Below, in pieces: positions 1 through 64,000 of a stretch of DNA of 64,000 bases. The notes under the pieces are model-generated. The model searched no databases, was not told the origin of the DNA, and was given only the letters and a program-made list of their open reading frames with translations. Both the position numbers and the translations under genes were made by a program. The stretch lies in the NCBI GenBank assembly GCA_025832235.1, contig GCA_025832235.1_3649.1; one strand, 5' to 3'. How positions within the stretch are numbered: the first letter of the stretch is position 1; each line of letters begins with the position of its first letter. Source of the stretch: a phage.

Positions 1-367
1 CACAAACACGACGAATAGCCGTGATGTCGAAAAAACCTGTGCGATACCACCCAAGAAAAAGGTTTCGTGCAGTGTCAACATCTACATTGATACCATCAAG
101 AACCTTATCTACAAGATAGCTGTCATCCTTTGGACCAGCGTCCTTAGTGCGAATGTAGTTGCCATCTTTTCCAGGCGACATCTCCTTCTCATCCCCAACC
201 TGCATGCCATCATTTGGCGGTGTTAGCCACTTATCCGGATGCTTACGATCACGAGCGTTAGAATGATTACGCTGGAAACCGGGCTTCCACTTGAAAGTTT
301 TCTCCATCTGTTCTTCATTCTGATAACGTTTTGCAATCTTTTCACGGTCATCTTTGCGTGAACCCAT
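1..367 (-). CDS. hypothetical protein, N-terminal part (C-terminus beyond window start)
   Basis: ATG at 367-365 preceded by GAGGAGG; frame open to position 1; absent from ORF track because no in-window stop. Confidence 0.5.
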   Translation of the reverse strand, partial: MGSRKDDREKIAKRYQNEEQMEKTFKWKPGFQRNHSNARDRKHPDKWLTPPNDGMQVGDEKEMSPGKDGNYIRTKDAGPKDDSYLVDKVLDGINVDVDTARNLFLGWYRTGFFDITAIRRVC

Positions 368-871
368 AGCTGCCTCCTCTTCAAGTTATAGAAAAACTCA
401 CTGTATCGCTTTGTAACGAGCTTTTCTATCAAACTGGTGCGATTGCATTACCTGGTATAGTTTATATAGCTGTGGAGCGATTTAGGGGCCTTCTTGTCAG
501 TTTCCACACATAAACTTCATCCAAGCTCGCGCGGGAGACTCTCAACCGACTCCTTACGGCGCTGGCAAGCTTTCGTCGGTGGTCCACATCAGTGCTCGGC
601 CTTTAGCCTGCGCTATCGCTTCGCTCCCACACATGTTAACAGACCTGTATGTATGAACTTCTGTTATTGTGTGCACCAAAGAGGCCCGGCATCTCGCCCC
701 TCGTAGGCGAGTGCCAATGAAGGGCCGACACTGCCCATAGTAAGTAATAAATTTAAAACATGGTACTTAGGATCTAGTATATTCTACATAAGTTAAGTAT
801 ATGTACTTAGTACCATAAGTACTAGATCTTTTATTTTTTATTATTTAGTTATTTTAGTTATATTCTTTATG

Positions 872-952
872 TGTCCGTATCACGGACAGTTAGTGTCCGT
901 ATTACGGGCAGATGTGTCCGCGTGACGGACAGTAGTGTCCGTATCACGGACA
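872..952. promoter_or_regulatory. array of four operator-like palindromes TGTCCGT-N3-ACGGACA
   Basis: copies at 872-888, 894-910, 915-931, 936-952; copies 1 and 4 identical perfect inverted repeats; 21-22 bp phasing. Confidence 0.6.
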
Positions 953-1027
953 GTTACTAACCTCTGTTCCAGAGCGAACATAAAACATACGAATCCTTAT
1001 AGTACAGATATTTAAGTTTTTACTGGT

Positions 1028-1378
1028 CTAACCAGTTGTTGACATTCGAATAACTTCTTCTGGTGGCAAAACTTTGGAAAATGTGCATCTTTTACCTCTC
1101 CCTTGTGTGGATATTTCAACCACTCCCGCACATTCTAAAGTTTTAACGCACGCTGCTGCTTTTGTTTTCTTTATTCCAACATCTGCTGCAATTTTCCTTG
1201 TGCTGGGTGTGAAGCGTGAACTTCCTCCAAGCTTATACCAGTTGTGCAGGTAGCAGTATACGATCTTGTCATACAAGTCAAGAACAACAACCTCCCCAGT
1301 TGTGTCATTCAAAACTTTTGACATAGATAGTATTTCAAGGGGGACTTTAAGATATAGCAGCTTATCCCCATCTTTCAT
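1028..1378 (-). CDS. putative winged-helix DNA-binding protein
   Basis: ORF with AGGAG RBS; helix-turn-helix-like segment STRKIAADVGIKKTKAAACVKTLECAGVV followed by basic wing; function inferred. Confidence 0.45.
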   Translation of the reverse strand: MKDGDKLLYLKVPLEILSMSKVLNDTTGEVVVLDLYDKIVYCYLHNWYKLGGSSRFTPSTRKIAADVGIKKTKAAACVKTLECAGVVEISTQGRGKRCTFSKVLPPEEVIRMSTTG

Positions 1379-1425
1379 ATCTCCTGATTCTCCTTGTGTG
1401 GCAATTTTCTTTAAAATAGCAGGGA

Positions 1426-1980
1426 TTACTCCCCGCTGTCAATAGCAAAACTCATTGCAATACGGTATGCCTCTTCTAATGGTAAGAGTCTCCCCCACAC
1501 ATCCCAACCGACATCAAACTGTCTGCCAAACAACTGTTGTGTGGTTCCGTGAGCATGACCGAACAGTTGGACTGATCCGTGAGGCTTTCTGTTCCACTTT
1601 GCAAACTGGTAATGGCTCATACAGATCAAATTCTTGTTGTGGCGAAGCTCGTAATAATCTACAACCTCATGACCGAACTCTTTCATAATTCTGACAGTCG
1701 TCCTTGTGTCATGGTTACCACGAACAAGAATAATATGTCCGTTCAACATATTTAGAACATCTGGGAGCAATTTGTTAATATTCTTATCATTAGTGCACGC
1801 AATATCTCCTAAGTGAAACACAGTGTCTGCAGGTGACACAACAGAGTTCCACTTGGTGATGATCCCCGCATTCATACTGTCAAGATTGTGATCATACTGA
1901 GATCTGTGTTTTTGACATGAGTCAAACTCCATGACCCGCTGGTGGAGAAAGTGTGTGTCGCTTGTTACAAAGTATTTCAT
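1426..1980 (-). CDS. calcineurin-like metallophosphoesterase (lambda-phosphatase/Pnkp-phosphatase type)
   Basis: motifs SDTHF, GDIA, GNHD, GHAH; start moved to ATG at 1980 (MKYFVTSDTHF) with GAGGAA RBS. Confidence 0.75.
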   Translation of the reverse strand: MKYFVTSDTHFLHQRVMEFDSCQKHRSQYDHNLDSMNAGIITKWNSVVSPADTVFHLGDIACTNDKNINKLLPDVLNMLNGHIILVRGNHDTRTTVRIMKEFGHEVVDYYELRHNKNLICMSHYQFAKWNRKPHGSVQLFGHAHGTTQQLFGRQFDVGWDVWGRLLPLEEAYRIAMSFAIDSGE

Positions 1981-1987
1981 ACATTCC

Positions 1988-2398
1988 TCATTTAAGTTTA
2001 ATGCAGTTTTTAAGCTGGCGTTCCATACGATCCACAACCCTGTCTGGAACATCATGAATGCTTTTACTACCATGGCGGTTTTCAACCACGATTACGGTAT
2101 AACTATACCCATGACTGATCGCCATGTCAATATATTCTTGCACATATTTTTCTTTTGTAAATGTATTACTTACCACGATACGGTCGTATCCCATACGCAT
2201 CATATCTTCTACGTTATCTTTGCACCATTTTGCTGCAAGTGTTACTTTACTTGCATCCCAGTTGTAATTGCCGTCATCGTCGTACCAGAACATGTCGTTC
2301 TCAAAATGTGGGTACAGACCTTCTAAAGATAGCGCATTTGCCAGTGTTGATTTGCCAGACCCTGGTAGACCACGCACGATATATAGCATTTTAGACAT
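1988..2398 (-). CDS. polynucleotide kinase-like P-loop kinase (T4 Pnk kinase-domain type)
   Basis: P-loop GLPGSGKST, later VVSNTFT resembling T4 Pnk; start moved to ATG at 2398 (MSKMLYIV) with GGAGGG RBS; stop 7 nt before phosphatase start. Confidence 0.65.
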   Translation of the reverse strand: MSKMLYIVRGLPGSGKSTLANALSLEGLYPHFENDMFWYDDDGNYNWDASKVTLAAKWCKDNVEDMMRMGYDRIVVSNTFTKEKYVQEYIDMAISHGYSYTVIVVENRHGSKSIHDVPDRVVDRMERQLKNCIKLK

Positions 2399-2498
2399 AG
2401 TAACCCTCCGTTTTAATTTCAATGATAGTATACCTAACTGTTTTGTTAATTTCAAGTGTTGACACTGGGTTATTTGTGTGGCAGGATAAAGGGACAAA

Positions 2499-3434
2499 AT
2501 GACAAATGAGGAACGTATGATGAAGTATTTTAATGCAGACGACCTAGTTGACAAAGGTCTTGTAACCAGCAGATATTACCCAGATCTTGGGTTAAAGATC
2601 TATAAATATGCCAGAAAAGTATTCTACAACAACTTATGGCATTTGTCTCCTCGATTACTGGAGTGCCGAGGCATTGTTGTCGGTAATGAAGGAAATGTTG
2701 TGGCATGGCCCTTCACAAAAGTGTTTAACTTGGGAGAAAACTCCACCAACCTGCCTGACAATAAGCTTGTGACGGCGGTAGAGAAAAAGAACGGATTCCT
2801 TGGTGTGGTGTCATCTCATAAAGGTGAACTATTGTTCTCAACAACCGGGTCTCTTGATTCCCCATATTGTAACCTTGCAAAGGAAACCATCCAGGAGCAA
2901 TGCGGTAATTTAGATCTTATCAAGAAGGTTATGGGCAATGAAAACATGACATTCATGTTTGAAATTTGTCACCCTTCAGATCCGCATATTGTTCAGGAAG
3001 ATCATGGCGCATATTTGATAGGTTGCAGATATAATGATTCTGGAATAATGCTACCAGAAGCCGCTTTAGATGGGATTGCCAAATACCTTGGTGCAAAACG
3101 TCCTCACACTGTGCGTGAAATTCCGTTCAGCTATGCAAAAGAGTTAGCTGCAGAAACAAGAGGTGAAGGATATATGATTCGTAAGCCTTACTACCCTTAT
3201 GATCTGCAGTTGAAGATCAAGTCTCCATACTATCTGGCACGAAAGGCCGTAATGAGGGGTAAAGCTTGGAAGATTTGGGATGATGATATCTTTAAACGTG
3301 TTGACGAAGAGTTTTACGGCATGGTAAACTTCATTCGTAACAACTACACAGAGGATGTATGGAACTGCCTCCTGGAGCAGGAACGCCGTGAGATACTTGA
3401 CTGCTATTTCCACAACGAGGACTATATGCAATGA
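2499..3434 (+). CDS. rnlA: RNA ligase 1 (T4 RnlA-like)
   Basis: ECRGI, KVFNLGEN and nucleotidyltransferase motif I EKKNG, motif IV EGYMIR, motif V KIK; resemblance to T4 Rnl1 from memory. Confidence 0.7.
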   Translation: MTNEERMMKYFNADDLVDKGLVTSRYYPDLGLKIYKYARKVFYNNLWHLSPRLLECRGIVVGNEGNVVAWPFTKVFNLGENSTNLPDNKLVTAVEKKNGFLGVVSSHKGELLFSTTGSLDSPYCNLAKETIQEQCGNLDLIKKVMGNENMTFMFEICHPSDPHIVQEDHGAYLIGCRYNDSGIMLPEAALDGIAKYLGAKRPHTVREIPFSYAKELAAETRGEGYMIRKPYYPYDLQLKIKSPYYLARKAVMRGKAWKIWDDDIFKRVDEEFYGMVNFIRNNYTEDVWNCLLEQERREILDCYFHNEDYMQ

Positions 3435-3781
3435 AGAAGTTGATTGTGTGGCTGGATGACTTGAGAGATCCGTCAAATTACGGGCTCCAAGACGCTGTTT
3501 GGCTAAAGAATTCCTCCGAGTTTATAGATTTTATTAACGATAATAGAAAGCTCTACAGACGCGTTTCTGAGTGGCACATGGACAACGACCTTGGAGAGTT
3601 GTTCGAAGGGTACGATTGCCTATCTATGTTGGAGGAAAAATTTGTATTTGGTAAGCCCCCTGTAGTTGACAACGTGAAGATTTTCGTGCATACTTCTAAC
3701 CCATCAGCGGCTCGTAAATTCATGCTTGCAGCTGACTCGTTTAAAAAGTTTGGAATAGAGATTAAACAAAACATCTACTGA
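3431..3781 (+). CDS. hypothetical protein, translationally coupled upstream of sirtuin
   Basis: ATGA overlap with rnlA stop; ends 9 nt before Sir2 start. Confidence 0.5.
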   Translation: MKKLIVWLDDLRDPSNYGLQDAVWLKNSSEFIDFINDNRKLYRRVSEWHMDNDLGELFEGYDCLSMLEEKFVFGKPPVVDNVKIFVHTSNPSAARKFMLAADSFKKFGIEIKQNIY

Positions 3782-3789
3782 GGACACTT

Positions 3790-4551
3790 ATGCGACGACT
3801 GATTATTATCTCCGGTGCTGGTTTGAGCGCTGAATCTGGTATTCCCACTTTCCGATCTGGTAGCACTGCAATGTGGGAGAATTTCAGCATCGATGAGGTG
3901 TGCAACATCCACACCTTTGCCAAGAACTACTACAAGGTGCATGACTTTTACAATGCACGTCGTGTAGCTCTAGGCGGTGTTGAGCCTAACCTTGCACATC
4001 TTCGGATCGCTGAGTGGTATTCCCGCTGGTCTGGTCGTGTGATCAACCTTACCACCAATGTAGATGATTTGCTGGAGCGTGCGGGTGTAAAACATGAAGA
4101 TATTTTACATGTTCACGGGTATTTGCCAGAAATAGTCTATGAGGACGATGAAGGAAGTGACGTCATTAAGGACATTGGATACTCTGAGGTAGATGCAGGA
4201 AAGTATACCTGGGTTAAACCTAATGTGGTGTTCTTCGGAGAAGTAGCTCCGAAGTATACAGACATGTATGACCTGTTGACTTCTCTTACAAGCAATGATA
4301 TGGTTATCCTTGTAGGGTGTTCCAACACAGTTATCAATTTTAACTGGGAGCTATTCCCTGCCTGCAATAAGGGAACCAAACTACTGATCGTTAATAAATA
4401 CGACTCACAGCATCTAGAGGAGAATGGCATTTCACGTAGTGATATTTACCAGTATGAGGATCGCGGCATCCCAGTTTGGTTTAACGGTGCGGTTGATGCC
4501 TTCTCTGATAAAACATTCATTGAGACCGTAGAAAACTTTATGGAACTTTAA
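3790..4551 (+). CDS. Sir2-family NAD-dependent deacylase / ADP-ribosyltransferase
   Basis: sirtuin signature GAGLSAESGIPTFRSG near N-terminus, later FFGE; GAGGA RBS. Confidence 0.8.
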   Translation: MRRLIIISGAGLSAESGIPTFRSGSTAMWENFSIDEVCNIHTFAKNYYKVHDFYNARRVALGGVEPNLAHLRIAEWYSRWSGRVINLTTNVDDLLERAGVKHEDILHVHGYLPEIVYEDDEGSDVIKDIGYSEVDAGKYTWVKPNVVFFGEVAPKYTDMYDLLTSLTSNDMVILVGCSNTVINFNWELFPACNKGTKLLIVNKYDSQHLEENGISRSDIYQYEDRGIPVWFNGAVDAFSDKTFIETVENFMEL

Positions 4552-4564
4552 AAGGAGACCTTTA

Positions 4565-5278
4565 ATGCTGAATACTAAATTAATTGACAACCTGGAAAAA
4601 CTGTCCCAACCTGAAAACTACCTTTGGTCTGCCAACTGGGTGGAAAACTGGAACCGTGTGGCAGCTAAAGTGAAAAAATCATACACACCGTTCGAATTAC
4701 AGCTTAGCTTCATTGAGGAAGAGTTCAATGAAGTTTTGGAAGAGCTGGAAAAAGGGGATGGTGGAGATCACCTGCTAAAAGAGGCCTGCGATCTTCACGT
4801 TGTCACAAGTTATGCCGCTTATCTTGTTAATGACAATCACGAAAAGTGGTCAAACCTGTTTGATAATCCACGAGGTCTTAAGTTCAAGATCGGTGAGTTC
4901 TATGATACACTGATCGCTGCGAAAAACACCTCTAAGCAAAGAGCATCCGCTTACCGCTTAGCAGAGTTGTCAACAGCTTTGCTGTTCCAGCTTCGCGGCG
5001 ATGTGTGCGGGATGATGCGTAAGGTTCTCAAATCGAATGACAGCAAGTTTGCACGGGTCAACCATCTACGGTATTCACACGGTGCCAGTGCAGATATGCC
5101 TGCTGAACAACTCATCGAGTTGGAGATTAAAGATCTTGAGCGACGCTTTGATGGTCGATATGAAGGTTTTGTTGCTAAGGAAGAATTCTACAACGGTAAT
5201 AAAGTTATCATATTCCTTGACAGTAAAGGTAAGATCATGAAGCCTTCGAGCTTCAAGGATGTAGCAGAGTATATTTAA
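4565..5278 (+). CDS. hypothetical protein, possible MazG-like NTP pyrophosphohydrolase N-domain
   Basis: EExxE...E..D pattern (IEEEFNEVLEELEKGD...LLKEACDL); followed by hairpin at about 5284-5300. Confidence 0.4.
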   Translation: MLNTKLIDNLEKLSQPENYLWSANWVENWNRVAAKVKKSYTPFELQLSFIEEEFNEVLEELEKGDGGDHLLKEACDLHVVTSYAAYLVNDNHEKWSNLFDNPRGLKFKIGEFYDTLIAAKNTSKQRASAYRLAELSTALLFQLRGDVCGMMRKVLKSNDSKFARVNHLRYSHGASADMPAEQLIELEIKDLERRFDGRYEGFVAKEEFYNGNKVIIFLDSKGKIMKPSSFKDVAEYI

Positions 5279-5341
5279 CAACATGGCCGGGATTACCCGG
5301 CTTTACTTGTTGTGGAAAGTATGCAAGTGAGGCAGATAGTT

Positions 5342-5650
5342 ATGTACAAGCACTCTAGAGATCTTGAAAACGATGCTGTGTTTGGGGATCAGATGAAAGA
5401 GTTGGTTAAACTTATAGGCAGGATAGAGGATAAGTTTGACACTAAGATCTACATCGACAGCAAAGTATTCAACCACAAAATATGGACAAATCTGTGTGTT
5501 GGACTACATGGAGATAAAGATGTGGTAAATTTAGTTGTAATTAAGTTCATAGTGTGGCAGAATAAAACTATAAATTATTACGATCCACACCTGCTTGTTT
5601 ACCCAATAAAAGATCTATTAGATAAGGAGGACTGCAATGCCGTTATTTAA
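5342..5650 (+). CDS. hypothetical protein
   Basis: ORF; start moved to ATG 5342 with GAGG RBS (ORF-track start 5312 lies inside a hairpin). Confidence 0.4.
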   Translation: MYKHSRDLENDAVFGDQMKELVKLIGRIEDKFDTKIYIDSKVFNHKIWTNLCVGLHGDKDVVNLVVIKFIVWQNKTINYYDPHLLVYPIKDLLDKEDCNAVI

Positions 5651-5906
5651 TCTTGCTAAACCTGTAGAAGCACACCAGTTTGACGGAAGCTCTTCATCAG
5701 TATCTGATCTGCAACGGTGGATTGATACAGGTGTGTTTACATCGTCACCTGTTCGGACCAGAGATCTTCGTCGCATGTGTGAGCTTGTAGAGCCGTTTGG
5801 TAACCTAGTCTTGTACCAGGGTGATTGGCTTGTTGATTTTATGGGGGACTGGTTGGTAATGAGTAAAGAAGAGATGTTTAAAATTTTTAAGGAAGAGGCC
5901 GAGTAA
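5637..5906 (+). CDS. hypothetical protein
   Basis: ORF in compact same-strand array. Confidence 0.4.
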   Translation: MPLFNLAKPVEAHQFDGSSSSVSDLQRWIDTGVFTSSPVRTRDLRRMCELVEPFGNLVLYQGDWLVDFMGDWLVMSKEEMFKIFKEEAE

Positions 5907-7189
5907 TGCATCAAATCAAAACAACACTGTACGCACTGAACAAAGATGGCAGCTACCAACAGTGGAAAGTATTCACGGATGGTGATAAGGTTATCGTAGA
6001 GTTTGGCAAGCTTGATGGTAAACTGCAATACAAAGAGACGATCTGCACACCTAAGAACGTGGGTCGCGCCAATGAAACTACAGCTGAGCAACAGGCCGAG
6101 CTGGAAGCGATCAGTAAGTGGGAAAAACAGGTCCGACTCGGGTACGTGGAGAGTATGGAAGATTGTGAGCAAGGTGTTGATCTTTTACCCATGTTGGTGC
6201 ATGACTACCTGAAGCGTGGCAAGGCACTTAAATTACCTTGCTGGATCTTGCGTAAGTTAGATGGCCTTCGTCTACTTGTTGTTTTCCAGAATGGTGAGCC
6301 TAAATTTATTTCCCGTGGTAATAAGTCCTACCCTATTCAAGGAAAGCTTCTGGAGCAACTTCGCTCTTTCCACCTAACCACCGGGATTAAACAGCTCGAC
6401 GGAGAGCTCTATATTCATGGTCTACCTCTGCAGAAAATAGTGTCTCTTGCTAAACGGTGGCGCACACAGGAAGAAATTCAGGCCGAGATCGATAAAGACT
6501 ACAAGGCAGATAAAAAACGCCGTCAGGCTGCGATTAAAGCAGGTTTAGCAACATACAAAAACTTCAACAAGGTGGACATTCCTGTTGATGTTGAGCCTGT
6601 TCGTGATGATTTGCGTTACGGAGGGTACTGCAGCTACGACTTAGAGTATCATATTTTCGATATTCCTAGCGATAAGGTGTGGTGGGATCCTGAAACAGAG
6701 TCTGGTCGCTGTAAGGATCTTATGGAGGCAAACGGTGCTATTACTTCTTTGATGCTTGATCATATTAAGGTTGTTGATGCAGAGCTTGCATATACGGTTG
6801 ATCGGTGCGAAGAGTCTGTTGGTATATTTATGTCTGAAGGATATGAAGGTACCATTATGCGTAACTTCTGTGGTAAATATGAGTATGGTCAGCGAACATC
6901 TGAAGCATTGAAATGGAAAAAGTTCAACGACGCAGAGGTGAAAGTTATTGACGTTGAGAAAGATAAGAATGATGAAGGTGTTCTTATCTGTGTTGACAAG
7001 GAAGGTGTTGTTGTTAAAATGAAGATGAAAGGCACGCACGAGGAGCGTAGCTATGACAGGATGCAGGAAATGATCGGAAAGTTCGTCACCTTCAAATATC
7101 AAGCGAGGACAGAAGACAACAACTACCAATTCCCTGTCGGTATCTGCGTCCGAAATGTTAACCCAGATACTTGGGAGGTTCTGGAATGA
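5906..7189 (+). CDS. ATP-dependent DNA ligase
   Basis: motif I KLDGLR, DGELY, motif IV EGTIMR, motif V LKWKK; AAGGAAGAGG RBS. Confidence 0.8.
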   Translation: MHQIKTTLYALNKDGSYQQWKVFTDGDKVIVEFGKLDGKLQYKETICTPKNVGRANETTAEQQAELEAISKWEKQVRLGYVESMEDCEQGVDLLPMLVHDYLKRGKALKLPCWILRKLDGLRLLVVFQNGEPKFISRGNKSYPIQGKLLEQLRSFHLTTGIKQLDGELYIHGLPLQKIVSLAKRWRTQEEIQAEIDKDYKADKKRRQAAIKAGLATYKNFNKVDIPVDVEPVRDDLRYGGYCSYDLEYHIFDIPSDKVWWDPETESGRCKDLMEANGAITSLMLDHIKVVDAELAYTVDRCEESVGIFMSEGYEGTIMRNFCGKYEYGQRTSEALKWKKFNDAEVKVIDVEKDKNDEGVLICVDKEGVVVKMKMKGTHEERSYDRMQEMIGKFVTFKYQARTEDNNYQFPVGICVRNVNPDTWEVLE

Positions 7190-7342
7190 TGTAGGGAGGT
7201 TCAGTAGATAACGGTAGCCAATTGAATAAGTGTTTTCAATTTGCACCTACATATACCCTGATGTATGCACTGTGCAACCTAGCCACACCACACAGTGGTG
7301 CTGATCGGGGCCTCGTTATGAGTAAACTGGAGAGTATGAAAA

Positions 7343-7840
7343 ATGAAACTTGATAAAAATGTTCAACGAAAAGCTTTCTTGGATCTTATTGGCTGGGCAG
7401 AGGGAACAACAACCCACCCTGCCACCAAATGTGGAGGATACGATGTTGTAGCATACGGGATGGACGGAAAACCTGAAATCTTTACAGATTTTTCCACGCA
7501 CCCTTTTGCAAACGGTCGCCCTGGTAAAGTGTTTAACTCAAAAGGGCAAAGAACTACAGCCTGCGGTAAATATCAATTTCTTGTCAAATACTGGGAACAC
7601 TACAAAAAACAGCTTAAGTTGCCGGATTTTGGACCAGATAGTCAGGATAAGTGGGCGATCCAATTGATCAGGGAACGTAAAGCACTTGAAGATATAGATA
7701 ACGGTCATATTAAATCTGCTATACGTAAGACCTCAAATATTTGGGCTTCGTTCCCATACAACAAGTACGACCAAAATCCAAAAACCATTGACAAGTTGCT
7801 TAAGAAATTTGTAGAGTTTGGAGGTGTTGTTCTGGATTAA
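7343..7840 (+). CDS. lambda R-type endolysin (lytic transglycosylase, GH104)
   Basis: near-colinear with lambda R as recalled: QRKAFLD...GW.EGT...GYDV...FTD.S.HP...TA.G.YQ...W..Y.KQL.L.DF.P.SQD..A.Q.I.ER.AL..ID.G.I..AI...SNIWAS.P. Confidence 0.85.
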   Translation: MKLDKNVQRKAFLDLIGWAEGTTTHPATKCGGYDVVAYGMDGKPEIFTDFSTHPFANGRPGKVFNSKGQRTTACGKYQFLVKYWEHYKKQLKLPDFGPDSQDKWAIQLIRERKALEDIDNGHIKSAIRKTSNIWASFPYNKYDQNPKTIDKLLKKFVEFGGVVLD

Positions 7841-7894
7841 TGATCAAAAGGTAGGCCACTCGCCTACCTTGCTACACCAGAGGTGTGTTGAGAT

Positions 7895-8656
7895 ATGACG
7901 ATACATTTCTTTTTTAATGATCACTACCCTTATTGGTACAAGGATGGTGATCTAATCTTTTGGAAACCTGGCTACAGTAGGAATGGAAATAGGGCGGGAC
8001 ACTACAACAAAAAGACTGGATATTTCCAAGTGTACAATAAGCTGACAAATGTTAAACGTGGCAGACATAGGGAAATTTTTGACATGTTTTACGGATGTGT
8101 CACAGATGCTTGGCATATTGATCATATTATCTCTAAGAAAAATTCTACTAACGGAGTGCCTGTAGACAAGATAGAAAACCTTCAAATGTTGAAGCCTTGG
8201 GATAACTACTGTAAGAGAGCCTTGGAAAATGTGCAAAGCAATAACACTTCTACAGTGACTGGTGTGGTATGGCTAAAAAGAGAGGGTAAGTGGAGGGCAA
8301 GTAGAAGGATAAATAGGGTAAATGTTAGGTTGGGAGATTTTGACACTTTCGAAGAGGCCAAGGCTAGGATTGAATGGTCAATAGCCAACCCGGAAGAGGC
8401 TTTAAAGATAGTTCCAAACCCGCACAAGAATAATATCCTGCCCGGTATTGATTGGTCTAAGAAAGATACCTGTTGGAGGGCACGAGATAATAAAGGAAGA
8501 AACTTAAGGTGCTTCAACGACAGGAAGTGGCTAAATCCATGGTGGGAGGCAGTTTGTGCAAGAAAGTCTTGGGAAGTAAACTGTCTCTACGGAGGGATGT
8601 CACTAACTGAATGGAAGTTATCCAGAGGCTATCCAAGACCTTGTGTTGAGGATTGA
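7895..8656 (+). CDS. HNH homing endonuclease with AP2-type DNA-binding domain
   Basis: HNH core WHIDHI...N...NLQML; AP2-like VTGVVWLKREGKWRASRRINRVNVRLGDFDTFEEA; free-standing between endolysin and next gene. Confidence 0.7.
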   Translation: MTIHFFFNDHYPYWYKDGDLIFWKPGYSRNGNRAGHYNKKTGYFQVYNKLTNVKRGRHREIFDMFYGCVTDAWHIDHIISKKNSTNGVPVDKIENLQMLKPWDNYCKRALENVQSNNTSTVTGVVWLKREGKWRASRRINRVNVRLGDFDTFEEAKARIEWSIANPEEALKIVPNPHKNNILPGIDWSKKDTCWRARDNKGRNLRCFNDRKWLNPWWEAVCARKSWEVNCLYGGMSLTEWKLSRGYPRPCVED

Positions 8657-8704
8657 TCATTGACATAACCACACGGACGTGGTATTGTTACCTCATAAAA
8701 TGTT

Positions 8705-8926
8705 ATGGAGTGTTTAACCATGAAAGATTTTCTGTTGGCAATTTTGTTCATGGCAGCATGTCTGGCCTGTGGTGTCGTGTTTGCAGGTGAAACAGCGTAT
8801 CTTGTCGATGTGTATCGGGACAATGGTAAACGTATTTGCCTTTATGAGACAAGCCAAGGTGAGCTCTACGAGCTTGTGAAACAAGGCGAGGCAGGTTCCT
8901 GCCCTCGCACCCATTTCTTTGAATAA
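8705..8926 (+). CDS. small protein with N-terminal signal/TM segment, possible lipoprotein
   Basis: hydrophobic LLAILFMAACLAC then soluble domain with Cys pair; lipobox match imperfect. Confidence 0.4.
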   Translation: MECLTMKDFLLAILFMAACLACGVVFAGETAYLVDVYRDNGKRICLYETSQGELYELVKQGEAGSCPRTHFFE

Positions 8927-8935
8927 GGGGGATAC

Positions 8936-9400
8936 GTGGAAGACGGACGTTTAATGAGGTCTGAACGCAGGCTTATTGTGCAACTGATCCCAGAAACAGC
9001 TTGGTATAATAACCTCCGAAACGCTGTGAAGAAGAGTGAGTGGGATAAGATCCGTAAGAAGTGCTACAGAGAGGCAAACTACACTTGCGAGGTGTGCGGC
9101 GGTAAAGGCAGCAAACATCCAGTGGAGTGTCATGAACTTTACACTTTCGAAGAGGGAGTGATCCGGCTTGTCGGACTGATAGCGTTGTGCCCAGATTGTC
9201 ACACATCGGTACATCCTGGATTAGCAAATATCCGTGGAAAGTATGCTCAGGCAGTTAATCAGTTGGCTAAGGTGAATAAGATCACCAGAGGTATGGCAGA
9301 GGCGTATTACCGAGACTGCTTTGCAGAGTGGCGCGAGCTTAGTAAAGTTCCAGAATGGAAGACTGACTTTTCGTGGATAGAGGGTTACCTTGATGGCTAA
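8936..9400 (+). CDS. zinc-binding HNH-like nuclease domain protein
   Basis: C..C...ECHE...LC..CH...H pattern (CEVCGG...ECHELY...LCPDCHTSVH); GTG start after AAGGGGG RBS. Confidence 0.45.
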   Translation: MEDGRLMRSERRLIVQLIPETAWYNNLRNAVKKSEWDKIRKKCYREANYTCEVCGGKGSKHPVECHELYTFEEGVIRLVGLIALCPDCHTSVHPGLANIRGKYAQAVNQLAKVNKITRGMAEAYYRDCFAEWRELSKVPEWKTDFSWIEGYLDG

Positions 9401-9683
9401 GAGATCTGTAAAAGAGAAATTCGATAAGACAGCTTTTGTATTCGATACACCTCTGGACGATATCATCAGGGGTATGCAAGCCTTGTATCGGAAGGCTGAA
9501 TCTGAGCAGTTGTCTGAATCAGAACTTTACTGGCTTGGTTGGTGGGAGTTAAACCTGCCTAAAGCTGAAAGCTCTTGTCTGAGAACTGTTAAAACGTGCG
9601 CCCAAGAAAACGCTGCACTTGGAATCTACCACAAAAGGAAAAGATCAACAAAAAGCTCTCCAAGAAAGACTAAAAAGTCTTGA
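9393..9683 (+). CDS. hypothetical protein
   Basis: ATG 9393 after GAGGGT RBS; basic C-terminus. Confidence 0.4.
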   Translation: MAKRSVKEKFDKTAFVFDTPLDDIIRGMQALYRKAESEQLSESELYWLGWWELNLPKAESSCLRTVKTCAQENAALGIYHKRKRSTKSSPRKTKKS

Positions 9684-9709
9684 CAAAAGTGTTATTAATC
9701 TGATATTAT
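9680..9709 (+). promoter_or_regulatory. sigma70-like promoter
   Basis: TTGACA 9680-9685, 17 bp spacer, ATATTA/TATTAT; upstream of ORF 9743. Confidence 0.5.
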
Positions 9710-9742
9710 CGGTCAGATATCTATAAACTAGGAGAACTAGGT

Positions 9743-10051
9743 ATGCTTAAAATTTTTATTGTTGAAGATAAAGATATTGTCCAGTTGTATGCAAACGAGA
9801 ATCATAAAGGTATGATTCTGAAGAAGGCAAGCAACCTTCATGAAAACACAATTCAACCTGGCGATGTAATTAAGATCTGTGGTTATATGATACCAGACTC
9901 CTTGATGAAAATAACCCACCACTGGGGGTCTAATCCGTTCCTTTTTGAAAAGTATTGGGATGTTGAGTCACTTATTGCAGAGAGTGATGATGCATTCCAT
10001 TACAGCATCCAACCATCTTGCAGAATAACTAACAGGAGGGTCTTTGAGTAG
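9743..10051 (+). CDS. hypothetical protein
   Basis: ORF downstream of promoter; AGGAGAA RBS. Confidence 0.45.
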   Translation: MLKIFIVEDKDIVQLYANENHKGMILKKASNLHENTIQPGDVIKICGYMIPDSLMKITHHWGSNPFLFEKYWDVESLIAESDDAFHYSIQPSCRITNRRVFE

Positions 10052-11183
10052 AGAATATCCACTTATTGAGTCCATAGATTGTCTGGCTAATCTTCTTGAA
10101 CCTGACGCTATAGTTTATTATGACTTCGATCAGGTTGCATATCAAGCTGCAGCAAGTTGTGAAAAAAGGACAATTGAGGTAACACACAAAGCCTCCGGAC
10201 GTAAGAAGATGTTTAAAACACGAACAGAGTTCTGGGGGCGGCAGAAGAACACCGTTGGTGGTTGGCTAAAAGCTGAGAATACCAACCGTGAAGCCGCATG
10301 TAAAAAGTCTGGTAAGGAGTTTATTCCGTGGACACGTGAAGATTTTGATGTCTTGGATATCCAAACACCTGACCCTGTAGAGAACTGCTTGCACACAATA
10401 AAATGTAAGGCAAATGCAGTTCTTAACTATCTTGGTATTCCGGAAGAGCGATGTGTCGGGGTGTTGGGAGGCACAGGTAACTTCAGACTAGATCTTCCAA
10501 TGCCGGAAAGATACAAAGCCAACCGTAACAATACTCTTCGACCACTGCTGCTTGGAGATGCAAGACAGTATCTCCAAAAGCAGTATAATGCTCAAGTGAT
10601 CAACGGTATCGAGGCTGATGACTGGTTAGCTATCCAGCAATTTGAAGGTTGGAACCACTACCAAAAAACAGGTAAGTTCAACAAGTTTATTATCTCTATT
10701 GATAAGGACCAAAGAACACTACCGGGGCTTGTGTTCGATCCCATGCGAAACGATAAGGGAGATTTTGTAAGGGAAACCCCTATGCTGATCGATAACGGTA
10801 TGGGGAACATCTTCATGAAGCCTAATGGAGAGGTTGGTGGTTACGGAATGCTGTTCTTCGGATACCAAATGCTGTGTGGTGACTCTGCTGACAACATCAA
10901 GCCGTATCAAGGACTTATCGGTAAGGGTAAGTTCGGAGATGCCTCAGCATTCTACCTACTGTCTCAGTGCAGCACTCCAAAGGAGATGTGGGTGGCTATT
11001 ATTGATCAGTACAAGAAGTGGTTCCCGAAAGGTGTTGTTAAGTATACTGACTTCAATGGTATTGATCGTAGAATCTCCGTAGGTCAATGGATGAGTATAA
11101 TTTTTGACTGTTTGTATATGAAGCGAACATTCAATGATCAAACAAAACTTGTTAACGTTCTTAGAAATGTTGGAGCAATTTGA
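10044..11183 (+). CDS. 5'-3' exonuclease / flap endonuclease (T4 RNase H-like)
   Basis: IVYYDFDQVAYQAAAS, IEADDWLAI, GDSADNIKP matching PIN/FEN family motifs. Confidence 0.7.
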   Translation: MSREYPLIESIDCLANLLEPDAIVYYDFDQVAYQAAASCEKRTIEVTHKASGRKKMFKTRTEFWGRQKNTVGGWLKAENTNREAACKKSGKEFIPWTREDFDVLDIQTPDPVENCLHTIKCKANAVLNYLGIPEERCVGVLGGTGNFRLDLPMPERYKANRNNTLRPLLLGDARQYLQKQYNAQVINGIEADDWLAIQQFEGWNHYQKTGKFNKFIISIDKDQRTLPGLVFDPMRNDKGDFVRETPMLIDNGMGNIFMKPNGEVGGYGMLFFGYQMLCGDSADNIKPYQGLIGKGKFGDASAFYLLSQCSTPKEMWVAIIDQYKKWFPKGVVKYTDFNGIDRRISVGQWMSIIFDCLYMKRTFNDQTKLVNVLRNVGAI

Positions 11184-11515
11184 TGACTAAAAATTCTGTA
11201 GATAACGCAATTATGGAAGCTGTTTTTGAGGATGATCACACAACAGGGACACTTAAAACAAAAAATACATTCGTTGTTGCCACAGGTATGTGGCGGTTGT
11301 ATGAAGATGACACCATTTCATACATCCTGTACACGGATGATTACGCAGATGACCGTGTATGGTCTGCTGTTTTAAAAGAGGATTGTGAGCTGATTGAGGG
11401 CGAGCGGTTATGCATGTTCACCAGTGTGGAAACAGATGTTAAGCTTTGCTCTCTCGTATTGTTCAAAGATAAGGCTTATGCTCCTGATGAAGGAGAGGAG
11501 GATGAGGAAGCATGA
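11180..11515 (+). CDS. hypothetical acidic protein
   Basis: ORF, overlapping stop/start with neighbours. Confidence 0.45.
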   Translation: MMTKNSVDNAIMEAVFEDDHTTGTLKTKNTFVVATGMWRLYEDDTISYILYTDDYADDRVWSAVLKEDCELIEGERLCMFTSVETDVKLCSLVLFKDKAYAPDEGEEDEEA

Positions 11516-12141
11516 GAGAGCGTCTATTATCCATAGACCAGTCGTTGACACACACAGCTTGCGTTGTATGGGACGATGGAAAGCCTGTTCATAAGGTTGT
11601 GTTACGAACTCAAAGCTCATCTGCAAAAGAGAAGAAACCAGGGACGGTTTCTTTTGCAACAGCTGCTGAGCGTATCGACTGGATCTGCAAACAGGTCAGA
11701 TATTATATCCACACGCACGGCGTTGACACTGTAGTTATGGAAGGGCTTTCCTTTGGATCACGCGGGGATGCCACACGTGAACTGGCTGGGTTGTTTTACG
11801 GTCTTGAAGTTATGCTTTGGGATGCCTTAGCTGATTGTGAAAATGACGGCCTGTTTAAGGTCCACACAGTGACACCAACAACTGCCAAAAAGTTTGCTCG
11901 TGGTCATCTTCCTGAGGAACTTGCTTTCGAGGAGAAGAAAAAGCTTGACAAAAAGACAGGTAAAGAGCATACTGTGAAGAAACCTGTTACGATGGATAAA
12001 AAGTTGATGGTTAAGGCCTGCGAAGTATCTGAACCTGGGTTCCTAGATGGGATCAATTTGGTACAAGGTAAGGCCGATCTCGCAGATGCTTATTGGATAG
12101 GCAGGGCGCATCTGGAGGGATTATCGCAAAGCGTAAAATAA
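11512..12141 (+). CDS. RuvC-like Holliday junction resolvase (RNase H fold)
   Basis: N-terminal LLSIDQSLTHTACVV, VVMEG, C-terminal DLADAYWIG consistent with RuvC-family acidic residues; inference. Confidence 0.45.
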   Translation: MRERLLSIDQSLTHTACVVWDDGKPVHKVVLRTQSSSAKEKKPGTVSFATAAERIDWICKQVRYYIHTHGVDTVVMEGLSFGSRGDATRELAGLFYGLEVMLWDALADCENDGLFKVHTVTPTTAKKFARGHLPEELAFEEKKKLDKKTGKEHTVKKPVTMDKKLMVKACEVSEPGFLDGINLVQGKADLADAYWIGRAHLEGLSQSVK

Positions 12142-12698
12142 GAAAGAAAGCTGTCAAAGCCCCCGTTCATAACGGGTGGTTAAAAGATTCTAAGGACATA
12201 GCCAACTTTCGAAAAGAATTGTCAGAGGAGCAGGATGGTCTTGATCCTATCTTGTGCGAGCCACTTCGTAAGCCTTGTTTGGATCATGACCATCTGACTG
12301 GTCGTTGCAGGGGTGTTTTGTCCCAATGCACTAATACCTTTGAGGGGTATGTGCTTAAATACTGGATGAAATACTGTAACGAGTATACAGATTGCAGTTT
12401 ATCAGAGGCGTTGCGCCGGATGGCTGACTATTTGGAGAAAGACTACAGCGACTTCCCGCTCCACAAAAACTACAGAGATGATATGACAAAGTTCTTGAGG
12501 AGATGCTCTAAAGCTACGATCATTGCACGAGCAGAATCAGATCTCAATCTTGTCATTAATCCGGAGTGCACCAAGCATGAGGCTATTGAGCTCTACATGC
12601 AGGAGTTTATAAAGAAAACTGAGGAGAGAGATTTCTATGGGGATGAAAAAGGTATTCAATCCTTGCGATTCAGTTCTGATCAGGATGAAATACCGTAA
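12093..12698 (+). CDS. recombination endonuclease VII (T4 gp49-like)
   Basis: LCEPL...CLDHDHLTGRCRGVLSQCTNTFEG = Endo VII zinc/HNH-like core; start uncertain (TTG 12093, no in-frame ATG before motif). Confidence 0.7.
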   Translation: MDRQGASGGIIAKRKIRKKAVKAPVHNGWLKDSKDIANFRKELSEEQDGLDPILCEPLRKPCLDHDHLTGRCRGVLSQCTNTFEGYVLKYWMKYCNEYTDCSLSEALRRMADYLEKDYSDFPLHKNYRDDMTKFLRRCSKATIIARAESDLNLVINPECTKHEAIELYMQEFIKKTEERDFYGDEKGIQSLRFSSDQDEIP

Positions 12699-12858
12699 CT
12701 GGAAAGGTGTTGTTGCAGATCGCTGCGTTACTGAGCCTAATTTATGGTTTGGCTCTACAGAGTATCATAAAGAAGAGCAGTGGTTGATGCGTGCCTTCGA
12801 TGTAGACAAGGGCGAATATCGTGACTTCGCTTTAAAAGACATTCTTCAGTTTTACTAA
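12637..12858 (+). CDS. hypothetical protein
   Basis: ORF overlapping 3' end of endonuclease VII gene. Confidence 0.35.
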   Translation: MGMKKVFNPCDSVLIRMKYRNWKGVVADRCVTEPNLWFGSTEYHKEEQWLMRAFDVDKGEYRDFALKDILQFY

Positions 12859-12870
12859 GGAATCTTAACG

Positions 12871-13854
12871 ATGATGACAAAGTTAACTCTTGAGCAAATT
12901 TTAACACTAAAGCAACAGGGATACACTAATAGACAAATTGCTCGTGAATTTTTAGGCCGTGAGTCACGTGAGAGCTGGATCCGACTACAGCTTAAACGTG
13001 CACAAGAGAATATGTCAGAGATTGTAGGAGAAGCAACGGAGCGCTTCCTTGAAGAGCACAAAGGTGCTAAAGTTTGGGTGTATGATACAGAGACATCTCC
13101 AACAAACGGCTGGTTCTTTGGGCACTATAAGACCAACATTCAAACCTGCGGTATTGAAATTATGCCCTACATGCTAACTTTCGCAGGTAAGTGGTTAGAC
13201 AGTCCTAGTGTGGTTGACTGCGCTCTTCCTGATTACAAAATGTGGGATGAGGATATTCACAATGATCTCGAATTGATTCAGGATTTGTGGTATTATCTGG
13301 ATAAATGTGATGTCGCAGTAGCCCACAATTCAGGTTTTGACTGTGGGTGGGCCAACCAACGATTTGCATTTCACGGATTGCCTCCAACAAGCCCCTACAA
13401 AGAGGTTGACACCCTTAAAATGATCAAGAAGGCATTCCGTTTGAATGCAAACACTTTGGAGTATGCATGCAAATACTTCCAACTTGCCCGACAGAAACTG
13501 ATTGACCACACATTTGAAATGTGGATCAAGTGTGTTCACGGTGATCTTGAGGCGTTTAAACAGATGCGGGAGTACAATGTTGGCGATATCCTATCTCTGG
13601 AAGGCCTGTATTTGCTGGCTCGCCCGTTTGCTAAGCAGCACCCCAACATGTCATTGTACTACCAGGATGAGGAGCCAAAAGTTCGTTGCCCACGCTGTGG
13701 TGGAGAACACCTTCACGAGGAAGAAGCTTTGGCGTATACTCAACTGAGTGCATTTAAAACATACCGCTGCGAAGGTTGTGGATCTGTTGTTCGTGACCGT
13801 AACAACATCCGCACCAGAGAAGAAATGAAAAATACCCTGATTCAGATAATCTAA
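12871..13854 (+). CDS. DEDD-family 3'-5' exonuclease with N-terminal HTH
   Basis: Exo I VYDTETSP, Exo II AHNSGFD, Exo III YNVGDILSLEGLY; N-terminal LKQQGYTNRQIAREF; C-terminal CxxC pairs. Confidence 0.6.
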   Translation: MMTKLTLEQILTLKQQGYTNRQIAREFLGRESRESWIRLQLKRAQENMSEIVGEATERFLEEHKGAKVWVYDTETSPTNGWFFGHYKTNIQTCGIEIMPYMLTFAGKWLDSPSVVDCALPDYKMWDEDIHNDLELIQDLWYYLDKCDVAVAHNSGFDCGWANQRFAFHGLPPTSPYKEVDTLKMIKKAFRLNANTLEYACKYFQLARQKLIDHTFEMWIKCVHGDLEAFKQMREYNVGDILSLEGLYLLARPFAKQHPNMSLYYQDEEPKVRCPRCGGEHLHEEEALAYTQLSAFKTYRCEGCGSVVRDRNNIRTREEMKNTLIQII

Positions 13855-13862
13855 CAATTATA

Positions 13863-13890
13863 GGGAGGCTTGCGCCTCCCTTTTCCTTTT
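13863..13890 (+). terminator. rho-independent terminator
   Basis: GGGAGGC-ttgc-GCCTCCC then TTTTCCTTTT, right after stop at 13854. Confidence 0.65.
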
Positions 13891-13899
13891 GGAGGCACT

Positions 13900-14718
13900 T
13901 TGAGCAAGAAAGAGTCCAACGACAAATACTACACAAACCCTGAGTATGCAGAATATCTTGTTGGTAAAGTAAAAGATAAGTATGGGAATTGTGCATACGT
14001 TGAGCCTTCTGCTGGAAGGGGTTCTTTTTCAAAACTATTTTCAGAGATACTGTCGTACGATTTAGTACCAGATCCTGAATTTGAAGGACCAACACCGTGC
14101 ATTCAGGCAAACTTCTTGGAGGTGCATCCCAAGGCAGATGTCTTCATAGGTAACCCACCATTTGGCAAGAATTCATCCTTAGCTTGCAAATTCTTTAACC
14201 ATTGTGCATCATTGCTAGAGCTTGGAGGGGCTATAGCCTTCATCTTGCCACGGACATTTGAAAAAATATTTTTTGCAAACAAACTGGACATGTCGATGCA
14301 CCTTGTCTACAGCGAAAGGTGCCCTAAGAATTCGTTTTTACTTAATGGCAAACCTTATGACGTGCCATGTGTTTTCCAAATTTGGGAGAAAAAGGCGTGC
14401 AATAGGGATCCTGTAGAGATTGGAGAGAATAAGTTATTTTCTTTTAGCACACCAGATGACTACGACTTCTGTGTAAGACGTGTTGGGTATAATGCTGGAA
14501 AAGTATTGGGGGATGATGACCCAAAATCTGAAGAATCAACATATTTCATAAAATCTTTAGTTAACGGTGTTGACAGAGTGTTTGCTGAATGCTATTCTTC
14601 TTTTCAAGAAGAAGCAGGTAAGACTGCTGGAATGAAGAGTATAGGTAAGAAAGAACTACAATACATTTTGGAGACCAGGTATGATCAAAAGCATAGACTT
14701 GACCAAAGAACTTACTGA
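13900..14718 (+). CDS. N6-adenine DNA methyltransferase (NPPF type)
   Basis: motif I EPSAGRGSF, motif IV FIGNPPFG; start set to TTG 13900 after GGAGG (ORF-track start lies inside the terminator). Confidence 0.6.
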   Translation: MSKKESNDKYYTNPEYAEYLVGKVKDKYGNCAYVEPSAGRGSFSKLFSEILSYDLVPDPEFEGPTPCIQANFLEVHPKADVFIGNPPFGKNSSLACKFFNHCASLLELGGAIAFILPRTFEKIFFANKLDMSMHLVYSERCPKNSFLLNGKPYDVPCVFQIWEKKACNRDPVEIGENKLFSFSTPDDYDFCVRRVGYNAGKVLGDDDPKSEESTYFIKSLVNGVDRVFAECYSSFQEEAGKTAGMKSIGKKELQYILETRYDQKHRLDQRTY

Positions 14719-15139
14719 TGCAAAAGCTTTTGGTGAGACAGCGGTACAAAGAGGACAGGCGATGGGACTGGCACTACCTTTCGTCTTAAAAGAGCACTTT
14801 ACAGATTTTCAACTTATCAAAGGTGATAAGGGAATGCTTATCCTGGAGCATAAGTTGAGTAAGAAACGCTATAAAGTCGTTTTTAATTCTAAAGCTCCAA
14901 CAAAACTGGGATTCAGAACTTACAATCTTAACCCATCCTACACTAAGGGTGTTGGAAGGGTAGAACAACAGCATTTCAGTGCCAGAGCTTCTTTAGCCCC
15001 TTTGATGCTAAATTTCTCAGGGGTGGCTTTAGGATACCTTGATAAGAAAAGAGTTCTTCATGTCCGTTTCACAGACTTTGTAACGCTTTTAGCTAACAAC
15101 GAGGTTGATGAAAAGGGACGTGTAAAAACAAACTTCTAA
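14681..15139 (+). CDS. hypothetical protein
   Basis: ORF. Confidence 0.4.
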   Translation: MIKSIDLTKELTDAKAFGETAVQRGQAMGLALPFVLKEHFTDFQLIKGDKGMLILEHKLSKKRYKVVFNSKAPTKLGFRTYNLNPSYTKGVGRVEQQHFSARASLAPLMLNFSGVALGYLDKKRVLHVRFTDFVTLLANNEVDEKGRVKTNF

Positions 15140-15154
15140 TAACGCATAGTATGA

Positions 15155-15358
15155 TTGGAGACCGAAATGACACTAGAGTTAACAATTCCAGACAGCTTTT
15201 CAGAAAACTTTATCCCAGAAATGATGAGTAAGATGCGATCATTGCTTGATCAGATTGAGGAGGCTGTTTGGGAAGACGACGCTGTAGTGGCTAACGAGCT
15301 GGTAGATAAGTGTAAAAGTATTATTGATGCAGTTGAAGAATACCATGGAGGTTTTTGA
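15155..15358 (+). CDS. hypothetical acidic protein
   Basis: ORF with GGAGAC RBS. Confidence 0.4.
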   Translation: METEMTLELTIPDSFSENFIPEMMSKMRSLLDQIEEAVWEDDAVVANELVDKCKSIIDAVEEYHGGF

Positions 15359-15972
15359 TGGATATTATTGTTCTTAACGCCCCACCCAGCAGTGGTAAGG
15401 ATCACATTGCAGATCTCTTGTTGGAAGCTATTCCTAACTCACACCACCGTGAGGTTAAGGAGATGCTCTTCAGTGTGGCAATTAAGGCAGCTGGTGTAAC
15501 TCCTCAACTCTGGAATGCACTTTATGACCGCCACTACAAAGAAGAGCCTTGCCCTTTCTTAATGATAGACGGCAAGCATGTTTCTCCGCGAGAATGGATG
15601 ATCCATTGTAGTGAAAATCTGATTAAACCTATCTTTGGTGAAGATGCTTTCGGTAAAGCCGCAGTCGCATCTTTGAAGAAAGATTTCCCTGAAGGTAAAG
15701 GGGTTATTGTTTACTCCGATGGGGGATTCAAAGAGGAGCTGGCATGCCTTAGCGAGTACGCATACAGCACAGGTGGAGATCTGTTGTTGTTCCGTATTCA
15801 CCGTGTAGGATATGACTGGGGAAATGATTCCAGAACCTATCTAAGTCTGGAAAAGAACGGAATAAAAGGGGTTGAGTTTGATGTTGTAAACCCTGAAGGT
15901 GCACCTTGGGAGTGTGCATCGGAGATTGTGTGCAAGTATATTGATGTTAAAGAGGCCCAAGAAGAATGTTAA
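15355..15972 (+). CDS. deoxynucleoside monophosphate kinase-like P-loop protein
   Basis: N-terminal IVLNAPPSSGKDHIADLL resembles T4 gp1 dNMP kinase P-loop. Confidence 0.5.
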   Translation: MMDIIVLNAPPSSGKDHIADLLLEAIPNSHHREVKEMLFSVAIKAAGVTPQLWNALYDRHYKEEPCPFLMIDGKHVSPREWMIHCSENLIKPIFGEDAFGKAAVASLKKDFPEGKGVIVYSDGGFKEELACLSEYAYSTGGDLLLFRIHRVGYDWGNDSRTYLSLEKNGIKGVEFDVVNPEGAPWECASEIVCKYIDVKEAQEEC

Positions 15973-16559
15973 TCGGAATTGATGTAGATCTGACACTGGT
16001 AGATTCAGGAACAGCATGGTGGGAGTGGTTGGAGCGTTTGTATGGTCCAGCCAGTAAGACAGTAGCTAAACCTTCTAATGGGCTAATGTATTACGATCTG
16101 TCAAAGTATTGGCCTGATCGTCCCAAAGAAAACATCATAGGACCTTTTGATTTCTGGAGTGATCCGTTCCTCTACGACTTCCTTAAGCCTGAAGAGGGGG
16201 CTATTGAGGTTATGAAAGATTTGGTGGCTCGTGGTCACAAGCTTGCATTTATCTCGGTATGCAAGAAAGGTCACCTTGCATCTAAATCAAGGTTCTTAAA
16301 GCGTTGGACCAGTGATTTTATGGATCTGGACGACCACACCCAGGGCCACGGCTTCTACGCCACACATTTCAAAGGGAATGTGGCTGTAGATGTTATAATT
16401 GACGACAGGCATGAATACCTGAACCAATTCGCTTCACGACCTGAAGTTATTAAAATCCTAAAAGATACGCCTTATGAGCAATTCGAGGAGTTAAAGGTCA
16501 GTGTTGACTATACCGCTAATAGCTGGTATAAAATAGGAAAATTTTTAGAAGGTATTTGA
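15966..16559 (+). CDS. HAD-superfamily hydrolase (nucleotidase-like)
   Basis: HAD motif I GIDVDLTLVDSG near N-terminus. Confidence 0.55.
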   Translation: MLIGIDVDLTLVDSGTAWWEWLERLYGPASKTVAKPSNGLMYYDLSKYWPDRPKENIIGPFDFWSDPFLYDFLKPEEGAIEVMKDLVARGHKLAFISVCKKGHLASKSRFLKRWTSDFMDLDDHTQGHGFYATHFKGNVAVDVIIDDRHEYLNQFASRPEVIKILKDTPYEQFEELKVSVDYTANSWYKIGKFLEGI

Positions 16560-16560
16560 A

Positions 16561-16761
16561 ATGGGCAGATGTTCTAAAGGTGGCGATCCTGTAGTCAGAT
16601 ATGGTGACTGGCTAGAGGTGTATGATCTAGGAGGTAAGCTAGTGTATGCCTCCAGGATCACCCAAGATATGTGCTCTGATATGTTTAACAGATACCTTGC
16701 ATTTAAGGCCAATATAAACCCAGACGAAATTTCCAAAATTAAAACAAGGAGAGCTAAATAA
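16561..16761 (+). CDS. hypothetical protein
   Basis: ORF. Confidence 0.4.
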   Translation: MGRCSKGGDPVVRYGDWLEVYDLGGKLVYASRITQDMCSDMFNRYLAFKANINPDEISKIKTRRAK

Positions 16762-17744
16762 TGCTAAAACTGTGCACTGCAAAGATCATTGCTGACAGCA
16801 TTTCCGAGAAAGGTAAGCGCATCACCACTTTTGAGCTAGAGTATCCTCGAATTATTCACTCAGAGCTTATGACGCATCGAGTATTCAGCCGAAACGCCAT
16901 GTCTTCCCGTGCAGTGCCTGTCGGCAAGATGCTGCAGCAGATTGTGGAGAATCCGGCAATGCCAGTTCGCTTCGGTGTAAATAAGCGAGGAATGGAAGAT
17001 GGTGGGGAACACGATCAAAAGATCCGTGTAGAGTACACTGACATGGAGCTAACTCCTGAAGAGTTTTGGAAAGAAGCTGCAAAAAACGCCGCTTGGCATG
17101 CAGAGAAGTTCGCCCTTGCTGGTTACCATAAGCAAGTATGTAACCGCTTAGTGGAGCCGTTCCAGCGCATGAAAACAGTTGTAACAAGCACCGAGTGGAA
17201 TAATTTTTTCCACCTCCGTTGCTGGCACGATGCGGATCCTACGATTCAGATGTTAGCTAATTGTATGTGGGAGGCTCTTGAGAATAGCACTCCTGAAATC
17301 CTTAAACCGGGTCAATGGCACACCCCATATGTAGAGCACGTTTATTTGGACGGAGAGTTTAACTACGCTGTACGTGACACAGAAGGAAAGCTCTGCATTC
17401 TCGATACTAAAGAAGCTCTGTCTATCAGTGCTAGTTGCTGTGCACAAGTATCTTATCGAAATATTGACAGCACGTTTGAAAAGGCAGATAGTGTGGCTAA
17501 AAAATTGATTGGTGGGGATCGTATTCATGCAAGCCCTTACGAGCACCAGGCAACACCTATGGATCACGATAACGCAATGGAACGTTTAAACTACTACCTG
17601 TCTTCATGTGAAATCACGCAAGACATCAGTACTTGGCAGGAAGGTGTAACCCATCAAGACCGTGATGGTAAATTCTGGTCTGCCAACTTTTGTGGGTGGG
17701 TTCAGCACAGACAACTGCTTAATAACCACTTCGTGAAAGGTTAA
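16761..17744 (+). CDS. thyX: flavin-dependent thymidylate synthase ThyX
   Basis: ThyX signature ELMTHRVFSRNAMSSRAVP (RHR...S motif); AAGGAGAG RBS. Confidence 0.85.
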   Translation: MLKLCTAKIIADSISEKGKRITTFELEYPRIIHSELMTHRVFSRNAMSSRAVPVGKMLQQIVENPAMPVRFGVNKRGMEDGGEHDQKIRVEYTDMELTPEEFWKEAAKNAAWHAEKFALAGYHKQVCNRLVEPFQRMKTVVTSTEWNNFFHLRCWHDADPTIQMLANCMWEALENSTPEILKPGQWHTPYVEHVYLDGEFNYAVRDTEGKLCILDTKEALSISASCCAQVSYRNIDSTFEKADSVAKKLIGGDRIHASPYEHQATPMDHDNAMERLNYYLSSCEITQDISTWQEGVTHQDRDGKFWSANFCGWVQHRQLLNNHFVKG

Positions 17745-17773
17745 TCCTATCACAGCGATAGGTAACTTTTGTG

Positions 17774-17802
17774 TTGACTAATAGTATTAGATAATCTATA
17801 AT
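17774..17802 (+). promoter_or_regulatory. sigma70 consensus promoter
   Basis: TTGACT 17774-17779, 17 bp spacer, TATAAT 17797-17802; preceded by hairpin CCTATC-acagc-GATAGG. Confidence 0.65.
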
Positions 17803-17830
17803 AATGGCTCACTTTGTTGGTGAGCCAGAA

Positions 17831-18304
17831 ATGGAGACAGATATGAGTAATGTTATGATTCCTAAAAAGACATTTATTTCAGTTACTTTAGATTTTCTAT
17901 CTACCGTCCCCGGGTTTAACGTTCGCACACGAAACGGTCTCCGAGCTGCACTCTTTGCCGTAGGGTTTGATTTAAAAAGTATTGATGTTCTTCGTGGAAA
18001 AAACGTTCGATGCAAAAATAAGCCAACACATTATCGAAAGGCAGATGTATTTGCTGGTGTCATGCGTGCAGACTTTAGATACCCACAAATGTATAACGGT
18101 GTAGATATTTTAGATGTAGATAAAGCACCTGGTGAGGCAATGCTTGTTCAAGATCTCCCGTATGATATCCCTGTAGAGGATCGTGTTAATGTAAGAAAGT
18201 ATACAAAACAATCTGAAAAGGCTGAAGATATTCATATTGTTGATGAACCTTTCAATTTTGAAGATCTGCATCGCCTGGAAAAATTATTCGGTATTGAAAG
18301 CTAA
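17831..18304 (+). CDS. hypothetical protein
   Basis: ATG 17804 would precede the transcript start, so start moved to ATG 17831. Confidence 0.45.
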   Translation: METDMSNVMIPKKTFISVTLDFLSTVPGFNVRTRNGLRAALFAVGFDLKSIDVLRGKNVRCKNKPTHYRKADVFAGVMRADFRYPQMYNGVDILDVDKAPGEAMLVQDLPYDIPVEDRVNVRKYTKQSEKAEDIHIVDEPFNFEDLHRLEKLFGIES

Positions 18305-18314
18305 GGTGGTGAAG

Positions 18315-18545
18315 ATGAGTCATAACTCCAAGTGGAAGGATCTTGGTTTTGCAAGTCGGGCAGAGTATGTTGGTTGGCTTTGGTTCAATGGCCTGACAAA
18401 CGATATTAAAATGTATGATGATGTCTATTATGACGAGTATACAGGTAAAATTATAAATATCTCTGTAGAAGAGGATACTTTTATCCAGCAAGATACTGAT
18501 ACCTGCCTTGATAAATACGTTAGTGAAGTGGAGGAAGCAAATTGA
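18315..18545 (+). CDS. hypothetical protein
   Basis: ATG 18315 after AAGGTGGTGAAG RBS. Confidence 0.4.
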   Translation: MSHNSKWKDLGFASRAEYVGWLWFNGLTNDIKMYDDVYYDEYTGKIINISVEEDTFIQQDTDTCLDKYVSEVEEAN

Positions 18546-20857
18546 TCACCAAGGTAATTAAAAGCAACGGATGTGAAGTGGCATTCGATCCAGAACGTTT
18601 AAATAAGGCAGCTATTTTCGGTGACGATGGTAACGGCAATTGGTCACATATTGCACTGGATGCCTACAAGCGGTTGTATGATGGATGTACAACCAAAGAA
18701 GTTAACCAAGCTATTATAGACTCTTGTGTTAGCCGTAAAGACGAAGCACATTCCCGTATGGCTGGTCGTGTTCTTATTGGTCAGATCTATAAAGAGGCTT
18801 TTGGAGGGTTTACAAAGATCCCTTCCTTACCATCATTTTACAATGACATGGTTGAGAAAGGTTATTGGGAGGATATGGGTTATAGCTTTACCGAGCTAAA
18901 CACTTTAGACGCTGTTATTGACCACAGTAAAGATCTCGGTTATGGCTATGCAGTCCTTAAACAGTTTCGCGACAAATACGGGATCAAGGATACTCTTAAA
19001 GACACCTTGTTTGAATCTCCCCAGATGATGTTTATGGGGATAGCAATGGCTGTCATGAAGAATATGCCGAAAGAACGTCGTATCAACGATGTTGTAAAAT
19101 TATACACTTATCTGTCCGACTTAAAGATCAATGCCCCAACACCGTACTTAAACGGGCTGCGCACAGGTAAGACAGGGTATGCATCTTGTTGTGTAATAAA
19201 AGCTGACGATACAGCAAAATCTATTGGTGTGGCACGTGAAGTTGCGTACACAATGACGGTTAACCAAGCAGGTATCGGCTACTACTTATCCTCAAGATCT
19301 GCAGGCGATGGTGTTCGTGGTAACACTATTAAACATATGGGTAAGATTCCATATTATCGAGGTATTGATGCTGGGGTTAAGGAGAACAGACAACAATCAC
19401 GTGGTGGTTCTGCAACAGTATCATTCCTTGCACTGGACCCGCAGATTGATGAGCTAATCCGTTTGAGAAACCCTATGACTGTTGCTTCAAAAAGAATCAA
19501 CACCATGGACTACTCCATCGGTATTAATAGGTCGTTTATCAACCGTGTGGCTAAGAATTTAGATTGGATGCTTGTTTCTTATAAGCACGCGCCTCAACTG
19601 CATGAGGGTATCTTCACCATGTCTATGGAGGAGTTTGATGCAGAGGTTGATCGTATTGCTAAAGATGACAGTATTCCTAAAACATGGATCCGAGCTAGAG
19701 ATCTTGCTGTTGAACTGATCACGCAGCGCACTGAGGTGGGAAGGCTGTACGTATACTGGACAGATGAGATGAATAGACATACACCTTTTAAAGATGTGAT
19801 CTATTCAAGCAACCTGTGTGCAGAAATAGCCCTCCCGACAAAAGGCTATTCAGATATGCGTAATATCTTCAAGTACGATGCTGATGATGGAGAGGTTGCA
19901 TTGTGCTTCCTGTCATCTCTTGTAGCTGGGAGGGTTACTCCAGAGGAGTATGAGGATGTTGCATACTATACGGTGCTTATGATTGACAATGTTATGGAAA
20001 TCATGACATATCCGTATGAAAACATGGAGAGTACTGTTAAAAAACGCAGATCCATCGGGGTTGGCCTTACCAATGTTGCACATTTTATTGCCAGCCACAA
20101 GGTTACTTACGGATCTCCTGAAAGTAAACAGCTTGTTCACGATCTTGCAGAACTTCACAGCTACAGCTTGCATAAGGCAAGTTTACGGTTGGCAAAAGAG
20201 CGTGGTGTCTGCGAGTGGATGTATAAAACAAAATATCCAGAAGGTTGGTTACCAATCGACACTTATAACAAAGAGGTCGATAGTGTGGTGAAAGATCCTT
20301 CTCTTAAACAGGATTGGGAAGGGTTACGTAAAGAAATCATTGAAAATGGTGGGCTACGTAATAGCGTTCTTGAAGCATATATGCCTAATGAAAGCTCTTC
20401 GCTGGCAACAAACACCACTAACGGGGTTTATCCTGTCCGTGAGCACATTATCTTTAAAAAGTCGCCACAAGGGCAGGTGCTGTTTATCGTTCCTGAATAC
20501 GATGAGTTGAAAGAGTATTACACTTCGGCTTGGGACGTTGATACTAACGACATGATCGATATGTATGCTGTGATTCAAAAATTCACAGGTCAGGCAATCA
20601 GCGCGGATTTATACATAGACTACACCAAGTTGAAAGATGGTAAAATTTCAATGAAGGAGCAGCTAGGGTACCTTATCCGTGCCACTAAATTCGGGATGAA
20701 GACATGGTATTATTTAAACTCTAGGGTTGGTGCTGGTGACTCCTTGGCAGAGGAACTTCATGCCAAGAAACAGGCTGAAGATGAAACCAGAAAGAACTAT
20801 CCTTTGATTGCAGATAGTTCAGTTGAAGATCCGTATTGCGAAAGCTGTGCACTATAA
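18542..20857 (+). CDS. nrdA: ribonucleotide reductase class Ia alpha subunit
   Basis: 771 aa; N-terminal ATP-cone VIKSNGCEVAFDPERL; catalytic-site SSNLCAEIALP; TTG start after GGAGGA. Confidence 0.9.
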   Translation: MITKVIKSNGCEVAFDPERLNKAAIFGDDGNGNWSHIALDAYKRLYDGCTTKEVNQAIIDSCVSRKDEAHSRMAGRVLIGQIYKEAFGGFTKIPSLPSFYNDMVEKGYWEDMGYSFTELNTLDAVIDHSKDLGYGYAVLKQFRDKYGIKDTLKDTLFESPQMMFMGIAMAVMKNMPKERRINDVVKLYTYLSDLKINAPTPYLNGLRTGKTGYASCCVIKADDTAKSIGVAREVAYTMTVNQAGIGYYLSSRSAGDGVRGNTIKHMGKIPYYRGIDAGVKENRQQSRGGSATVSFLALDPQIDELIRLRNPMTVASKRINTMDYSIGINRSFINRVAKNLDWMLVSYKHAPQLHEGIFTMSMEEFDAEVDRIAKDDSIPKTWIRARDLAVELITQRTEVGRLYVYWTDEMNRHTPFKDVIYSSNLCAEIALPTKGYSDMRNIFKYDADDGEVALCFLSSLVAGRVTPEEYEDVAYYTVLMIDNVMEIMTYPYENMESTVKKRRSIGVGLTNVAHFIASHKVTYGSPESKQLVHDLAELHSYSLHKASLRLAKERGVCEWMYKTKYPEGWLPIDTYNKEVDSVVKDPSLKQDWEGLRKEIIENGGLRNSVLEAYMPNESSSLATNTTNGVYPVREHIIFKKSPQGQVLFIVPEYDELKEYYTSAWDVDTNDMIDMYAVIQKFTGQAISADLYIDYTKLKDGKISMKEQLGYLIRATKFGMKTWYYLNSRVGAGDSLAEELHAKKQAEDETRKNYPLIADSSVEDPYCESCAL

Positions 20858-20895
20858 TTTTAAAGGGGCTTCGGCCCCATTTTAGAGGTAGAATA

Positions 20896-21984
20896 ATGGC
20901 TGTATTTAATGCTGAGAACACCGCTCATAAAACTGGTGACTATCCGCTGTTTCTGGGACAGCAAATGGGTATGTACGACTCTATCAACAAAAAATATCCA
21001 CAACTGTTTGAACTATACAAAAAACAAAAAGAGCAAGATTGGGCAGAGGATGAAGTGGATTTGTCGCAATCTATTTCAGATTTTGTAACATGCTCAAAGT
21101 CAACTTATGACGTGATGGTGCAGACCTTGATGTGGCAATGGGAGGCTGATAGCGTTGCGGCAAGATCGATCATCTGCCTCTTTTCACCATTCATCACTAA
21201 TAGTGAGCTTTTCACTCTATTGATGAAACAGTCAGAGATTGAAGTTCTTCACGCACTAACTTACTCAGAGATTGTTAGACAATGCCTCCCCAATGCCCGT
21301 GAGATTATAGAAGAGATTCAGGAAAACCAAAACGTTCTGAGCAGATCCGGTGTTATTGTCAAATACATGCAAGAGCTCGAGGTTATTGGTGCAAAATACC
21401 GACTGGATCCTTCTAGTGTTGAAGAAGATATTGTGCGGAAATGCATTCTTAGAGCGCTTTTTGCACTTTTAGCTCTGGAAAGTATTGAGTTTATTGCAAG
21501 TTTTGCATGCACTTTCGCAGTAGCTGAACAGGGTATCTTTGTTCAGGTGGCGCAGCTTGTTCAAAAAATCATGCTTGACGAAATGCTACATTCGAAAGGT
21601 GATTTTGCCATCATTGATATCCTGCTTAATGATCCAGCATGGGAGAAAAGCTTCCTTGAGATAAAGGGAGAGTTAAAAGAGATTCTTGATGAAGTACGAA
21701 CCAAGGAGTACGGTTGGAGCGACTATATTTTCAGCGAAGGGAGAGCGATTATAGGCCTTAACTCACCGTTACTTAAAGAATGGGTTGACTATAACTGTTC
21801 ACCGATTTATGATTACTACGACATCGACAAAGACTTTGTGCCGCCAACAAAGGACCCGCTACCGTTTATGCAGGTGTGGATGAAACCTTCATTGCAACAG
21901 ACGGCGAACCAAGAAATGTCGAACACTGACTACCGCGTCAACACAACTGTTAACGACGCTGAAGAAGAAATTTGGGAGTTTTAA
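20896..21984 (+). CDS. nrdB: ribonucleotide reductase class Ia beta subunit
   Basis: directly downstream of nrdA; ferritin-like helices, C-terminal EEEIWEF tail; start ATG 20896 after GAGGT. Confidence 0.85.
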   Translation: MAVFNAENTAHKTGDYPLFLGQQMGMYDSINKKYPQLFELYKKQKEQDWAEDEVDLSQSISDFVTCSKSTYDVMVQTLMWQWEADSVAARSIICLFSPFITNSELFTLLMKQSEIEVLHALTYSEIVRQCLPNAREIIEEIQENQNVLSRSGVIVKYMQELEVIGAKYRLDPSSVEEDIVRKCILRALFALLALESIEFIASFACTFAVAEQGIFVQVAQLVQKIMLDEMLHSKGDFAIIDILLNDPAWEKSFLEIKGELKEILDEVRTKEYGWSDYIFSEGRAIIGLNSPLLKEWVDYNCSPIYDYYDIDKDFVPPTKDPLPFMQVWMKPSLQQTANQEMSNTDYRVNTTVNDAEEEIWEF

Positions 21985-21987
21985 TAT

Positions 21988-22266
21988 ATGAGCTGTGAAA
22001 AATCTTTTTTCTTTATTATTTACGGTAAAGATAACTGCCCACATTGTGTAAGAGCAAAAGAATTTGCAGTCAGTAAAGGTCTGCCTTTTGTATATAAGAC
22101 ACTTGGCGAGGGTTACACAAAAGAAGAGCTTATTGAGAAGTGTAGTCCAATCGTGCCCAGAACGTTGCCGCAGATCTTCTTAGAAAGCAATCTTGAAAGT
22201 GTCCATATAGGCGGTGCCGACGATTTCATCTCTTTTGTTAAGAATGGTTTTGGAGAGAAAAAGTGA
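21988..22266 (+). CDS. glutaredoxin/NrdH-like redoxin
   Basis: CPHC active site in thioredoxin-fold-sized protein between nrdB and nrdD. Confidence 0.7.
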   Translation: MSCEKSFFFIIYGKDNCPHCVRAKEFAVSKGLPFVYKTLGEGYTKEELIEKCSPIVPRTLPQIFLESNLESVHIGGADDFISFVKNGFGEKK

Positions 22267-23123
22267 AAGTTGTAAAACGGGACGGTAGAGAAGAGTTCTA
22301 TAACGGAATTAAGGTGATCAAGGCGGCAGAGTCCGCCTTACTTGAGTCTGGACATACTGAAGAAGAAGCTCACCGGATCGCCTGCGCGGTTAATGAAGTT
22401 GTTGCTAACAATCTACCAACCGACCAGTGCACGATCTCTGTAAAAAATATCCATATCCTTGTTGAAGACGCTCTTATGGATATGGGTTTAAAATGTGCAG
22501 CCAGAGAATACATCCAGTATAGACAGACAAGAGATAATAACAGAGAGGCAGGTGGAAAACTGCTTGCAGATATTAGTGGCTTCTTGGATCGAACTTGTGA
22601 TGAATTTACAAAAGAAAACGCAAATAAGCCTACTAATCATGTACACACTCATCGTGACCTGCTTGCAGGCATCCTTAGCAAACACCTTGCATCAACACAG
22701 ATCCTGCCAGACCGTGTTTCAGAAGAGCACAATAAAGGCTTCATCCATGTGCATGATCTTGACTACTTGATCAGTCCGTTAACAAACTGTTGTTTGGTAA
22801 ATTATCCAGATATGTTGGAAAACGGATTCAACATTGGTAACGCCCATGTCAGTAAGCCGAAGTCAATAGGGGTTGCAACAACAATCCTTAGCCAAATTTC
22901 TAGTGCAGTAGCTAGTGCTCAATATGGTGGTCAGACTATGAGCCATATTGATCATTACCTAGCACAGTATGCTGAAGCAACCTATGAGAAGAACCTTAAA
23001 TTTTGCCAGGAACATTGGTTGCCAGATGCTGAGACTGTTGCAATGCAAATGACAGATAAAGACGTGTTTGACAGCATGCAGACGTTGCTTTATCAGATCA
23101 ACACACTAACCTCGGTAAACGGT
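22263..23123 (+). CDS. nrdD: anaerobic ribonucleotide reductase, exon 1
   Basis: N-terminal ATP-cone VVKRDGREEFYNGIKV; frame ends 1 codon after proposed 5' splice site (exon ends ...NTLTSVNG). Confidence 0.8.
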
Positions 23124-23371
23124 TAACAAACTGGCCGTTTTAAAACTCTGCTAACCTCAGTATGAGGGGTCAGCTGATCGCTGGCTAACGGGGAACGCTA
23201 AGGCGAAAGCTATGCCAATCCCGTGACTAGCTTCACAAGGAGTGAGGCGGTTGTAACGACTAACCTTTTGGTGTAGGGATTATGGAAGATTCCGAAACGC
23301 AGAGGTCTGATTAAGAATCACACGGTGTGATTTCAGGCAAGAGATAGTCTGGCCTTGTGGAAACATAAGGG
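23124..23371 (+). ncRNA. group I self-splicing intron in nrdD (no internal ORF)
   Basis: 5' exon AAACGGU pairs with intron GCCGUUU (G.U at splice site); P7 GACUA (23225-23229)/UAGUC (23345-23349); hairpin CCUUGUG-GAAA-CAUAAGG then G at 23371; length restores frame. Confidence 0.6.
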
Positions 23372-24643
23372 TGGGGACCGCAAACCCCTTTTATCACATT
23401 AAGTTTAGGGCTGGATACCTCGGTCTTTGGTAGAATGATTACCAAAAACTACTTGAAAGTCCACAAAATGGGTCTTGGTGAAGAACGTATCACACCTGTG
23501 TTCCCTAAAGTGCTGTTCTTCCTGGAAGAGGGTGTCAACATGAACCCCGGAGATCCTAACTATGATTTGAAACGATTAGCTCTGGAATGCTCTGCAGAGC
23601 GGATTTATCCTGACTTTGTTTCTGTTCCACTAAATCGTAAAGTGACAGGCTCGACAGATGGCAAAGTAACGAGCATGGGTTGCCGGAGTTTTCTTAGCAA
23701 ATACAATGACTTGGAAACAGGTGAGGAGAAATACCTTGGCAGATTCAACTTGGGTGTTGTTAGCCTTAACCTACCAATGATTGCGGCAAAAGCTAAGACT
23801 GAAGGTGTTGATTTCTTTGCCGTTCTTGACGAGTATCTGGATTTGGCATATGAAGCTCACCTTGTAAGGGTTAACCGTCTGAAAGGCACCAAGGCAGGGC
23901 AGAACCCTATCATGTGGTGTGAAGGCGCTCTTGCTCGCTTGGACCCTGAAGAGAGTATTGATAAACTCTTCTATGACGGGTACGCTTCCATCAGTATTGG
24001 GTATATTGGTGTGTATGAAACCTGTCAGATTTTGGGCAGGGAGGGTGACAAGGCTTTAGCTCTTGGAATACTTCAGCACATGAGAGATGCTTGTGAGAGA
24101 TACAAGAAGGAAAGTAGACTAGCGTTTAGCTTGTACGGCACCCCTTCTGAGAGTCTATGCTATAAAGCTGCAACCTGTCTGGATCGTGAATATCCTGAAG
24201 TGTTGAAGCACGAGCATGAATATCTCACCAACAGTTTCCATCAGCCAGTATGGATAAATAGCTCTCCTTTTGATAAGTGGGAGTATGAGGAAGGTTTTGC
24301 TATGATCTCCTCTGGTGGCAACATCGGATACGTAGAGACACCTAACCTGAAAAACAACTTGGATGCTTTAGAGGCTCTTGTTGACTTCGGGTATAAACAC
24401 ATTATGTATTTTGGTATTAACCAACCTGTGGATAAATGTCTCAAGTGTGGTTTCTCTGGTGAGTTCAGTGCAACAGCTAAAGGGTTCTGCTGCCCTGCGT
24501 GCGGATGCCACGATGAACAATATATCTCAGTGATCCGAAGAGTGTCTGGATACCTTTCCAGTCCTAACTCCCGTCCTTACAATAAAGGTAAGCAAGCGGA
24601 AGTTATCGAGCGAGTTAAGCACTATGAAAGTTGTAGTTGCTGA
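23372..24643 (+). CDS. nrdD: anaerobic ribonucleotide reductase, exon 2
   Basis: VFPK, GDPNYD, LALEC...RIYPD, MGCRSFL, Zn site CLKCGF...CPACGC, glycyl-radical motif RVSGYL. Confidence 0.8.
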   Translation, partial: WGPQTPFITLSLGLDTSVFGRMITKNYLKVHKMGLGEERITPVFPKVLFFLEEGVNMNPGDPNYDLKRLALECSAERIYPDFVSVPLNRKVTGSTDGKVTSMGCRSFLSKYNDLETGEEKYLGRFNLGVVSLNLPMIAAKAKTEGVDFFAVLDEYLDLAYEAHLVRVNRLKGTKAGQNPIMWCEGALARLDPEESIDKLFYDGYASISIGYIGVYETCQILGREGDKALALGILQHMRDACERYKKESRLAFSLYGTPSESLCYKAATCLDREYPEVLKHEHEYLTNSFHQPVWINSSPFDKWEYEEGFAMISSGGNIGYVETPNLKNNLDALEALVDFGYKHIMYFGINQPVDKCLKCGFSGEFSATAKGFCCPACGCHDEQYISVIRRVSGYLSSPNSRPYNKGKQAEVIERVKHYESCSC

Positions 24644-24709
24644 TACTTGACAAAAGCCACAAGGATGTGGCACACTTAGTTCAAAAATGAGAACTAAGAG
24701 GATCCAGCA

Positions 24710-25870
24710 GTGAGAAAACTTACAACCGAAGATTTTATAGAGGGGGCGAAAGCAGTTCATGGTGATAAATATGATTATTCTAAAGTCAAATATGTGGGTG
24801 CACACACCAAGGCTGTAATTATATGCCCTGAGCATGGAGAATTTAAGAAAACTCTTGGAGATCACCTCCGTAAAAAACAGGGTTGCCCAAAATGTCAGAT
24901 TGAAGCAGAAAGAGCGGCTTATGCTGAAAAATTTAAAGCAGAAGCTGGAGCTAAGTATAATTATAAATATGATTACTCTAAGGTAGAGTATGTCAATGCT
25001 AAAACTAAAGTTGTGATTGTTTGCCCTGTTCACGGTGAGTTTGAGCAAAAGCCTGATAGCCATCTCAACAGCGGTGGTTGCCGCAAGTGCGGGGGAACTG
25101 AGAGAAAGACTACTGAAGAGTGGATCGCTGAGGCAAAAGCGCTTCATGGCGATAAGTATGATTACTCTCTTGTAAATTATAAAACCTGTAATGATGAAGT
25201 GGAGATAATCTGTAATACATGTGGCGCTCACTTCCCACAAAGACCTCATGACCATGCACCAAGTGGAAAAGGTTGCCCCGAGTGCGGGAAGAAGAAGGTG
25301 GCCGAGGTTAGTAGGAAGACGCAGAGAAAGAAAGCATCTGAGGCAGCTAAAAGGTTTGAGGCAAGAGCCAGAGCTATCCATAAAGATAAATACGATTATT
25401 CCAGGGTGGAATATGTTAATAGGGAGACAGAGGTCACTATCATCTGTCCGATTCATGGGGAGTTCACACAAAAACCGTTTGTCCACATCAACCGAAAAGC
25501 TGGCTGTCAAAAATGTGCTAAAGTCGGCTTCTTATCTCATGAACATGGTAGCCTTTATATCATGGTTGACGATCTGGAAGTACCAAATATGATGAAAATT
25601 GGTGTGAGTGTCCGGGTAGATGAACGAAGAAAAGATGTGTTAAAAAGAGCTAAAAAAGCTGGTGCTAGATTCTCTGATCTACATGTTATAAAAACTTGGG
25701 AAGGAACAACAGACGACATGCAAACTTTAGAAAAAGCTATGCACCAAGCCTTGAGCCAATACAAAATCAACTTCACAGAGAAGTTTGATGGCTGTCGAGA
25801 GTTCTTCTACTACAGACCGGAGGTATTCGAGCTAGTAGAAGAACATTTGAAGAAATTTGCTAATAAATAA
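24710..25870 (+). CDS. free-standing homing-endonuclease-like protein (T5orf172 / GIY-YIG-like C-domain)
   Basis: four tandem ~50-aa modules (HGDKYDYSKVKYV...CP.HGEF...GC.KC) plus C-terminal LYIMV...KIGVS...EFFYY; GTG start after AAGAGGA. Confidence 0.6.
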   Translation: MRKLTTEDFIEGAKAVHGDKYDYSKVKYVGAHTKAVIICPEHGEFKKTLGDHLRKKQGCPKCQIEAERAAYAEKFKAEAGAKYNYKYDYSKVEYVNAKTKVVIVCPVHGEFEQKPDSHLNSGGCRKCGGTERKTTEEWIAEAKALHGDKYDYSLVNYKTCNDEVEIICNTCGAHFPQRPHDHAPSGKGCPECGKKKVAEVSRKTQRKKASEAAKRFEARARAIHKDKYDYSRVEYVNRETEVTIICPIHGEFTQKPFVHINRKAGCQKCAKVGFLSHEHGSLYIMVDDLEVPNMMKIGVSVRVDERRKDVLKRAKKAGARFSDLHVIKTWEGTTDDMQTLEKAMHQALSQYKINFTEKFDGCREFFYYRPEVFELVEEHLKKFANK

Positions 25871-25931
25871 TAACACACAAAGGGCCAGCTTTATTCTGGC
25901 ACTTCAGTCCGTCGTAAATTAAGGAGTTGTT

Positions 25932-26057
25932 ATGTCATCTGGTGGCTTTAAAGTAAAAATTTGTAAACACTGCGGTTGTAAGTGCAACCTTCGTTGGTGC
26001 AAGGCACTAGACGATTTTATTTGGCATTGCCCTAAATGTGATGCGGAGTATCTATGA
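25932..26057 (+). CDS. 41-aa zinc-ribbon microprotein
   Basis: AAGGAG RBS; two CxxC pairs; stop overlaps nrdG start (ATGA); below ORF-track size cutoff. Confidence 0.45.
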   Translation: MSSGGFKVKICKHCGCKCNLRWCKALDDFIWHCPKCDAEYL

Positions 26058-26527
26058 ACATTGCTGGATACACAGAAATATCTTACACCGAAGGCCCAGG
26101 TATTAGAACTGCCTTGTGGGTATCTGGGTGCCCACACGCTTGCCCTGGTTGCTTTAATCAGGCATTTTGGTCAAAAGATAAGGGGAGGGAGTTCACTGAA
26201 GAAGACTTGCAAAAAATCTTGTCAGATTTAGATAACCCGTCTGTGTGCGGTATCTCTCTGCTGGGTGGAGAACCCTTAGCGTACTATAATGAGCCAGATA
26301 TTATTAGCCTGATGGAGAAAATTAAGGAAAAATTTGGTGACAAGAAAACTATTCTTGTATATACTGGGTTCACATTTGACCATATCTCTAGTGATGTTCT
26401 TAAACTGGCTGATATCATCATTGACGGTAAGTATGTAAAAGATTTACCAACCAAGAAACCGTTCCGAGGTAGTGATAACCAAAGAATGTTTAAAAAAGTA
26501 TCAGGCGGTTGGGTTCAGGTAGACTAG
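26054..26527 (+). CDS. nrdG: anaerobic ribonucleotide reductase activating protein (radical SAM)
   Basis: Cys cluster GCPHACPGCFN near N-terminus. Confidence 0.85.
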   Translation: MNIAGYTEISYTEGPGIRTALWVSGCPHACPGCFNQAFWSKDKGREFTEEDLQKILSDLDNPSVCGISLLGGEPLAYYNEPDIISLMEKIKEKFGDKKTILVYTGFTFDHISSDVLKLADIIIDGKYVKDLPTKKPFRGSDNQRMFKKVSGGWVQVD

Positions 26528-26530
26528 TTG

Positions 26531-26560
26531 TTGACAAAGCTTTGTTAAGTTGGTTATAAT
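26531..26560 (+). promoter_or_regulatory. sigma70 consensus promoter
   Basis: TTGACA 26531-26536, 18 bp spacer, TATAAT 26555-26560. Confidence 0.65.
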
Positions 26561-26589
26561 TGTCGTAATGAAAGCAGAGGAGGTGCCAA

Positions 26590-26703
26590 ATGGCTAAAAA
26601 AGCCTTGAAGAAGGCGTACAAGAAAGAGATTGCGCTTGAGCTTAAGAAAAAACACAAGCGTGAAAAGAAACATCATGAAGATGAAGAGGGGGTGCAACAG
26701 TGA
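26590..26703 (+). CDS. 37-aa lysine-rich microprotein
   Basis: GAGGAGG RBS then ATG; MAKKALKKAYKKE...; below ORF-track size cutoff. Confidence 0.4.
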   Translation: MAKKALKKAYKKEIALELKKKHKREKKHHEDEEGVQQ

Positions 26704-27050
26704 CACAAGAACGTATCGATTTGGCTAATAAGTTTGTAGATCTCATTTTGCCACGGTTAGTTACTCAACATGCAGATGCTATTTCTACTAATCTTGATGG
26801 CTTACGCCTAATGCTGAATCGCACAGATGACCCTCGTATTCGGGCTGATTTAGAAGCCTCTGCCAACAAACTGGAAAAGTTCTTGCAAGTAGACACGCAA
26901 GAAGCCTTGCACAAGATTATGGTGGAAGGTTTCTCTAAAGAATTTACCATTAAAGAGCTTAAGGAGCTGATCCACCAAGAAGAGATGAATATCCGAGTTC
27001 AGGCTGTTGCAAGCAGCATGGAAGCGGCTATTGAAAAACTGTTGCAGTAA
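26700..27050 (+). CDS. hypothetical protein
   Basis: GTG start overlapping preceding stop. Confidence 0.45.
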   Translation: MTQERIDLANKFVDLILPRLVTQHADAISTNLDGLRLMLNRTDDPRIRADLEASANKLEKFLQVDTQEALHKIMVEGFSKEFTIKELKELIHQEEMNIRVQAVASSMEAAIEKLLQ

Positions 27051-27088
27051 AAGTACTTGGCACATCTCAATCTGAAAGGAGTCCCAAC

Positions 27089-27877
27089 ATGGGTCGAGCT
27101 AAAGAAACAAAACGCATGCGTGATGAAGCTAGAGAGGCTCGCAAATCTGATCGCCTGCGTAAGGCTGCTGAGAAATTTGCTGACGAAAGAGAGCACACCG
27201 CTCCAGCTCTCCGACCAATGAATAAGAAGCAGCAAAAGTATCTTGATTATCTAGGGTCACGTAAGATTATTATTGTAAACGGTGTGTTTGGATCCGGTAA
27301 GACATTCATGGCATCTGCATATGCAGGTGATCTTCTGCGTAAGAACGAGATTGATAAGATTATTGTTGCACGTCCTTACGTTCAGACAGGAAAGACTTCA
27401 GGATTTAAACCTGGAAATGCAATGCAGAAACTGTGGCCCTATCTTCGAAGCATGATGGACACGATTTGTCGTCGTGTTGGCAAAGGTGCTTTTGCCGCAA
27501 TGCTGGGAGACGGTCAGAACAGCCGTATCGAGATTTGTGAAGTTGAAAGCATTCGTGGTCGTAGTTTCGATGAGCGATGCTTTGTCCTGATTGACGAGGC
27601 ACAGCAAACTAACCCTGAAGAAATGTTGTCAATTATCACAAGGATCTCTGATCAAGCCACCCTTGTAATTATGGGTGATAATAGCCAACGTGACATCCCT
27701 GGTAAATCTGGCCTTGCATGGGTGACGGATTTCTTTACTCGTCATCCAGATCCTGAGGTTGGAATGATCAGCTTTGATAGTCCAGACGATGTCGTTCGTT
27801 CTGGGTTGGGTCGTCAGATCGCACTCAATCTTATTGAGGATCGTGCAAATCATATTTGGACCCCTGTTTCCGAGTAA
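27089..27877 (+). CDS. phoH: PhoH-like ATPase
   Basis: Walker A GVFGSGKTF and PhoH-like core; AAAGGAG RBS. Confidence 0.85.
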   Translation: MGRAKETKRMRDEAREARKSDRLRKAAEKFADEREHTAPALRPMNKKQQKYLDYLGSRKIIIVNGVFGSGKTFMASAYAGDLLRKNEIDKIIVARPYVQTGKTSGFKPGNAMQKLWPYLRSMMDTICRRVGKGAFAAMLGDGQNSRIEICEVESIRGRSFDERCFVLIDEAQQTNPEEMLSIITRISDQATLVIMGDNSQRDIPGKSGLAWVTDFFTRHPDPEVGMISFDSPDDVVRSGLGRQIALNLIEDRANHIWTPVSE

Positions 27878-27921
27878 TACAGAAGGGTGGTTATTCCACC
27901 CTTAAATATCTAAAACAGTTG

Positions 27922-27950
27922 TTGACAAATAGGTAAGCTTTAGATATTAT
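27922..27950 (+). promoter_or_regulatory. sigma70 consensus promoter
   Basis: TTGACA 27922-27927, 17 bp spacer, TATTAT 27945-27950. Confidence 0.65.
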
Positions 27951-27978
27951 TATCGGACAAAACAGAGAGAAGGACAGT

Positions 27979-28290
27979 ATGGCTACAATACAAGAGAAAC
28001 TGAATAAAATATACTGCCTGTTTGTCTATAACGGCGAGACAATTTTGGCAAATAAGGGATCCAAGAATGTGTGGACCAAGGACAGCGGTGGTAATATAAT
28101 TAACTTAGCGTTGCTACGTGAGCGCCGACACAGATTCTTTATCGAGTCTCGAATTATTGAAAGCAGCACTTGCTACAGAACAGGCGATAAAGTAATTGTT
28201 GACAATGATACGTGGTATGTGGTAGACTGGCAATCATTGAGTTGTGATGCTTCTGACAATCGTAAGTATTCCATAGTGATTGCTAAATAA
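27979..28290 (+). CDS. hypothetical protein
   Basis: ORF downstream of promoter. Confidence 0.45.
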   Translation: MATIQEKLNKIYCLFVYNGETILANKGSKNVWTKDSGGNIINLALLRERRHRFFIESRIIESSTCYRTGDKVIVDNDTWYVVDWQSLSCDASDNRKYSIVIAK

Positions 28291-28350
28291 AGGTAAATGT
28301 GAATCAGGTTTAAATAAATAGCTTTCAACTTCCAATATTAAGGATTTCTC

Positions 28351-29400
28351 ATGAATTTAACACCTCGCAGAACCATGGTACACGGCATGAAAGAAAAACA
28401 GAACGGTTTCGAACCTATGAGTAATAAAATGTTTGGTATGCCGGGCGGTATCATGGAAACATACAGCTACCCAACACCTGTTGTTGACCACGTTCTTTAT
28501 ATCGACGATTTGGAAGACTTACAAGATCATATGTCTCGTCTGCAGACGATCCGTATGGCTCAGCCGGAAGAAAGCATTCGGGTGATCATCAATAGCCCTG
28601 GGGGTTGCGTGCACATTGCAATGGCTTATCTGCAGGCATTCCGAGAGTCTCAGGCAAGCGTTGTTGCACATGCTGAAGGGATGTGCTGCTCTGCTGGAAC
28701 AATCTTATGGCTTGGTTGTAAAGAACGTACTGTGGCTCCGGACACAGAGTTTATGTTCCACTACTATCAAGGTGGCACTTATGGTAACGGTGTGAACATG
28801 AATACTCAGGTCAGCTACTGGAAAAAACGTTTTGAACGCCTGATCGAAAAATACTACGGTGGGGTGCTGACAGAAGATGAGATCGCATCCATCACAGCTG
28901 GTGGCGAAGTGTGGTTGGACGGAGAAGAGCTGGCAGCACGCACTGGAGCTATTATTCTGGATGAAGGCAACATACAACGCATCCAGAACGGACAAAAACC
29001 GAAAAAGCTTCTGGCAAAAGGTGATGAAGAAGGCGTGTTAGGTGAAGCAGGTCTTCCGGAGATTCACCAGTGCACATCTTTAGATGAGTTAGTTCATGCT
29101 GTTGAATCTGCAAAAGCGGGTGGTTCGAAAGGTGATGTTCACACTGTGTTCCTGAATCTGCAGATGGAAAGTGGCGAGACCGTCAGAATTGCCCTGAGTG
29201 AGATTACTTCAGAAGATCTGCAGAGATTCTCTGTCGTTGAACTTCAGGATATTCTGTCTCAATTGAAGACTACTCTGAACGGCGGTGAAGAGGTTAAGGT
29301 GAAAGATAAGACTCGCAAGCGTCTGGTGGACAATATTATTAAAACAGCAAAAGAGCTCAATGAAAAAATCCTGGGTGCAGGAATTGTCGAAGAAGCTTAA
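28351..29400 (+). CDS. ClpP-family (S14) serine peptidase-like protein with C-terminal extension
   Basis: INSPGG signature and GMCCSAG Ser region; TAAGGA RBS. Confidence 0.65.
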   Translation: MNLTPRRTMVHGMKEKQNGFEPMSNKMFGMPGGIMETYSYPTPVVDHVLYIDDLEDLQDHMSRLQTIRMAQPEESIRVIINSPGGCVHIAMAYLQAFRESQASVVAHAEGMCCSAGTILWLGCKERTVAPDTEFMFHYYQGGTYGNGVNMNTQVSYWKKRFERLIEKYYGGVLTEDEIASITAGGEVWLDGEELAARTGAIILDEGNIQRIQNGQKPKKLLAKGDEEGVLGEAGLPEIHQCTSLDELVHAVESAKAGGSKGDVHTVFLNLQMESGETVRIALSEITSEDLQRFSVVELQDILSQLKTTLNGGEEVKVKDKTRKRLVDNIIKTAKELNEKILGAGIVEEA

Positions 29401-29412
29401 ACATTAATTCTA

Positions 29413-29438
29413 AAGCCCTCTTCGGAGGGCTTTTATGA
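29413..29438 (+). terminator. rho-independent terminator
   Basis: AAGCCCTC-ttcg-GAGGGCTT then TTTTAT. Confidence 0.6.
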
Positions 29439-29451
29439 TCTGGAGATTTGC

Positions 29452-29985
29452 ATGACTTGTGCTAGAAAACCTGATGAACAACGTAACGCCTACGATGAGT
29501 ATGTGACACCGGAGTGGTGTGCAGAAGGGCTGTATGACCTTATTCCGTTCCCAGAAGACTGGACATACTTAGAGCCTTGCAGGAATAGTGCCTCAGGTGT
29601 GTTCTACTCCCGTATGCCGTTAGGATCTGCATGGGGAGAAATCCAAGAAGGTGTTGACTATCTGAATACAGAATACAACCATGTTGACTGTATTATCACC
29701 AACCCGCCGTACAGCCTGGCTCGTGAGTTTGTGGACAAGGCGTTGAAAGATGCCGACGTAGTTATTATGCTTTTGCGTCTTAATTTTCTGGAAAGCAAGG
29801 CCAGATTTGAATGGTGGCTTGATAATGCACCTACCACTGTGATCACAATATCTAAGCGTCCGTCATTCCAATCTAATGGTAGAACGGATGGGCAGGCATA
29901 TGCATATTTTGTATGGGACAAGAAAAACCGTCTAGACTTGCCGCCATTTATGTGGTTGGCACCACCAGAGGCAGACTTGAAATGA
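29452..29985 (+). CDS. N6-adenine DNA methyltransferase (NPPY type)
   Basis: catalytic motif ITNPPYS. Confidence 0.7.
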   Translation: MTCARKPDEQRNAYDEYVTPEWCAEGLYDLIPFPEDWTYLEPCRNSASGVFYSRMPLGSAWGEIQEGVDYLNTEYNHVDCIITNPPYSLAREFVDKALKDADVVIMLLRLNFLESKARFEWWLDNAPTTVITISKRPSFQSNGRTDGQAYAYFVWDKKNRLDLPPFMWLAPPEADLK

Positions 29986-30266
29986 AAATGAGTGCTAAGG
30001 ACAAGTTGCACCAGTTAGCGCTAAAACGTCCTGTAACGCTTCCTGACGAGCTTAACTCTATTTATGATGCGATTGTTGGGGAGATACAAAATAAAGCGTT
30101 AGCAGGCTTTCTGGGATGCGGATTTTCGATAAATCTCCCATCACACCTCTCAGACTACTTCCCACACATTGTTGGGGATTTGAGGGCAGGAGGTCTGCAG
30201 GTGGATGTTGTTGGCATCTCTCCGGAGAAAAATAACACAGTTGCCTACTTGACAGTGACCTGGTAG
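29982..30266 (+). CDS. hypothetical protein
   Basis: ATG 29982 overlapping methyltransferase stop; ORF-track start 29913 judged overextended. Confidence 0.4.
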   Translation: MKMSAKDKLHQLALKRPVTLPDELNSIYDAIVGEIQNKALAGFLGCGFSINLPSHLSDYFPHIVGDLRAGGLQVDVVGISPEKNNTVAYLTVTW

Positions 30267-30301
30267 TAGTGTATTTTGTTTTCAACAAGAGGGGGCCATT
30301 T

Positions 30302-30541
30302 ATGTACAAGTCATTCTCAATCTACTCAAGACAGGCGAAACACTACACAGAGATCCTGATCACTCAGAAAAAGTCTGTAGAAGGTGAGTGGGAGTATCAC
30401 CATAAAATGTTGCGTCCAGATTGGGTTTTTGATAGACTTATTGCTATGATCCCTCTTGGAGAAGTATACCCTCTGACAGGTCATAGGGATGCTTGGGATT
30501 TAATTGATTACATAGATTCATTTAAGGAGCCTAGATTATGA
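30302..30541 (+). CDS. hypothetical protein
   Basis: ATG after AAGAGGGGG RBS. Confidence 0.4.
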   Translation: MYKSFSIYSRQAKHYTEILITQKKSVEGEWEYHHKMLRPDWVFDRLIAMIPLGEVYPLTGHRDAWDLIDYIDSFKEPRL

Positions 30542-30939
30542 AGATTGAGATTACTAAAGAAGGTAAGAAAGTGTCCGGCAACTATGCAACAGTAATTCGG
30601 GATTTAATGTTTGAAGCCACCAAGATCGGTACATCTAAAGTTGGTCAAACTGTTAGTGTGAAAAGTAATATCGCCACAGGAGAGAAGGTATTCATTGTGG
30701 TCAAAGGGCAGGATCCCGTGGAAGGAACAGTGGGCCGAGGTGGCTACCTGTGCATTTCTGAAGAGCCTCGTATGCTAGTGGCTGACTCCGCTACTATAGG
30801 TGGGAAACGTGTGTGCGAGGCGGATGAGGTAATGATTATCCAGCCTGTTGACCCAGATGATCCAGCAACTTGGGTGGTAGGAAATGAAATCTTCTCTTTA
30901 GAAGAGTTATCCTTCCTAGCCCCGCGCTCTGTTCAGTAA
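30538..30939 (+). CDS. hypothetical protein
   Basis: ORF; AAGGAG RBS. Confidence 0.45.
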   Translation: MKIEITKEGKKVSGNYATVIRDLMFEATKIGTSKVGQTVSVKSNIATGEKVFIVVKGQDPVEGTVGRGGYLCISEEPRMLVADSATIGGKRVCEADEVMIIQPVDPDDPATWVVGNEIFSLEELSFLAPRSVQ

Positions 30940-30978
30940 TAATTTATCTTACCAGGGACGGTAGAAGCAGGAGGTAGC

Positions 30979-31212
30979 ATGAAAGTTAAATTTCTTACAG
31001 ATTTAGGGTACCCTTCCTTGGTTGACTGTGTTGGTAAAATTGTGGAAGCAAAACGGCTATCTGCAAACGAGAATGTTGTCCTGGTTAAAGGGAAGGATTT
31101 ACTAGCTGCAGGTGCAGAGTCTGGCAGGATCTCTCCTGATTATATGTATTACCTATCTTTAAGTAATCTGCCAGAGCGAGGCGGTAAAGGCCTTGAAGTT
31201 GTGGAGGAGTGA
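30979..31212 (+). CDS. small acidic protein, family A member
   Basis: MKVKFL start, VVLVKGKDLLAAGAESG core, C-terminal EVVEE. Confidence 0.5.
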   Translation: MKVKFLTDLGYPSLVDCVGKIVEAKRLSANENVVLVKGKDLLAAGAESGRISPDYMYYLSLSNLPERGGKGLEVVEE

Positions 31213-31742
31213 CAGGTATGCTTCTGATTAACTGGGAAGACCTCTATGGGGACAAAGACCCTGTTGCGTTTGTTGATCGTAGGTGGAGATACACTGAAGA
31301 ACAACTGGCGGCAAAAAATTTAACTGCAAAACGCAGAAAGATCATCCAGTGCAAGTACAAATACGCACAGTTTGCTGCAAAAGTGTCTCCACAAATCGAG
31401 AGCTTTGTGCTTAAATTGTATGACGAGTACCTCAAATTCAAATTGGATTTTGTACAGGTGTACCGTGCACAGATACGACCAGATACCAACATATGTAGAT
31501 GGAAGGTTGTTTGTGACGGTAAAGATTTGCCGCTCAGCTTGACAATTGAGTGGCGTTATGGGTATCATGAGTGTGGTCTGTATGATATTTGGGATGTCAT
31601 TGTAGATCCTGCTAAGCATCTGAACACAGAGGAGCTGGAATATATCAATAAGGTTATTCTCGATATGTTTTTCAGCTACACCCATGAAAACTCTGAGAAA
31701 GAACGGGATAATTTTCTTGACACCCTCAGTTGCCATTTGTAG
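31209..31742 (+). CDS. hypothetical protein
   Basis: ORF. Confidence 0.45.
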   Translation: MTGMLLINWEDLYGDKDPVAFVDRRWRYTEEQLAAKNLTAKRRKIIQCKYKYAQFAAKVSPQIESFVLKLYDEYLKFKLDFVQVYRAQIRPDTNICRWKVVCDGKDLPLSLTIEWRYGYHECGLYDIWDVIVDPAKHLNTEELEYINKVILDMFFSYTHENSEKERDNFLDTLSCHL

Positions 31743-31772
31743 TATACAATTTAACCTACAAAGGGAGGACCA

Positions 31773-32009
31773 ATGAGTATAAATGTTGTGCTAATAGGTT
31801 ACCTGGTAATGTCCGTTATAACAGCGGTATTCTTGACAGGTGTATGCATCGTGTCCAGACGAAGGGTGAAGTTTGATGATTTTATCACCATCATCACTGC
31901 TGCACCTTTTTGGCCTGTTGTTATCTTCATCGTGATAATGTGCCTGGTTGATTACTACAAGAATATCCGTAAGGAGAAAAAGGAGGGTAGGGATGGAGAC
32001 CGCACCTAA
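31773..32009 (+). CDS. small membrane protein (two predicted TM helices)
   Basis: hydrophobic segments VVLIGYLVMSVITAVFLTGVCIV and AAPFWPVVIFIVIMCLV. Confidence 0.45.
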   Translation: MSINVVLIGYLVMSVITAVFLTGVCIVSRRRVKFDDFITIITAAPFWPVVIFIVIMCLVDYYKNIRKEKKEGRDGDRT

Positions 32010-32145
32010 AACTGTTTATACTGTTCTTAAAGAGATTGCGTTCTACGCAGATCTTAGCCCGGCACCTTTATGGGAAAAGAGCATGTATTTAAAATGGTGC
32101 GTTAATTTAGGGAGGCCTTCCAGTGTTTCAAGCCATGTTTATTGA
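31993..32145 (+). CDS. hypothetical small protein
   Basis: ATG after AAGGAGGG RBS. Confidence 0.35.
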   Translation: METAPKTVYTVLKEIAFYADLSPAPLWEKSMYLKWCVNLGRPSSVSSHVY

Positions 32146-32228
32146 GATGCTATCTGGGGTATTGTTACTGGTAGCCATCTTAGGTGGTGCAGTTCTGATG
32201 TATAACTATCTTGAAAAAGGAGACAGCA

Positions 32229-32414
32229 ATGGTAAAAAATAAATCTTTAGAGCAGGCTGAAAACCTTCTCCACGAGCTGGTAAAGGAGTGGAAAGTTGAA
32301 TACTCAGATTTTAATGCACGAGAGGGTGAAGATTATTGGCCTACGGAGCGCTCAGAGGGCGAATGGTATCAAGATTTTATAGAGTGGTTATATCAGACGT
32401 GCGATGAGGGGTGA
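32229..32414 (+). CDS. hypothetical acidic protein
   Basis: ATG after AAGGAG RBS. Confidence 0.4.
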   Translation: MVKNKSLEQAENLLHELVKEWKVEYSDFNAREGEDYWPTERSEGEWYQDFIEWLYQTCDEG

Positions 32415-32881
32415 CGATGTTTGTTAAATATGTAAAAACGTGCCTCAACAGTCTTGGCAGAGAGCATTGGTACACCTTGCTTGAAAAAGGGGAAATTTTA
32501 ACAAAATCTGGAAAGATAACTTTGATACCTCTTGATAGTAAAGGTAAAGACCCGTCACGACTTGTTATAGATGATTACGTTACAGGTGTGACGTTCGAGG
32601 TCTCTGTGGAGAGGTTAATACGCAGAGCTGGCGGCCCTTATGACCGAAGAGAGTATGTTTTCGATTCCGTTACAGAGATGGGGGAGCATCCGTCTTTAAT
32701 GTTCAGGATGGTAATCAGAGATATGAGGTCATCTATAGATAGGATCGTAAAGGACATTAAGGAACCTTTTAGAGTAAAAGTTAAGAAGTTTTTCGATTCT
32801 AAGATTAACATACTCGCCGTTGCACTAGGTGTAGTTCAACTTCTGTTAATTTTGCACTATTTTGAACTACTATTTAAGTAG
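32411..32881 (+). CDS. hypothetical protein with C-terminal TM helix
   Basis: C-terminal ILAVALGVVQLLLILHYF. Confidence 0.45.
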   Translation: MTMFVKYVKTCLNSLGREHWYTLLEKGEILTKSGKITLIPLDSKGKDPSRLVIDDYVTGVTFEVSVERLIRRAGGPYDRREYVFDSVTEMGEHPSLMFRMVIRDMRSSIDRIVKDIKEPFRVKVKKFFDSKINILAVALGVVQLLLILHYFELLFK

Positions 32882-32943
32882 TAGTTGAGATATGGCACAA
32901 AGGATGTGCCATAGTGAAATAAACTAAGAAAGAGGTAGAGAGA

Positions 32944-33291
32944 ATGCCAAAGATTAAAACGTTATTACTGTGGGTAGCTGTTTTAGCTTTTATAGGGTAC
33001 TGGACTTGGGAAACTGAATTAAAAGATATCGGATATACCAGTCTTGAGAGCAAGGCGTGCATTGGCATAACCGATGCGTTCAGGCAAAATGCTATGGATC
33101 ACGAATGTGTTGATGCAGATATAGATGAGAAACTGTCTAAGGACAAAGATTTTTACCATGGGCATGCTTTACTTGATAGTGGTGACACTGTAGAGTTCTG
33201 GTCGTGGTTTCGTGAAGATGGAACAATAAAAACAGCAGTAAAGATTTCTAACAAAGAGTTAATGCTGTTGCAGCAAAAGGAGGCTCAATGA
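32944..33291 (+). CDS. hypothetical protein with N-terminal signal-anchor
   Basis: N-terminal LLLWVAVLAFIGYW. Confidence 0.45.
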   Translation: MPKIKTLLLWVAVLAFIGYWTWETELKDIGYTSLESKACIGITDAFRQNAMDHECVDADIDEKLSKDKDFYHGHALLDSGDTVEFWSWFREDGTIKTAVKISNKELMLLQQKEAQ

Positions 33292-33575
33292 TTTGGATAT
33301 CCTATGCTGATGGCACCATGCTGTATACTGCAGGTACCAGATATGAAGTTCAGGAGAACGATAAAAAATTTATCGTAAAAACATTTGACAAGGACGACAA
33401 CCTTTTGCTAGAATTGACTTACAAAGTTGGAGAGGTATCCAATATCCAGTTGGATTGTGGTCATAAAGATAATCCACTCAAAAAACCTGGAGTAGGTAAG
33501 GCTTCAGAAGAACGTCTGTCTCGTATTGCAGAAAGCGTTTCTCCCCAAAAATCTAAGAAGAGGACTAGAAAATGA
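33288..33575 (+). CDS. hypothetical protein
   Basis: ORF. Confidence 0.4.
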   Translation: MIWISYADGTMLYTAGTRYEVQENDKKFIVKTFDKDDNLLLELTYKVGEVSNIQLDCGHKDNPLKKPGVGKASEERLSRIAESVSPQKSKKRTRK

Positions 33576-33766
33576 AAAACTTACGTTTTAACACTTATTA
33601 CTACAACACATTGAATGATTTGTATTATATTGTTCGAAGTAAAAGTCCTGAAACAGTCCTATTCTGCCGCGAACCTTTCAAAGGGGAGGAAGTAGAGTCT
33701 GAGATGAATGTTAGCCAGATCACCTCTTTGTTGCTCTCAGGCGCAATGGAAGAAGCAATATTCTAA
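33572..33766 (+). CDS. hypothetical protein
   Basis: ORF. Confidence 0.4.
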   Translation: MKNLRFNTYYYNTLNDLYYIVRSKSPETVLFCREPFKGEEVESEMNVSQITSLLLSGAMEEAIF

Positions 33767-33784
33767 ACCAGGCGGGAGGGTTTT

Positions 33785-33970
33785 ATGAAGCACTATTGCC
33801 TGTCTGGTAGAATGGGTGCAGATTGTGATTGGGTTTTCTTAAAACTTGTCAGCATTCGAGAGTTCATCCCAGAGGAAGAGCAAGAAAGCGAGCTGATGTC
33901 ATGGATCAACCATTACGGTAACACTTTTCGGCATGTTAAGGTAGAAGAGTTGCCAAGCGAGGCTGATTGA
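33785..33970 (+). CDS. hypothetical protein
   Basis: ORF. Confidence 0.4.
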   Translation: MKHYCLSGRMGADCDWVFLKLVSIREFIPEEEQESELMSWINHYGNTFRHVKVEELPSEAD

Positions 33971-33972
33971 CT

Positions 33973-34062
33973 ATGATTGCATCAATATTAACGTTTATGG
34001 GTGGCGTGGCATTCGGATTCATTGTTTGCCTGTTTATAGTGATTATGTCTATGCGAGGCTGA
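33973..34062 (+). CDS. 29-aa hydrophobic peptide
   Basis: MIASILTFMGGVAFGFIVCLFIVIMSMRG; weak RBS. Confidence 0.3.
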   Translation: MIASILTFMGGVAFGFIVCLFIVIMSMRG

Positions 34063-34065
34063 ATT

Positions 34066-34362
34066 ATGAAACTTTTTGAGTGGTTTAAAAAGTTTAAATA
34101 TAAAGCTGTAGCCATCGTGCCGTGGTCCATTCAGTGGGTTGATGAAGGTGGTCTACCGATACCTGGTGACAAAGATACTGGGTACTGGATTATGATGGAG
34201 AACGGGTTTGGAAAGCGAAAGTATACGTGCACAAACTCTACTCGATCTGCACTTAATAGAGTGCCTGGTTACAAACTTATGGTTGTGTGGAAAATGTCAG
34301 GCGTGCCTCCAGCCAATGCTCAATTTCTTACTGACAATCCTACCACGGTAGAGGGAGATTGA
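34066..34362 (+). CDS. hypothetical protein
   Basis: ORF. Confidence 0.45.
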   Translation: MKLFEWFKKFKYKAVAIVPWSIQWVDEGGLPIPGDKDTGYWIMMENGFGKRKYTCTNSTRSALNRVPGYKLMVVWKMSGVPPANAQFLTDNPTTVEGD

Positions 34363-34646
34363 TAATGAAAAAGATTAACAGTAGTGAAGTCGAGTTTAAA
34401 CTTGTCGGAAAAGGCACTTACTGGGAAGTTCGTCAAAAGGTATATTTGTTCGGTCTTATTCCTTACTGGTCTAAATTCTACTGGGGAGCTAACGAGTGGG
34501 GAAGATACGCCACCAAATCAATGGCACTTATTGGTATAGCAGAGTACATTGCAGCCAGAGATAGGGTTGGAGACACTTATTACTATACTGCGGACGATAT
34601 TCGTAACAGTGTTTACGTCCCACAACCACCTGATGGAGACCGTTGA
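34359..34646 (+). CDS. hypothetical protein
   Basis: ORF. Confidence 0.45.
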   Translation: MIMKKINSSEVEFKLVGKGTYWEVRQKVYLFGLIPYWSKFYWGANEWGRYATKSMALIGIAEYIAARDRVGDTYYYTADDIRNSVYVPQPPDGDR

Positions 34647-34870
34647 TGAAAGTTAAAGTTTTAGATTCGAGCTTCTATATTGGTCAGGAGCCCTTAGTGG
34701 GGAAAGTGTTTACTGCTGTCCCTAACGAAGATTACCCCGACCTTTTAAAAATAAAAGGGGCAGATCTTATTGCCGCTGGTGCATCTCAGGAATGCTTTGA
34801 CAGTCAGTGGACCTACAACTTTGCCCTAGGTGAGGATGTAGAGATAGTGGAGGACAATCATGAAGGTTAA
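34643..34870 (+). CDS. small acidic protein, family A (cassette copy 1, gene 1)
   Basis: MMKVKVLD...LLKIKGADLIAAGASQ...VEIVED. Confidence 0.5.
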   Translation: MMKVKVLDSSFYIGQEPLVGKVFTAVPNEDYPDLLKIKGADLIAAGASQECFDSQWTYNFALGEDVEIVEDNHEG

Positions 34871-35114
34871 AATTCTTGATTCTAACGTCTACTTGGGACA
34901 ATCCTTCCTGAAGGGAAAGGTCGTTCCTGCGGTATACTTTGAAGGGTTGCCGTGGGATGATCCTGTTCGGCAACATCACAGTTATGTAGGCCACAACGTA
35001 GTGTTTATCTTAGGAGCAGACCTGATCACCGCTGGTGCACCTGAATATTATTTCGGGGAAGAGTCCTATTATGCCTTTGGGGTAGGGTCAGATGCAAATA
35101 TTGTAGAGCTGTGA
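34860..35114 (+). CDS. small acidic protein, family A (cassette copy 1, gene 2)
   Basis: MKVKILD...FILGADLITAGAPE...ANIVEL. Confidence 0.5.
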   Translation: MKVKILDSNVYLGQSFLKGKVVPAVYFEGLPWDDPVRQHHSYVGHNVVFILGADLITAGAPEYYFGEESYYAFGVGSDANIVEL

Positions 35115-35126
35115 TGGGTAACCGTT

Positions 35127-35525
35127 GTGAAAAATAAACTGTTTAAAGTTACAATGAAAATTCGCGGAGCTTGGAGCATAAAGCAAGGGCGTATTCCAGA
35201 ATTTGAGAAAGACTTCTACGTAGTCTCCACCTCGGAGGAGGCTGCATGCTGGCAAGCTGGCTATGCCTATGCAAGAACCTGGTACGAAGGATACCAGACT
35301 GGGGGCTATGACGGAGAAATTATCAGCAAGGGTGTAGAAGAAATTAATGTGTTGACAAGTGAAAAAGTTTTTGTTATAGTGCATCCAGATTCCAGAGTGA
35401 AGCATTACTGGAATGCCAGAACAAAAACTTGGACACCGTTTGCAGATTCTGCTACACCACTTTTAAACCAGAAAGCTCTTGACTCTGTCCCGAGCTATGG
35501 GGTTGTTGAAGAAAAGCTAAACTGA
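35127..35525 (+). CDS. family B protein (cassette copy 1, gene 3)
   Basis: KVFVIVHPDSRVKHYWNARTKTWTP matches paralogue at 37332; GTG start supported by alignment. Confidence 0.5.
   Translation: MKNKLFKVTMKIRGAWSIKQGRIPEFEKDFYVVSTSEEAACWQAGYAYARTWYEGYQTGGYDGEIISKGVEEINVLTSEKVFVIVHPDSRVKHYWNARTKTWTPFADSATPLLNQKALDSVPSYGVVEEKLN
35352..35380 (+). promoter_or_regulatory. sigma70-like promoter inside coding sequence
   Basis: TTGACA 35352-35357, 17 bp spacer, TATAGT 35375-35380. Confidence 0.45.
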
Positions 35526-35542
35526 AACAGTGGGGTACTAAC

Positions 35543-35833
35543 ATGATGGATTTAGTTCTGGACACTGATAACACCGGAGCGTTTAAAAAGGATGGTGTAA
35601 CAAGCGTTGACCAATCCTTCCCTGCCAAGATTGACTCAAAATGGACCTACAAGTTTGATGGAGAGATCTTCGCAAATGATGAGAAGGTTGTAGATGCTGC
35701 AGCCATTTTGAACGCTCTAGGGTACGACCCTGTGAATTCTTTGATCAAGGATCCTGTTGAGTTTGCAGAGTATGTTCGAAAAATGGCAGATCTTGCTGTG
35801 GATATTTTAAAAACTATCGACAACAATCTGTAA
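35543..35833 (+). CDS. hypothetical acidic protein
   Basis: ORF. Confidence 0.45.
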   Translation: MMDLVLDTDNTGAFKKDGVTSVDQSFPAKIDSKWTYKFDGEIFANDEKVVDAAAILNALGYDPVNSLIKDPVEFAEYVRKMADLAVDILKTIDNNL

Positions 35834-35839
35834 AAACTG

Positions 35840-35868
35840 TTGACACAACGCTTCAGATTTAGTATCAT
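35840..35868 (+). promoter_or_regulatory. sigma70-like promoter of hpf-like gene
   Basis: TTGACA 35840-35845, 17 bp spacer, TATCAT; followed by 5' UTR hairpin AGAGGG-tttggtt-CCCTCT and AAAAGGAA RBS. Confidence 0.55.
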
Positions 35869-35915
35869 TGTTTTCAAAGAGGGTTTGGTTCCCTCTTCTT
35901 TAAAAGGAACACGTT

Positions 35916-36233
35916 ATGCAAATTGAAATCACTGGCAACGTAGAAATCACTGAAGGTATGGTGTCTTTCATTTCCAACAAAATGTCTAAACTGGAGCGTT
36001 TGCACCCCTCTGCCAACTATGCACGTGTGAGTGTAAAAGTTGAAAATGATCACCAGGAAGTTATGGCGTTCATTTTTGACAATTCTGGAAAAGAAGTTAT
36101 TGCCAAGGCTAAAGGTAGTGATGCTTACGAGGCAACTGACCGTATGGTAGATGTTGCAGCACGTCAGCTGGCTAAATGCGGTGGAAAGAAAGGTAAGGGG
36201 AAAGGCAAAGTAAAGATTGACTTTGGAAAATGA
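35916..36233 (+). CDS. hpf: ribosome hibernation promoting factor / RaiA-family protein (short form)
   Basis: MQIEITGNVEITEGM...KLERL...VSVKVE...G.EVIAKAKGSDAYEATDRMVDVAARQLAK aligns along whole length with E. coli HPF as recalled; lysine-rich tail. Confidence 0.75.
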   Translation: MQIEITGNVEITEGMVSFISNKMSKLERLHPSANYARVSVKVENDHQEVMAFIFDNSGKEVIAKAKGSDAYEATDRMVDVAARQLAKCGGKKGKGKGKVKIDFGK

Positions 36234-36370
36234 GGTGCTACAATGGGTGTGATTAAGAAATTAGTCCCAAATGTAGAGATTGCATGCTTTGAAATTATGT
36301 TTGCAATCGCAGTTGTAGTTAATGTGTTAGGTTACGGCTATTAATATCAAATAATTGAGGAGACCTCTAA

Positions 36371-36640
36371 ATGAAAATTAAATTATTCAAAACTGAGCTG
36401 GCAGACAAAAACTGTGGACTGGTTGAAGGCATGATTGTTGAAGCACAACCAGTGGACTATATGAAGGTGGTTCGTGATGCCCTGGGTGAAGGTTTTGATC
36501 TGATGGAGCCAGCTCTGCGAGAAGATGTTATCGAGATGGCTAAAAAGCACACACCTGAAGGTTTGGTGGTGTTTGTTGCACCGGGTAACGGAGAAGAATT
36601 GATTGTAACTCCTGATGTGTATGAGATTGTAGAGGAATAA
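36371..36640 (+). CDS. small acidic protein (MKIK...EIVEE class)
   Basis: MKIKLFK...LVVFVAPGNGEELIVTPDVYEIVEE. Confidence 0.5.
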   Translation: MKIKLFKTELADKNCGLVEGMIVEAQPVDYMKVVRDALGEGFDLMEPALREDVIEMAKKHTPEGLVVFVAPGNGEELIVTPDVYEIVEE

Positions 36641-36731
36641 TCCTGCTTGGATTAGCATACTTCCTCGATAAGGAAGATTTGTAATTATTTGTGGGAAAGG
36701 AATCCCAATCTCTTACCAGAGGTGATACTAT

Positions 36732-36995
36732 ATGATTGTTTATTTTAAAACTTCAGGTGGATACCCTGATTCTCAAAGCTTGATCGGAAAAACGTGCACA
36801 GCATACTCACCTCTTGATGAGGAGGTAAGCGATATTCTACGAAATATGTATCGGATTGACCCCCAAGAAGCCTTTGATCAAAACCTTGTATTTGTCAAGG
36901 GTTCAGATATGAAGTCTTTGGGAGCATTCCCTGAAGCAGATGATGATGCCGTTTATTCGTTCATGACTCCTTTTGAAGCTATGGTTGTTGGGTGA
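36732..36995 (+). CDS. small acidic protein, family A (cassette copy 2, gene 1)
   Basis: LVFVKGSDMKSLGAFPEADDD. Confidence 0.5.
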   Translation: MIVYFKTSGGYPDSQSLIGKTCTAYSPLDEEVSDILRNMYRIDPQEAFDQNLVFVKGSDMKSLGAFPEADDDAVYSFMTPFEAMVVG

Positions 36996-36999
36996 TAAT

Positions 37000-37332
37000 A
37001 TGAAAGTACGCTTTATTGGTGAAACAATTCCTGTGCATCTCCGGTCTCCTGAGGATTCTGCAGATCTTGCATCTCAAAAGGCGAGAGGTTATGATAAGAA
37101 AGTAACCTCAACCGATGTAGTGCTTGAGGCTACCAGTCTACCTGACCCTGCTGCATTCTTTAATCATTATGGGTACTATTTCAGCAATCTGATGAATATC
37201 GGTGAGCTTGTGTTTATTAGTGGTGGAGAGATTGTTAGCAAGCTTGGCGGCGATCCAGATGTCTTTCATGAAACCTGTCCTTTTGCATTTGTGGTAGGTT
37301 CAGATGTGGAAGTTATTGAGGAGGTGCGGTAA
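37000..37332 (+). CDS. small acidic protein, family A (cassette copy 2, gene 2)
   Basis: MKVRFIGE...FVVGSDVEVIEE; ATG 37000 just after upstream stop. Confidence 0.5.
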   Translation: MKVRFIGETIPVHLRSPEDSADLASQKARGYDKKVTSTDVVLEATSLPDPAAFFNHYGYYFSNLMNIGELVFISGGEIVSKLGGDPDVFHETCPFAFVVGSDVEVIEEVR

Positions 37333-37727
37333 TGGTAAGCCTATACCGTGTTGAGTATAGCTCAGATACTGTATACAACGTAAGAAGCAAAGATCGCAGC
37401 GACAGAGTGCAAGAAATGTATGTTCTTGCCGACAGTCCGTTATCTGCAGCGTTCAAGGCAGGGGCTCTTGCATCTCGTTGGAAATTTGAAGGGGGATCTT
37501 TCTATGAAGAAACCCTTGAAGATTCTGTTGTTATTTCTTCTGTAGAGGTTTCAGACGACTACGAAGGGAAAAAGTTCGTAATGCGGCACCCACACAGCAA
37601 CATTGCGTACTACTGGGATGTTCTGAACAACGAGTGGACCCCAGATCTTCAGAAGGCTACTGTGCTAACACCGTTTTTGGCAGATAAGTTCCCACCAGAA
37701 GGTAATTTATCCGCACTGTTTCAGTAA
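37332..37727 (+). CDS. family B protein (cassette copy 2, gene 3)
   Basis: KKFVMRHPHSNIAYYWDVLNNEWTP, paralogue of 35127. Confidence 0.5.
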   Translation: MVSLYRVEYSSDTVYNVRSKDRSDRVQEMYVLADSPLSAAFKAGALASRWKFEGGSFYEETLEDSVVISSVEVSDDYEGKKFVMRHPHSNIAYYWDVLNNEWTPDLQKATVLTPFLADKFPPEGNLSALFQ

Positions 37728-37744
37728 TTTTCTTGCACACAGGT

Positions 37745-37773
37745 GTTGACAACGCCAACCCTGTGTGAAATAA
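37745..37773 (+). promoter_or_regulatory. sigma70-like promoter
   Basis: TTGACA 37745-37750, 17 bp spacer, AATAAT. Confidence 0.4.
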
Positions 37774-37806
37774 TACCTTCATCTTAACAAGACAGGAGAC
37801 CGATTG

Positions 37807-38064
37807 ATGAAGATTAAATTGAAAAACCTTGAAACGGCAGAGATTCAGGACGGTGTTGATTTCCGTTCTAAAGATGGTGACATCTTAGAGGTAAATATTC
37901 CAACCTACGAGCTGATTAAAGGTTTTGGCAACGTTCCGGAAGAGGATATTACAGAAATTCTTATGATGTTGATTCTTGACGGAACTGTGTTTGTAGGTGA
38001 AGGTGAGAACGCTATTGCAATCCCAGGCCATTTTTATGAAGTAGTTGACGAAGAGGTGCTGTAA
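37807..38064 (+). CDS. small acidic protein
   Basis: ATG after AGGAGA RBS; MKIKLKNLE...YEVVDEEVL. Confidence 0.5.
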   Translation: MKIKLKNLETAEIQDGVDFRSKDGDILEVNIPTYELIKGFGNVPEEDITEILMMLILDGTVFVGEGENAIAIPGHFYEVVDEEVL

Positions 38065-38415
38065 ATGAAAGTAGAAATTACCGGTTTTGATGTGAATGTG
38101 GTTCCGGAAGATATTTTAGCTAAACTTCCAGAAGGTTTTGGTAACGGCGTTGTGGTGGATGCTGTTCCTCCTACCAAAGACATTCTGCTGCAGTATGGTG
38201 TAGCAGAGGAAGATGTCGATAAAGTTCTTACAATGATGGCAATCGATCGTGTTGTCGTTGTTAAAGGTCTCGATAATTTTGAGAGTGATCCCCTGATTAT
38301 TCGTGGAGATGACTACAAAATCATCGATAATGAAGGCCAAGAGTTCTATGAACCTTGTGCAGAAGATATTCTTAACTTATTACTGGAAGCAGGTACCGAA
38401 GAGGAGGACGAATAA
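38065..38415 (+). CDS. small acidic protein
   Basis: MKVEITGF...; acidic tail TEEEDE. Confidence 0.5.
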   Translation: MKVEITGFDVNVVPEDILAKLPEGFGNGVVVDAVPPTKDILLQYGVAEEDVDKVLTMMAIDRVVVVKGLDNFESDPLIIRGDDYKIIDNEGQEFYEPCAEDILNLLLEAGTEEEDE

Positions 38416-38744
38416 TGAAGATTGACCCGTTACTGAAGGCTCGTGCAGAAAAAGCGTACACCATTAAGCTGACCAACCTGGTTCCTACTTGTCATCCAGA
38501 TGTAGGTTGGCCTGAAGGTCTGGTAGAGGGGACTGTAACAGCTGCATACCTCCCTAACATCAAATACCTTATGGAAATCTTGGAGCTGGATGAGGAAACG
38601 GCAGAAGAGTTCCAGTTGGACATGAAACAAAGTGGGACTCTGGTTATTCACGGGTGGTATAATACTAAAGACGCAGAAGACCCTCTGGTAACTTCTAATC
38701 TGGCATATGAAATCTTAGGGCCTTTGAACCTGGAGGAAGACTAA
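38415..38744 (+). CDS. small acidic protein
   Basis: ORF, overlapping start/stop. Confidence 0.45.
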   Translation: MKIDPLLKARAEKAYTIKLTNLVPTCHPDVGWPEGLVEGTVTAAYLPNIKYLMEILELDEETAEEFQLDMKQSGTLVIHGWYNTKDAEDPLVTSNLAYEILGPLNLEED

Positions 38745-39031
38745 TGAAAGATCTGGTTAAGATTAAGATTAAAGATACCAATGGAGAACTCAGCCATTTT
38801 GGAATTAATGATGGTGACGAGCTGATCGCACACCTGCCTACCAAGGAGGTTGTAAGCAAAGCAGTTGCCGGAGAAGAAGCTGCAATGCAGGCTGCAGGTG
38901 TGGATGAAAACTATGTAGCTATGTGCATGTGCCGAGATCAGGTTGTTCTGTATAAAGCGTATCGACCAAACGGAGCCACGGAGTGGCTTGTATTCCGACC
39001 CGAAGGATATGAAATCTTAGAGGCACTATGA
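38744..39031 (+). CDS. small acidic protein
   Basis: ORF. Confidence 0.45.
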   Translation: MKDLVKIKIKDTNGELSHFGINDGDELIAHLPTKEVVSKAVAGEEAAMQAAGVDENYVAMCMCRDQVVLYKAYRPNGATEWLVFRPEGYEILEAL

Positions 39032-39120
39032 TAAATCTTGCCAAGGTTGCAACGGCACTGTTAATTATTTGCTGGTCAGTAACCTTAACACTGTGTCTTG
39101 TATTTCAGTGAGGTGCTTGT

Positions 39121-39384
39121 ATGAACATCCTGATGTGGGTTATAGCAGTGGCGTTTGTTGCATGTTTTTGCTGCTGGGTTGCGGTGAGGATTTCTGTAGC
39201 TACCCTTCGGAAGTTGGGGTTCTCAGAATGGGATATTAATATCCTTTCTTTTCGCAATGAAACAATCTCAGCCGCCCTGCTTTGTAAGAAATTTAAGTGG
39301 GAACCTTGTGAGGTCATGAGCTATCTAAGAACAGGCGATATCCCTGAAAGATTTAAAAAAGTTCTTGACGGCAAGGATAAATGA
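39121..39384 (+). CDS. small membrane protein
   Basis: N-terminal TM ILMWVIAVAFVACFCCWVAV. Confidence 0.45.
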   Translation: MNILMWVIAVAFVACFCCWVAVRISVATLRKLGFSEWDINILSFRNETISAALLCKKFKWEPCEVMSYLRTGDIPERFKKVLDGKDK

Positions 39385-39413
39385 CAGTATAGTGACTAAC
39401 AAGAGGTGAGGGG

Positions 39414-39554
39414 GTGACTGATTTTACTGAAGCTTTAATGATGGCCTTGTCTGTTTTAGCGCTATCGGTGTGTTTTGGGGCGTTATTCACATCTCTGGTT
39501 AAAGTTTTACATACAGTATTATTACCCAAGGAGCGCAGTAATGACGAAGATTGA
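39414..39554 (+). CDS. 46-aa membrane peptide
   Basis: GTG after GAGGTGAGGGG; TM segment MMALSVLALSVCFGALF; below ORF-track cutoff. Confidence 0.35.
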   Translation: MTDFTEALMMALSVLALSVCFGALFTSLVKVLHTVLLPKERSNDED

Positions 39555-39792
39555 CTTGAATGCTGGTGATCATGTTGTTGTCAAATGCATTGGAGATTAT
39601 CTTGGATTCACAATCGGCAATACTTACGAGGCGGTAGTGGCGAAGGTTTATCATGATAAAGTCCTCAGTCTTGTATTTGACTGTGATGATGACGGAGATG
39701 ACCGTTACGTCTGTGAGGTGCTGGCTCGTGACGATAGTGAAGACCAGAAATTCCTGGTTATTGAACTGAACGGTATTTTTGTAGAACGTTAA
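39541..39792 (+). CDS. hypothetical acidic protein
   Basis: ATG 39541 after AAGGAG; ORF-track start 39475 judged overextended. Confidence 0.45.
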   Translation: MTKIDLNAGDHVVVKCIGDYLGFTIGNTYEAVVAKVYHDKVLSLVFDCDDDGDDRYVCEVLARDDSEDQKFLVIELNGIFVER

Positions 39793-39820
39793 TTTAAAAC
39801 AACATAAGGAGACTCTTACT

Positions 39821-40126
39821 ATGGCTAAATCTAAAGTTGAACTGTTCACCTCTCTTCCTTCTGACACTGCAGAACGTGATCGCCTTCGCAAAACAATTGA
39901 AGAACTGGTGGAACTCCAGCTTCAGATTAAAGATTTGAAAGATGCCATCAAGGATATCATTCTTGTTGAGAAGCAGGATCATCTGTATTCTCCTAAATTC
40001 ATCAAATCTTTGGTGGCTACAGAGTTTGATATCCGCTACGAAGCTGAAAAACGTCGCGCTAAGATTGAAGAAGAGGTTGAGCACATGTCTGAGGCAGACA
40101 TTCTGTTCAAACGCTCTGTAGAATAA
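39821..40126 (+). CDS. hypothetical coiled-coil protein
   Basis: AAGGAGA RBS; followed by terminator. Confidence 0.5.
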   Translation: MAKSKVELFTSLPSDTAERDRLRKTIEELVELQLQIKDLKDAIKDIILVEKQDHLYSPKFIKSLVATEFDIRYEAEKRRAKIEEEVEHMSEADILFKRSVE

Positions 40127-40132
40127 TATGGC

Positions 40133-40163
40133 AGAGGGGCTACGGCCCCTCTTTCACTATTTG
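40133..40163 (+). terminator. rho-independent terminator
   Basis: AGAGGGGC-tacg-GCCCCTCT then TTCACTATTT. Confidence 0.5.
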
Positions 40164-40178
40164 CAAAAGGAACCAGCT

Positions 40179-40505
40179 ATGAGAATGCCAATCACTGTGA
40201 AAGAGCTAAATGAACGTGATGCAGGTGGTCTATGGCCTGCACGAAAAATCCGCTGCGTCTATATGAAAGAGAATCTTGAACATCTTGATCAACAGATCAA
40301 GGTCGGTGATATTTTCGAGGTCTTCTATTCCAATCGTCGCAACTGGGAAACCATTCAGCCTTCTGGTTTTGTTCTTGCCAAACTTGACACTGGAGAAGTG
40401 ATTATTCCTGGGTTGGATATTGTCTTCGAAATTATCCAGGAGTGGGATCCGGATAAGATTAGATATGAAGAGTTATTCGGTGAAGGTATTATCAAACCTG
40501 TGTGA
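40179..40505 (+). CDS. hypothetical protein
   Basis: ATG 40179 after AAAAGGAA; ORF-track start 40128 lies inside the terminator hairpin. Confidence 0.45.
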   Translation: MRMPITVKELNERDAGGLWPARKIRCVYMKENLEHLDQQIKVGDIFEVFYSNRRNWETIQPSGFVLAKLDTGEVIIPGLDIVFEIIQEWDPDKIRYEELFGEGIIKPV

Positions 40506-40513
40506 GGTGGATT

Positions 40514-40813
40514 ATGTCTACAAAGGCGGCTAAATACTCCTATATGCCATCAACCTCTGCAGAGGTAGACTTTAGTTTCGATGTGTTTCCACTGTTTGAG
40601 GTGGTTCTGGCATACCCAACAATACTATCTACTCCTGAATCACTTGTGCCTGTTAAGTTGCAGAACGCTATGCATTCCATGCACTACAACAACAAATGTA
40701 GGCACAGATGGTGTCAGGACGAGGAAAAAGATTTGGATAGTTTGAGAGATTTTGACAGTCACCTTTTGACACCTTTCAGCTACTCCAACCTTGATAAGCC
40801 CTCGTGGGTATAG
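40514..40813 (+). CDS. hypothetical protein
   Basis: ATG after GAGGTGG RBS. Confidence 0.45.
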   Translation: MSTKAAKYSYMPSTSAEVDFSFDVFPLFEVVLAYPTILSTPESLVPVKLQNAMHSMHYNNKCRHRWCQDEEKDLDSLRDFDSHLLTPFSYSNLDKPSWV

Positions 40814-40838
40814 CAAAATATCAAATTTAAGACACCTA

Positions 40839-40864
40839 GGACGCTCTGTGGCGTCCTTTTCTTT
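40839..40864 (+). terminator. rho-independent terminator
   Basis: GGACGC-tctgtg-GCGTCC then TTTTCTTT. Confidence 0.65.
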
Positions 40865-41026
40865 ATCTGGTGCACGATTGCATACCTTGGGTAGTTAATC
40901 TCATTACAGAGCGTTTAAGAGCTCCCTACAAACAACTCCATATTTCGAGCGTAGCGAGAACGCACGTCCGTTTTGACCCAAATCACCATACGCTCGGATT
41001 TTAACCAAACCCTCGCGGCGTTTCTG

Positions 41027-41055
41027 TTGACACATTACCGCTCTCGTGATAGTAT
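41027..41055 (+). promoter_or_regulatory. sigma70-like promoter
   Basis: TTGACA 41027-41032, 17 bp spacer, TAGTAT 41050-41055. Confidence 0.6.
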
Positions 41056-41075
41056 CCACACATCGTTTGGAGAAT

Positions 41076-41177
41076 ATGGGATACACAATGAGAACATTGT
41101 CTGAAGTTTTAGTGGTGATCCTGATGATCATTACGTCCATAGCGGCTGTTGCCGGAATACTCACGGGTGGAACATGA
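41076..41177 (+). CDS. 33-aa membrane peptide
   Basis: GGAG RBS; LSEVLVVILMIITSIAAVAGIL; stop overlaps next ATG. Confidence 0.35.
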   Translation: MGYTMRTLSEVLVVILMIITSIAAVAGILTGGT

Positions 41178-41386
41178 TCAACACACATGCATCTGAAGAG
41201 ACATCCGAAGGAGTGACCATATGTCCCTTGGATGAGCCAGTTAAAGAGGAAAACTTCGATTCTGAAGATTCTCCATCTTCGCTCCAGGTAGATCCTGAGG
41301 CTGATGACTTGACGTGGGGAGACATCGTAGATATCTGGTTCTCTATTATGCCTGAGCACGAAGAGTTCAGAGGTGGTAGACTATGA
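41174..41386 (+). CDS. hypothetical acidic protein
   Basis: ATGA-coupled to upstream peptide. Confidence 0.4.
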   Translation: MINTHASEETSEGVTICPLDEPVKEENFDSEDSPSSLQVDPEADDLTWGDIVDIWFSIMPEHEEFRGGRL

Positions 41387-41507
41387 AGCACCGAGCCCAC
41401 ACAGGTTCCTCATGCTAAAGCATGGCCTGAAGAGGCAAACGTGCATAATTCCTGTGCATCGGAGCGTATAAAACCCTGTTCACACTCTCATTTCCAGAGG
41501 AGATTTC

Positions 41508-41723
41508 ATGAAGATAGAAATATTTGGTGGAGCTGACAACACTCGTGGCCTGATTTACCTTGAATTCGATGAATCATACCTGCCAGAGGTGTTAAATATA
41601 GACTCTGTTGCTGAGGCTTTGGGAGTAAACCCTAAAGAACTCCACTCTTGTGCTGAGATCGATGGTTGGGAAGAGACCATGAACATTGATTTCAGTGAAG
41701 TAGAGGATGAACCGCTGGACTGA
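41508..41723 (+). CDS. small acidic protein (MKIEI class)
   Basis: AGAGGAG RBS; last plus-strand gene before noncoding hub. Confidence 0.45.
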   Translation: MKIEIFGGADNTRGLIYLEFDESYLPEVLNIDSVAEALGVNPKELHSCAEIDGWEETMNIDFSEVEDEPLD

Positions 41724-42423
41724 CACACAATATTAGCTGCCCGGCTAAAGTGCTGGAAGCACCTATAACACATCTTTCAACTAAATTTCCTACCACCACA
41801 ATCACTTACCTCCCATACATGACTGTTTGCTTGTTTAGTGAGCAGTCATGCCTTGACATTCTTGCCTATCCTGATAAAATTAAGTTCTTCTCTTTTCTTT
41901 TACCGAGTAATTCGGGTTTTCTGTTCTCTTCGGTTTGAAGGGGTATGGAGATACACCTGAGTGAACAGGGTGAACAACCGAACCATTGGCTATGGCATTA
42001 GCATGGCGAAGCGGACGGGTGACGAAAGAGGGGCCGGAGGACACCAGTCACTGCCATATGATATATGGGTGATAACCTGAAGAGTCTGAATAAGTGTTTA
42101 AGTACCAGTCAGAGGAAAAGGTGAATGGTAGCCGAAGGGGGAGGGGGGTTTCTTGTATCTTTAATTTGTATATTATGTATACACTTGTAAACCAATTTCA
42201 TCTGAATCTGTTTACCACACAAAGTGGATAGAGACAAATATTACCTATTAAACTTGAATTATTTATAGAAAATACCACAACACCACTTAAGTCTTTGATT
42301 TTACACACAAATCTTACAGATATTCAACCTCCATATTTAACATACCTGTAACATATTCCATACTCTACCTGTCTGATCAATCTACCCAACCACATCCTTC
42401 ATATTTTCCCTGTCTGTACCACC

Positions 42424-42635
42424 CCTGCCCCGCCGGGAGTCCCGTCATATCTGGCTTTCCAGCAAATATCACACCCACAAATATCATTGCCTGAAGAGGG
42501 TTTCATCCCATAATACATGCCTTACCTGAAGAGCGCTTCATACACCACGTAAATTTTTTAATTGACCTGCAATTTTCCCGTCATGACCCCCTGCCCCGCC
42601 GGAGAGGTTGGCTTTTCCCACACAGACCTGAAGAG
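42424..42635. repeat. imperfect ~110-bp direct repeat pair plus four CCTGAAGAG copies
   Basis: CCTGCCCCGCCGG at 42424 and 42588; CCTGAAGAG at 42076, 42490, 42525, 42627. Confidence 0.6.
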
Positions 42636-43213
42636 TCAGCCAGAAATATCTGAACAGGCCCAATTCTACCACGATTTTGACCTGACCTACAGGAGTGCTG
42701 CCAGGCGGACGAAATGGGAATACTTCTCATTCTTATAACAATTCTCAAATATCAAGGCAGTGAGGCAAATTAATAGGCTAGGCCGTTCACACAGTGGCAC
42801 AACATTTGCAATCTATTTTGTGTGGGGGAATGAGAATACATATCATTGTGAGAACCATTATCATTACGGGCAATTTAACATAATACCCATTATGCGCACC
42901 ACTGGCGATACATACAGGGATTGATAACATGAGTTACTGTTTACGCATATAACAATTATATTTATTACTATTTGTGTGGGATATAGTTAGCAGCCGATAG
43001 ATTAGATATTGACCTGCGGACTTCTGACCGTCTAGACGTCTAAACGCCCACACAGCAAGGGTTATACATACATCGCTGAATGTAAACAGGGCCGCAAAAA
43101 TGCTACCATACCAGTTTGTAAATTTTCAATGCAGCACTTGACAAAGAGGAGAAAAACTTGTCTGACACCTTATACACTTTCGATACAATAACGACTGTTA
43201 TTATTTCATGTTT

Positions 43214-43300
43214 CACTGTTCACGTATAGATTGTTCCCGCATAGACTGTTTACGCCTGGATAGTTTACACCTTGACAGTTTACGCATAGATGATAAGCCA
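43214..43300. repeat. iteron-like tandem series of 15-16 bp repeats
   Basis: TAGAtTGTTcCCGC / TAGAcTGTTTACGC / TAGTTTACAC / GACAGTTTACGC in tandem. Confidence 0.6.
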
Positions 43301-43544
43301 TGCCATTCGTTTGCATGAAAACAATTAGCAAGTTAACAATTAACAAGTTAATAATATATGACATAATATAAAAGCAGGGCAACTATTATTAGATCTATAG
43401 TTGCCTTGCTTATTATGTCATGATTAACTGAATATAAGGCAACTATGATCTGATTAATAGATTGCAGACAAACTATCACGGGGGTGATGGTTACTGCTTT
43501 TATATTATGTCGCGACTCCGTCGCGCCATGCCATTCGTTTGCAT
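43297..43544. repeat. 20-bp perfect direct repeat GCCATGCCATTCGTTTGCAT flanking a nested palindrome cluster
   Basis: copies at 43297-43316 and 43525-43544; between them 18-bp perfect inverted repeat GACATAATATAAAAGCAG (43360-43377 / 43494-43511) enclosing GGCAACTAT/ATAGTTGCC palindromes. Confidence 0.65.
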
Positions 43545-44156
43545 AGTTGCCTTATTGTTACAGGTAAAACAATTACATTGTTAACTATTTCTTATCTTTC
43601 TCTTAGTCATCTAATGATTCCAGTCAGTATAGTTATGTGCAGTAAACATTAGACGACTAAAGATTTCTCTGATTATAGTAACCTATCGTGACAATTTCGA
43701 ACTGTTTACGAAAAATGTTGACACCTGGGCAGGTTTATGTTATGCAGTTTGTACGAATAATTATTTTGTACAGGTATTGACTATTCCGTTATTCTGTGGT
43801 TGGAATAAATACTTTGCAGGCTATAGAATGGTGATCGTACGTGGATTCTGAGATCTGTCGGCTATAGTTACACCCGATTTTTCACGTAGGACACGCTTTT
43901 TGGTTTGTGTAAGTGTATGACTTATAAGGGTTTTTAATTGTTGACAGTATACTGAAGATGTGCATCAGGTTAAATTTTGTGCAATAGCTGCATTACGTGC
44001 AATTTTGGGAGAGAAAACGGGTAAAAATAGCACCGCTACCACACAATGAAAGGTTATGCAATAGCTATTTTACATGTATATTTGTACAGTGTGCGGGATT
44101 GATGGCTCGTCAATTATTCCACTTGTCAGGTAGGGCCGTTTATGGTAGGAAAAGAG

Positions 44157-44184
44157 CAAACAAAAAGAAAGGGGCCTAAGCCCC
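44157..44184 (-). terminator. rho-independent terminator ending the minus-strand block
   Basis: minus strand GGGGC-ttag-GCCCC then TTTCTTTTTGTTTG. Confidence 0.6.
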
Positions 44185-44198
44185 TTGATAATGTTGTA

Positions 44199-44462
44199 TT
44201 ATTTGTTGCTCATCCAGTTTTCCCAAGCTGCCTGATAATCTGCCTCACTGCGGCGGATCTCTTCTTGTTCTTCAAGCCGGATCTCTTCTTCCAGGTACCC
44301 AAGGATGTCGGATTTTTTGGTCTGGCGTAACATCCAATCATCTTTTTTACGAGTAAAGATCTTGTACGCTTTCTCGCAAACCTCTTTTTTACTACCTTTT
44401 TGTACTTCAAGAACTTTGTAGGCCATGTACTGAACTAGTTTGAGCTGATCAAGACGTTTCAT
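44199..44462 (-). CDS. hypothetical protein
   Basis: AGAGGT RBS; 5' UTR hairpin GGGCC-AAAA-GGCCC upstream. Confidence 0.5.
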   Translation of the reverse strand: MKRLDQLKLVQYMAYKVLEVQKGSKKEVCEKAYKIFTRKKDDWMLRQTKKSDILGYLEEEIRLEEQEEIRRSEADYQAAWENWMSNK

Positions 44463-44522
44463 GATGTTTACCTCTTTATGCGGTTCTGATTAGTGGGCCT
44501 TTTGGCCCGTGTCATTATCTTA

Positions 44523-44795
44523 TTACTTATGGCGGCAGAATTCAAGCGTTTTTAATTGATAATCTTCCTCAGCCTGGAGTACGACCGCCTCGATCATTTC
44601 GTTGGCATTGTTAAAGCCATAACCTTTAGCGAAATCATCCGCGCCACCTTCGTGATCATGTTCTGCGTTCATCGCTTCCACAAAATGGAATTCAAGATTA
44701 TTGAGGTAAGGGCTTGATGTTCCGTCCTCTTTTTCGATGAGATTCCAAATAGCATTAAAACGTGATTCGACTTCTTGATTAATCCAGCTTGACAT
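44523..44795 (-). CDS. hypothetical acidic protein
   Basis: AGAGGAAA RBS; upstream hairpin and TTGACA-17-TAACAT promoter (44849-44877). Confidence 0.5.
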   Translation of the reverse strand: MSSWINQEVESRFNAIWNLIEKEDGTSSPYLNNLEFHFVEAMNAEHDHEGGADDFAKGYGFNNANEMIEAVVLQAEEDYQLKTLEFCRHK

Positions 44796-45005
44796 GATGT
44801 TTTCCTCTCTTCTGGTTGTTGTGTGGGCACTTTTGCCCCTTCAAGATAATGTTACCCCACCCCCTGGCAGATGTCAACGGTTTTTATAGTTCTTATATGA
44901 CAGGCAGGCCCGGTGATTGTCTCCACCCGTCGCCAGGTGCCTGCCGTGTAATAAGTATAACAAAAAACAGGACCATAGCAAGCCCTGTTTTGTAGTTTAT
45001 AAATA

Positions 45006-45197
45006 TTATATTTTTTCGCCTATGTAGTCCGGTCGGTTTTTCTCTGTCATGCGCTTTAGCAATTCTTGCATGTTACTTATGGCTTGTAGCGTATCCTCTT
45101 CCAGACTTGAATCAACATAATCAGGATCGTCTATAACCTTTCTATGATTATGATAACGCAGTACCGCCAATACCTTTCTAACTTGTTCGGTATTCAT
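45006..45197 (-). CDS. hypothetical protein
   Basis: ORF. Confidence 0.4.
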   Translation of the reverse strand: MNTEQVRKVLAVLRYHNHRKVIDDPDYVDSSLEEDTLQAISNMQELLKRMTEKNRPDYIGEKI

Positions 45198-45346
45198 TTT
45201 TATCGCTCTTTAAAACAAGGTGCCAACCGTTTCCAATAGATCACTGACTATCAGGACAATACTGATCAGCACATACCTAACCATAAAGGGAAAGATCGCC
45301 AACATTGCCGCCACGATTCCCATGGTGATAATTATCTTTCTCATGA

Positions 45347-45631
45347 TTAACGGGTCACGTAAGTTTTCCCGTTTACGGTTATCTGCAGATCCTCCAGGTC
45401 TGGATCTTCTTTAAGGTCGCGAGCAAGCTCACCGCACCGGATACCCTCGAATCCGTAGTACTCTGTTGTACCGTCATTAAAAGTTTTAGCGGCAAGGCAT
45501 AAGCGATAAGTAACCCCGATTTGATTGACGGCATGAATATCCGTTAGATTAACCTCTTTTGCCAGCTCTTTAGCCATTACAGGCGCATTAAGTCCAACAA
45601 CCAGGGCAACCACTGCGATCATCTTTTTCAT
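45347..45631 (-). CDS. secreted small protein with cleavable signal peptide
   Basis: MKKMIAVVALVVGLNAPVMA then mature domain; AGAGGA RBS. Confidence 0.5.
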   Translation of the reverse strand: MKKMIAVVALVVGLNAPVMAKELAKEVNLTDIHAVNQIGVTYRLCLAAKTFNDGTTEYYGFEGIRCGELARDLKEDPDLEDLQITVNGKTYVTR

Positions 45632-45722
45632 TGTGTCTATCCTCTTTCTGCTACGTTTAAGGCGGCGGTAACCGCCTGTTTAAGCTTTGTTGGTTAATTT
45701 TCGGGTATCGGTATAAATTAAA

Positions 45723-45938
45723 CTATGCTGTACGCTCAACTATAACAACGGTTTGGGGGATCTCCCCCTCCACCACTAGTAAGGCCTTTTTCTGCGTGAT
45801 AGATATCTTTACCCGTTGCAGCGTGGCGGTGAAGTCTTTCATTTCGTCACGCGGTGTTTTAGTGCAGTACCAGATCTCAGGCTTGCCGATCTGTAAGTTG
45901 CGTAAAAATTCTGTTTTGCCTGTTTTGTTAGTGATCAT
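45723..45938 (-). CDS. hypothetical protein
   Basis: GGTGAGG RBS. Confidence 0.45.
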   Translation of the reverse strand: MITNKTGKTEFLRNLQIGKPEIWYCTKTPRDEMKDFTATLQRVKISITQKKALLVVEGEIPQTVVIVERTA

Positions 45939-45947
45939 TTGTCAACC

Positions 45948-46052
45948 TCACCCGATACCGTTGGAAGACAAGATCACATTAGCCATGGTTGCAATCAGGC
46001 CAATACCCAGGGCAATAACCAGGATCACCGCATCAATTAATTTCTGTTTCAT
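45948..46052 (-). CDS. 34-aa membrane peptide
   Basis: AGAGGAAAACAAA then ATG; IDAVILVIALGIGLIATMANVIL; below ORF-track cutoff. Confidence 0.4.
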   Translation of the reverse strand: MKQKLIDAVILVIALGIGLIATMANVILSSNGIG

Positions 46053-46142
46053 TTTGTTTTCCTCTTCTTGTTCCAGGTGGCGGACCATTCCACCGCCTTA
46101 TGTATTATGCTTTGTAAGATGGTTGTTTGTTTTCAAACTATT

Positions 46143-46322
46143 TTAACGATAATCATCGTACGCTTTATTAACCTGGCGAATATAACATTCAAAAGCCAGA
46201 TCAATAGATTTATATTCACGGATATACTCACCATAGGAAACCACATACATTTCTATAGCTTCCTCATATGCGAGGAGAATAGAATCCAAGCCTACGATCT
46301 CAGTCTTTGCAATAATAGCCAT
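46143..46322 (-). CDS. 59-aa hypothetical protein
   Basis: AAAGAGGATAAAAATC then ATG; below ORF-track cutoff. Confidence 0.45.
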   Translation of the reverse strand: MAIIAKTEIVGLDSILLAYEEAIEMYVVSYGEYIREYKSIDLAFECYIRQVNKAYDDYR

Positions 46323-46393
46323 GATTTTTATCCTCTTTGTGGTTGGTGGGGCTTGCCCCTTTGATTTATATACTACAGTCTTATATGGTCATG

Positions 46394-46627
46394 TCAACTA
46401 TTTTCAAAAAATTTTTCTGCTGTAATATTTTTCCCGGTAGGGTTCGCTACTTTCAAAATTCTATCATGCACCGGACGCCCAAAAGAATAAGCGCCGTACA
46501 CAGTAAACCAATAATCGCCGTCAGGCTGTACTATTACCGCCGCATATGGTACGCCTTTTTCGTTTTTGCTGACAAAATAGATCACATTGCCATTAATAAC
46601 CTCAGCGCGTTTAATTTGTTCCATCAT
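46394..46627 (-). CDS. hypothetical protein
   Basis: AGAGAGGT RBS; upstream hairpin GGGGCC-GAAAA-GGCCCC. Confidence 0.5.
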   Translation of the reverse strand: MMEQIKRAEVINGNVIYFVSKNEKGVPYAAVIVQPDGDYWFTVYGAYSFGRPVHDRILKVANPTGKNITAEKFFENS

Positions 46628-46681
46628 GATGATTTACCTCTCTTTATTTTCATAATTGGGGCCTTTTCGGCCCCGCCAGGT

Positions 46682-46966
46682 TTATTTATTGATAGCGTGC
46701 AGCGGGAAAGCTACGCCAGGTTGATAGATAACCTTTACAACCTCATCAGGACAAAAGAAATTGCAGAACTCACCGCAATAGGCCTCATCCTCTTTTAATT
46801 CTTCATCAGCATACTCAAAAAAGTAGTCGATGCTTGGATAATCCTGCCCTGGGTTATAGTCAACCATTGTCAAGACCAGTTCAAGATCGTTGCGCAGGAT
46901 ATGCATACCCGCTTTTAAGTATTTTGCTTCCATTTCTACTACATCGCCAGCGGTAACAATAGCCAT
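46682..46966 (-). CDS. hypothetical acidic protein
   Basis: start moved to ATG 46966 after AGGAG. Confidence 0.45.
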   Translation of the reverse strand: MAIVTAGDVVEMEAKYLKAGMHILRNDLELVLTMVDYNPGQDYPSIDYFFEYADEELKEDEAYCGEFCNFFCPDEVVKVIYQPGVAFPLHAINK

Positions 46967-47188
46967 AGTTTTAACTCCTGTTTCTGTTAATGATTGGGGG
47001 CCGCCCCCTGACACGTACTATTATCCATATTGTAGGGCTTGATGCAAGTACTTCTTTAAAAAAATTTTTAAGCGCCTTGGAGGCCGTTGTAACGCCAAAA
47101 TAATAAAGGCCATGCGGTTGCATGGCCTTTATGTGATTATATCGCTGTAGGCCCTGCTAGGGGCCTTATTTTGCATCATTTGCCGGAA

Positions 47189-47494
47189 CTATACAGAGAA
47201 AACATCGTTCACAATAGCGATCACAATGCCGCCCACCTTGTCACGGTCAACAATGCACAAATCACCATAGATCATGTGGTAGTCTGGATGATCTTTCACG
47301 GAATAGTCAATGAGCGTTTTCTTGTCGTCCAGCTTTGTAACTTCCATTCTCATAACGATATGAGAATCATCAAAGGCATTATTCCGAAAAGTCATAGCCT
47401 GACCACCAGGGCACCCAGTGATCTCCACTTCCACACCATCTACGATCTGACCATCAAAGAAATAAAGATTATTAGCCTGGATAAACATGATCAT
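47189..47494 (-). CDS. hypothetical protein
   Basis: AAGGAG RBS; 45-bp repeat copy upstream. Confidence 0.5.
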   Translation of the reverse strand: MIMFIQANNLYFFDGQIVDGVEVEITGCPGGQAMTFRNNAFDDSHIVMRMEVTKLDDKKTLIDYSVKDHPDYHMIYGDLCIVDRDKVGGIVIAIVNDVFSV

Positions 47495-47534
47495 TACTCC
47501 TTGTTAACTGCGTGGTATTTTAACAGGGTTTAAA

Positions 47535-47579
47535 TTTACTTTATTGATGGCCCTAGAGTCAAGGCCATCTAAAAATAAA
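47535..47579 (-). repeat. 45-bp repeat copy 1 (promoter-like element with hairpin)
   Basis: minus strand TTTATTTTTAGATGGCCTTGACTCTAGGGCCATCAATAAAGTAAA; TTGACT sits in the loop of GATGGCC/GGCCATC stem. Confidence 0.55.
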
Positions 47580-47581
47580 TT

Positions 47582-47782
47582 TTACAGGCCTACAATCTCT
47601 TTGATTCGTTTAACCGCCGCCTCAGCGCCTTGGGGGTAAAAATTATGGTAACCAATCACGCGAGTGATACTAATCGCCGTTTGATGATCTTCATAGTCGC
47701 CCTTGAAGATTTCTTGACCGTCAATCAGCACGGCAATTTTTTCTTCTTTTTTGAAGTTAATAACGCGGATATTGTTGCTCAT
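47582..47782 (-). CDS. hypothetical protein
   Basis: ORF; upstream hairpin GGGGA-aaca-TCCCC. Confidence 0.45.
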   Translation of the reverse strand: MSNNIRVINFKKEEKIAVLIDGQEIFKGDYEDHQTAISITRVIGYHNFYPQGAEAAVKRIKEIVGL

Positions 47783-47884
47783 TTTTGTTTCTCCTTTCTG
47801 GTTTTTGTGTTGGTGGGGATGTTTCCCCGTTGATTGTTATTATCCATATTCAGGACCGGATTGCAACACCCCGGAAGAAAAATT

Positions 47885-47920
47885 TTTTGAAAAAAGTTAG
47901 GCCCCCAGGGATCGGGGGCC
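47885..47920 (-). terminator. rho-independent terminator
   Basis: minus strand GGCCCCC-gatccct-GGGGGCC then TAACTTTTTTC. Confidence 0.6.
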
Positions 47921-47924
47921 GTTA

Positions 47925-48044
47925 TCAGTTACTTACAGAGATAAAATACATCCCTACGCCTAACAATATTTCAAGGGCGATGATCTCAAGCCATACCATA
48001 ACACGGCGCACCTTATCGGTGCGGGGCTTATCCTTGGGTGTCAT
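47925..48044 (-). CDS. 39-aa membrane peptide
   Basis: GGAGGGAAGGGGGAGACG then ATG; MVWLEIIALEILLGVGMYFI; below ORF-track cutoff. Confidence 0.45.
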   Translation of the reverse strand: MTPKDKPRTDKVRRVMVWLEIIALEILLGVGMYFISVSN

Positions 48045-48286
48045 CGTCTCCCCCTTCCCTCCTGGTAGTAGTGACGTGGTTTACAATGGCCCCCAGGAGT
48101 ACCATCACCACGCACATCACAAGAAAAATTATCTCCGCTGTTGTTCGATCCATTGTTATAAAATTCCTCAAGATCAGGCCTGAAAATAAAGCGTTCGTTA
48201 TTGAATCCGTCACGCCAGGCGGCTGGCTTCAAATCTTCACTAAAGGGATTAATTAACGTGGCATTATTTAAACGGTTGGCCCACAT
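48041..48286 (-). CDS. hypothetical protein (frame uncertain)
   Basis: ATG after GAGAGGAA; overlaps the peptide gene; alternative frame 48028-48153 encodes a TM peptide. Confidence 0.3.
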   Translation of the reverse strand: MWANRLNNATLINPFSEDLKPAAWRDGFNNERFIFRPDLEEFYNNGSNNSGDNFSCDVRGDGTPGGHCKPRHYYQEGRGRR

Positions 48287-48635
48287 ATTTTCTATTCCTC
48301 TCAAATAGGCGATCCGCCTCAGTTAAACATATCTCATGGGCTTGATCTCTGGTTTTAGCTTCATCGAAAACTTGTTGTGCAAGGCTGCAACGCAAGGAGA
48401 CCGGAAGATCACTATAATAGGCGTTGACAAACGTTTGAGCGTCGTACAGGTCTGAAAATACTTTACCCTTTCTATTATTCCCCTTGTCAACAATTGCAAG
48501 GATAACCAATACAATAGTTGCAACCACCCCCAGGAAAATAGATATAATAAACCATAAAAAGGCGGATCTACCCATCTTGCCAGCGATCCAGGCGTTAAAC
48601 AAGGCAACCAATACAGCCAAAATAATAAATTCCAT
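48264..48635 (-). CDS. membrane protein (two TM helices)
   Basis: start moved to ATG 48635 after AGAGGT; MEFIILAVLVALFNAWIA and FLWFIISIFLGVVATIVLVILAIV. Confidence 0.5.
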   Translation of the reverse strand: MEFIILAVLVALFNAWIAGKMGRSAFLWFIISIFLGVVATIVLVILAIVDKGNNRKGKVFSDLYDAQTFVNAYYSDLPVSLRCSLAQQVFDEAKTRDQAHEICLTEADRLFERNRKYVGQPFK

Positions 48636-48699
48636 TCTATGTACCTCTTTTGCAGTTCTGTTTAACAATAAGGCGGCAAATATGCCGCCTGTTACCTGA

Positions 48700-49080
48700 T
48701 TAAAAATTATCGCCGTAAATCTTTCCGCTTTCTGCCCACACCACCACGCGGGGCATACTATCCCACACGTCTTGTTTTAGATTGAGCGCGTGCAATTCTT
48801 CGGTGGTGCCCATACCTGGCACGGGCTGATTGTATACTGCAAAACGACCACCCGCATAGTCATAGGCCAGAGTTAAATCACACTGGATCATCTTTTTGAT
48901 CATGGCATTAAGCATGGCATTAGCCGCATACTGATCACGTTTTAAAGGCAACTCTTTGATTAGTTTGCGATAGTTTTCAATGTGATCGCACACTGTTTCA
49001 CGTGGAAGATCTTTCATATCCTCGCGAAAGGTAACCAGGTTAAACATGACGGTGTCAATAGCTTTAGTAGTGTTTTTCAT
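48700..49080 (-). CDS. hypothetical protein
   Basis: start moved to ATG 49080 after AAGAGGAAAAC; upstream hairpin GGGGGCAA-gacg-TTGCCCCC. Confidence 0.5.
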   Translation of the reverse strand: MKNTTKAIDTVMFNLVTFREDMKDLPRETVCDHIENYRKLIKELPLKRDQYAANAMLNAMIKKMIQCDLTLAYDYAGGRFAVYNQPVPGMGTTEELHALNLKQDVWDSMPRVVVWAESGKIYGDNF

Positions 49081-49171
49081 GATGTTTTCCTCTTTGTTTT
49101 GTGTGGGGGGCAAACGTCTTGCCCCCTTGAGTTTTAATATAGCAGGTTTTTAGGTTATTGCAACACTTTAT

Positions 49172-49795
49172 TTATGAAAAAGTCATCTCGCCATATTCAT
49201 CCACATCAAACCGCCAATCATTGGCCTCGATAAGGCCGATCAGGTTTTCGGTAGTGAATTGTTCAAGATAGGCTTGCTCCAGGTCTACGTAAACCTTGCG
49301 GGATAGCTCCCGTACCGTCTCGGTGATCAGCTCTTCCAGCTCTTCAACTTTATCCTCTTGCTTGGTGGTCAGGTCTAGCCAATTGGTATCGATGCACCCG
49401 CCTATTGTGTTTTCGTGGTGATAATGGCTAAACGGGATACGCTCAACGCTTGCGGATAGCTCGCCATCGTGCATTGTGCCGAACAAGTGACGAATTGAGC
49501 GGAATTTAGTCAAAGACTTGACTTTACGCAAGAATTTTTCTAAGTTTACATTTTCAGCGCTAATTGACGCGCCGTCACCCTGGCACCAAAAGCCGGACCA
49601 ATGTACATCTGTATCTTCAAGCCCGTACTCTGGAAAAACATATTCTTTATAGTATTCAATTACACTTTCTGCAAAAAAGTTATCCCCGCTGTGTTCTTCT
49701 CTTTCGCGGACCATTTCAACGGCTTTTTCTTTTTGTTCGTCGGTCAGCACGTCGAAAGATAAATTGTAACCTGTGGTAATGTTAACGGTGGTCAT
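49172..49795 (-). CDS. hypothetical protein
   Basis: AGGAGA RBS; upstream hairpin and promoter. Confidence 0.5.
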   Translation of the reverse strand: MTTVNITTGYNLSFDVLTDEQKEKAVEMVREREEHSGDNFFAESVIEYYKEYVFPEYGLEDTDVHWSGFWCQGDGASISAENVNLEKFLRKVKSLTKFRSIRHLFGTMHDGELSASVERIPFSHYHHENTIGGCIDTNWLDLTTKQEDKVEELEELITETVRELSRKVYVDLEQAYLEQFTTENLIGLIEANDWRFDVDEYGEMTFS

Positions 49796-49852
49796 GATAT
49801 TTTCTCCTATTTTCTTTGTTGGTGGCGGGAAGTTTTCCCGCCTGTGTGTTTA

Positions 49853-49880
49853 AGTATACTTATCGAGATTTACTTGTCAA
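49853..49880 (-). promoter_or_regulatory. sigma70-like promoter
   Basis: minus strand TTGACA, 16 bp spacer, TATACT; followed by hairpin 49824-49842, RBS and ATG 49795. Confidence 0.55.
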
Positions 49881-50130
49881 CACTATTTTTTAAATTATTG
49901 TGGCGCAAAATGTTTAAAATCTCTTCAACGTCATCAACACGGCGGCAATTTTTAAACGCTACCAATTGCCCCATGATTTTAATCACTGGGCGGCCTTGCC
50001 AGTGCCCCTGAAGAAAGCGCGCCTTGACTTTATCGGTGGAACTATCACGCCACCAAATAGCCTTGTTGTTGCAGTAGTAAAAATTATTCAGGATAACATC
50101 AACTTTATCAAAATTTTTTAATTTACGCAT
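49870..50130 (-). CDS. hypothetical basic protein
   Basis: GGAGTAAACGCC then ATG. Confidence 0.5.
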   Translation of the reverse strand: MRKLKNFDKVDVILNNFYYCNNKAIWWRDSSTDKVKARFLQGHWQGRPVIKIMGQLVAFKNCRRVDDVEEILNILRHNNLKNSVDK

Positions 50131-50162
50131 GGCGTTTACTCCTTTCTCTCTTTGATGTGGTT

Positions 50163-50190
50163 AGTATAGCTAACCTGTTGACGATGTCAA
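50163..50190 (-). promoter_or_regulatory. sigma70-like promoter
   Basis: minus strand TTGACA, 16 bp spacer, TATACT. Confidence 0.6.
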
Positions 50191-50320
50191 TGATATTTTT
50201 AACGCCATAAAACGGCCCTGGGCGATGTTTTCAGGTTAAAGGGGGCGATTGCATAGGTGGGGGCCTTTTTGGCACTTACAGGGCCAACCAGGGGCGCTAT
50301 TCGTAGGATAGAAATAAAAA

Positions 50321-50350
50321 GCCCCGCACAATGGCGGGGCGTTGGTTGTT
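50321..50350 (-). terminator. rho-independent terminator
   Basis: minus strand GCCCCGC-cattgt-GCGGGGC then TTTTTATTTC. Confidence 0.6.
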
Positions 50351-50546
50351 ATTTGTCTTTATGGCGGTACCGTTCCGCCTGTCGTTCACGTTCCAAAAGC
50401 AGGCCCGGCAGTTTACGATCATAATGATTCCGCCAGATCTTCCCAAATCTTTTTGGCTTATTCAGTTTATTGTTCCGCTGGCGGCGTTCCGGCAGCTCTT
50501 CGGAATCATGAGATCGCTTTAAAATCTTTTCAAAATTAATCTTCAT
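50349..50546 (-). CDS. hypothetical basic protein
   Basis: start moved to ATG 50546 after AAGGGGGGAATAT. Confidence 0.45.
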   Translation of the reverse strand: MKINFEKILKRSHDSEELPERRQRNNKLNKPKRFGKIWRNHYDRKLPGLLLERERQAERYRHKDK

Positions 50547-50883
50547 ATATTCCCCCCTTGCTAACTTCAATATTGGCCTGAATAGCCCGGATACGGCGCT
50601 TTATAACTTCCTGATCTGTGTGATCGTATCCCCAAAAGTCTACAATTTTTGCGCCCCCAGCTTCCAGGCGGTACAGTGTTTCCTGCATTTTGTAAGCCGG
50701 GATCGGTCGCGGTGTTACTTGGTCACCTTCTTTATTTTTATACTTTATAATATAATCTTCATTATCGTTGAATGTCCAAAATGGATATTCTGCAAGGGCG
50801 GTACTTTCCTTTTTATCCTGGATCTTGTTTACAATTAAAGCCGTAGCAATAGCGCCAATAATAAAACTAGCCCCGCTGATCAT
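50536..50883 (-). CDS. membrane-anchored protein
   Basis: start moved to ATG 50883 after AAAGGAGAAAG; N-terminal TM ISGASFIIGAIATALIV. Confidence 0.5.
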   Translation of the reverse strand: MISGASFIIGAIATALIVNKIQDKKESTALAEYPFWTFNDNEDYIIKYKNKEGDQVTPRPIPAYKMQETLYRLEAGGAKIVDFWGYDHTDQEVIKRRIRAIQANIEVSKGGIYED

Positions 50884-50958
50884 GTACTTTCTCCTTTCAT
50901 TGTGTTGATAAACTATCTTTATAGATGGCCCTGCTACCAGGACCACCGAAAAACCAGC

Positions 50959-51204
50959 TTATTTGACGATACCGACAAAACAGATCCCGCCTTCCCCTAT
51001 ATAGGCGATATCGGTAATTTGATAATTTGTCAAGATCCGCGTGTTCAGATCATTAATAAAATCGGTCATCGCGTTGGTGTAGTTGTCTTCCGTGTCTAAG
51101 GCATAATCCCAGGTGTAAACCTTTTTACGTCCGAAGCCTTTTACCATGATACGGGCGCTTTTGGTGTTGGTAGGGGCATAATATTTGGTAATTAGTGCGG
51201 CCAT
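50959..51204 (-). CDS. hypothetical protein
   Basis: ORF; 45-bp repeat copy upstream. Confidence 0.45.
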   Translation of the reverse strand: MAALITKYYAPTNTKSARIMVKGFGRKKVYTWDYALDTEDNYTNAMTDFINDLNTRILTNYQITDIAYIGEGGICFVGIVK

Positions 51205-51247
51205 TGTTTTAACTCCTCTGTATTAGTTCAGTGTTAACAGTGTAAAG

Positions 51248-51292
51248 TTTACTTTATTGATGGCCCTGGAGTCAAGGCCATCTAAAAATAAA
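51248..51292 (-). repeat. 45-bp repeat copy 2
   Basis: identical to copy 3; one mismatch to copy 1. Confidence 0.55.
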
Positions 51293-51293
51293 T

Positions 51294-51635
51294 TTACTCG
51301 TTTTCTTCCAGTTCTGCAAGCTCTTCTTTCACTTCTTCAAGCTCTGTTTGCAATTCCTGGTATTCTTCATCGTCCTCAATATCCAGGCTGTCGATGTAGT
51401 CGCTAAATCCGCAGCGGTAAGCGATAGGATCTAACTCCTTGAGGATACGCGACGGAAGAAAAGAAATGTTTCCGATCATAATTTCGCCATAGATCTCGTC
51501 TAACCATTCATCATAGTTTTCGTCGTACTTGTCCTCGTCGATTTCAAAATTATCGATCTTGTTCTCAAGGTCTGCGATCTGTTTTTTCAGCGCGGCGATC
51601 TGCATGGCTTTTTCTGTGGCGGTCATAGTAGTCAT
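51294..51635 (-). CDS. acidic coiled-coil protein
   Basis: EE/DD-rich; promoter and hairpin upstream. Confidence 0.5.
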   Translation of the reverse strand: MTTMTATEKAMQIAALKKQIADLENKIDNFEIDEDKYDENYDEWLDEIYGEIMIGNISFLPSRILKELDPIAYRCGFSDYIDSLDIEDDEEYQELQTELEEVKEELAELEENE

Positions 51636-51686
51636 AGTGTTTTCTCCTTTTGTGTGCTTTGGGAAGTTTTCCCGTTTACGTGTTTA

Positions 51687-51714
51687 AGTATACTGATTTA
51701 AGTTAGCTTGTCAA
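51687..51714 (-). promoter_or_regulatory. sigma70-like promoter
   Basis: minus strand TTGACA, 16 bp spacer, TATACT; -10 region GTATACTTAAACAC nearly identical to promoter at 49853-49880. Confidence 0.55.
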
Positions 51715-51834
51715 TTAAAAGTTTAAGAAAAATTTTGCTACACCGTTGGCACTACCCATCAACATTTGCGCCAGGATGTAACCAATGATGCAAACGATAA
51801 TAGTTACCTTTGTGTGCTGGCGTGTAGTACTCAT
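51715..51834 (-). CDS. 39-aa membrane peptide
   Basis: AAGGGGG RBS; TIIVCIIGYILAQMLMG; below ORF-track cutoff. Confidence 0.4.
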   Translation of the reverse strand: MSTTRQHTKVTIIVCIIGYILAQMLMGSANGVAKFFLNF

Positions 51835-51867
51835 CTTTAAGCCCCCTTTCCGCTCAACTGTGGTTAG

Positions 51868-51912
51868 TTTACTTTATTGATGGCCCTGGAGTCAAGGCCA
51901 TCTAAAAATAAA
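51868..51912 (-). repeat. 45-bp repeat copy 3
   Basis: TTTACTTTATTGATGGCCCTGGAGTCAAGGCCATCTAAAAATAAA on plus strand. Confidence 0.55.
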
Positions 51913-51913
51913 C

Positions 51914-52309
51914 TCAGTAAGTTTTCAGTACTTTCCCGTCCAACCTGTCTAACTGAATCTCAATAGCTGCAGAAAACCTATTGTAAACCACATCGCCCAG
52001 GGAGTCCAGCCAATCTATGACGTTATACACCTGCTCTTTATTCTTGCAAGTCCGGATCCGTTTCATTACGTAAGACGGATCAATATTAGCGCTCTCGTTG
52101 TTGTGGTCATGCGCCTGGCCTGCTGCGCTAGTTATAGATTTTACAACCACCTGAAAGGGCTTTAAGGTGCCTTTTGCGTTCATCTCACGCGCTTTCGCGG
52201 CGCGGTTGTTGTATGTTACACAACGGCGGCAAATGTTGACCAAATGCATATCAATAATTTTTTCATCGTTTGCCAGTTCGTTCATGATGCGGCGTACGTT
52301 CTTATTCAT
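51914..52309 (-). CDS. hypothetical protein
   Basis: ORF; upstream hairpin GGCGGGAA-tgt-TTCCCGCC. Confidence 0.5.
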   Translation of the reverse strand: MNKNVRRIMNELANDEKIIDMHLVNICRRCVTYNNRAAKAREMNAKGTLKPFQVVVKSITSAAGQAHDHNNESANIDPSYVMKRIRTCKNKEQVYNVIDWLDSLGDVVYNRFSAAIEIQLDRLDGKVLKTY

Positions 52310-52405
52310 GATCTTTTTTCCTTTGTGTTGGCGGGAAACATTCCCGCCTTTTGTGTATAGTTTACTTGAATTTTGCAGCGTGTCAATAATTTTTTTTTTT
52401 TTTTT

Positions 52406-52804
52406 TTATTCGTGGGCACATGTTACAATGTGCTTTTTATATCCCAGGCGGTCAGCAAGTGCCGACAAAAACTCTTCTTCGTAGATCCAGCCGTCGGCAG
52501 TGATCCCCATAGCATTTAATGCGCTCTCAAGTGCTGCGTTAGCTTTATCATAACCGTGACCGCTCGCCTTGCCGCCAGTATAGCCGTACTTATTGTTCTT
52601 GTTGTCGTGTATCCAAAAAACGCAGTAGTGAGTGTTCCCACTGGCGGCGGCATAATACCGGATCTCAGCTACTTCGTGCAAATTATTGTCATCGTCCAGG
52701 CCCACCAGATTATAAGCCTTATAAAATCCACGATCACGGCGGCAGTTCTTGACATCAGAAAAAGAAAAGTCCGCATTGTCAAAATTAAAGGTAGTGGTTT
52801 TCAT
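52406..52804 (-). CDS. hypothetical protein
   Basis: AAGAGGA RBS; promoter TTGACA-17-TACACT (52837-52865). Confidence 0.5.
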   Translation of the reverse strand: MKTTTFNFDNADFSFSDVKNCRRDRGFYKAYNLVGLDDDNNLHEVAEIRYYAAASGNTHYCVFWIHDNKNNKYGYTGGKASGHGYDKANAALESALNAMGITADGWIYEEEFLSALADRLGYKKHIVTCAHE

Positions 52805-52868
52805 GATTTTATCCTCTTAGTGTTTTTTGTGCTTTTAGTGTATTTTGTGTCAGGCTATATGTCAATAC

Positions 52869-53066
52869 TTATTTTTTATTAAACCAGTGGTTGATCTGGC
52901 CTTTTGTCAGGGCGCAACGATTAAGCTGTTGCAGGGTATAGCTATGACCGCGACGAAATTTATAAAGGCCTTGCCCGTTGTTGATGGTTACATCCGCCCG
53001 GCAAATCACTTGATTGGTGACCACCTGGCGAGTGTTGCGACGTGCTTTGATTCCGTATGCGTTCAT
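52869..53066 (-). CDS. hypothetical basic protein
   Basis: ORF. Confidence 0.45.
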   Translation of the reverse strand: MNAYGIKARRNTRQVVTNQVICRADVTINNGQGLYKFRRGHSYTLQQLNRCALTKGQINHWFNKK

Positions 53067-53144
53067 GATTTCTTGTCCTCTCTGTTAATTAGTGGGGTGT
53101 TGTTCACCTTGCGAGAATAAGAATAACAAGAACTGTCCGAGCTG

Positions 53145-53327
53145 TCAACCATTAGTTAAAATTATTTTTTGGGTAGAATTCTCCAGCCGCCGCCCCTGCC
53201 AGGTTAACCACCGTTTTTCGTACTCTTCTTTATGTTCCAACGCTCCCGCCATAGCCTTTTCAACCAGGGCGATAGCCTCAGCGTCATTAATCGCTACATT
53301 TCCCAGGTGAGTAGCATTACCTTTCAT
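53145..53327 (-). CDS. hypothetical protein
   Basis: GAAGAGGAGG RBS; first gene of the small-gene block. Confidence 0.5.
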   Translation of the reverse strand: MKGNATHLGNVAINDAEAIALVEKAMAGALEHKEEYEKRWLTWQGRRLENSTQKIILTNG

Positions 53328-53528
53328 TTTTGTACCTCCTCTTCAATTGTTACCTATCCTATAGCATAGGCCCACCAGGTTTGCAAGCCTTCATTCTCTC
53401 CTACCTGGTCAGTTAGGCCCTGCCAGGCTGGCCCCGCCAGGTTGCAGCGGTCAGCGCATCAGGTTAGAAATTTTTTTTTTTGAAAAGTGTTGACAGCGGC
53501 CCCGCCAGGTGGCAAAATATACCTATCG

Positions 53529-53760
53529 AAAGGACGGCAGGCACCGGTGACGGGGGAGACAACCACCGGGGATGGGCGCTGCATAAAATGAGAACGGTTA
53601 TCATTATCATTTAAAAATTTATGCAAAAAAAAAAATCCTTGCTTTCTTTGTCCTGTGTGATACTATAATAACAAGCCGGGGCAACAGGGGCCGGGAGACA
53701 ATCACCGGGCCTGCCCGTTATTCTGCAAACGAGAATGATTATCATTCAAAATTCTAAATG
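53529..53760. repeat. tandemly duplicated ~90-bp noncoding unit
   Basis: both units contain GGGAGACAA(C/T)CACCGGG and GAGAA(C/T)G(G/A)TTATCATT. Confidence 0.55.
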
Positions 53761-53875
53761 AGAACTCCTCGCATTTAATAAATTTAATTAGCATGCTAAT
53801 TACCTTCCGTAACAATCTCCTATAAAATAGTGCCCCATAAAATATTCCCATATAGAAATTTTAAAAATCCATTTC

Positions 53876-54040
53876 TGAAAACGAAAAATCGATTTCGTCC
53901 CCAAAAATTTCAGGTCGAGAGCTGGAACGATTTCCAGAAAATCCGATTCAGAAAACGAAAAACAGATCGAGTACTGAGAAATTTGTCGAGAAAAATTTTC
54001 AGAAAATCAGGTCTTTGAAATGAAAAACAGATCGAGTACC
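53876..54040. repeat. three A-rich direct repeats GAAAACGAAAAA-CAGATCGAGTAC
   Basis: copies near 53876, 53946 and 54008 at irregular spacing. Confidence 0.5.
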
Positions 54041-54351
54041 GAAAGAGATGTGCCGAAACTTTCTGATAATAATGGACTTATTGTTATAAAAGGTCAGAGG
54101 TAAGCTGGGAAAGTTCTGGTAGAAGGGTGAGAGTATGTGCGGAAAATCTGGAATAGTGACTTAAAGTACGGTGCGAACGATAGAATGAGCAGCACATCTT
54201 ATCGTGCCTGTCTTGAAAAATCCATTTTAGTTTTCGATCCATTTTCTGATTTTCTAAGAATTTTAAAATATCTGGCCCGGTGAAATATCAAAAGGAGGAA
54301 ATCCATTTTAGAAATCCTCCTTACACTTGATATGCCAGGGATTTTCAAGTA

Positions 54352-54681
54352 TCAGCTGTCTTTGTTTTTAGGTTTGTACATGCGCAGAGGTATGGTCTTT
54401 GTAACATTCCATTTCCTCAACCCTTCCCAGCTCCAGTTGTGGGCGTGATACCCGGTTATGCATGCACTGCTGGCGTGATCATAAGCATAAGAGAACGCTA
54501 TGTGCACCAGGTGGGGCCAGTCCTTCCACGGCTGTGGACCGTAAGCCTTTCTCCAACACCGACACAAACTAATTGTCTCAAGAATAGGGAGAATAACAAT
54601 TCCATATACCACCACCAGAATGGTCAGTGCAATGATTGTCAGGAACACATACCCTGCAGTTGAAATGATGATCTCTGTCAT
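54352..54681 (-). CDS. membrane protein
   Basis: N-terminal TM IIISTAGYVFLTIIALTILVVVYGIVILPIL. Confidence 0.5.
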   Translation of the reverse strand: MTEIIISTAGYVFLTIIALTILVVVYGIVILPILETISLCRCWRKAYGPQPWKDWPHLVHIAFSYAYDHASSACITGYHAHNWSWEGLRKWNVTKTIPLRMYKPKNKDS

Positions 54682-54875
54682 TTGTCGTCCCCTTTCTTAC
54701 GAATATAGATGTGAGAGCCTGCCTGTATATAAATTTCTCGACCATCTTCTGCAAAGATATGAAATACACGATCACCTTCGTACTCGATACGAGATATCTT
54801 CATAATGGTCTTTCCACCTGGGATGCGGATCTCGTCCCCCACAGCGATGTTCCATGCAGATTTAAGCTTAAACAT
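54678..54875 (-). CDS. hypothetical protein
   Basis: start moved to ATG 54875 after AAGGAGGG. Confidence 0.45.
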   Translation of the reverse strand: MFKLKSAWNIAVGDEIRIPGGKTIMKISRIEYEGDRVFHIFAEDGREIYIQAGSHIYIRKKGDDK

Positions 54876-55113
54876 CCGCACCCTCCTTTGGGAGCTCGAA
54901 CTCTGGCATAGCCATATACGCCACAACAGGGTTGTAATCAAAGTAGAAATGACCGTTAATTATCCCAGTTTTGTGAGCATAGTCACCAGATCCTGCAAGA
55001 ACAACCTCGCAAGCTCCGAAATCTACATTGCCATCCTCATCAGCCATGGCTACGATATACTTTCCTAGAGGCATGTTTTTAACGCCGTCTACAAATGTCC
55101 ACCCTTTGTTCAT
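54868..55113 (-). CDS. hypothetical protein
   Basis: ORF. Confidence 0.45.
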   Translation of the reverse strand: MNKGWTFVDGVKNMPLGKYIVAMADEDGNVDFGACEVVLAGSGDYAHKTGIINGHFYFDYNPVVAYMAMPEFELPKEGADV

Positions 55114-55133
55114 ACTTTATCTCCTGCACTTTC

Positions 55134-55466
55134 TTAAGGTAACCAGTAAACAATCTCGCCTTTCAGCTTCATGTCGTTTCCAACATAAATTTCCCAGCCA
55201 TCCATCTTAGCAACTGTAGGCCCAAAGTCATCCGCACCCCTTACCTCTTTCCAGGCTCCGTAGTCAGGTTGCCAGATATAGAATCCACCTTCTTTGTCCC
55301 ATGCTCCGTACACTACGTTTAACAGGTTTCCCATTGCAACAATGGTGGGCCGTGGGAATAATACATCTACAGATGCGCCACAATTTCGGGTATCTTTTAA
55401 GTTGCAATCCCAAAAGATGTCTGCCAGTGTGGCGGCGATAGCTTTACGTCTTTCCAATGTTACCAT
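55134..55466 (-). CDS. hypothetical protein
   Basis: ORF. Confidence 0.45.
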   Translation of the reverse strand: MVTLERRKAIAATLADIFWDCNLKDTRNCGASVDVLFPRPTIVAMGNLLNVVYGAWDKEGGFYIWQPDYGAWKEVRGADDFGPTVAKMDGWEIYVGNDMKLKGEIVYWLP

Positions 55467-55476
55467 GGCACGATAC

Positions 55477-55668
55477 TCACTTGTTGTTAATAAGTTCTAA
55501 AACTTTCTGTCTTACTTTGTCAAGGTCTGTTGATTCAAAAACTGTGCGATATCCCCAACTTTGCCCATAGGAGTGACTGCAATCTCCGTAGCACCATTGC
55601 TCAATTTGATAGTATTCAAGGAAGGGGTGCTGTCTAACTATGATGCCATCCCGGTTAAAAATTACCAT
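55477..55668 (-). CDS. hypothetical protein
   Basis: ORF. Confidence 0.4.
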   Translation of the reverse strand: MVIFNRDGIIVRQHPFLEYYQIEQWCYGDCSHSYGQSWGYRTVFESTDLDKVRQKVLELINNK

Positions 55669-55731
55669 AATACGTCGCTCTCTGTTAGTCTGTGCGTATA
55701 TTATACACTGTAGTTTTCAGATGTCAATCTT

Positions 55732-55926
55732 TTACAGGTTACTCCAGTATACTCGGCATTTACATTTCGGGCAATGAGGCTCTTTTATGTAATAACCATC
55801 AGTCTTTGGAACACTTTTTGGTGCAGTTTTAAGATTGTACCGAGTAAAACACCGGAAGCAGGTTACCTCTCCAACCTGTTGATCGTTTATCCACTCGCCA
55901 GAGTAAAGCTCTCTCTTGTTTCTCAT
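55732..55926 (-). CDS. zinc-ribbon small protein
   Basis: start moved to ATG 55926 after GGGAGAG; CFRCF...CPKCKC. Confidence 0.45.
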   Translation of the reverse strand: MRNKRELYSGEWINDQQVGEVTCFRCFTRYNLKTAPKSVPKTDGYYIKEPHCPKCKCRVYWSNL

Positions 55927-55943
55927 AATTCTCTCCCAAATCC

Positions 55944-56123
55944 TCTGCAATCTTATACCAAAATCTCCAGCCAGAAAGCACACGGGAACACTTTGATGAT
56001 TGAATCTTTACCTGGTTCAGCAGTTCTTTTTCCGTAGGGTAGGTAGAAATACCCTCCTGCAGATTCGAACACAGCCCCTTCGGTTGTATCTATCACAGCC
56101 AGAATTAAGATTTTAGTCTCCAT
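55944..56123 (-). CDS. 59-aa hypothetical protein
   Basis: GAGAGAGGGAGCACT then ATG; below ORF-track cutoff. Confidence 0.4.
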
Positions 56124-56176
56124 AGTGCTCCCTCTCTCAATCGTTGTGGTGACTATACCATCTCAAAAACCCGCTG

Positions 56177-56635
56177 TCAACACTTTTTGTACTCCACCAC
56201 GATAATATTCATATCAAAAGTGGCAAGGTTAATAACGTCCTCTACGTGCTCCCACTTCAAACCGCCTATGCCGCACCCGATCTTAGGGATGTAGAATGGT
56301 AAAGTCGATCCACTGAATACCTCATTGACTAGCTCAAAGCCTTTCAGGATTGAGAAATATTCAGCATTAGGTCCTGGGTAGAACTGAGTATACAGATTGA
56401 TTCCGTAGACAATACCTCTCGGAGATAAGTGCTCCCATCGGGAGAACGCACCCAGTTTACTTAGGCAACCGTGTCTGGTCTCTTTGTCAGCTGCCAATGC
56501 TTGAGGGAACTCACGGGCAATCTGTTTTGCTATCCCCTTGCCCATTGTGTGGAAGCAGTTACAACCGTGGATCAGGTGACCAGCACCGCTCTTAAAAAGG
56601 GAGATTAAATCTCCCTCTACAGTATCAATAATCAC
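56177..56635 (-). CDS. macro-domain protein (ADP-ribose binding/processing)
   Basis: IIDTVEGDLISL...HLIHGCNCFHTMGKGIAKQIAREFP and IPKIGCGIGGL fit macro-domain motifs; start set to GTG 56635. Confidence 0.55.
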   Translation of the reverse strand: MIIDTVEGDLISLFKSGAGHLIHGCNCFHTMGKGIAKQIAREFPQALAADKETRHGCLSKLGAFSRWEHLSPRGIVYGINLYTQFYPGPNAEYFSILKGFELVNEVFSGSTLPFYIPKIGCGIGGLKWEHVEDVINLATFDMNIIVVEYKKC

Positions 56636-57050
56636 GGTATGCCAGCTCCTCTTCCGCAATTTCAAAAAACTCAGTCCAGCACTGTGGCATATTGGAGTTA
56701 CCGAAGTGGCTTTCATAGTAAAGGTTCTCACCACTTGGAAGATAGAAATCTGTTACCTCATAGAATCCACAATCGTCGCACTCGCCTTCTTCAAACTTAG
56801 CCTCAACCTTAATACCGAGGAAGGTGAAAAGTTTATGGATATCTTCAGTTTCGAACTCCCAGTGAATGTTGTTTTCCGCATCGGTGTAGAACTGGATCAG
56901 CAGACCATTGTCCAGTTTACCAAAATACTCTGTGAAGTAACTTCCTTCCCAGAAATCTTTATGACAAATAATATCCATGCGTTTGCCCATAATAATGGTG
57001 TGAGCGTTTTGGGCATCGTCACGAATCAGTTTTGGCATTTCATAGATCAT
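56625..57050 (-). CDS. hypothetical protein
   Basis: ORF. Confidence 0.45.
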   Translation of the reverse strand: MIYEMPKLIRDDAQNAHTIIMGKRMDIICHKDFWEGSYFTEYFGKLDNGLLIQFYTDAENNIHWEFETEDIHKLFTFLGIKVEAKFEEGECDDCGFYEVTDFYLPSGENLYYESHFGNSNMPQCWTEFFEIAEEELAYRDY

Positions 57051-57118
57051 CTTAGTTCTCCGGGTTCAACAGGTGGTGGTGCTACAGGAAGATCATAAAA
57101 CATGGCTATCACAGTCTC

Positions 57119-57316
57119 TTACACAGGAATTGCTTCAAACAGGCCGTTATCTATACCATCCTTCAGATAAAGATTATACTCTATGTCGGTATCTGTATAA
57201 AGGGCAGCATCCAGCATTCTATCTGTGAGTCCATCCATTGGGTGGAGAAACCACCACCCACGCCAGTCAAAGTAACAACCTGGTGCATCTTCTCTTACAC
57301 GGATTCGATAAATCAT
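57119..57316 (-). CDS. hypothetical protein
   Basis: ORF. Confidence 0.4.
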   Translation of the reverse strand: MIYRIRVREDAPGCYFDWRGWWFLHPMDGLTDRMLDAALYTDTDIEYNLYLKDGIDNGLFEAIPV

Positions 57317-57412
57317 GGGCAGTGGCCTCCTGTTAGTTATACATCCCAGTTTTCTTCGTTCATCACGTCCTCCCGTTTTATGAAGTTATAATTGCACACC
57401 TTTCAACCTGTG

Positions 57413-57829
57413 TCAACAGAAAACTTCAACAAATTCTTCCACAGTTTTAATGTCATGGGAAAAAGGTTTACGGCTATAACGGGCAATAGCACTATCAACC
57501 ACCGCCCGGTACTCCAAATCTTCAGAATATTTCATGAAGCATTGCAGCGTCTCTGGGCAGATAGCTAAATAGCTCCACCACCCCTCTTCAGATTGGTAGT
57601 CGAATCCCATACTCTCCAACCATGAAGCATACACACCTGCACCCTCAAGCCAGTGAGTATTTTCATCCAGAAACTTGTTAATAGACATGTGAGCTTCTAA
57701 GCATTTATCCAGCTCTTTTCCGTTAACCATCCACGCACTGACCGTGGCGCATCCAAGGTCTACAGATTGAGTTGACAGGTTGTATTGGTCATAGTTCTCA
57801 GGTTTAACAATGATATCTTCTAATGTCAT
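57413..57829 (-). CDS. hypothetical protein
   Basis: ORF. Confidence 0.45.
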   Translation of the reverse strand: MTLEDIIVKPENYDQYNLSTQSVDLGCATVSAWMVNGKELDKCLEAHMSINKFLDENTHWLEGAGVYASWLESMGFDYQSEEGWWSYLAICPETLQCFMKYSEDLEYRAVVDSAIARYSRKPFSHDIKTVEEFVEVFC

Positions 57830-57891
57830 TTTTCAGATCTCCTTATACAAAAATGCCCCACCCTTTCGGGCAGGGCTATGTTAGTTATGTG

Positions 57892-58470
57892 TTAAAAGTA
57901 TTCGTATAAGTATCCATCTGGAGCTGGAATTTTTTCATGAATGTAGTAACCAATATATATTCCGGTTTCTCTGCTACAAGAGTTGTGAGATACCCATTCT
58001 TCAAGAACGTTACCATTCATGTCCAACCTCCTTACATTTTTGCACCGTCTACCGCTGGTGCTTCTATGTAACAGAATATCCTCTGTCTGCTTGTCTTTAT
58101 TTTCTCCCCAAGTCGTTAAACGGATATTATCAAAAGAGTACCCTTTGAAATCATCTATCCTGTCACAAGAAGGCTTTTTCCTTTTGTCGTATCCGCTGGC
58201 TACCCACTGATCATACAACTCTTTGTAACCGTTAAGGTATAGCCACTCCTTAAACTCTTTTTTGGTGTAAGTCGGAGGAGGGTGACCTCTTTGCTTGCTG
58301 TTGCACTTTTGAGCCTTGTACAACACACGTATTACACCTTTTTCTGAAGAGTCTTTAGCAAATTGGTCAGCCTCCCTGCTGGCCTTCTTGCAACACTCTT
58401 TGCACGTTGATTTGTTACTGGTGTAGAAGTCGGAGGCCTCCTTGTCCTCTCCACAACGTTTGCATTTCAT
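57892..58470 (-). CDS. homing-endonuclease-like protein (zinc finger plus degenerate HNH-like core)
   Basis: N-terminal CKRCGEDK...CKECC; central CDRIDDFKGYSFDNIRLTTWGEN; inference. Confidence 0.4.
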   Translation of the reverse strand: MKCKRCGEDKEASDFYTSNKSTCKECCKKASREADQFAKDSSEKGVIRVLYKAQKCNSKQRGHPPPTYTKKEFKEWLYLNGYKELYDQWVASGYDKRKKPSCDRIDDFKGYSFDNIRLTTWGENKDKQTEDILLHRSTSGRRCKNVRRLDMNGNVLEEWVSHNSCSRETGIYIGYYIHEKIPAPDGYLYEYF

Positions 58471-58478
58471 AACTGACC

Positions 58479-59705
58479 TCAGAAAGGGATCGAGTCATCG
58501 AACTCATACTGCGCCGGATTCTGATCCATCGGGTCATCTTCCTCATCATTTACAGGAGGAGCGTCTACAGTGTTTTGCTGTAGAGCTGTTTCCTGTTTGG
58601 CAGCCTGAGGTTCTTGATGGTCAGTTGACCCAGCACCGTTCTTGATCCAATCGTACAACGGCTCAGCCAGATTAGTCAAGACATCTTTTGCTTCTGCAGT
58701 AATTGCCGCTGCAAAATCATCAACTTTAGTTTTCTTGTCAATACGGCGACAAGCGTTCAACACCGCATTACCGACACTGGCACCTACTTCATCTTCAGTT
58801 CGGTTGGTGGCTTGAGCATACTCTTTCTTAAGCTCAATAGTGACTACGTGCAGTGTTTTAGCCACGCCTAGTGGGTCGTCTACCTTAAACCCGCGATCCA
58901 GGATGATTTGCAACGCATTGATGCTATGTCCCGTCTCCACACCAATAGGGTCGTAAGAGGATTTACGCTTGCCACCAGAGCCTTGAGTGCCGTTCTCTGC
59001 CTTAGGTGGGTAGGCTTTGAAACCACTGATAATGTTTCCGGTGTCTTTGTCAACAATGGCTGCAACACGACCACCTACCACCAGGTCTTTAAGCTGCTCA
59101 TCAGTGACAACCATAGCACCTTCGCCAATCTTGTGGTCATTAACAGTAACCACGTTGCCAACAATCTGAGTCACATCACCATAGATGCGTAAAACGTCCT
59201 GATTGGCATTCTGCTGAGGTTTCTGCTTCTGGCCTTGTGATTGTGCACCTTGTTGCTGTTTTTGCTGCTGAGTCGCTGCTGGAGCCTCTCCTGCACCCAG
59301 CTTGACCATCTTAGCCAGTGAGCCTTTGTAATAGGTCTTACCGTTATGCTCGTTTGCCTTCAAAGGGATATTTACGATCCATCCCGGTGTTACGGTTTCC
59401 CACTTGTCATCAATTTTAACAGAGACAGAGTCTTGATGACCCGGTTTAAGCAGTTTATCACCCATACTGATCCAGACTTCTTCACCACCTTGAAGTAGGT
59501 TATCAGAGGAATCCAGTTCAGAAATCAGTAAAGAGATGGTGTGGCTGGATTCAATTTTCTTACCTTGCCACACAGTGGTTTTAATACCTGTTGTAGGATC
59601 AGCACCTTTGATAGGCTTGATGCTGACACGTTTAATCATGCCGTGAGCCAGTAAAACAGTTTCACGCGGATTCATCGGGTTAGCGAATTGTTGAATAACG
59701 CTCAT
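58479..59705 (-). CDS. single-stranded DNA-binding protein-like
   Basis: C-terminal acidic tip ...EFDDSIPF like the SSB DDDIPF tail; Gln-rich linker; AAGGAGA RBS. Confidence 0.5.
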   Translation of the reverse strand: MSVIQQFANPMNPRETVLLAHGMIKRVSIKPIKGADPTTGIKTTVWQGKKIESSHTISLLISELDSSDNLLQGGEEVWISMGDKLLKPGHQDSVSVKIDDKWETVTPGWIVNIPLKANEHNGKTYYKGSLAKMVKLGAGEAPAATQQQKQQQGAQSQGQKQKPQQNANQDVLRIYGDVTQIVGNVVTVNDHKIGEGAMVVTDEQLKDLVVGGRVAAIVDKDTGNIISGFKAYPPKAENGTQGSGGKRKSSYDPIGVETGHSINALQIILDRGFKVDDPLGVAKTLHVVTIELKKEYAQATNRTEDEVGASVGNAVLNACRRIDKKTKVDDFAAAITAEAKDVLTNLAEPLYDWIKNGAGSTDHQEPQAAKQETALQQNTVDAPPVNDEEDDPMDQNPAQYEFDDSIPF

Positions 59706-60070
59706 TATTTGTCTCCTTGTTCTTCGTTAGTGTTTGCCGTGTGTGCAAACCCTGCTTGAATTAATTTGTCCTGAACTTGAGCCAGCAGGCCCATTGCAAA
59801 ACTTGTGGTCCCAGAGAGGGCCATCAGCATATCTCGTTGTTGAGCTACCCAACCTAAGGCATAGTCCAAACGACGATATTTTTCTTCTTCACGCAAAGCT
59901 TGGAATAATTGTTCAGCCTCTGGCTGTTGTGTGAGCTCCTGAAGTCTTCCCATGAAAGAAGAAAGCACTAGCAGAAGAGACACTTGATCTTTACTTAACC
60001 CTAAGAAAAATTCTTGAGGTTGTTCTTGCTCGTTCATCGCAACCGACGCTTGATCGTTCATTTGTTCCAT
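59705..60070 (-). CDS. hypothetical protein
   Basis: ORF, stop overlaps SSB start. Confidence 0.45.
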   Translation of the reverse strand: MEQMNDQASVAMNEQEQPQEFFLGLSKDQVSLLLVLSSFMGRLQELTQQPEAEQLFQALREEEKYRRLDYALGWVAQQRDMLMALSGTTSFAMGLLAQVQDKLIQAGFAHTANTNEEQGDK

Positions 60071-60153
60071 TATGGAATCTCCGATTTTATTTGAACAACA
60101 TAGAAGGAGACACTATTTTAGCATCCCCTTCTGTAAATTACAATAGGTATTTG

Positions 60154-60399
60154 TTAGCCAATCACTTCGAAAGTTCCCCAATTCCCGTCCAGCAGGCAGG
60201 TGATCGGATCTCCATCGTCGTCAAAGATTTCAAAGTTTTCAGCATCCAGGATGTGGCCCTCGAACACAATACTCTCGTCGCCACCACCAGAAATAACAGC
60301 GTATTCCTTACCTTGAGTCAAGTTTTGACACCCTTTGCCACCAAAACCTACTTCCACACAACGTACTTTCTGTCCTGCGCGAGCAACTACTTCAGCCAT
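60154..60399 (-). CDS. small acidic protein (family C-like)
   Basis: DDDGDPITC motif. Confidence 0.4.
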   Translation of the reverse strand: MAEVVARAGQKVRCVEVGFGGKGCQNLTQGKEYAVISGGGDESIVFEGHILDAENFEIFDDDGDPITCLLDGNWGTFEVIG

Positions 60400-60416
60400 C
60401 TTAAGGTCTCCTGATA

Positions 60417-60737
60417 TTAATCGTCAAGTTCAAAATAGATTTTAACAGCTTCATCAAAGATTGGAATCCCGATGTTGTTGATAAGCTGCCAAACTACCAT
60501 ATCTTTACCTGGATCTGGGAGAATGTCAACCTTTCTCCATGCGCTGTATATCCAGTTCGGACCACCTTCTGCACTAACTGGCAGATTTTCACCAGCTTCC
60601 TGTAGATACTTATACAGCAAAAGATATTCTGGATACTCTAGAACACTGTCCTCTGTAGTATATAGCAGTTCACGGTATACTTTTAAAAACCCTGCGGGGG
60701 TGATGTTTTCAGTCTTCATTTGCTGCTTCTCCTGCAT
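60417..60737 (-). CDS. hypothetical protein
   Basis: ORF. Confidence 0.45.
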   Translation of the reverse strand: MQEKQQMKTENITPAGFLKVYRELLYTTEDSVLEYPEYLLLYKYLQEAGENLPVSAEGGPNWIYSAWRKVDILPDPGKDMVVWQLINNIGIPIFDEAVKIYFELDD

Positions 60738-61101
60738 TCATCAGATCTGCCATAGCGTCACCAACGAAGAGGACAACCACATCGTTGACAGCGTCAGCAT
60801 CATCTTTGTTGACGTTGCTGAATTTAGGACACACAGCAATGATCATATAGACACCGTTGCCCACCTGAACTGTCCGTGTGGTGCACATCATGGCGGTATT
60901 TGTGCCTTCTTTGAAGGCGAAGCCTTGAAGACGCTCCTCTAGAGTGTTACCGGTAGATTTCAGAAGCGCCAGCTCGTCCAAGGCATATATGATATCTCCG
61001 GAAGTTAGTGTTGCCTTTCCATCAGACACCATAATCACTCCATCAGCACCGTCAAGCTTAGAGGCTTCAAAGATATCAATATCCCAAATATTTTTCATCA
61101 C
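60709..61101 (-). CDS. hypothetical protein
   Basis: ORF. Confidence 0.45.
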   Translation of the reverse strand: MMKNIWDIDIFEASKLDGADGVIMVSDGKATLTSGDIIYALDELALLKSTGNTLEERLQGFAFKEGTNTAMMCTTRTVQVGNGVYMIIAVCPKFSNVNKDDADAVNDVVVLFVGDAMADLMNAGEAANED

Positions 61102-61430
61102 GCTTCCTCGTCGTCTAAGTAATCATCAAGAGAGGTGAAGATTTCACCGAAGTATTCTAAGATTTCTAGCTCACGTGTGGTGCAGCAAACATAATCTCCT
61201 TGGTCGTCCTTAATAGTGGCCTCTTTACCCAGAATATCTACTTCAAGTTCATCGTTCAACAGGACGGCCCCTGTGTAAACTTTGTCAGCTGTGCAGTCCC
61301 GAAAAGCAGAGTCCTTCTCCAGATAGTCTGGCTTAACCTTGGCTTTAATTCGTTGATATTGTTTGGTCATTGCTGTGGTCCCCTTTCGTTTTGATAGGGC
61401 CATTATAGTAGGCCCTATCACTGTTGTCAA
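61098..61430 (-). CDS. small acidic protein, family C
   Basis: SAFRDCT...KDDQGDYVCCT, paralogous to 61434-61688. Confidence 0.45.
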   Translation of the reverse strand: MTTVIGPTIMALSKRKGTTAMTKQYQRIKAKVKPDYLEKDSAFRDCTADKVYTGAVLLNDELEVDILGKEATIKDDQGDYVCCTTRELEILEYFGEIFTSLDDYLDDEEA

Positions 61431-61433
61431 GTA

Positions 61434-61688
61434 TTAATGTTCAGGTTTTACAAAAACTACTTCATTAACAGTGCACCAGACAGAGTCTCCTTCATCATCT
61501 TTAAAGGTAAGGCACTGTGCTGAGTTTTCCAGCTCATCGATCTCTTCTTGTGATAAAGGGGCCCCTTCTTCCAGGAGGGCTTTTACCAGAGGGTTCTCAC
61601 AAAACTCTGCTTCATAAATTGCACCGACTGTGCAATCTTTAAAAGCTCGGTCATTTGCAACGCATTCTGACTTCAAAGTAATTTTCAT
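61434..61688 (-). CDS. small acidic protein, family C
   Basis: RAFKDCT...KDDEGDSVWCT. Confidence 0.45.
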   Translation of the reverse strand: MKITLKSECVANDRAFKDCTVGAIYEAEFCENPLVKALLEEGAPLSQEEIDELENSAQCLTFKDDEGDSVWCTVNEVVFVKPEH

Positions 61689-61764
61689 CTTAGCAGTCTC
61701 CTTAGTTATTTAAAAATCAACGCTCTGTTTGTGTAAAGCATCTTATATCTAATCTTACTTCTTG

Positions 61765-62136
61765 TCAATGACTATTTTCAATCAGCCACACAGGGTCGAG
61801 GTAAATTTGTTGGCGTGTTGCCCAATGACAAACTTCATTGTACATCTGAACCTCTTTGTCCGTCAGTTCACGAATAGGCTCATCTATACCCTCATTTTTG
61901 TGGTAATCCCAGTCGGCATCGATTTCCCACAGCCATGACTTGTTGTCACCACGCTTACGCACACAGAAGTCACCAGGACGGCCTGCCAGTGCATTTAAGA
62001 ACTCGTTCTCCGCTCGCTCCTGAAGAATACTAAGGAGCAAAACGTTGGAGCATGACCGTAAAATATGCTTCAGCTCACAATCATCAATCTCAACTTCAAT
62101 ACGTTGTTTGACTGTGTGGGTACCTTTTACTAACAT
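61765..62136 (-). CDS. hypothetical protein
   Basis: start moved to ATG 62136 after GAGGAGG. Confidence 0.45.
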   Translation of the reverse strand: MLVKGTHTVKQRIEVEIDDCELKHILRSCSNVLLLSILQERAENEFLNALAGRPGDFCVRKRGDNKSWLWEIDADWDYHKNEGIDEPIRELTDKEVQMYNEVCHWATRQQIYLDPVWLIENSH

Positions 62137-62146
62137 ACTACCTCCT

Positions 62147-62341
62147 CTAAACGAACTCTGCAAGAGTTGTGTTGTTCACTGCACCGCAGTAAATGGAGTA
62201 TCCCAGCCCATTAGAGTGCAGAAACCACGGCGTGCCGAAATTATCTTTCACGTAGACATCACCGTTGTTTGTAAAGGGCCAATATTCTTCCCCAAGGGTA
62301 AAATACCTATTCATACCTTCAGCAAGATACTTTACTTTCAT
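62147..62341 (-). CDS. hypothetical protein
   Basis: ORF. Confidence 0.4.
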   Translation of the reverse strand: MKVKYLAEGMNRYFTLGEEYWPFTNNGDVYVKDNFGTPWFLHSNGLGYSIYCGAVNNTTLAEFV

Positions 62342-62565
62342 AGGTCCTCTTCAACAACTACAAACTTGGCAAGCAAAGTGGTTCCGTAGATATGATACTC
62401 ACCGTTTGCCAGGTGAGAGATATACCAGGCAACCCCTTCCTCGTCTTTAATCATTTTGTTTGCACGAGCTTTATCGTAATAAACCTCGTAGGTCTTTCCT
62501 TCTTTAAAGAATGACAGGTCTGTCATCTTTTCTTCTACAAAGGTAGCTTTAACCAAAGTCGTCAT
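62338..62565 (-). CDS. hypothetical protein
   Basis: ORF. Confidence 0.4.
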   Translation of the reverse strand: MTTLVKATFVEEKMTDLSFFKEGKTYEVYYDKARANKMIKDEEGVAWYISHLANGEYHIYGTTLLAKFVVVEEDL

Positions 62566-62879
62566 TGATCAGTCTCCTTCTTGTTAAGTCTGAATACTGC
62601 AATAATAGCATTCCCAAGGTGCAGTGTCAAGTCATTTCCAAGATACCACAGCATTCCACGGTCATCTTTGATGAAAGGGTAGCAATTTGGTGCCTTCTCT
62701 TTAATGAAAGGGTGACAATCTGGTGCTTTCCAGACATTGTACACTTTCCCAACCTGAAAGAAATCAGGCCCTGTTGGGATTTTAGTGCCTGGCCACACTT
62801 GAGATACCTGAACACACTCCACCTGCATAATAACAGGGATAGTCATGGATGTAAATGTTTTTGTTGGTTCTACTACCAT
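62562..62879 (-). CDS. hypothetical protein
   Basis: start moved to ATG 62879 after AAAGAGGAGAC. Confidence 0.45.
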   Translation of the reverse strand: MVVEPTKTFTSMTIPVIMQVECVQVSQVWPGTKIPTGPDFFQVGKVYNVWKAPDCHPFIKEKAPNCYPFIKDDRGMLWYLGNDLTLHLGNAIIAVFRLNKKETDQ

Positions 62880-62928
62880 AAAAGTCTCCTCTTTGCTCAA
62901 CAACACTTCCATGTGTTGATAGTTTACA

Positions 62929-63282
62929 TTAGTGACAATCACCCCAGTTACGACCACACAAGTATTCACCTGTGATCTGGAACGGGACTCCCATCATTTT
63001 AGAAGCTTGCCAGAAGCAATGCACCACCATTTCACCCACAGGGCTCCAGATAAGTTCAAGCTTTCCGTCATCGTTCAGGATAGGATCGTACACCGTGTTT
63101 CCGTCTCTGTCAACCACTTCGTTTCCGTTTTCATCCTTGCGTGCCTTTTTGTACTTATGACCGTCGAACACATGAAGTTTGGCTTCCTGCTCTGCCTTAA
63201 ATGCTTCCAGTTCTTCAATTGTGTCGAAGGTGTACACAGTCTTATACTTCGGTGTGTCAGGCACTTGAAGTTGGTACTCATC
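62929..63282 (-). CDS. family A DNA polymerase, 3' exon (C-terminal segment)
   Basis: begins DEYQLQV (completes HDE motif C); ends ...GVPFQITGEYLCGRNWGDCH like the Pol I/T7 C-terminal ...NW..H. Confidence 0.7.
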   Translation of the reverse strand, partial: DEYQLQVPDTPKYKTVYTFDTIEELEAFKAEQEAKLHVFDGHKYKKARKDENGNEVVDRDGNTVYDPILNDDGKLELIWSPVGEMVVHCFWQASKMMGVPFQITGEYLCGRNWGDCH

Positions 63283-63558
63283 CAATAGTTCAGGTAGGTC
63301 GTTAAGCTACCCCGCACCATTACGTGCATAGCCATACGTTTTCACGTAGGATCGGACCATCTCATATTCCTATGATAAGCAACCACAGGAATCCTCCCAT
63401 TTCGACCGCACTTGCTGGTCTACTTCCTTTCGGAATGGCCTCTGAGCGTTCGCTCTTTTGAGCGCTTCGTTGCGGATTACCTTGCCATAAGGTTTAGGCT
63501 TCCCGCAGTTAAAGAGGTTATTCGACATAGATTACTCTATGAAGCCACAATGTTATTT
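63283..63558 (-). ncRNA. group I self-splicing intron in DNA polymerase gene (no internal ORF)
   Basis: 5' exon ends CAU, intron ends G; elements ACUGCGGGAAGCC (P), GUAAUCCGCAACG (Q), GUAGACCAGC (R) and GAGAUGGUCCG (S); length restores frame. Confidence 0.7.
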
Positions 63559-64000
63559 ATGGTAATAAATAATACGACGAACACCTTCATCGTACCACCC
63601 ACGCTTCACCATCTGGCGGTGCATGAGTATTCCAACTAAGTCACACAGCGATGCACCACCATTTTGTTGGTATGCATTAAGTAAAGAGTGTTTAGATCTG
63701 GTCCAGATAGCATGACCATCAAAAGAGTAGATAAACTTCTTACCCGTTGCTTCCCAGAATTTCTCCAGATCTTCTTTACGCCCCTTAAGACCAGGGTTGG
63801 CATCCCAGAGTGCATCGATTACCCTTTGTCCCAACTCTGGAGAGATGTCCAGCATATCTGCAACTTTATCTTTTTGTGCCCCATACATAACCCCATACGT
63901 GATAGGTTTACCGTCGTTACGGGAAATCTCCTTGCCTGCTACAGAAGAGTAAGCTTTGGCGTTATTACAGTTACCGCACACTGCCACTTTACCATTCCTT
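63559..64000 (-). CDS. family A DNA polymerase, 5' exon (partial, continues beyond window end)
   Basis: motif B-like region ...AKAYSSV...YGVMYGAQ... and NAYQQNGGASLCDL; ends ...VRRIIYYH at the splice site. Confidence 0.7.

Follow-up and report, generated by a model that had tools for sequence, protein, structure and literature searches.

The window, a stretch of 64,000 nucleotides of phage DNA, belongs to an rV5-like coliphage (Vequintavirus) and is 97% identical to phage SophiaRose. All features described here lie on its plus strand. The earlier note had read the anaerobic ribonucleotide reductase gene nrdD as two reading frames. Both the list of open reading frames (ORFs), with one frame at 22263-23123 and one ending at 24643, and the Pfam NRDD profile bear this out. 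Exon 1 (22263..23123) comprises 287 codons, with an ATP-cone and the N-terminal portion of the NRDD domain, and exon 2 (23381..24643) comprises 420 codons and a stop, with the glycyl-radical domain (Pfam NRDD and Gly_radical); positions 1-154 of the NRDD profile fall in exon 1 and positions 156-562 in exon 2. Between the two, nrdD is interrupted by what its sequence identifies as a genuine group I intron of 257 nt (23124..23380), an assignment that draws on Rfam model RF00028, the insert length, the spliced protein, the fold, the pair counts and comparison with the sunY intron of T4. As the earlier note had stated, the ORF list contains no ORF in the gap.

Downstream of exon 2, the gene at 24710..25870 is a predicted free-standing homing endonuclease of the T5orf172 type. 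It is followed by nrdG (26054..26527), which encodes the activase of the anaerobic reductase (Pfam Fer4_12 and Radical_SAM, together with annotations in relatives) and bounds the far side of the hot spot in which endonuclease genes are inserted. The nrdD intron and the downstream nuclease gene are ordinary phage passengers and have been annotated already.

Boundaries of the intron and its sister at the same site

The end of exon 1 was set by comparison with intronless alleles, and the in-frame stop that closes its frame, TAA at 23124-23126, is formed by the initial three bases of the intron. In relatives the same interval measures 2153 nt in intronless genomes versus 2410 nt in genomes with the intron, a difference of 257 nt; in the alignment against intronless nrdD alleles, with which it is fully collinear, the insert is 257 nt long in six genomes and 0 nt long in rV5 and O157 typing phage 14. 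The insertion point is codon 287 of nrdD, where the intronless gene of rV5 reads GTCAACGGG up to the site and CAAACTCC beyond it. The intron ends in its terminal G (omega G) at G23380, followed by CAA, and the predicted ligation joins GTA AAC GGT to CAA ACC CCT, giving the protein string TSVNG-QTPF. Exon 1 joined to exon 2 encodes a 707-amino-acid NrdD.

The earlier note had placed a gap of 248 nt between the frames, with the terminal G at 23371. The restoration of frame holds, but the length does not: the intron occupies 257 nt, the 3' boundary was 9 nt off, and G23371, directly past P9, does not mark the 3' splice site. Frame alone cannot choose between the two lengths, because both preserve it. 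The protein from the 257-nt splice is exactly that of GenBank QXV75731.1, QXV79969.1 and QXV84261.1, and the protein from the 248-nt splice was not found in the GenBank collection searched; the NRDD profile scores 171.6 bits for the 257-nt splice versus 166.3 bits for the 248-nt splice. The spliced translation has a single terminal stop, and the assignment of exon 2 also draws on a tblastn comparison with T4 NrdD.

A sister intron with an HNH endonuclease occupies nrdD in Vequintavirus FFH2, FV3, slur16, isim and JEP1 (about 29 GenBank records). It shares the insertion site, the P1-P7 core (about 87% identity), P9 and the type of 3' tail with the window intron, but it is 797-798 nt long and carries a 177-amino-acid HNH_3/I-HmuI-like ORF looped out of P8, where the window intron is ORF-less, and its P7.1/P7.2 region is unlike that of the window. 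The ribosome-binding site of the HNH ORF, GGAGAG, is the 3' strand of P3. The flanking exons of the HNH-carrying intron resemble the intronless allele, whereas the exon tract of the ORF-less intron has 15 synonymous differences in 26 codons. Since the 798-nt and 797-nt variants differ by a 1-nt indel within the 3' tail, that tail is non-coding.

Fold, group I membership and proposed splicing

In the modelled structure, P1 (23117-24 with 23133-40) contains the pairing described in the earlier note, in which exon AAACGGU (23117-23123) binds GCCGUUU (23134-23140) inside the intron; the U23123.G23134 wobble of this helix lies at the 5' splice site. P3 (23146-51 with 23299-304) is followed by two extra hairpins (23155-67 and 23168-86), by P4 (23188-93 with 23219-24), by P5/P5a (23197-98 with 23214-15; 23202-04 with 23209-11) and by P6 (23230-36 with 23242-48). 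P7, which the earlier note had likewise recognised, pairs GACUA (23258-62) with UAGUC (23345-49) in the Rfam alignment and the helix tables, and it forms a pseudoknot with P3. P7.1 (about 23263-72, predicted and weak) and P7.2 (23276-93, predicted) precede P8 (23305-38) and P9 (23353-70), and the 3' tail (23371-80) ends in G23380. All helices of the core, in both its P3-P8 and P4-P6 domains, were located. One GAAA-tetraloop hairpin had been claimed; folding gives two, P5a (loop 23205-08) and P9 (loop 23360-63). The pair of hairpins that separates P3 from P4 is atypical of the group I family.

A group I covariance-model search, which the earlier note had named as a check, gave a score under the threshold: when 801 nt were searched, RF00028 aligned over model positions 1-253 with E = 2.6e-5 and 28.9 bits, against a gathering score of 50 bits, and the intron was not detected in a default run over the whole window. 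Copies in relatives score 27-28 bits, and the T4 sunY intron scores 105 bits. In the Rfam alignment P3 falls on the 3' strand of hairpin B, whereas covariation and the T4 sunY intron place it at 23146-51, and this misplacement probably accounts for part of the low score. The hand-built fold, by contrast with slid controls in which only 31-49% of cells pair, gives standard pairs in 100% of 472 pair cells (59 pairs in eight variants). Nine pairs are changed on both sides (in P1, P3, hairpin B, P6, P9 and four times in P8), a covariation drawn from two intron lineages only, the ORF-less and the HNH-carrying one, for a fold derived from the same sequences. In P1, where the exon of the HNH lineage has C for A, its guide sequence compensates with G for U. 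In the P7.1/P7.2 region, where two hairpins are predicted in the window intron, the two of the HNH lineage differ and the lineages are unalignable. The modelled fold resembles the T4 nrdD (sunY) intron and would be of the subgroup IA type, and the hairpins between P3 and P4 may represent an undescribed peripheral extension of a sunY-type ribozyme core.

The fold, the boundaries and the restored frame are read from the comparisons above, and from family membership we infer the splicing chemistry. The transcript of 23124-23380 would fold into the P1-P9 core, and an external guanosine would attack after U23123, held in P1 by its wobble with G23134; the freed 3'-OH of exon 1 would then attack after the terminal G23380, and ligation of the exons would yield the 707-amino-acid NrdD. 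The stop formed by the initial three intron bases would bar ribosomes from the unspliced ribozyme. It is barely conceivable that the insert is a dead remnant and that nrdD is made as two polypeptides assembling after translation, as in Aeromonas phage Aeh1, whose NrdA is split by mobE. The stop codon of exon 1 would agree with such an arrangement, as would the Rfam score under threshold and an in-frame ATG at 23435 in exon 2, which is given as a separate CDS start in several GenBank records. However, a start at this ATG would drop 18 conserved NRDD residues (QTPFITLSLGLDTSVFGR), also present in T4 NrdD, and sequence inspection finds no convincing ribosome-binding site before it. Each helix of the catalytic core is retained across two lineages, with compensatory changes and without a single broken pair. 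The insert shows exact collinearity with intronless alleles, and its sequence is 99.2-99.6% conserved in the 14 GenBank phages that carry the ORF-less intron.

The endonuclease cassette and the distribution of both elements

The product of 24710..25870 has 386 amino acids, with four zinc-module DNA-binding repeats (about residues 1-64, 65-131, 132-198 and 199-275), two of them DUF723 and two DUF4379, which follow the pattern KYDYS...C-x2-H/C...GC-x2-C; the internal repeat is also seen by tblastn. A C-terminal T5orf172/MUG113 nuclease domain of the GIY-YIG superfamily occupies residues 282-384. The Pfam scores (DUF723 52.1, DUF4379 41.5, MUG113 31.8 and T5orf172 27.0 bits) are all above the cut-offs, which are 22.3 bits for MUG113 and 20 bits for T5orf172, so that the earlier description of a T5orf172-type gene with four zinc modules just after nrdD stands. 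Alignment gaps and junction views delimit an inserted cassette of about 1.25 kb (24671..25921), which stands in place of about 22 nt that endonuclease-less relatives have in the nrdD-nrdG spacer. It is present in the window, SophiaRose and O157 typing phage 14, with the ORF intact in all three alleles, and is absent from FFH2, rV5, bov10K2, 241Ecol014PP and AlexBoehm, whose genomes are otherwise syntenic.

Apart from the window, just two GenBank phages have this allele of the endonuclease, and the best relative in IMG/VR is 53% identical. Related T5orf172 endonucleases lie in the same spacer beside intronless, ORF-less-intron and HNH-intron nrdD genes, the last in JEP1. Immediately to the right of the cassette, a stretch with the ribosome-binding site and 5' end of a 41-amino-acid ORF (25932-26057) is recoded in the three endonuclease-bearing genomes: alignment views and mismatch lists give indels of +6 and +3 nt and about 12 substitutions at 25925..25990. 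Given the divergence of this flank, the endonuclease may have its target or its immunity region here.

The ORF-less intron appears to have spread horizontally in recent times, with short co-converted flanks. In the viral genome L009 (a UViG), which is without the endonuclease gene, the intron matches the window copy at 98.4% identity, and the exons show almost no mismatches within about 70 nt of the intron and up to about 18 per 50 nt farther out. An intron can spread only if some break or recombination occurs close to its site, and an endonuclease adjacent to the gene is an obvious candidate to cause it. The entire interval here is a mosaic, and recombination in it is therefore frequent.

Relation between the two elements and comparison with known systems

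The locus is probably best explained by two separate selfish elements, an ORF-less intron inside nrdD and a T5orf172 endonuclease cassette adjacent to it. Most likely, the endonuclease would cut genomes that lack its gene, close to where the cassette is inserted (in the spacer or at the start of the small ORF), and the cassette would be copied into the cut genomes through recombinational repair. The intron would be independent of the T5orf172 enzyme, a sibling of the HNH-bearing intron at the same site, and would persist by clean splicing, by occupying, and thereby destroying, the site of the HNH enzyme and by short gene-conversion tracts. Occasional co-conversion would be possible but incidental, as the elements are only about 1.3 kb apart.

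The earlier note had suggested collaborative homing, for which the arrangement itself is the starting point, an ORF-less intron and a free-standing endonuclease gene adjoining the same host gene. In its strict form, the enzyme cuts the intronless nrdD site, the intron splits that site and so shields the genome of the enzyme, and repair of the cut brings the intron, at times together with the endonuclease gene, into the recipient genome. The layout is indeed like that of the cyanophage psbA intron and F-CphI, of T3/T7-like phages and of ICP1 terL (PMC10448857, PMC3984707), and the recent horizontal spread of an intron that has no ORF of its own would be accounted for; so would the commonness of the intron and the rarity of the endonuclease, because a cut at the intron site would favour the intron over a gene 1.3 kb away. 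Even so, this reading is highly improbable. Typing phage 14 carries the same endonuclease allele, intact and with five codon differences from SophiaRose, beside an intronless nrdD whose insertion site is identical at 100 of 100 nt to that of five phages without this allele, and such an enzyme would cut its own genome; protection of endonuclease carriers by the intron is therefore not upheld. SophiaRose and typing phage 14 have a near-identical tract in common that begins only at about 24542-24636 and stays at least 1.16 kb away from the intron insertion site, and this endonuclease is missing from 13 of the 14 GenBank phages that have the ORF-less intron, so a single conversion tract comprising both intron site and endonuclease is not upheld either. 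In the alignment, endonuclease-specific recoding is found beside the cassette and not at the intron site, and related T5orf172 genes adjoin nrdD whatever the state of its intron.

It is also improbable that homing takes place in trans, as in the T4 MobE-nrdB intron type, with a cut in the spacer after which resection and repair sometimes reach the intron and raise its inheritance. The distance would allow it, since the intron's 3' end (23380) and the cassette's left edge (24671) are 1.29 kb apart, within the co-conversion range of about 2 kb that is reported for endonucleases of T4 (PMC2790892); frequent recombination in a mosaic interval points the same way, and both elements occur together in the window and SophiaRose, two of the three endonuclease carriers. 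However, the sole traceable recent transfer of the endonuclease had its left end at most about 130 nt from the cassette and left the intron behind, and most intron-bearing genomes lack the endonuclease here. Nor is there a sign of joint arrival in the lineage of the window, where intron and exon 2 resemble those of bov10K2, a phage without the endonuclease, and the cassette is similar to the one in typing phage 14, a phage without the intron. Taken at its broadest, the proposal that the endonuclease mobilises the ORF-less intron, whether by cutting its site (typing phage 14 being transient or self-tolerant) or by long co-conversion from the spacer, is doubtful; if true, it would be a second T5orf172 intron-endonuclease partnership, here in a ribonucleotide reductase gene. 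Collaborative homing is unsupported, and by their sequences the intron and the endonuclease seem to move independently.

Among known systems, the T4 nrdD (sunY) intron, a group IA2 intron with I-TevII, shares its host gene and the conserved protein segment that it interrupts with the window intron, whose site lies 10 codons (about 30 nt) further downstream. Both introns have P3 directly after P1, without P2. The two hairpins predicted in the window intron after P7 and ahead of the 3' strand of P3 may correspond to P7.1 and P7.2 of T4. Their junction strings are near-identical, namely AACGACUA, GAAACG(G)CAGA and, in the third case, AAGAUAUAGUCUG in T4 versus AAGAGAUAGUCUG in the window, although blastn detected no nucleotide homology between the two introns. 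They differ in that T4 has the ORF of the GIY-YIG enzyme I-TevII in P9.1 and the window intron is ORF-less, and in that the window intron has a short 3' tail of 10 nt and two added hairpins between P3 and P4, where T4 sunY has only a five-base J3/4 linker. The order of nrdD intron, free-standing endonuclease and nrdG is alike in T4, but there the neighbour is the HNH enzyme mobC, in contrast to a T5orf172 enzyme in the window.

In collaborative homing as known from S-PM2 psbA/F-CphI, T3/T7-like phages and ICP1, the enzyme cuts the intron site and the intron immunises it, a defining trait that is contradicted here by an endonuclease genome whose intronless site is ordinary, and also because the two elements are distributed independently; the partner endonuclease of the ICP1 terL intron is nonetheless of the T5orf172 family (PMC10448857), like the window enzyme. 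The T4 MobE/nrdB case likewise has an intron immobile alone in a ribonucleotide reductase gene and a free-standing endonuclease within about 1-2 kb (PMC2790892); the single endonuclease transfer traceable here came without the intron. The enzyme itself corresponds to the T5orf172 enzymes with CapR/DUF723/DUF4379 modules (Barth et al. 2023), which it matches in its four zinc modules and C-terminal T5orf172 domain; T5orf172 endonucleases were near ribonucleotide reductase genes in 33% of the neighbourhoods surveyed (Barth et al. 2023), and the window endonuclease adjoins such genes as well.

Intron boundaries and the spliced nrdD gene

The window belongs to an rV5-like coliphage (Vequintavirus). 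Its region 22263-25870 aligns over its full length with phage SophiaRose at 97.1% identity, and about 120 GenBank phage records match this region over part of its length. The genes run in the order nrdA, nrdB, glutaredoxin, nrdD (split), a 386-aa ORF, a 41-aa ORF and nrdG. A TAA comes directly after 23123, the last base of the first nrdD frame; the second frame is open from far upstream of its first ATG, and the Pfam NRDD profile runs on from positions 1-154 in the first piece to 156-562 in the second. In related phages this site occurs in three states. It is empty in rV5, O157 typing phage 14 and at least 70 others; in 14 GenBank records, which share 99.2-99.6% identity with the window, it has an insert of 257 nt; and in about 29 records, here called the HNH lineage, the insert measures 797-798 nt and contains an HNH endonuclease ORF. 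Intronless alleles read GTC AAC GGG CAA ACT (VNGQTPF), the insertion site in rV5 and typing phage 14 lying between GTCAACGGG and CAAACTCC; the window junction reads GTA AAC GGT (257 nt) CAA ACC. Because of this comparison, the intron is placed at 23124-23380 (+), between exons 22263-23123 and 23381-24643, with G23380 as its terminal base.

The observation made in the earlier note was largely right, save for the 3′ boundary: a length of 248 nt had been proposed, which is off by 9 nt. The shorter intron is rejected not only on the evidence of the intronless alleles, since its splicing would insert Trp-Gly-Pro in the protein, but also because phages isim and JEP1 lack 1 nt of the tail that separates P9 from the splice site, a difference that would shift the frame if the tail were coding. 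In addition, the NRDD profile scores 171.6 bits with the 257-nt splice versus 166.3 bits with the 248-nt splice, and the AlexBoehm protein with the exact 257-nt splice is deposited as QXV75731.1 (also QXV79969.1 and QXV84261.1), whereas the protein with the 248-nt splice is absent from the GenBank collection searched. The intron and its junction are thus already annotated in public records; a literature search found no paper describing this particular nrdD intron. Several GenBank records give nrdD as two separate proteins and could be corrected to one spliced gene.

Fold, covariation and Rfam detection

The structural elements were placed by folding and comparison: P1 (23117-24 with 23133-40), P3 (23146-51 with 23299-304), two hairpins between P3 and P4 (23155-67 and 23168-86, the second being hairpin B), P4 (23188-93 with 23219-24), P5/P5a with a GAAA loop, P6 (23230-36 with 23242-48), P7 (23258-62 with 23345-49), two predicted hairpins, P7.1 and P7.2, between P7 and the 3′ strand of P3, P8 (23305-38), P9 (23353-70, GAAA loop) and a 3′ tail of 10 nt whose last base is G23380. 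All motifs that had been read from the sequence alone, namely the exon AAACGGU/GCCGUUU pairing, P7 GACUA/UAGUC and the GAAA-capped hairpins, were found.

Covariation was examined in four ORF-less and four HNH-type variants, aligned with the unalignable parts trimmed. Standard pairs occupy 472 of 472 pair cells and both sides have changed in nine pairs (one each in P1, P3, hairpin B, P6 and P9, and four in P8), counts that represent two lineages only and a structure derived from the same eight sequences. When partners were moved by one to three columns as a control, 31-49% of cells paired, with 0-2 double changes. P1 is informative: its exon strand changes synonymously from GTA to GTC, and the internal guide sequence compensates by a change from U to G. 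P3 is perfect in both lineages, shows a G-C to C-G swap and matches the T4 nrdD (sunY) intron. Both extra hairpins at 23155-23186 are retained with covariation in the HNH lineage. The pair is the only mildly unusual point; peripheral elements are not usually located there.

Because the P3 3′ strand is misaligned between the lineages in the untrimmed alignment, RNAalifold joined CUCU to the conserved J8/7 AGAG there, a pairing that was set aside. RNAalifold also paired 23113-23116 (CGGU, in the 5′ exon upstream of P1) with 23377-23380 (ACCG, including the terminal G); this pairing shows one G-C to U-A double change in the HNH lineage, is broken in isim, and may be either chance or an alternative pre-splicing pairing.

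A targeted Rfam scan aligned RF00028 in full length to 23114-23370 with 28.9 bits (E = 2.6e-5), which is below the gathering score of 50. When the whole window was scanned at default (gathering) settings, nothing was reported in the nrdD gap and the only intron found was 63333-63568 (-). The latter, a second ORF-less group I intron, scores 64.7 bits, above threshold, and interrupts a PolA-type DNA polymerase gene within motif C, the upstream exon ending in ...RRIIYYH and the downstream one beginning with DEYQLQV. For the nrdD intron, the Rfam alignment puts P3 on the 3′ strand of hairpin B, with one mismatch; this placement is rejected, as it is impossible in the HNH lineage. We infer that both the misplaced P3 and the two hairpins contribute to the sub-threshold score. 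A low-scoring yet well-supported intron of this kind indicates that sunY-like introns with extra P3-P4 elements can escape default scans.

The endonuclease cassette and the question of collaborative homing

As described in the earlier note, a T5orf172-type gene with four zinc modules follows nrdD. The gene (24710-25870, +, 386 aa) encodes DUF723 twice, DUF4379 twice and a C-terminal MUG113/T5orf172 domain, all above Pfam cut-offs. T5orf172 homing endonucleases have the same architecture and often lie beside ribonucleotide reductase genes (PMC10448857), and this protein is a typical member of the family. It resides on a cassette of 1.25 kb (24671-25921) that stands in place of about 22 nt of the nrdD-nrdG spacer of endonuclease-less phages. 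The only close copies are those of SophiaRose and O157 typing phage 14, all three alleles being intact, and divergent T5orf172 genes (67-75% identity) occupy the same spacer of many other relatives. An IMG/VR search for further copies gave only relatives of at most 53% identity, so the association test could not be enlarged, and no promoter or terminator signal around the cassette exceeded the level expected from shuffled sequence. Immediately to its right, a recoded stretch (25925-25990) with two indels and about 12 substitutions is common to the three endonuclease-bearing genomes and makes the small ORF 41 aa long versus 38 aa. This ORF (25932-26057) is Cys-rich (CxxC...CxxC), overlaps the nrdG start and is annotated in SophiaRose as an NTP-reductase protein; only in genomes with this cassette are its first ~20 codons recoded and its length increased by three codons.

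In published collaborative homing, the target of a free-standing enzyme is the intronless insertion site, and the genome that encodes the enzyme is protected by the intron (PMC3984707, PMC2790892). Such a partnership had been suggested for this intron and the endonuclease downstream of it, and it is not supported. Typing phage 14 carries the endonuclease, with five codon differences from SophiaRose, next to an intronless nrdD, and its site is identical over 100 nt to that of five phages without this endonuclease allele. Among the 14 intron records, this endonuclease is present in one, a divergent T5orf172 gene lies nearby in four and none is found in nine; related endonucleases also adjoin intronless and HNH-intron nrdD alleles. 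Typing phage 14 and SophiaRose are near-identical over ~24636-26059, with five mismatches within the endonuclease gene, and leftward they differ throughout nrdD; the left end of this tract implies that this transfer of the endonuclease came no nearer to the intron site than 1.16 kb. Nor does that site show anything comparable to the recoding at 25925-25990 that is specific to the three endonuclease-bearing genomes. Taken together, the typing phage 14 site, the distribution over the 14 records, the tract end and the recoding point to an endonuclease target that most likely lies near the cassette's own insertion point. The intron site is only 1.29 kb from the cassette edge and co-conversion in T4 reaches ~2 kb (PMC2790892); at this distance, the intron may occasionally hitch-hike with the endonuclease.

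The intron itself bears marks of movement. Flanks of the ORF-less form contain 15 synonymous differences in 26 codons versus rV5, against a background of ~2%. When IMG/VR was scanned with a P4-core pattern, most matches were unrelated group I introns; the one useful relative came from L009, a divergent metagenomic contig whose intron is 98.4% identical to the window copy. The L009 exons show almost no mismatches within ~70 nt of the intron and up to ~18 per 50 nt further off, a pattern which indicates that short conversion tracts have carried the intron between diverged phages; at this locus, L009 is without an endonuclease gene.

nrdD as a hot spot and comparison with T4

In rV5-like coliphages, nrdD is a hot spot where selfish elements collect: it has two intron sites, each known in ORF-less and HNH-carrying forms, and T5orf172 endonucleases gather in the spacer. 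Another variable insertion in that spacer is found in rV5 (L004, 4621-5190), where ~390 bases (gp109-gp111) that are missing from the window separate the small ORF from nrdG. The second intron site of the relatives corresponds to ~23678-23698 of the window (L007 3928-4677, L029 and L009 2246-2485 in relatives); in 241Ecol014PP, JEP1 and others the insert is 762 nt long and has an HNH ORF. The window is without an insert there, and its flanks (23588-23888) are mosaic, partly resembling intron-bearing alleles. Further downstream, 24484-24542 (KGFCCPACGCHDEQY in the window, KGFVCPECGNHEEGT in rV5) contains 24 differences in ~60 nt, a dense non-synonymous patch that affects the zinc-ribbon at the C-terminus of NrdD and lies directly ahead of the glycyl-radical motif RVSGY. 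This patch is common to the window, SophiaRose, bov10K2 and CM1 and is not found in typing phage 14, FFH2 or rV5; it strictly tracks neither endonuclease nor intron, and was dropped as an endonuclease target because its distribution does not follow the endonuclease.

The core of the sister intron (FFH2, FV3, isim, JEP1) is 87% identical to the window intron, and a 177-aa HNH_3/I-HmuI-like ORF is looped out of its P8, with the start codon after the P8 5′ strand and the stop after the 3′ strand. The ribosome-binding site of this ORF, GGAGAG, is the 3′ strand of P3 (3575-3600 in FFH2, L003, and equivalents), so that ribozyme folding and endonuclease translation would compete.

The T4 sunY intron is built on the same plan, with P3 (UCUGCC with GGCAGA) directly after P1 and the strings AACGACUA, GAAACGGCAGA and AAGAUAUAGUCUG nearly the same, a comparison made by eye, as MAFFT could not align the T4 core to the window intron; blastn gave no T4 match. 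At the position of the five-base J3/4 linker UAAAA of T4, the window intron is longer by 32 bases, which form two hairpins. T4 sunY reaches 105 bits in Rfam and is inserted 10 codons upstream of the window site. The window intron is a further sunY-type phage intron, inserted at a new site within the same segment of the gene. The importance of the finding is limited; the natural set of genomes with every combination of intron and endonuclease would be convenient for testing collaborative versus trans versus independent homing, and the hot spot mirrors the arrangement in T4, where the nrdD intron (I-TevII), the free-standing endonuclease mobC and nrdG follow one another in this order.

What the first reader, a model, noticed from the sequence alone, without database searches (positions are those of the whole stretch)
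35840..36233. Phage-encoded ribosome hibernation factor (HPF/RaiA) homologue with its own strong promoter
The 105-aa product aligns along its whole length with short-form bacterial HPF as I recall it (MQ.EITGN.VEITE...KLE...V.VKVE...G.E..A.A.G.D.Y.A.D...ARQL.K). It has a dedicated TTGACA-17-TATCAT promoter and a 5' UTR hairpin. A phage copy could shut down or protect host ribosomes during takeover.
Basis: partly seen in the sequence, partly recalled or inferred. Interest (0 to 1): 0.6.

Follow-up and report, generated by a model that had tools for sequence, protein, structure and literature searches.

The report
Known rV5-phage ribosome hibernation factor homologue
This is a real phage copy of the bacterial ribosome hibernation factor HPF with its own early promoter, but it is the already annotated and published gp144 of rV5-like coliphages, and its role in infection is still unproven.

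Summary
[quoted passage not shown] TTGACA-17-TATCAT sits at 35840-35868.

The 5' UTR hairpin exists but is weak, not better than shuffles and not conserved.

The window is a Vequintavirus (rV5-like coliphage). The gene is rV5 ORF144 (ABI79209), annotated in GenBank with promoter P144. Mizuno et al. 2019 listed it as a phage HPF and tested it. Expressed in E. coli, it was not found in salt-washed 70S/100S ribosomes and did not change 100S levels. Mathieu et al. 2020 noted it again.

What I add:
- Strong purifying selection (dN/dS 0.04-0.14).
- Phage-like GC content.
- Syntenic retention in a second lineage at 64% identity.
- Presence in about 118 of 120 Vequintavirus records and absence from sister genera.
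- A partly remodelled ribosome-contact surface (K26, R83, K87, K91 kept; R17, K80, K89, T53, H55 lost).
- A conserved, disordered polybasic tail (pI 9.2).

Verdict: already known, mechanism open, low novelty.

The parts
35840..35868 (+). Sigma-70-type early promoter: TTGACA (35840-35845), 17-nt spacer, TATCAT (35863-35868). It equals promoter P144 of phage rV5.
   Evidence: Sequence and scan, 11/12 match. Annotated as 'Sigma70-type promoter; P144' in DQ832317. The -35 hexamer and its flanks are invariant in 8 phages. This promoter class is enriched on the coding strand, 6 observed against 0.18 expected.
35877..35897 (+). 5' UTR stem-loop AAGAGGG-tttggtt-CCCTCTT. Real but weak and not conserved.
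   Evidence: MFE -9.9 kcal/mol, z = -0.92 against shuffles. One-sided disruption in V18 and A141, and absent in the L002 lineage.
35904..35909 (+). Shine-Dalgarno sequence AAGGAA, 6 nt upstream of the ATG.
   Evidence: Read from the sequence. Conserved in the Vequintavirus alignment.
35916..36233 (+). CDS of the phage HPF homologue (105 aa plus stop). It equals rV5 ORF144 / gp144 (ABI79209), phrog_12469.
   Evidence: dN/dS is 0.04-0.14.
35916..36179 (+). Folded S30AE/HPF core (residues 1-88): strands at 2-7, 33-42, 47-55 and 60-67; helices at 13-29 and 70-88.
   Evidence: AlphaFold2 with a 21-sequence alignment, mean pLDDT 84.9 and above 90 in the core. Foldseek TM 0.86-0.92, rmsd 1.1-1.5 A to V. 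cholerae and E. coli HPF.
36180..36230 (+). Disordered polybasic C-terminal tail. Residues 88-105 read CGGKKGKGKGKVKIDFGK, with a net charge of +6.
   Evidence: pLDDT below 50 for residues 90-101. Nearly invariant across the Vequintavirus sequences examined. Charge and pI.
36243..36344 (+). Downstream 33-aa hydrophobic ORF (rV5 ORF145, phrog_15151). Its GAGGTG Shine-Dalgarno sequence overlaps the HPF stop codon, so it probably lies in the same transcription unit.
   Evidence: Sequence, rV5 annotation, PHROG hit. Absent from the divergent L002 lineage.

Best explanation
The locus is the early-expressed hpf homologue (gp144) of a Vequintavirus.

Shown:
- It encodes a well-folded short-form HPF/RaiA-family domain with a disordered polybasic tail.
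- A near-consensus sigma-70 promoter and a good ribosome-binding site precede it.
- It has been inherited vertically under strong purifying selection.

Inferred: unmodified host RNA polymerase transcribes it straight after genome entry. The product most likely docks, as cellular HPF and RaiA do, in the tRNA/mRNA channel between head and body of vacant host 30S/70S ribosomes. It would use the retained helix residues K25 (E. coli HPF K26), R83, K87 and K91, helped by the lysine-rich tail. That would cap idle ribosomes. The likeliest benefit is keeping the non-renewable host ribosome pool intact and shielded from ribonucleases or ribosome-directed stress responses, or damping initiation, during takeover, especially in slow-growing or starved gut hosts.

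Binding is probably weaker or more conditional than for host HPF, because several conserved contact residues are lost. That fits the published failure to recover the protein from salt-washed ribosomes.
For: - Family and fold: Pfam PF02482 E = 1.1e-12. TIGR00741 above its cut-off. Best PDB sequence hits are E. coli HPF 2rql, 4v8h and 6h4n. AF2 model pLDDT 84.9 with HPF topology. The 36 best Foldseek hits are all hibernation factors, many of them solved on ribosomes.
- Contact residues: K26, Q29 (R in the phage protein), E60, R83, K87 and K91 equivalents are kept. The contact list comes from bioRxiv 10.1101/2025.10.07.680626 and from mutagenesis of the helix basic residues in S. aureus HPF (PMC4889938).
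- Expression signals.
- Selection and age: dN/dS 0.04-0.14 within the genus and synonymous sites saturated against the 64%-identical syntenic lineage. GC 41.8%, GC3 37.7%, as in the neighbouring phage genes.
- Distribution: found in 118 phage records, against 120 records with a Vequintavirus-grade NrdA.
- Precedent for a protective role: hibernation factors block ribonucleases from entering the ribosome (PMC7913689, abstract).
Against: - The only experiment is negative. rV5 HPF expressed from pBAD24 in E. coli NM522 was detected in crude extract but not in purified 70S/100S fractions, and 100S levels were unchanged (PMC6375957). The authors themselves list growth phase, the stringent salt wash or real loss of binding as possible reasons.
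- Basic residues conserved in most cellular homologues are lost in both phage lineages: R17 to V, K80 to V/T, K89 to G/S. The beta3 contacts T53 and H55 are F/R and F.
- The protein scores far below NCBI's cut-off for the E. coli-type HPF equivalog, 56 against 125 bits.
- No transcript, timing or knock-out data exist for this gene in the searchable literature.
Confidence: 0.55

Rival explanations
1. Anti-hibernation or RaiA-like antagonist. The phage protein competes with host HPF and RaiA for the same site. Through weak, readily reversible binding, and/or a tail that runs toward the RMF site, it prevents or dissolves 100S dimers. Ribosomes of stationary-phase hosts would then stay, or become, available for phage mRNAs.
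For: - The tail is 10 residues longer than that of E. coli HPF. In RaiA the extended tail heads toward the RMF site.
- Loss of K80, K89 and R17 predicts lower affinity.
- No increase in 100S and no stable association in Mizuno et al..
Against: - The sequence is much closer to HPF than to RaiA (56 against 18 bits; 42% against 25% identity).
- Basic tails of similar length occur in many cellular short HPFs, so the tail does not discriminate.
- A bound factor would still block the A and P sites.
- There is no direct evidence.
Confidence: 0.15
2. Neofunctionalised fold. The protein no longer acts on the ribosome's decoding site. It uses the S30AE fold plus the polybasic tail to bind another RNA or a host protein, for example as a decoy or regulator.
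For: - The negative ribosome-association result.
- The remodelled contact surface and the shift from acidic or neutral (pI 6.0-6.5) to strongly basic (pI 9.2).
- An isolated sequence clade: apart from the 64% lineage, no protein among 1.84 billion representatives scores better than E = 3e-7.
- Precedent: S. aureus HPF also binds the metabolic protein YwlG (PMC9522360, abstract).
Against: - The most critical conserved residues are retained: R83, which contacts m4C1402, plus K87, K91 and K26.
- The core superposes on ribosome-bound HPF at 1.2 A.
- No alternative partner is suggested by the gene neighbourhood, which consists only of proteins of unknown function.
Confidence: 0.2
3. A functionless passenger: a recently captured host gene that is decaying in the phage genome.
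For: The lack of phenotype on over-expression. Mizuno et al. suggested a 'relatively recent' transfer.
Against: - dN/dS is 0.04-0.14, with an intact ORF in all 118 phage records.
- Composition is fully phage-like.
- The gene is only 42% identical to host HPF.
- It is kept at the same locus, with the same promoter, in a lineage whose synonymous sites are saturated.
Confidence: 0.03

Closest known systems
rV5 gp144 / ORF144 (ABI79209), the 'sigma 54 modulation factor' or 'ribosome hibernation factor' of Vequintavirus phages (Kropinski et al. 2013, PMC3606486; Mizuno et al. 2019, PMC6375957; Mathieu et al. 2020, PMC6969025)
   Same: The same gene. The protein is 98% identical, differing only at N21H and K105E. 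It has the same promoter P144, the same neighbours and the same genome position.
   Different: Nothing of substance. The window comes from a phage 99.8% identical to pangalan and MaxTheCat rather than from rV5 itself.
E. coli / gammaproteobacterial short HPF (YhbH; PDB 2RQL, 4V8H, 6H4N)
   Same: - Single S30AE domain of similar length, 42% identity and the same fold (TM 0.84-0.86, rmsd 1.2-1.5 A).
- N-terminal MQxxITG-NVEITE and helix-2 ARQL-K motifs.
- K26, E60, R83, K87 and K91 equivalents.
   Different: - Scores 56 bits against the 125-bit cut-off of the HPF equivalog model.
- R17, K80, K89, T53, H55 and H62 are replaced.
- Has a Lys/Gly-rich tail 10 residues longer, and pI 9.2 against 6.5.
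- Driven by a constitutive-looking sigma-70 phage early promoter. From my own knowledge, host hpf sits in the rpoN operon and is induced in stationary phase.
- No 100S promotion was seen on expression.
E. coli RaiA (YfiA, protein Y; PDB 1N3G, 4V8I)
   Same: The same fold and the same predicted binding site. Both have a C-terminal extension beyond the HPF length. GenBank/RefSeq names many of these phage genes 'RaiA'.
   Different: Only 25% identity and 18 bits against the RaiA model, whose cut-off is 158. RaiA's tail is acidic (net -4) whereas the phage tail is polybasic (net +6).
Other phage S30AE proteins (phrog_8990; for example Cronobacter phage GAP32 AFC21633)
   Same: Phage-encoded HPF-family proteins in large myoviruses.
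   Different: A separate PHROG family: E = 9e-7 against 3.9e-70 for the query's own phrog_12469. According to Mizuno et al., an independent acquisition that clusters elsewhere in the HPF tree.

Membership tests
HPF/RaiA (Ribosomal_S30AE, PF02482; TIGR00741) | Significant match to the curated family profile, above its cut-off, over the full domain | tested here: met
   PF02482 scores 48.9 bits (gathering score 23.7), covering residues 3-88 against profile positions 1-83 of 88. TIGR00741 scores 46.1 bits (cut-off 40.9).
HPF/RaiA (Ribosomal_S30AE, PF02482; TIGR00741) | [quoted passage not shown] | tested here: met
   The AF2 model (pLDDT 84.9) has elements E2-7, H13-29, E33-42, E47-55, E60-67 and H70-88. 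Foldseek gives TM 0.86-0.92 to HPF structures 4HEI and 6H4N, and the top 36 hits are all from this family.
HPF/RaiA (Ribosomal_S30AE, PF02482; TIGR00741) | Conserved basic ribosome-contact residues of helices 1 and 2 (E. coli HPF K26, K80, R83, K87, K91, plus K89 and R17) | tested here: inconclusive
   K26, R83, K87 and K91 are kept. K80 becomes V, K89 becomes G and R17 becomes V. These positions are K/R in about 18 of 23 cellular homologues compared. The contact list comes from the paper read.
HPF/RaiA (Ribosomal_S30AE, PF02482; TIGR00741) | Binds the 30S decoding channel of 70S ribosomes and blocks translation | not testable with these tools
   The published test was negative or inconclusive: the protein was not detected by MS in salt-washed 70S/100S fractions of E. 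coli expressing rV5 HPF (PMC6375957).
Enterobacterial short HPF equivalog (NCBIfam NF007780 / PRK10470) | Score above the equivalog cut-off | tested here: not met
   56.2 bits against a cut-off of 125. HPF is the best-matching subfamily, but the phage protein is not an equivalog.
Enterobacterial short HPF equivalog (NCBIfam NF007780 / PRK10470) | Promotes maturation of RMF-induced 90S dimers into 100S | not testable with these tools
   Mizuno et al. saw no discernible effect on 100S particles.
RaiA / YfiA equivalog (NCBIfam NF007654 / PRK10324) | Score above the equivalog cut-off, and the RaiA-type C-terminal tail | tested here: not met
   18.2 bits against a cut-off of 158. Identity is 25%, and the tail has opposite charge. 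The RefSeq name 'RaiA' for these phage genes is therefore imprecise.
Long-form HPF (with C-terminal dimerisation domain) | A second, C-terminal dimerisation domain of about 60-90 residues | tested here: not met
   The protein ends at residue 105, and residues 90-105 are disordered.

The most novel reading that the evidence does not exclude
The phage protein is not a hibernation promoter. It is a remodelled, weak-binding, polybasic 'placeholder' that competes with host HPF, RaiA and RMF. It would keep or make ribosomes of stationary-phase or starved gut E. coli available for phage translation, or shield them from a ribosome-directed defence. That would make it a viral anti-hibernation factor. 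This reading would explain both the lost contact residues and the published absence of stable ribosome association and of any 100S increase.
Probability: 0.15. Interest if true: 0.65.

Novelty: already known. Interest (0 to 1): 0.2.

Why it matters
Ribosomes cannot be replaced once a lytic phage has shut down host rRNA synthesis. A virus-encoded factor that caps, protects or re-mobilises ribosomes would therefore be a direct handle on how phages manage translation capacity, particularly in slow-growing gut hosts, where rV5-like phages are common and are used for biocontrol.

The existence of the gene is not new. It has been in GenBank since the rV5 record and was analysed in Nat Commun 2019. 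What remains open, and testable, is whether it binds ribosomes at all during infection.

The points added here sharpen that question:
- Strict purifying selection.
- Ancient vertical inheritance in two lineages.
- A specifically remodelled contact surface.
- A conserved polybasic tail.

Together they argue that the published negative result reflects the assay conditions or an altered mode of action, not a dead gene.

Tried and rejected
- **Hairpin as a regulatory element: rejected.** It folds no better than shuffles, shows only uncompensated changes, and is missing in the divergent lineage. No Rfam family matches the region. It is not a shared feature of the other strong promoters in the window, and the terminator scan did not call it.
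- **Second promoter-like site at 36217-36244: probably chance.** This TTGACT-16-TACAAT match overlaps the 3' end of the gene, and its -10 runs into the ATG of ORF145, which has its own Shine-Dalgarno sequence.
- **Operon context: uninformative.** All ten neighbouring ORFs have no Pfam hit and only PHROGs of unknown function.
- **Wider search for phage relatives: little gained.** The word-indexed protein search gave only 5 hits. The exhaustive representative search gave one close cluster, then only cellular HPFs at 45% identity or less. The IMG/VR scan returned 2 further rV5-like contigs only.
- **P0006: a spurious hit.** This 1160-aa protein with 8 matched stretches is driven by repeats and is not an HPF.
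- **Literature on function, timing or essentiality: nothing found.** I searched for Vequintavirus transcriptomics, CRISPRi-ART on phage EdH4, and phage-encoded hibernation factors. Nothing turned up beyond Mizuno 2019 and Mathieu 2020.
- **Salt-wash statement: not confirmed.** I looked for an explicit statement that a high-salt wash strips HPF, RMF and RaiA, and did not find one in the papers opened. That point rests on the caveat given by Mizuno et al. themselves and on my own recollection of the Wada-laboratory protocols.
- **Minus-strand ORFs under the gene: not pursued.** ORFs 35874-36053 and 35647-35877 were set aside because selection clearly acts in the + frame.

Full report
**What is in the sequence**

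The window carries an ATG-initiated ORF at 35916..36233 on the + strand encoding 105 residues. Upstream lie TTGACA (35840-35845), a 17-nt spacer and TATCAT (35863-35868). Then come a 7-bp stem-loop (35877-35897) and an AAGGAA Shine-Dalgarno sequence (35904-35909), 6 nt before the ATG.

**Is it more than chance?**

For the gene, yes.
- Pfam Ribosomal_S30AE matches residues 3-88 at 48.9 bits, against a gathering score of 23.7 (E = 1.1e-12).
- NCBIfam TIGR00741 (HPF/YfiA family) scores 46.1 bits, against a cut-off of 40.9.
- phmmer against PDB sequences puts E. coli HPF (2RQL, 4V8H, 6H4N) first, at E of about 6e-12, aligned from residue 1 to 89 in both proteins.

For the promoter, yes. Sites matching at least 11 of 12 consensus positions occur 6 times on the + strand of 30-42 kb and never on the - strand. 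Simulated sequences of the same dinucleotide make-up give 0.18 on average and at most 2.

For the hairpin, no. Its -9.9 kcal/mol is within the range of shuffles (z = -0.92). Phages V18 and A141 carry an uncompensated change in the stem, and a divergent lineage lacks the hairpin entirely.

**Where the window comes from, and what is already known**

The 2-kb region is 99.8% identical to Escherichia phages pangalan, MaxTheCat and CarlMeissner, and 97.4% identical to phage rV5, so the window is a Vequintavirus. In the rV5 record the gene is ORF144 (ABI79209, 'sigma 54 modulation factor'), and the promoter is annotated as 'Sigma70-type promoter; P144'. Other records name it ribosome hibernation factor, hpf, RaiA or PSrp-1. 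A few mis-name it 'ATP-dependent protease La'.

Mizuno et al. 2019 (PMC6375957) listed rV5, FV3, JES-2013, typing phage 14 and FFH2 as HPF-encoding phages. They placed the proteins among gammaproteobacterial HPFs and expressed rV5 HPF from pBAD24 in E. coli. The protein was detected in crude extract but not in purified 70S/100S ribosomes, and 100S levels were unchanged. The authors named growth phase, real loss of binding or the stringent salt wash as possible causes. Mathieu et al. 2020 (PMC6969025) again reported hpf as an auxiliary gene of five rV5-like gut phages. I found no later functional, transcriptomic or knock-down study of it. The finding is therefore already known, and its function is unresolved.

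**Structure**

A single-sequence AlphaFold2 run gave the right topology at modest confidence (pLDDT 66.6). With a 21-sequence alignment the model reached pLDDT 84.9, above 90 through the core. Its elements are beta1 (2-7), alpha1 (13-29), beta2 (33-42), beta3 (47-55), beta4 (60-67) and alpha2 (70-88), followed by a disordered tail from residue 90. Foldseek against the PDB returns only HPF, RaiA, pY and long-HPF N-domains in the first 36 places. The best are V. cholerae HPF (TM 0.90-0.92, rmsd 1.1-1.3 A) and E. coli HPF on the 100S ribosome (TM 0.86, rmsd 1.2 A).

**Which subfamily?**

The protein is 42% identical to E. coli HPF and 25% identical to RaiA. It scores 56 bits on the HPF equivalog model and 18 bits on the RaiA model, but both are far below their cut-offs of 125 and 158. 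It is therefore an HPF-derived but divergent member of the family. It is neither an equivalog of host HPF nor a RaiA, despite the RefSeq name.

**Evolution**

- Pairs of Vequintavirus genes with dS above 0.1 give dN/dS of 0.04-0.14.
- A second lineage (P0004, 64% identity) sits at the syntenic position in 125-137 kb contigs that are collinear with window 31.9-40.0 kb. Its neighbouring proteins are 45-83% identical. Synonymous sites between the two lineages are saturated, yet the -35 hexamer with its flanks (aaactgTTGACAca) is identical.
- GC (41.8%) and GC3 (37.7%) match the neighbouring phage genes.
- Apart from that lineage, the best match among 1.84 billion representative proteins is a 45%-identical enterobacterial-type HPF at E = 3e-7.
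- In the phage collection the gene is found in 118 phage records. A Vequintavirus-grade NrdA (at least 95% identity) is found in 120. The 62 sister-genus records with NrdA at 80-90% identity have no HPF hit.

Together these results indicate an old capture near the base of the genus that has been maintained by selection. It is not a recent passenger.

**The contact surface**

A recent cryo-EM comparison of Gram-negative HPF and YfiA complexes names K80, R83, K87 and K91 (plus K89) on helix 2 as the strictly conserved basic contacts. It also names T53/H62 (contacting m2G966), H55/E60 (contacting the uS9 C-terminus) and K26/Q29 (contacting the 1496-1498 backbone) (10.1101/2025.10.07.680626). Mutagenesis in S. 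aureus supports the role of the helix basic residues (PMC4889938).

Mapped onto the phage protein:
- K26, R83, K87, K91 and E60 are kept, and Q29 is R.
- K80 is V (T in the second lineage), K89 is G (S), R17 is V, T53 is F (R), H55 is F and H62 is I (M).
- The lost basic positions are K or R in about 18 of 23 cellular homologues compared.

In exchange, the phage protein carries the tail CGGKKGKGKGKVKIDFGK (net +6). This raises its pI to 9.2, against 6.5 for HPF and 6.0 for RaiA. The tail is nearly invariant in the genus. Basic tails of similar length do occur in cellular short HPFs, so the tail on its own is not diagnostic.

**Most likely mechanism**

*Shown:* an HPF-fold protein under selection, preceded by a near-consensus host-type promoter and a good ribosome-binding site, in a block of small early-type genes.

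*Inferred:* early transcription by host RNA polymerase. The product then docks in the 30S decoding channel of vacant ribosomes through R83, K87, K91 and K26, aided electrostatically by the tail. This would cap and protect idle ribosomes or damp initiation during takeover. The precedent is that hibernation factors block ribonuclease access to the ribosome (PMC7913689).

The lost contacts suggest weaker or conditional binding, which would reconcile this model with the negative salt-washed preparation of Mizuno et al. I give this 0.55.

*Rivals:*
- An anti-hibernation or RaiA-like antagonist (0.15).
- A neofunctionalised fold with a non-ribosomal target (0.2).
- A dead passenger (0.03, effectively excluded).

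**Context**

The ten neighbouring ORFs have no Pfam match and fall only in PHROGs of unknown function, so the operon gives no functional hint. A 33-aa hydrophobic ORF (36243-36344) follows directly, with its Shine-Dalgarno sequence overlapping the hpf stop codon. It is absent from the second lineage.

**Verdict**

The promoter is real but one of many, and the hairpin is insignificant. Novelty is 'already known' and interest is low (0.2). What remains worthwhile is the unresolved mechanism. The residue-level and evolutionary observations above give specific, testable predictions for it.

Noticed in passing
window 63333-63568 (- strand): Rfam group I catalytic intron (RF00028) matched over the full model, at 64.7 bits against a gathering score of 50 (E = 4e-14). 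I did not determine which gene it interrupts.
   Followed up: no
window 34643-39031 (+ strand): A run of about nine small acidic ORFs: 34643-34870, 34860-35114, 36371-36640, 36732-36995, 36973-37332, 37804-38064, 38065-38415, 38415-38744 and 38744-39031. They share MK(I/V)K-type N-termini and ...YE(I/V)(V/I)E-type C-termini, which looks like a paralogous expansion of early proteins. Those scanned fall in separate PHROGs of unknown function.
   Followed up: partly
window 35127-35525 and 37332-37727 (+ strand): Two ORFs of 131-132 aa (rV5 ORF142 and ORF149) are paralogues. Both match phrog_7379 (unknown function) end to end, at E = 1e-73 and 2e-66. The first is missing from the divergent L002 lineage.
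   Followed up: partly
GenBank MG0656xx records (for example L009 = MG065672.1 104953-106010): Eighteen 'UNVERIFIED: Campylobacter phage' records, host given as C. jejuni, are more than 95% identical to this E. coli Vequintavirus region. NCBI classifies them under Vequintavirus. The host label is probably wrong, or the records stem from contamination.
   Followed up: no
L002-L005 (Logan and ENA contigs of 125-137 kb), gene at 4001-4312: A Vequintavirus-like lineage that is not in the INPHARED phage collection. It carries a 64%-identical HPF at the syntenic locus, with a different basic tail (KYSKSKGIDKRTAKWDY), the same -35 region, no 5' hairpin and no ORF145.
   Followed up: partly
window 36217-36244 (+ strand): A promoter-like TTGACT-16-TACAAT site with an extended -10 TG overlaps the last codons of hpf and runs into the ATG of the 33-aa ORF145. 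It is probably a chance match, since ORF145 has its own GAGGTG Shine-Dalgarno sequence.
   Followed up: no
GenBank records MT884008-MT884011 and OR062528: In these rV5-like genomes the hpf homologue is annotated 'ATP-dependent protease La type I', an evident annotation error.
   Followed up: no
protein P0006 (1160 aa, representative library): The second-best hit of the exhaustive search (E = 6e-9, 8 stretches) is a tandem-repeat protein. It matches only query residues 35-81 and has no HPF features, so it is a repeat-inflated false positive.
   Followed up: partly

Follow-up and report, generated by a model that had tools for sequence, protein, structure and literature searches.

The gene-free span of about 2.4 kb between positions 41724 and 44198 of this coliphage genome (the hub, as it is called below) is best explained as the chromosome-end (concatemer-junction) region of the phage, with flanks that may carry packaging signals, a reading to which we give, as a blended figure over its parts, a probability of roughly 0.7. 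The phage is a Vequintavirus, i.e., an rV5-like myovirus, and the 459-bp direct terminal repeat of vequintaviruses maps inside the hub at 42704-43162; we therefore consider it very probable that the terminal repeat and both genome ends lie here, as the first-pass annotation had supposed when it named a genome-end or packaging site among its readings. All positions refer to the window, which is the whole 64-kb stretch of DNA that was analysed.

The core identity of the hub as a genome-end repeat region is already known. Terminal redundancies of 458 bp were given for phages EdH4 and HdK5 (Korf et al., 2019), and the same stretch was drawn as a "non-coding" box in the rV5 genome paper (Kropinski et al., 2013), both referring to the same locus and the same repeat as studied here. 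These reports consist of one sentence and one figure label, respectively, and the repeat is not placed in the box; the cut-site motifs, the arrays, the palindrome and the conserved promoter-led block are not described in them, and appear to be undescribed sub-elements of the region. Most deposited vequintavirus genomes have been opened at arbitrary points, and they are described as circularly permuted in several papers; locating the ends within the "non-coding" box, at 42704 and 43162, corrects both annotation and packaging assignments in a group of phages widely used against Escherichia coli O157 and in therapy collections. For genome engineers, it marks 2.4 kb that are to be left intact.

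A non-coding region between convergent gene blocks

The hub displays 90-95% identity to 122 Vequintavirus records, and the plus and minus gene blocks are both transcribed towards it. Its left-border gene is intact in 18 of 19 relatives, with synonymous and non-synonymous changes in a ratio of 31:31, and homologues of its right-border gene adjoin the same hub in phage A73; the name "DNA translocase FtsK" that the latter gene bears in some records was found to be without Pfam support. The features considered in this work are the following:

41508..41723, plus strand: left-border gene, final ORF of the plus block (71 aa, unknown function; PHROG 12108, E 2e-52)
41853..41880, plus strand: sigma-70 promoter TTGACA-16-TGaTAAAAT with extended -10, aimed into the hub (top scan match, 11/12)
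41887..42150, plus strand: nearly invariant block of ~265 nt, candidate non-coding RNA (from conservation)
42150..42395, no strand: most AT-rich hub segment, 29.7% G+C (from composition)
42396..42703, plus strand: left-flank repeats, comprising a ~44-nt direct repeat and three of the four hub copies of CCTGAAGAG
42692..42711, plus strand: left cut-site motif GGAGTGCTGCCA|GGCGGACG, with the left genome end at 42704
42704..43162, no strand: direct terminal repeat, 459 bp (the EdH4 record ends align to these coordinates)
43137..43167, plus strand: right cut-site motif CTTGACAAAGAGGAGAAAAACTTGTC|TGACA, with the right genome end at 43162
43163..43214, plus strand: TGACAY short-repeat array, opening at the first base past the terminal repeat
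43215..43289, plus strand: five 15-nt iterons with core ACTGTTYAC (Tandem Repeats Finder, period 15)
43297..43544, no strand: module between 20-bp perfect direct repeats GCCATGCCATTCGTTTGCAT (copies 43297-43316 and 43525-43544)
43360..43511, no strand: Y-shaped palindrome, followed by GCGACTCCGTCGCGCCA (18-bp perfect outer stem, two inner hairpins)
43545..44160, no strand: right AT-rich non-coding segment, 36% G+C (promoter-like sites on both strands)
44169..44186, minus strand: intrinsic terminator closing the minus gene block (terminator scan; equals rV5 terminator t164)
44199..44462, minus strand: right-border gene, last of the minus block (87 aa, unknown function; PHROG 11701, E 2e-54; stop at 44199)

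The description of the region as non-coding DNA between convergent blocks, devoid of supported ORFs and of tRNA-like sequence, was borne out, with bounds a little wider than first given (the last plus gene ends at 41723, and the stop of the minus gene is at 44199). The ten largest hub ORFs had no Pfam or PHROG match, and conservation of the coding type, assessed by ORF intactness and a codon-substitution test, was seen in no hub ORF; most of them are broken in relatives, with synonymous to non-synonymous ratios of about 1:3 to 1:5, compared with 1:1 in the flanking real gene. ARAGORN found no tRNA in the hub, and searching the hub against Rfam returned nothing at gathering score and only chance-level matches at E<=10. 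Small ORFs are called in the hub by several annotators. Nowhere else in the window is there a paralogous copy of the hub, and it contains no Chi sites, which might have offered end protection, and a protein-based search for the locus in IMG/VR retrieved two contigs only.

Terminal repeat and genome ends

The EdH4 record begins at 42704 and finishes at 43162, its first 459 nt being equal to its last 459 nt, and the repeat is present as a single copy in the window. Seven records besides EdH4 break at 42704 or 43162; among such breaks, the bov10K2 and bov22_2 records start at 42704, the ECP2303, YN3 and EcoIv14a_Aya records end or start at 43162, and the junction GGATAC|GGCGGACG of the mis-joined CM1 assembly falls at 42704. 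Both end positions are carried over from relatives that are 90-95% identical, and not from virion DNA of this isolate. The left cut-site motif is near-invariant in 19 relatives, a few of which have substitutions, and the DNA just outside it carries insertions. As read from these alignments, the ends are fixed, non-permuted and sequence-defined, the left one by GCTGCCA|GGCGGACG and the right one by a purine-rich tract that finishes in TTGTC|. By contrast, vequintaviruses were classed as "circularly permuted" or "headful" by PhageTerm in two papers; however, the revised records from one such set now begin exactly at 42704.

The hub architecture and the cut-site motifs recur in two further genera of the subfamily Vequintavirinae. 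In KPP-1, which belongs to a different genus, a 514-bp repeat (116316-116829) was set by PhageTerm and coverage, with reads twice as deep over the repeat and read-start peaks at its borders being reported, and was considered T7-type by its authors; it sits in the same gene-free gap between convergent blocks and shows weak collinear similarity to 42704-43162. Its PhageTerm borders display motifs related to those described above, GGTGCTA|GACGGAC on the left and CTTGACAAGGAGAGAGAATTGTGT|TTAGCAA on the right. Phage A73 represents a third genus and matches the hub in layout and motifs, the related sequences being CTGCTGCCA|GGCACGG on the left and GAAGAGAGAAGAGAGTTTTGTC|TAGCAAA on the right. Motifs similar to the left-flank repeats are found in the same flank of both, as ACCTGAAGTGTCAGCC in KPP-1 and as an array of CCACAGAG / CCTGAAGAG in A73.

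This arrangement resembles that of T7 and T3, whose terminal repeats likewise have exact non-permuted ends, a length of a few hundred bp, a single copy between genomes and sequence-defined cuts; T7 also has short-repeat arrays directly beside the repeat, reportedly those named SRL and SRR. One repeat copy would link successive genomes in replicating DNA, and virion DNA would carry a copy at either end. Conversely, the phage studied here is a myovirus of 136 kb that lacks a phage RNA polymerase. Its repeat measures 459 bp (160 bp in T7) and is bordered on either side by about 1 kb of non-coding DNA, the flanking genes are transcribed towards the ends, and the repeat motifs are unrelated in sequence to those of T7.

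Repeat arrays and palindrome in the flanks

In the left flank, the fourfold occurrence of CCTGAAGAG noted in the first-pass annotation was recovered at 42076, 42490, 42525 and 42627, and is above chance (8 copies in the window vs 0.61 expected); the four copies outside the hub are coding sequence, apparently Pro-Glu-Glu codons. From the imperfect direct repeat of ~110 bp also annotated there, a core of ~44 nt held up (42396-42439 vs 42566-42606; score 41, shuffles 16 +/- 2) and the full ~110 bp did not; each ~44-nt copy is followed by CCTGAAGAG, at differing distances. The neighbouring AT-rich segment includes an invariant block at 42250-42299 and a lone DnaA-box-like TTTTACACA at 42299.

On the right, the TGACAY units number from one to about six, depending on the relative, and the iterons start 52 bp past the right border of the terminal repeat. 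The series of about five iterons first reported corresponds to five units of 15 nt (43215-43289). With as many as 3 mismatches permitted, the 15-mer ACTGTTTACGCATAG has 6 matches in the window (1.58 expected), all six of them in the hub, and the iteron core CTGTTTAC is also found at 42208, 42937, 43082 (minus strand) and 43702, with 5/6 of its window copies in the hub. The units, of 15-16 bp, amount to one in CM1, five in this phage and ten in rV5, and in both arrays the cores are kept while copy number changes among isolates. Some units in relatives read TTATCCACG; taken as DnaA boxes, the iterons showed no enrichment. Further to the right, the AT-rich segment contains a 36-nt repeat (43972-44007 / 44049-84), and its conservation of 0.86-0.98 per 25-nt window is like that of coding DNA.

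Between these two parts lies the module delimited by the 20-bp direct repeats, which were found perfect at 43297 and 43525, in agreement with the first-pass annotation, as was the 18-bp perfect inverted repeat enclosing palindromes (43360-43377 / 43494-43511). The latter forms the outer stem of a Y-shaped palindrome and encloses two hairpins, one long and imperfect and holding the GGCAACTAT/ATAGTTGCC pairs, the other short and G+C-rich (43471-43492). The GGCAACTAT sequence occurs above chance (5 copies in the window vs 0.46 expected), including 43378 and 43438 on the plus strand and 43397 and 43543 on the minus strand, and an array of 15-bp period, AACAATTARCAAGTT, occupies 43320-43355. When folded as DNA, the palindrome reaches -43.9 kcal/mol, with z = -10.0 vs shuffles; as RNA, z is -11.8 for the plus strand and -10.0 for the minus strand. 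The outer stem is invariant in 19 vequintaviruses, and the inter-repeat part (43317-43524) is present in 118 records. FV3 has one copy of the 20-bp repeat and misses everything between the copies. Homologous modules are found in KPP-1 (21-bp stem, z -8.9) and A73 (16-bp stem, z -4.9), with 3-6 compensated arm changes and a common ...GTCGC...TCGCGCCA tail. The palindrome therefore both folds better than its shuffles and shows compensatory base changes, equally as DNA and on both strands; since the Watson-Crick arms differ among the three genera and still remain perfectly complementary, free of G-U pairs, the pairing is likely to act at the DNA level.

We propose that, as in T7-type packaging, the terminase would recognise, cut and duplicate the repeat by means of cis signals in the non-coding flanks, the candidate signals being the CCTGAAGAG-type repeats on the left, the TGACAY and ACTGTTYAC arrays on the right, and the Y-shaped palindrome. 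While the repeat is duplicated, the palindrome may serve as a fold-back structure; alternatively, it may block transcription or replication crossing the junction. A palindrome near the T7 junction has reportedly been proposed to yield a hairpin intermediate (Chung, Nardone and Hinkle, 1990). In form, the palindrome is also similar to the inverted terminal repeat of AAV (the parvovirus T-shaped hairpin), as both have an outer stem around two hairpins, a size of ~150 nt and a location near a genome end. The likeness is one of form only: the palindrome lies ~200 bp inside a double-stranded genome and not at the tip of a single-stranded one, a nicking protein of the Rep type is absent, and the sequences are unrelated. 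For the flanking repeats and the palindrome, the chance of a role in packaging or in the processing of the ends is close to even, if slightly below it. Because CM1 has one iteron and the viable FV3 is without the palindrome module, the full-form iteron array and the palindrome are not strictly essential. Such natural variants (FV3 without palindrome, CM1 with one iteron, rV5 with ten) offer ready-made material for asking how its short terminal repeat is recognised and duplicated by a large myovirus, a question for which T7 has until now been the main source of answers.

Promoter-led block and alternative readings

The promoter at 41853-41880 is near consensus, is conserved in relatives, and has an 8-bp inverted repeat (41818-41825 / 41843-41850) just upstream. 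The early promoters listed for rV5 (Table S4; PMC3606486) are of the same style, none of them being listed at this site. No part of the hub is more conserved than the block directly downstream (41887-42150), with 21-25 invariant columns per 25 among 28 sequences and sharp drops at ~41775 and 42150; in 89 of 119 records its identity is 99% or higher, compared with 86-95% for the whole hub. Its substitutions do not track codon positions and it is not coding. Pairing is possible between its 5' polypyrimidine tract and a polypurine tract at the 3' side that is followed by UUUCUU, which would give a closing helix with a U-rich tail. From the promoter match and the conservation, the strong host-type promoter probably drives a conserved non-coding RNA of ~265 nt towards the right genome end. 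No homologue of the block was detected in 5,426 E. coli genomes, nor outside the genus in two 16-mer scans of IMG/VR (~33 matches each), whose matches proved to be chance on re-alignment, except for two vequintavirus contigs.

Whether the left part of the hub mainly makes a structured RNA from this promoter, with the palindrome perhaps transcribed too, is a more tentative matter, and we regard it as possible but clearly short of even odds. In addition to the promoter, the sharp-edged conservation and the closing helix, a double change from C-G to U-A at 41983:42014 in the most divergent copy seemed to favor it. This apparent compensatory pair, obtained from a single-sequence fold, was lost in the consensus fold, and among 22 distinct sequences no pair had a supported double change, there being too little variation among them. 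Moreover, the predicted fold (-82.7 kcal/mol, z = -1.09) is not significant vs shuffles, Rfam has no match, the block is restricted to one genus, and its conservation could equally mean a DNA-level site. The small-RNA locus suggested at first pass hence stays a candidate, now for the promoter-led block, a different part of the region than the one first stressed. It is rather doubtful that the palindrome, shared by at least three Vequintavirinae genera, as a fold-back primer or processing signal for repeat duplication, and the genus-wide ~265-nt RNA with its early-type promoter are together two undescribed functional elements.

Other readings of the region are less compatible with these results. 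The palindrome could be a bidirectional terminator that halts the convergent units at the junction. Bidirectional terminators had been anticipated by the rV5 authors in the interval from gene 163 to gene 164, where none turned up; the outer stem of the palindrome is an A-tract/U-tract pair around G+C-rich inner stems, with A/T-rich arms next to GCAG/CUGC, the inner hairpin at 43471-43492 was flagged as terminator-like, and the RNA fold is very stable on both strands. We deem this unlikely, as the blocks already have their own end signals ~0.7-1.6 kb away (the terminator at 44169-44186 in the case of the minus block), a branched structure of 152 nt is atypical for an intrinsic terminator, the arm pairing points to the DNA level, and FV3 manages without it. 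A replication origin, also put forward in the first-pass annotation, is quite improbable. The iterons, AT-rich DNA and nested palindromes on which that suggestion was based lie to either side of the terminal repeat, and no origin-specific feature came to light. An initiator of the phage or the host would bind the iterons, AT-rich DNA would melt and the palindrome would give priming sites, an arrangement that could coexist with the genome ends; the tandem 15-nt iterons, the AT-rich segments (30-37% G+C) and the conserved, very stable palindrome beside the iterons fit such a scheme, and the rV5 authors failed to locate an origin. As in lambda ori and RSF1010 oriV, there are tandem short direct repeats and AT-rich DNA (RSF1010 has a large inverted repeat as well); however, the hub differs from them in its lack of an adjacent initiator gene, its 15-16 bp period, its unstable copy number and its skew polarity. 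The six nearest genes correspond to PHROGs of unknown function, with no significant Pfam domain and no recognisable initiator, and DnaA boxes are not enriched (TTWTNCACA 7 times in the window vs 9 expected, one in the hub). Spacing by two helical turns is usual for initiator iterons, unlike the period observed, and phages that are near-identical carry anywhere from 1 to 10 iterons. At 41-42 kb the cumulative GC skew is at its maximum and not at its minimum, opposite to the polarity of an origin, in a signal that is confounded by transcription direction. Since both gene blocks run towards the hub, forks leaving it would meet all transcription head-on, and FV3 again is without the palindrome.

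Control of DNA entry, in which the repeat-laden untranslated DNA at the repeat border would pause or anchor the entering chromosome as in T5, is very unlikely. The injection-stop-signal region of T5 is, like the hub, large, conserved and untranslated, straddles the inner border of the terminal repeat at its junction with unique DNA, and is full of direct and inverted repeats and palindromes. Nevertheless, the repeat of T5 is 10 kb long, pre-early genes separate the end from the signal, and the region carries eight paired DnaA boxes. The hub has no such paired boxes, and no pre-early genes separate its repeats from the end, since the genes to the left and right are all oriented towards the ends; we know of no two-step DNA transfer in rV5-like phages. 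Finally, the hub might consist of decayed gene remnants whose repeats arose by chance and have no function, an outcome that, if seen in relatives, the first-pass annotation had named as refuting its own reading. The small ORF calls and the coding context of the non-hub CCTGAAGAG copies would suit this reading, which we find scarcely credible: the ORFs are not maintained, the repeats and folds are far above shuffles, the architecture persists in three genera, and the hub is conserved like its neighbouring genes, in parts more strongly.

A gene-free hub rich in repeats

In this rV5-like phage (genus Vequintavirus), a gene-free region that we term the hub separates convergent plus- and minus-strand gene blocks, with the following borders and elements (window coordinates).

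41723, plus strand: left border of the hub, end of the last plus-strand gene (71 aa)
41853-41880: sigma-70 promoter TTGACA-16-TGaTAAAAT, best match of the region
41887-42150: invariant block
42704-43162: terminal repeat (459-bp direct repeat)
43163-43214: TGACAY array
43215-43289: iterons
43360-43511: Y palindrome
44199, minus strand: right border of the hub, stop of the first minus-strand gene (87 aa)

No match was found in the hub in searches for tRNA, Rfam, Pfam and PHROG, and none of its ORFs was kept in relatives or displayed a coding-type substitution pattern, in which they differ from the flanking 71-aa gene. Gene callers left the hub mostly empty in 10 further public contigs, with one short gene call in total. 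The repeats listed in the first-pass annotation are all present and exceed chance, as judged by counts against expectation or by shuffles. The window contains eight copies of CCTGAAGAG (0.61 expected), four of them inside a 550-bp stretch of the hub; the 15-mer ACTGTTTACGCATAG, allowing up to 3 mismatches, has six matches (1.58 expected), all located in the hub, where Tandem Repeats Finder assigns these iterons a period of 15; and four of the five copies of GGCAACTAT (0.46 expected) lie in the hub in alternating orientations. The 20-bp direct repeat and the 18-bp inverted repeat are both perfect. The direct repeat described as ~110 bp proves to be a ~44-nt core (score 41 vs 16 +/- 2 in shuffles), followed farther along in each copy by CCTGAAGAG. 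The remaining four CCTGAAGAG copies (16188, 17055, 23945 and 41426, plus strand) are in or beside genes, in contexts resembling Pro-Glu-Glu codons, thus the whole-window excess of this motif is partly a coding effect.

Chromosome ends and packaging

The first base of the EdH4 record aligns with window position 42704 and its last base with 43162, and its first and last 459 nt are identical; Korf et al. (2019) give 458-bp terminal redundancies for EdH4 and HdK5. The ECP2303 and YN3 records end at 43162, where the EcoIv14a_Aya record starts, and 42704 is the first base of the bov10K2 and bov22_2 records in their revised form. The identical EdH4 ends and these shared break points show, with positions transferred from relatives, that the hub is a terminal-repeat region with fixed ends; the first-pass annotation described the stretch accurately and was correct in proposing a genome end or packaging site, one of its three readings. 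In Shigella phage CM1 (MK962749.1, 2519-3507), the terminal repeat, together with 64 nt of right flank, occurs twice in tandem, with the junction ...GGATAC/GGCGGACG, as expected if the contig began exactly at the left end and was joined to its own tail. The tandem copy looks to be an artefact of assembly, produced by joining a linear contig, and not a biological feature. Several more records break elsewhere within the hub, which is expected because assemblers meet doubled coverage there. Two papers used PhageTerm and called vequintaviruses "circularly permuted" or "headful"; these calls constitute contrary evidence, which we consider less reliable and weigh below explicit terminal redundancy. 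Vequintavirus genomes are still treated as permuted in many database records and in some papers.

The same layout was found in other genera. In KPP-1 (Mydovirus), a 514-bp repeat (116316-116829), defined by coverage and PhageTerm, sits in a 1.8-kb gene-free gap with convergent blocks on both sides, adjoining a gene equal in length to that of the 87-aa product; in A73 (Septuagintavirus), a homologue of the 87-aa protein adjoins a 2.1-kb hub, within which the original gene numbering begins. Within Vequintavirus the left border motif is near-invariant, and the DNA immediately outside it carries 25-57-nt insertions.

Border sequences of the terminal repeat in three genera (slash, border)
Window: left GTGCTGCCA/GGCGGAC; right CTTGACAAAGAGGAGAAAAACTTGTC/TGACA
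KPP-1: left GGTGCTA/GACGGAC; right CTTGACAAGGAGAGAGAATTGTGT/TTAGCAA
A73: left CTGCTGCCA/GGCACGG; right GAAGAGAGAAGAGAGTTTTGTC/TAGCAAA

Concatemers of T7-type phages hold one repeat copy between genomes. By analogy, the terminase would have to find the junction, cleave it at each border and bring about duplication of the repeat. The conserved motifs at the borders readily suggest themselves as putative cut signals; the arrays that adjoin the border may be binding sites, as may the scattered cores of CTGTTTAC. The Y palindrome could be a fold-back intermediate, comparable to the hairpin end reportedly described for T7 concatemers, or else a barrier at the junction.

A replication origin, also proposed in the first-pass annotation, is not favoured, as the hub displays none of the specific marks tested, namely skew, iteron number, neighbour genes and DnaA boxes. 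The T5 injection stop signal is the nearest parallel described, being conserved, untranslated, rich in repeats and located where a terminal repeat ends; it has paired DnaA boxes, whereas the hub lacks them.

Flanking arrays, Y palindrome and invariant block

The TGACAY array begins at the first base beyond the terminal repeat and is followed by the 15-16-nt iterons (core ACTGTTYAC); both cores are conserved with variable copy number, the iterons ranging from one in CM1 to five in the window and 10 in rV5. Additional copies of the CTGTTTAC core occur to the left of the terminal repeat, within it (two) and at 43702 (one), and 5 of the 6 copies in 64 kb are hub copies. A third array, built of AACAATTARCAAGTT at a period of 15, comprises two copies in the window and four in SYGMH1. 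In A73 (L023, reverse-complement ~680-800 and ~1700-2080 of 5271-8400), the left-flank array is CCACAGAG and the right-flank array CTTTGTGG, nearly its reverse complement, so that the motif points one way to the left of the terminal repeat and the other way to its right; in the window, the related TTTGTGTGG/CCACACAAA is found at 42215, 42817 and 42971.

The Y palindrome has a perfect outer stem of 18 bp, which encloses a long, imperfect arm with the GGCAACTAT/ATAGTTGCC pairs and a short hairpin rich in G+C. It is more stable than shuffles by ~10 s.d., both as folded DNA and as RNA folded from each strand. Among 19 vequintaviruses the outer stem is invariant, and three carry a 33-nt insertion at the long-arm tip. 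KPP-1 and A73 possess a module of the same form in the same relative place, with perfect stems of 21 and 16 bp, respectively, and the tail ...GTCGC...TCGCGCCA is common to all three phages. Their stem arms are recognisably homologous (GACAYWATA...), with 3-6 differing positions plus indels that are compensated every time, indicating that pairing itself is under selection. Since the arms contain no G-T/G-U pair, we favour a structure that would act at the DNA level, with RNA as a further possibility. The module is flanked by the two 20-bp direct repeats. The stretch between them is present in 118 records, and FV3 (L011/L094) lacks, at the position of window 43317-43524, a 228-bp unit that comprises one 20-bp copy and the 208 bp between the copies, with the Y palindrome; as FV3 keeps one 20-bp copy with nothing between, the module was lost by recombination. 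Therefore, the module is conserved yet dispensable for viability, FV3 being a natural, viable deletion mutant.

On the left flank, the near-consensus promoter at 41853-41880 resembles in style the early promoters published for rV5 and is absent from the rV5 list (PMC3606486). The ~265 nt that follow are more conserved than any other part of the locus: 21-25 of every 25 columns are unchanged in 28 sequences, with sharp edges at ~41775 and 42150, and a 326-nt query reached 99% identity or more in 89 of 119 records, vs 86-95% for the entire hub. Across the genus, 41825-42149 is conserved above the neighbouring genes. The rare substitutions disregard codon positions, and pairing is possible between a 5' polypyrimidine tract and a 3' polypurine tract that UUUCUU follows; the predicted fold was not better than shuffles, variation was too sparse for covariation analysis, and no counterparts were found in the host or beyond the genus. 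We regard the block as a candidate gene for an RNA; it could instead be a site that acts at the DNA level. Rightward lie the hub's most AT-rich DNA (29.7% G+C) and the CCTGAAGAG-type repeats, for which KPP-1 and A73 have counterparts on that flank. A second invariant block (42250-42299; 25/25 columns at 42250-42274 and 21/25 at 42275-42299 in 28 sequences) stands out from AT-rich surroundings that vary; position 42299 is the first base of a conserved TTTTACACA resembling a DnaA box, and 42327-42298 weakly matches a leftward promoter.

Earlier descriptions and neighbouring genes

Published work already identifies the locus, though only in one sentence and a figure label. The rV5 genome paper drew a grey "non-coding" box here (genes 163/164), within which t164 is the sole promoter or terminator listed, and noted a skew change at the box; its authors did not succeed in defining an origin (PMC3606486). 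As far as literature searches reach, the exact end placement, cross-genus cut motifs, variable arrays, co-varying Y palindrome and promoter-led invariant block appear undescribed.

The hub is 86-95% identical to 122 Vequintavirus records (rV5-like myoviruses of E. coli). Nineteen of these carry the name "Campylobacter phage" and give C. jejuni as host; they are ordinary vequintaviruses that share 86-91% identity with the window coliphage. The four retrieved were all flagged UNVERIFIED, and the host attribution is doubtful.

The 87-aa product (44199-44462, minus strand) is named 'DNA translocase FtsK' in several GenBank records, which looks like a propagated annotation error, as it has no significant Pfam match and its PHROG family is without assigned function. 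Between the hub and this gene (window ~44190-44199; ~4000-4500 in L008, L010 and L012), rV5, Murica, WalterGehring and others have an additional gene of 420 nt (ORF164, 139 aa), annotated 'Rel homology domain' in Murica and missing from the window phage, FV3 and pangalan. A group I intron at 63333-63568 (minus strand; Rfam RF00028, 64.7 bits, E 4e-14) is probably one of the large-terminase introns, since introns are reported to split that gene in rV5 (PMC3606486).
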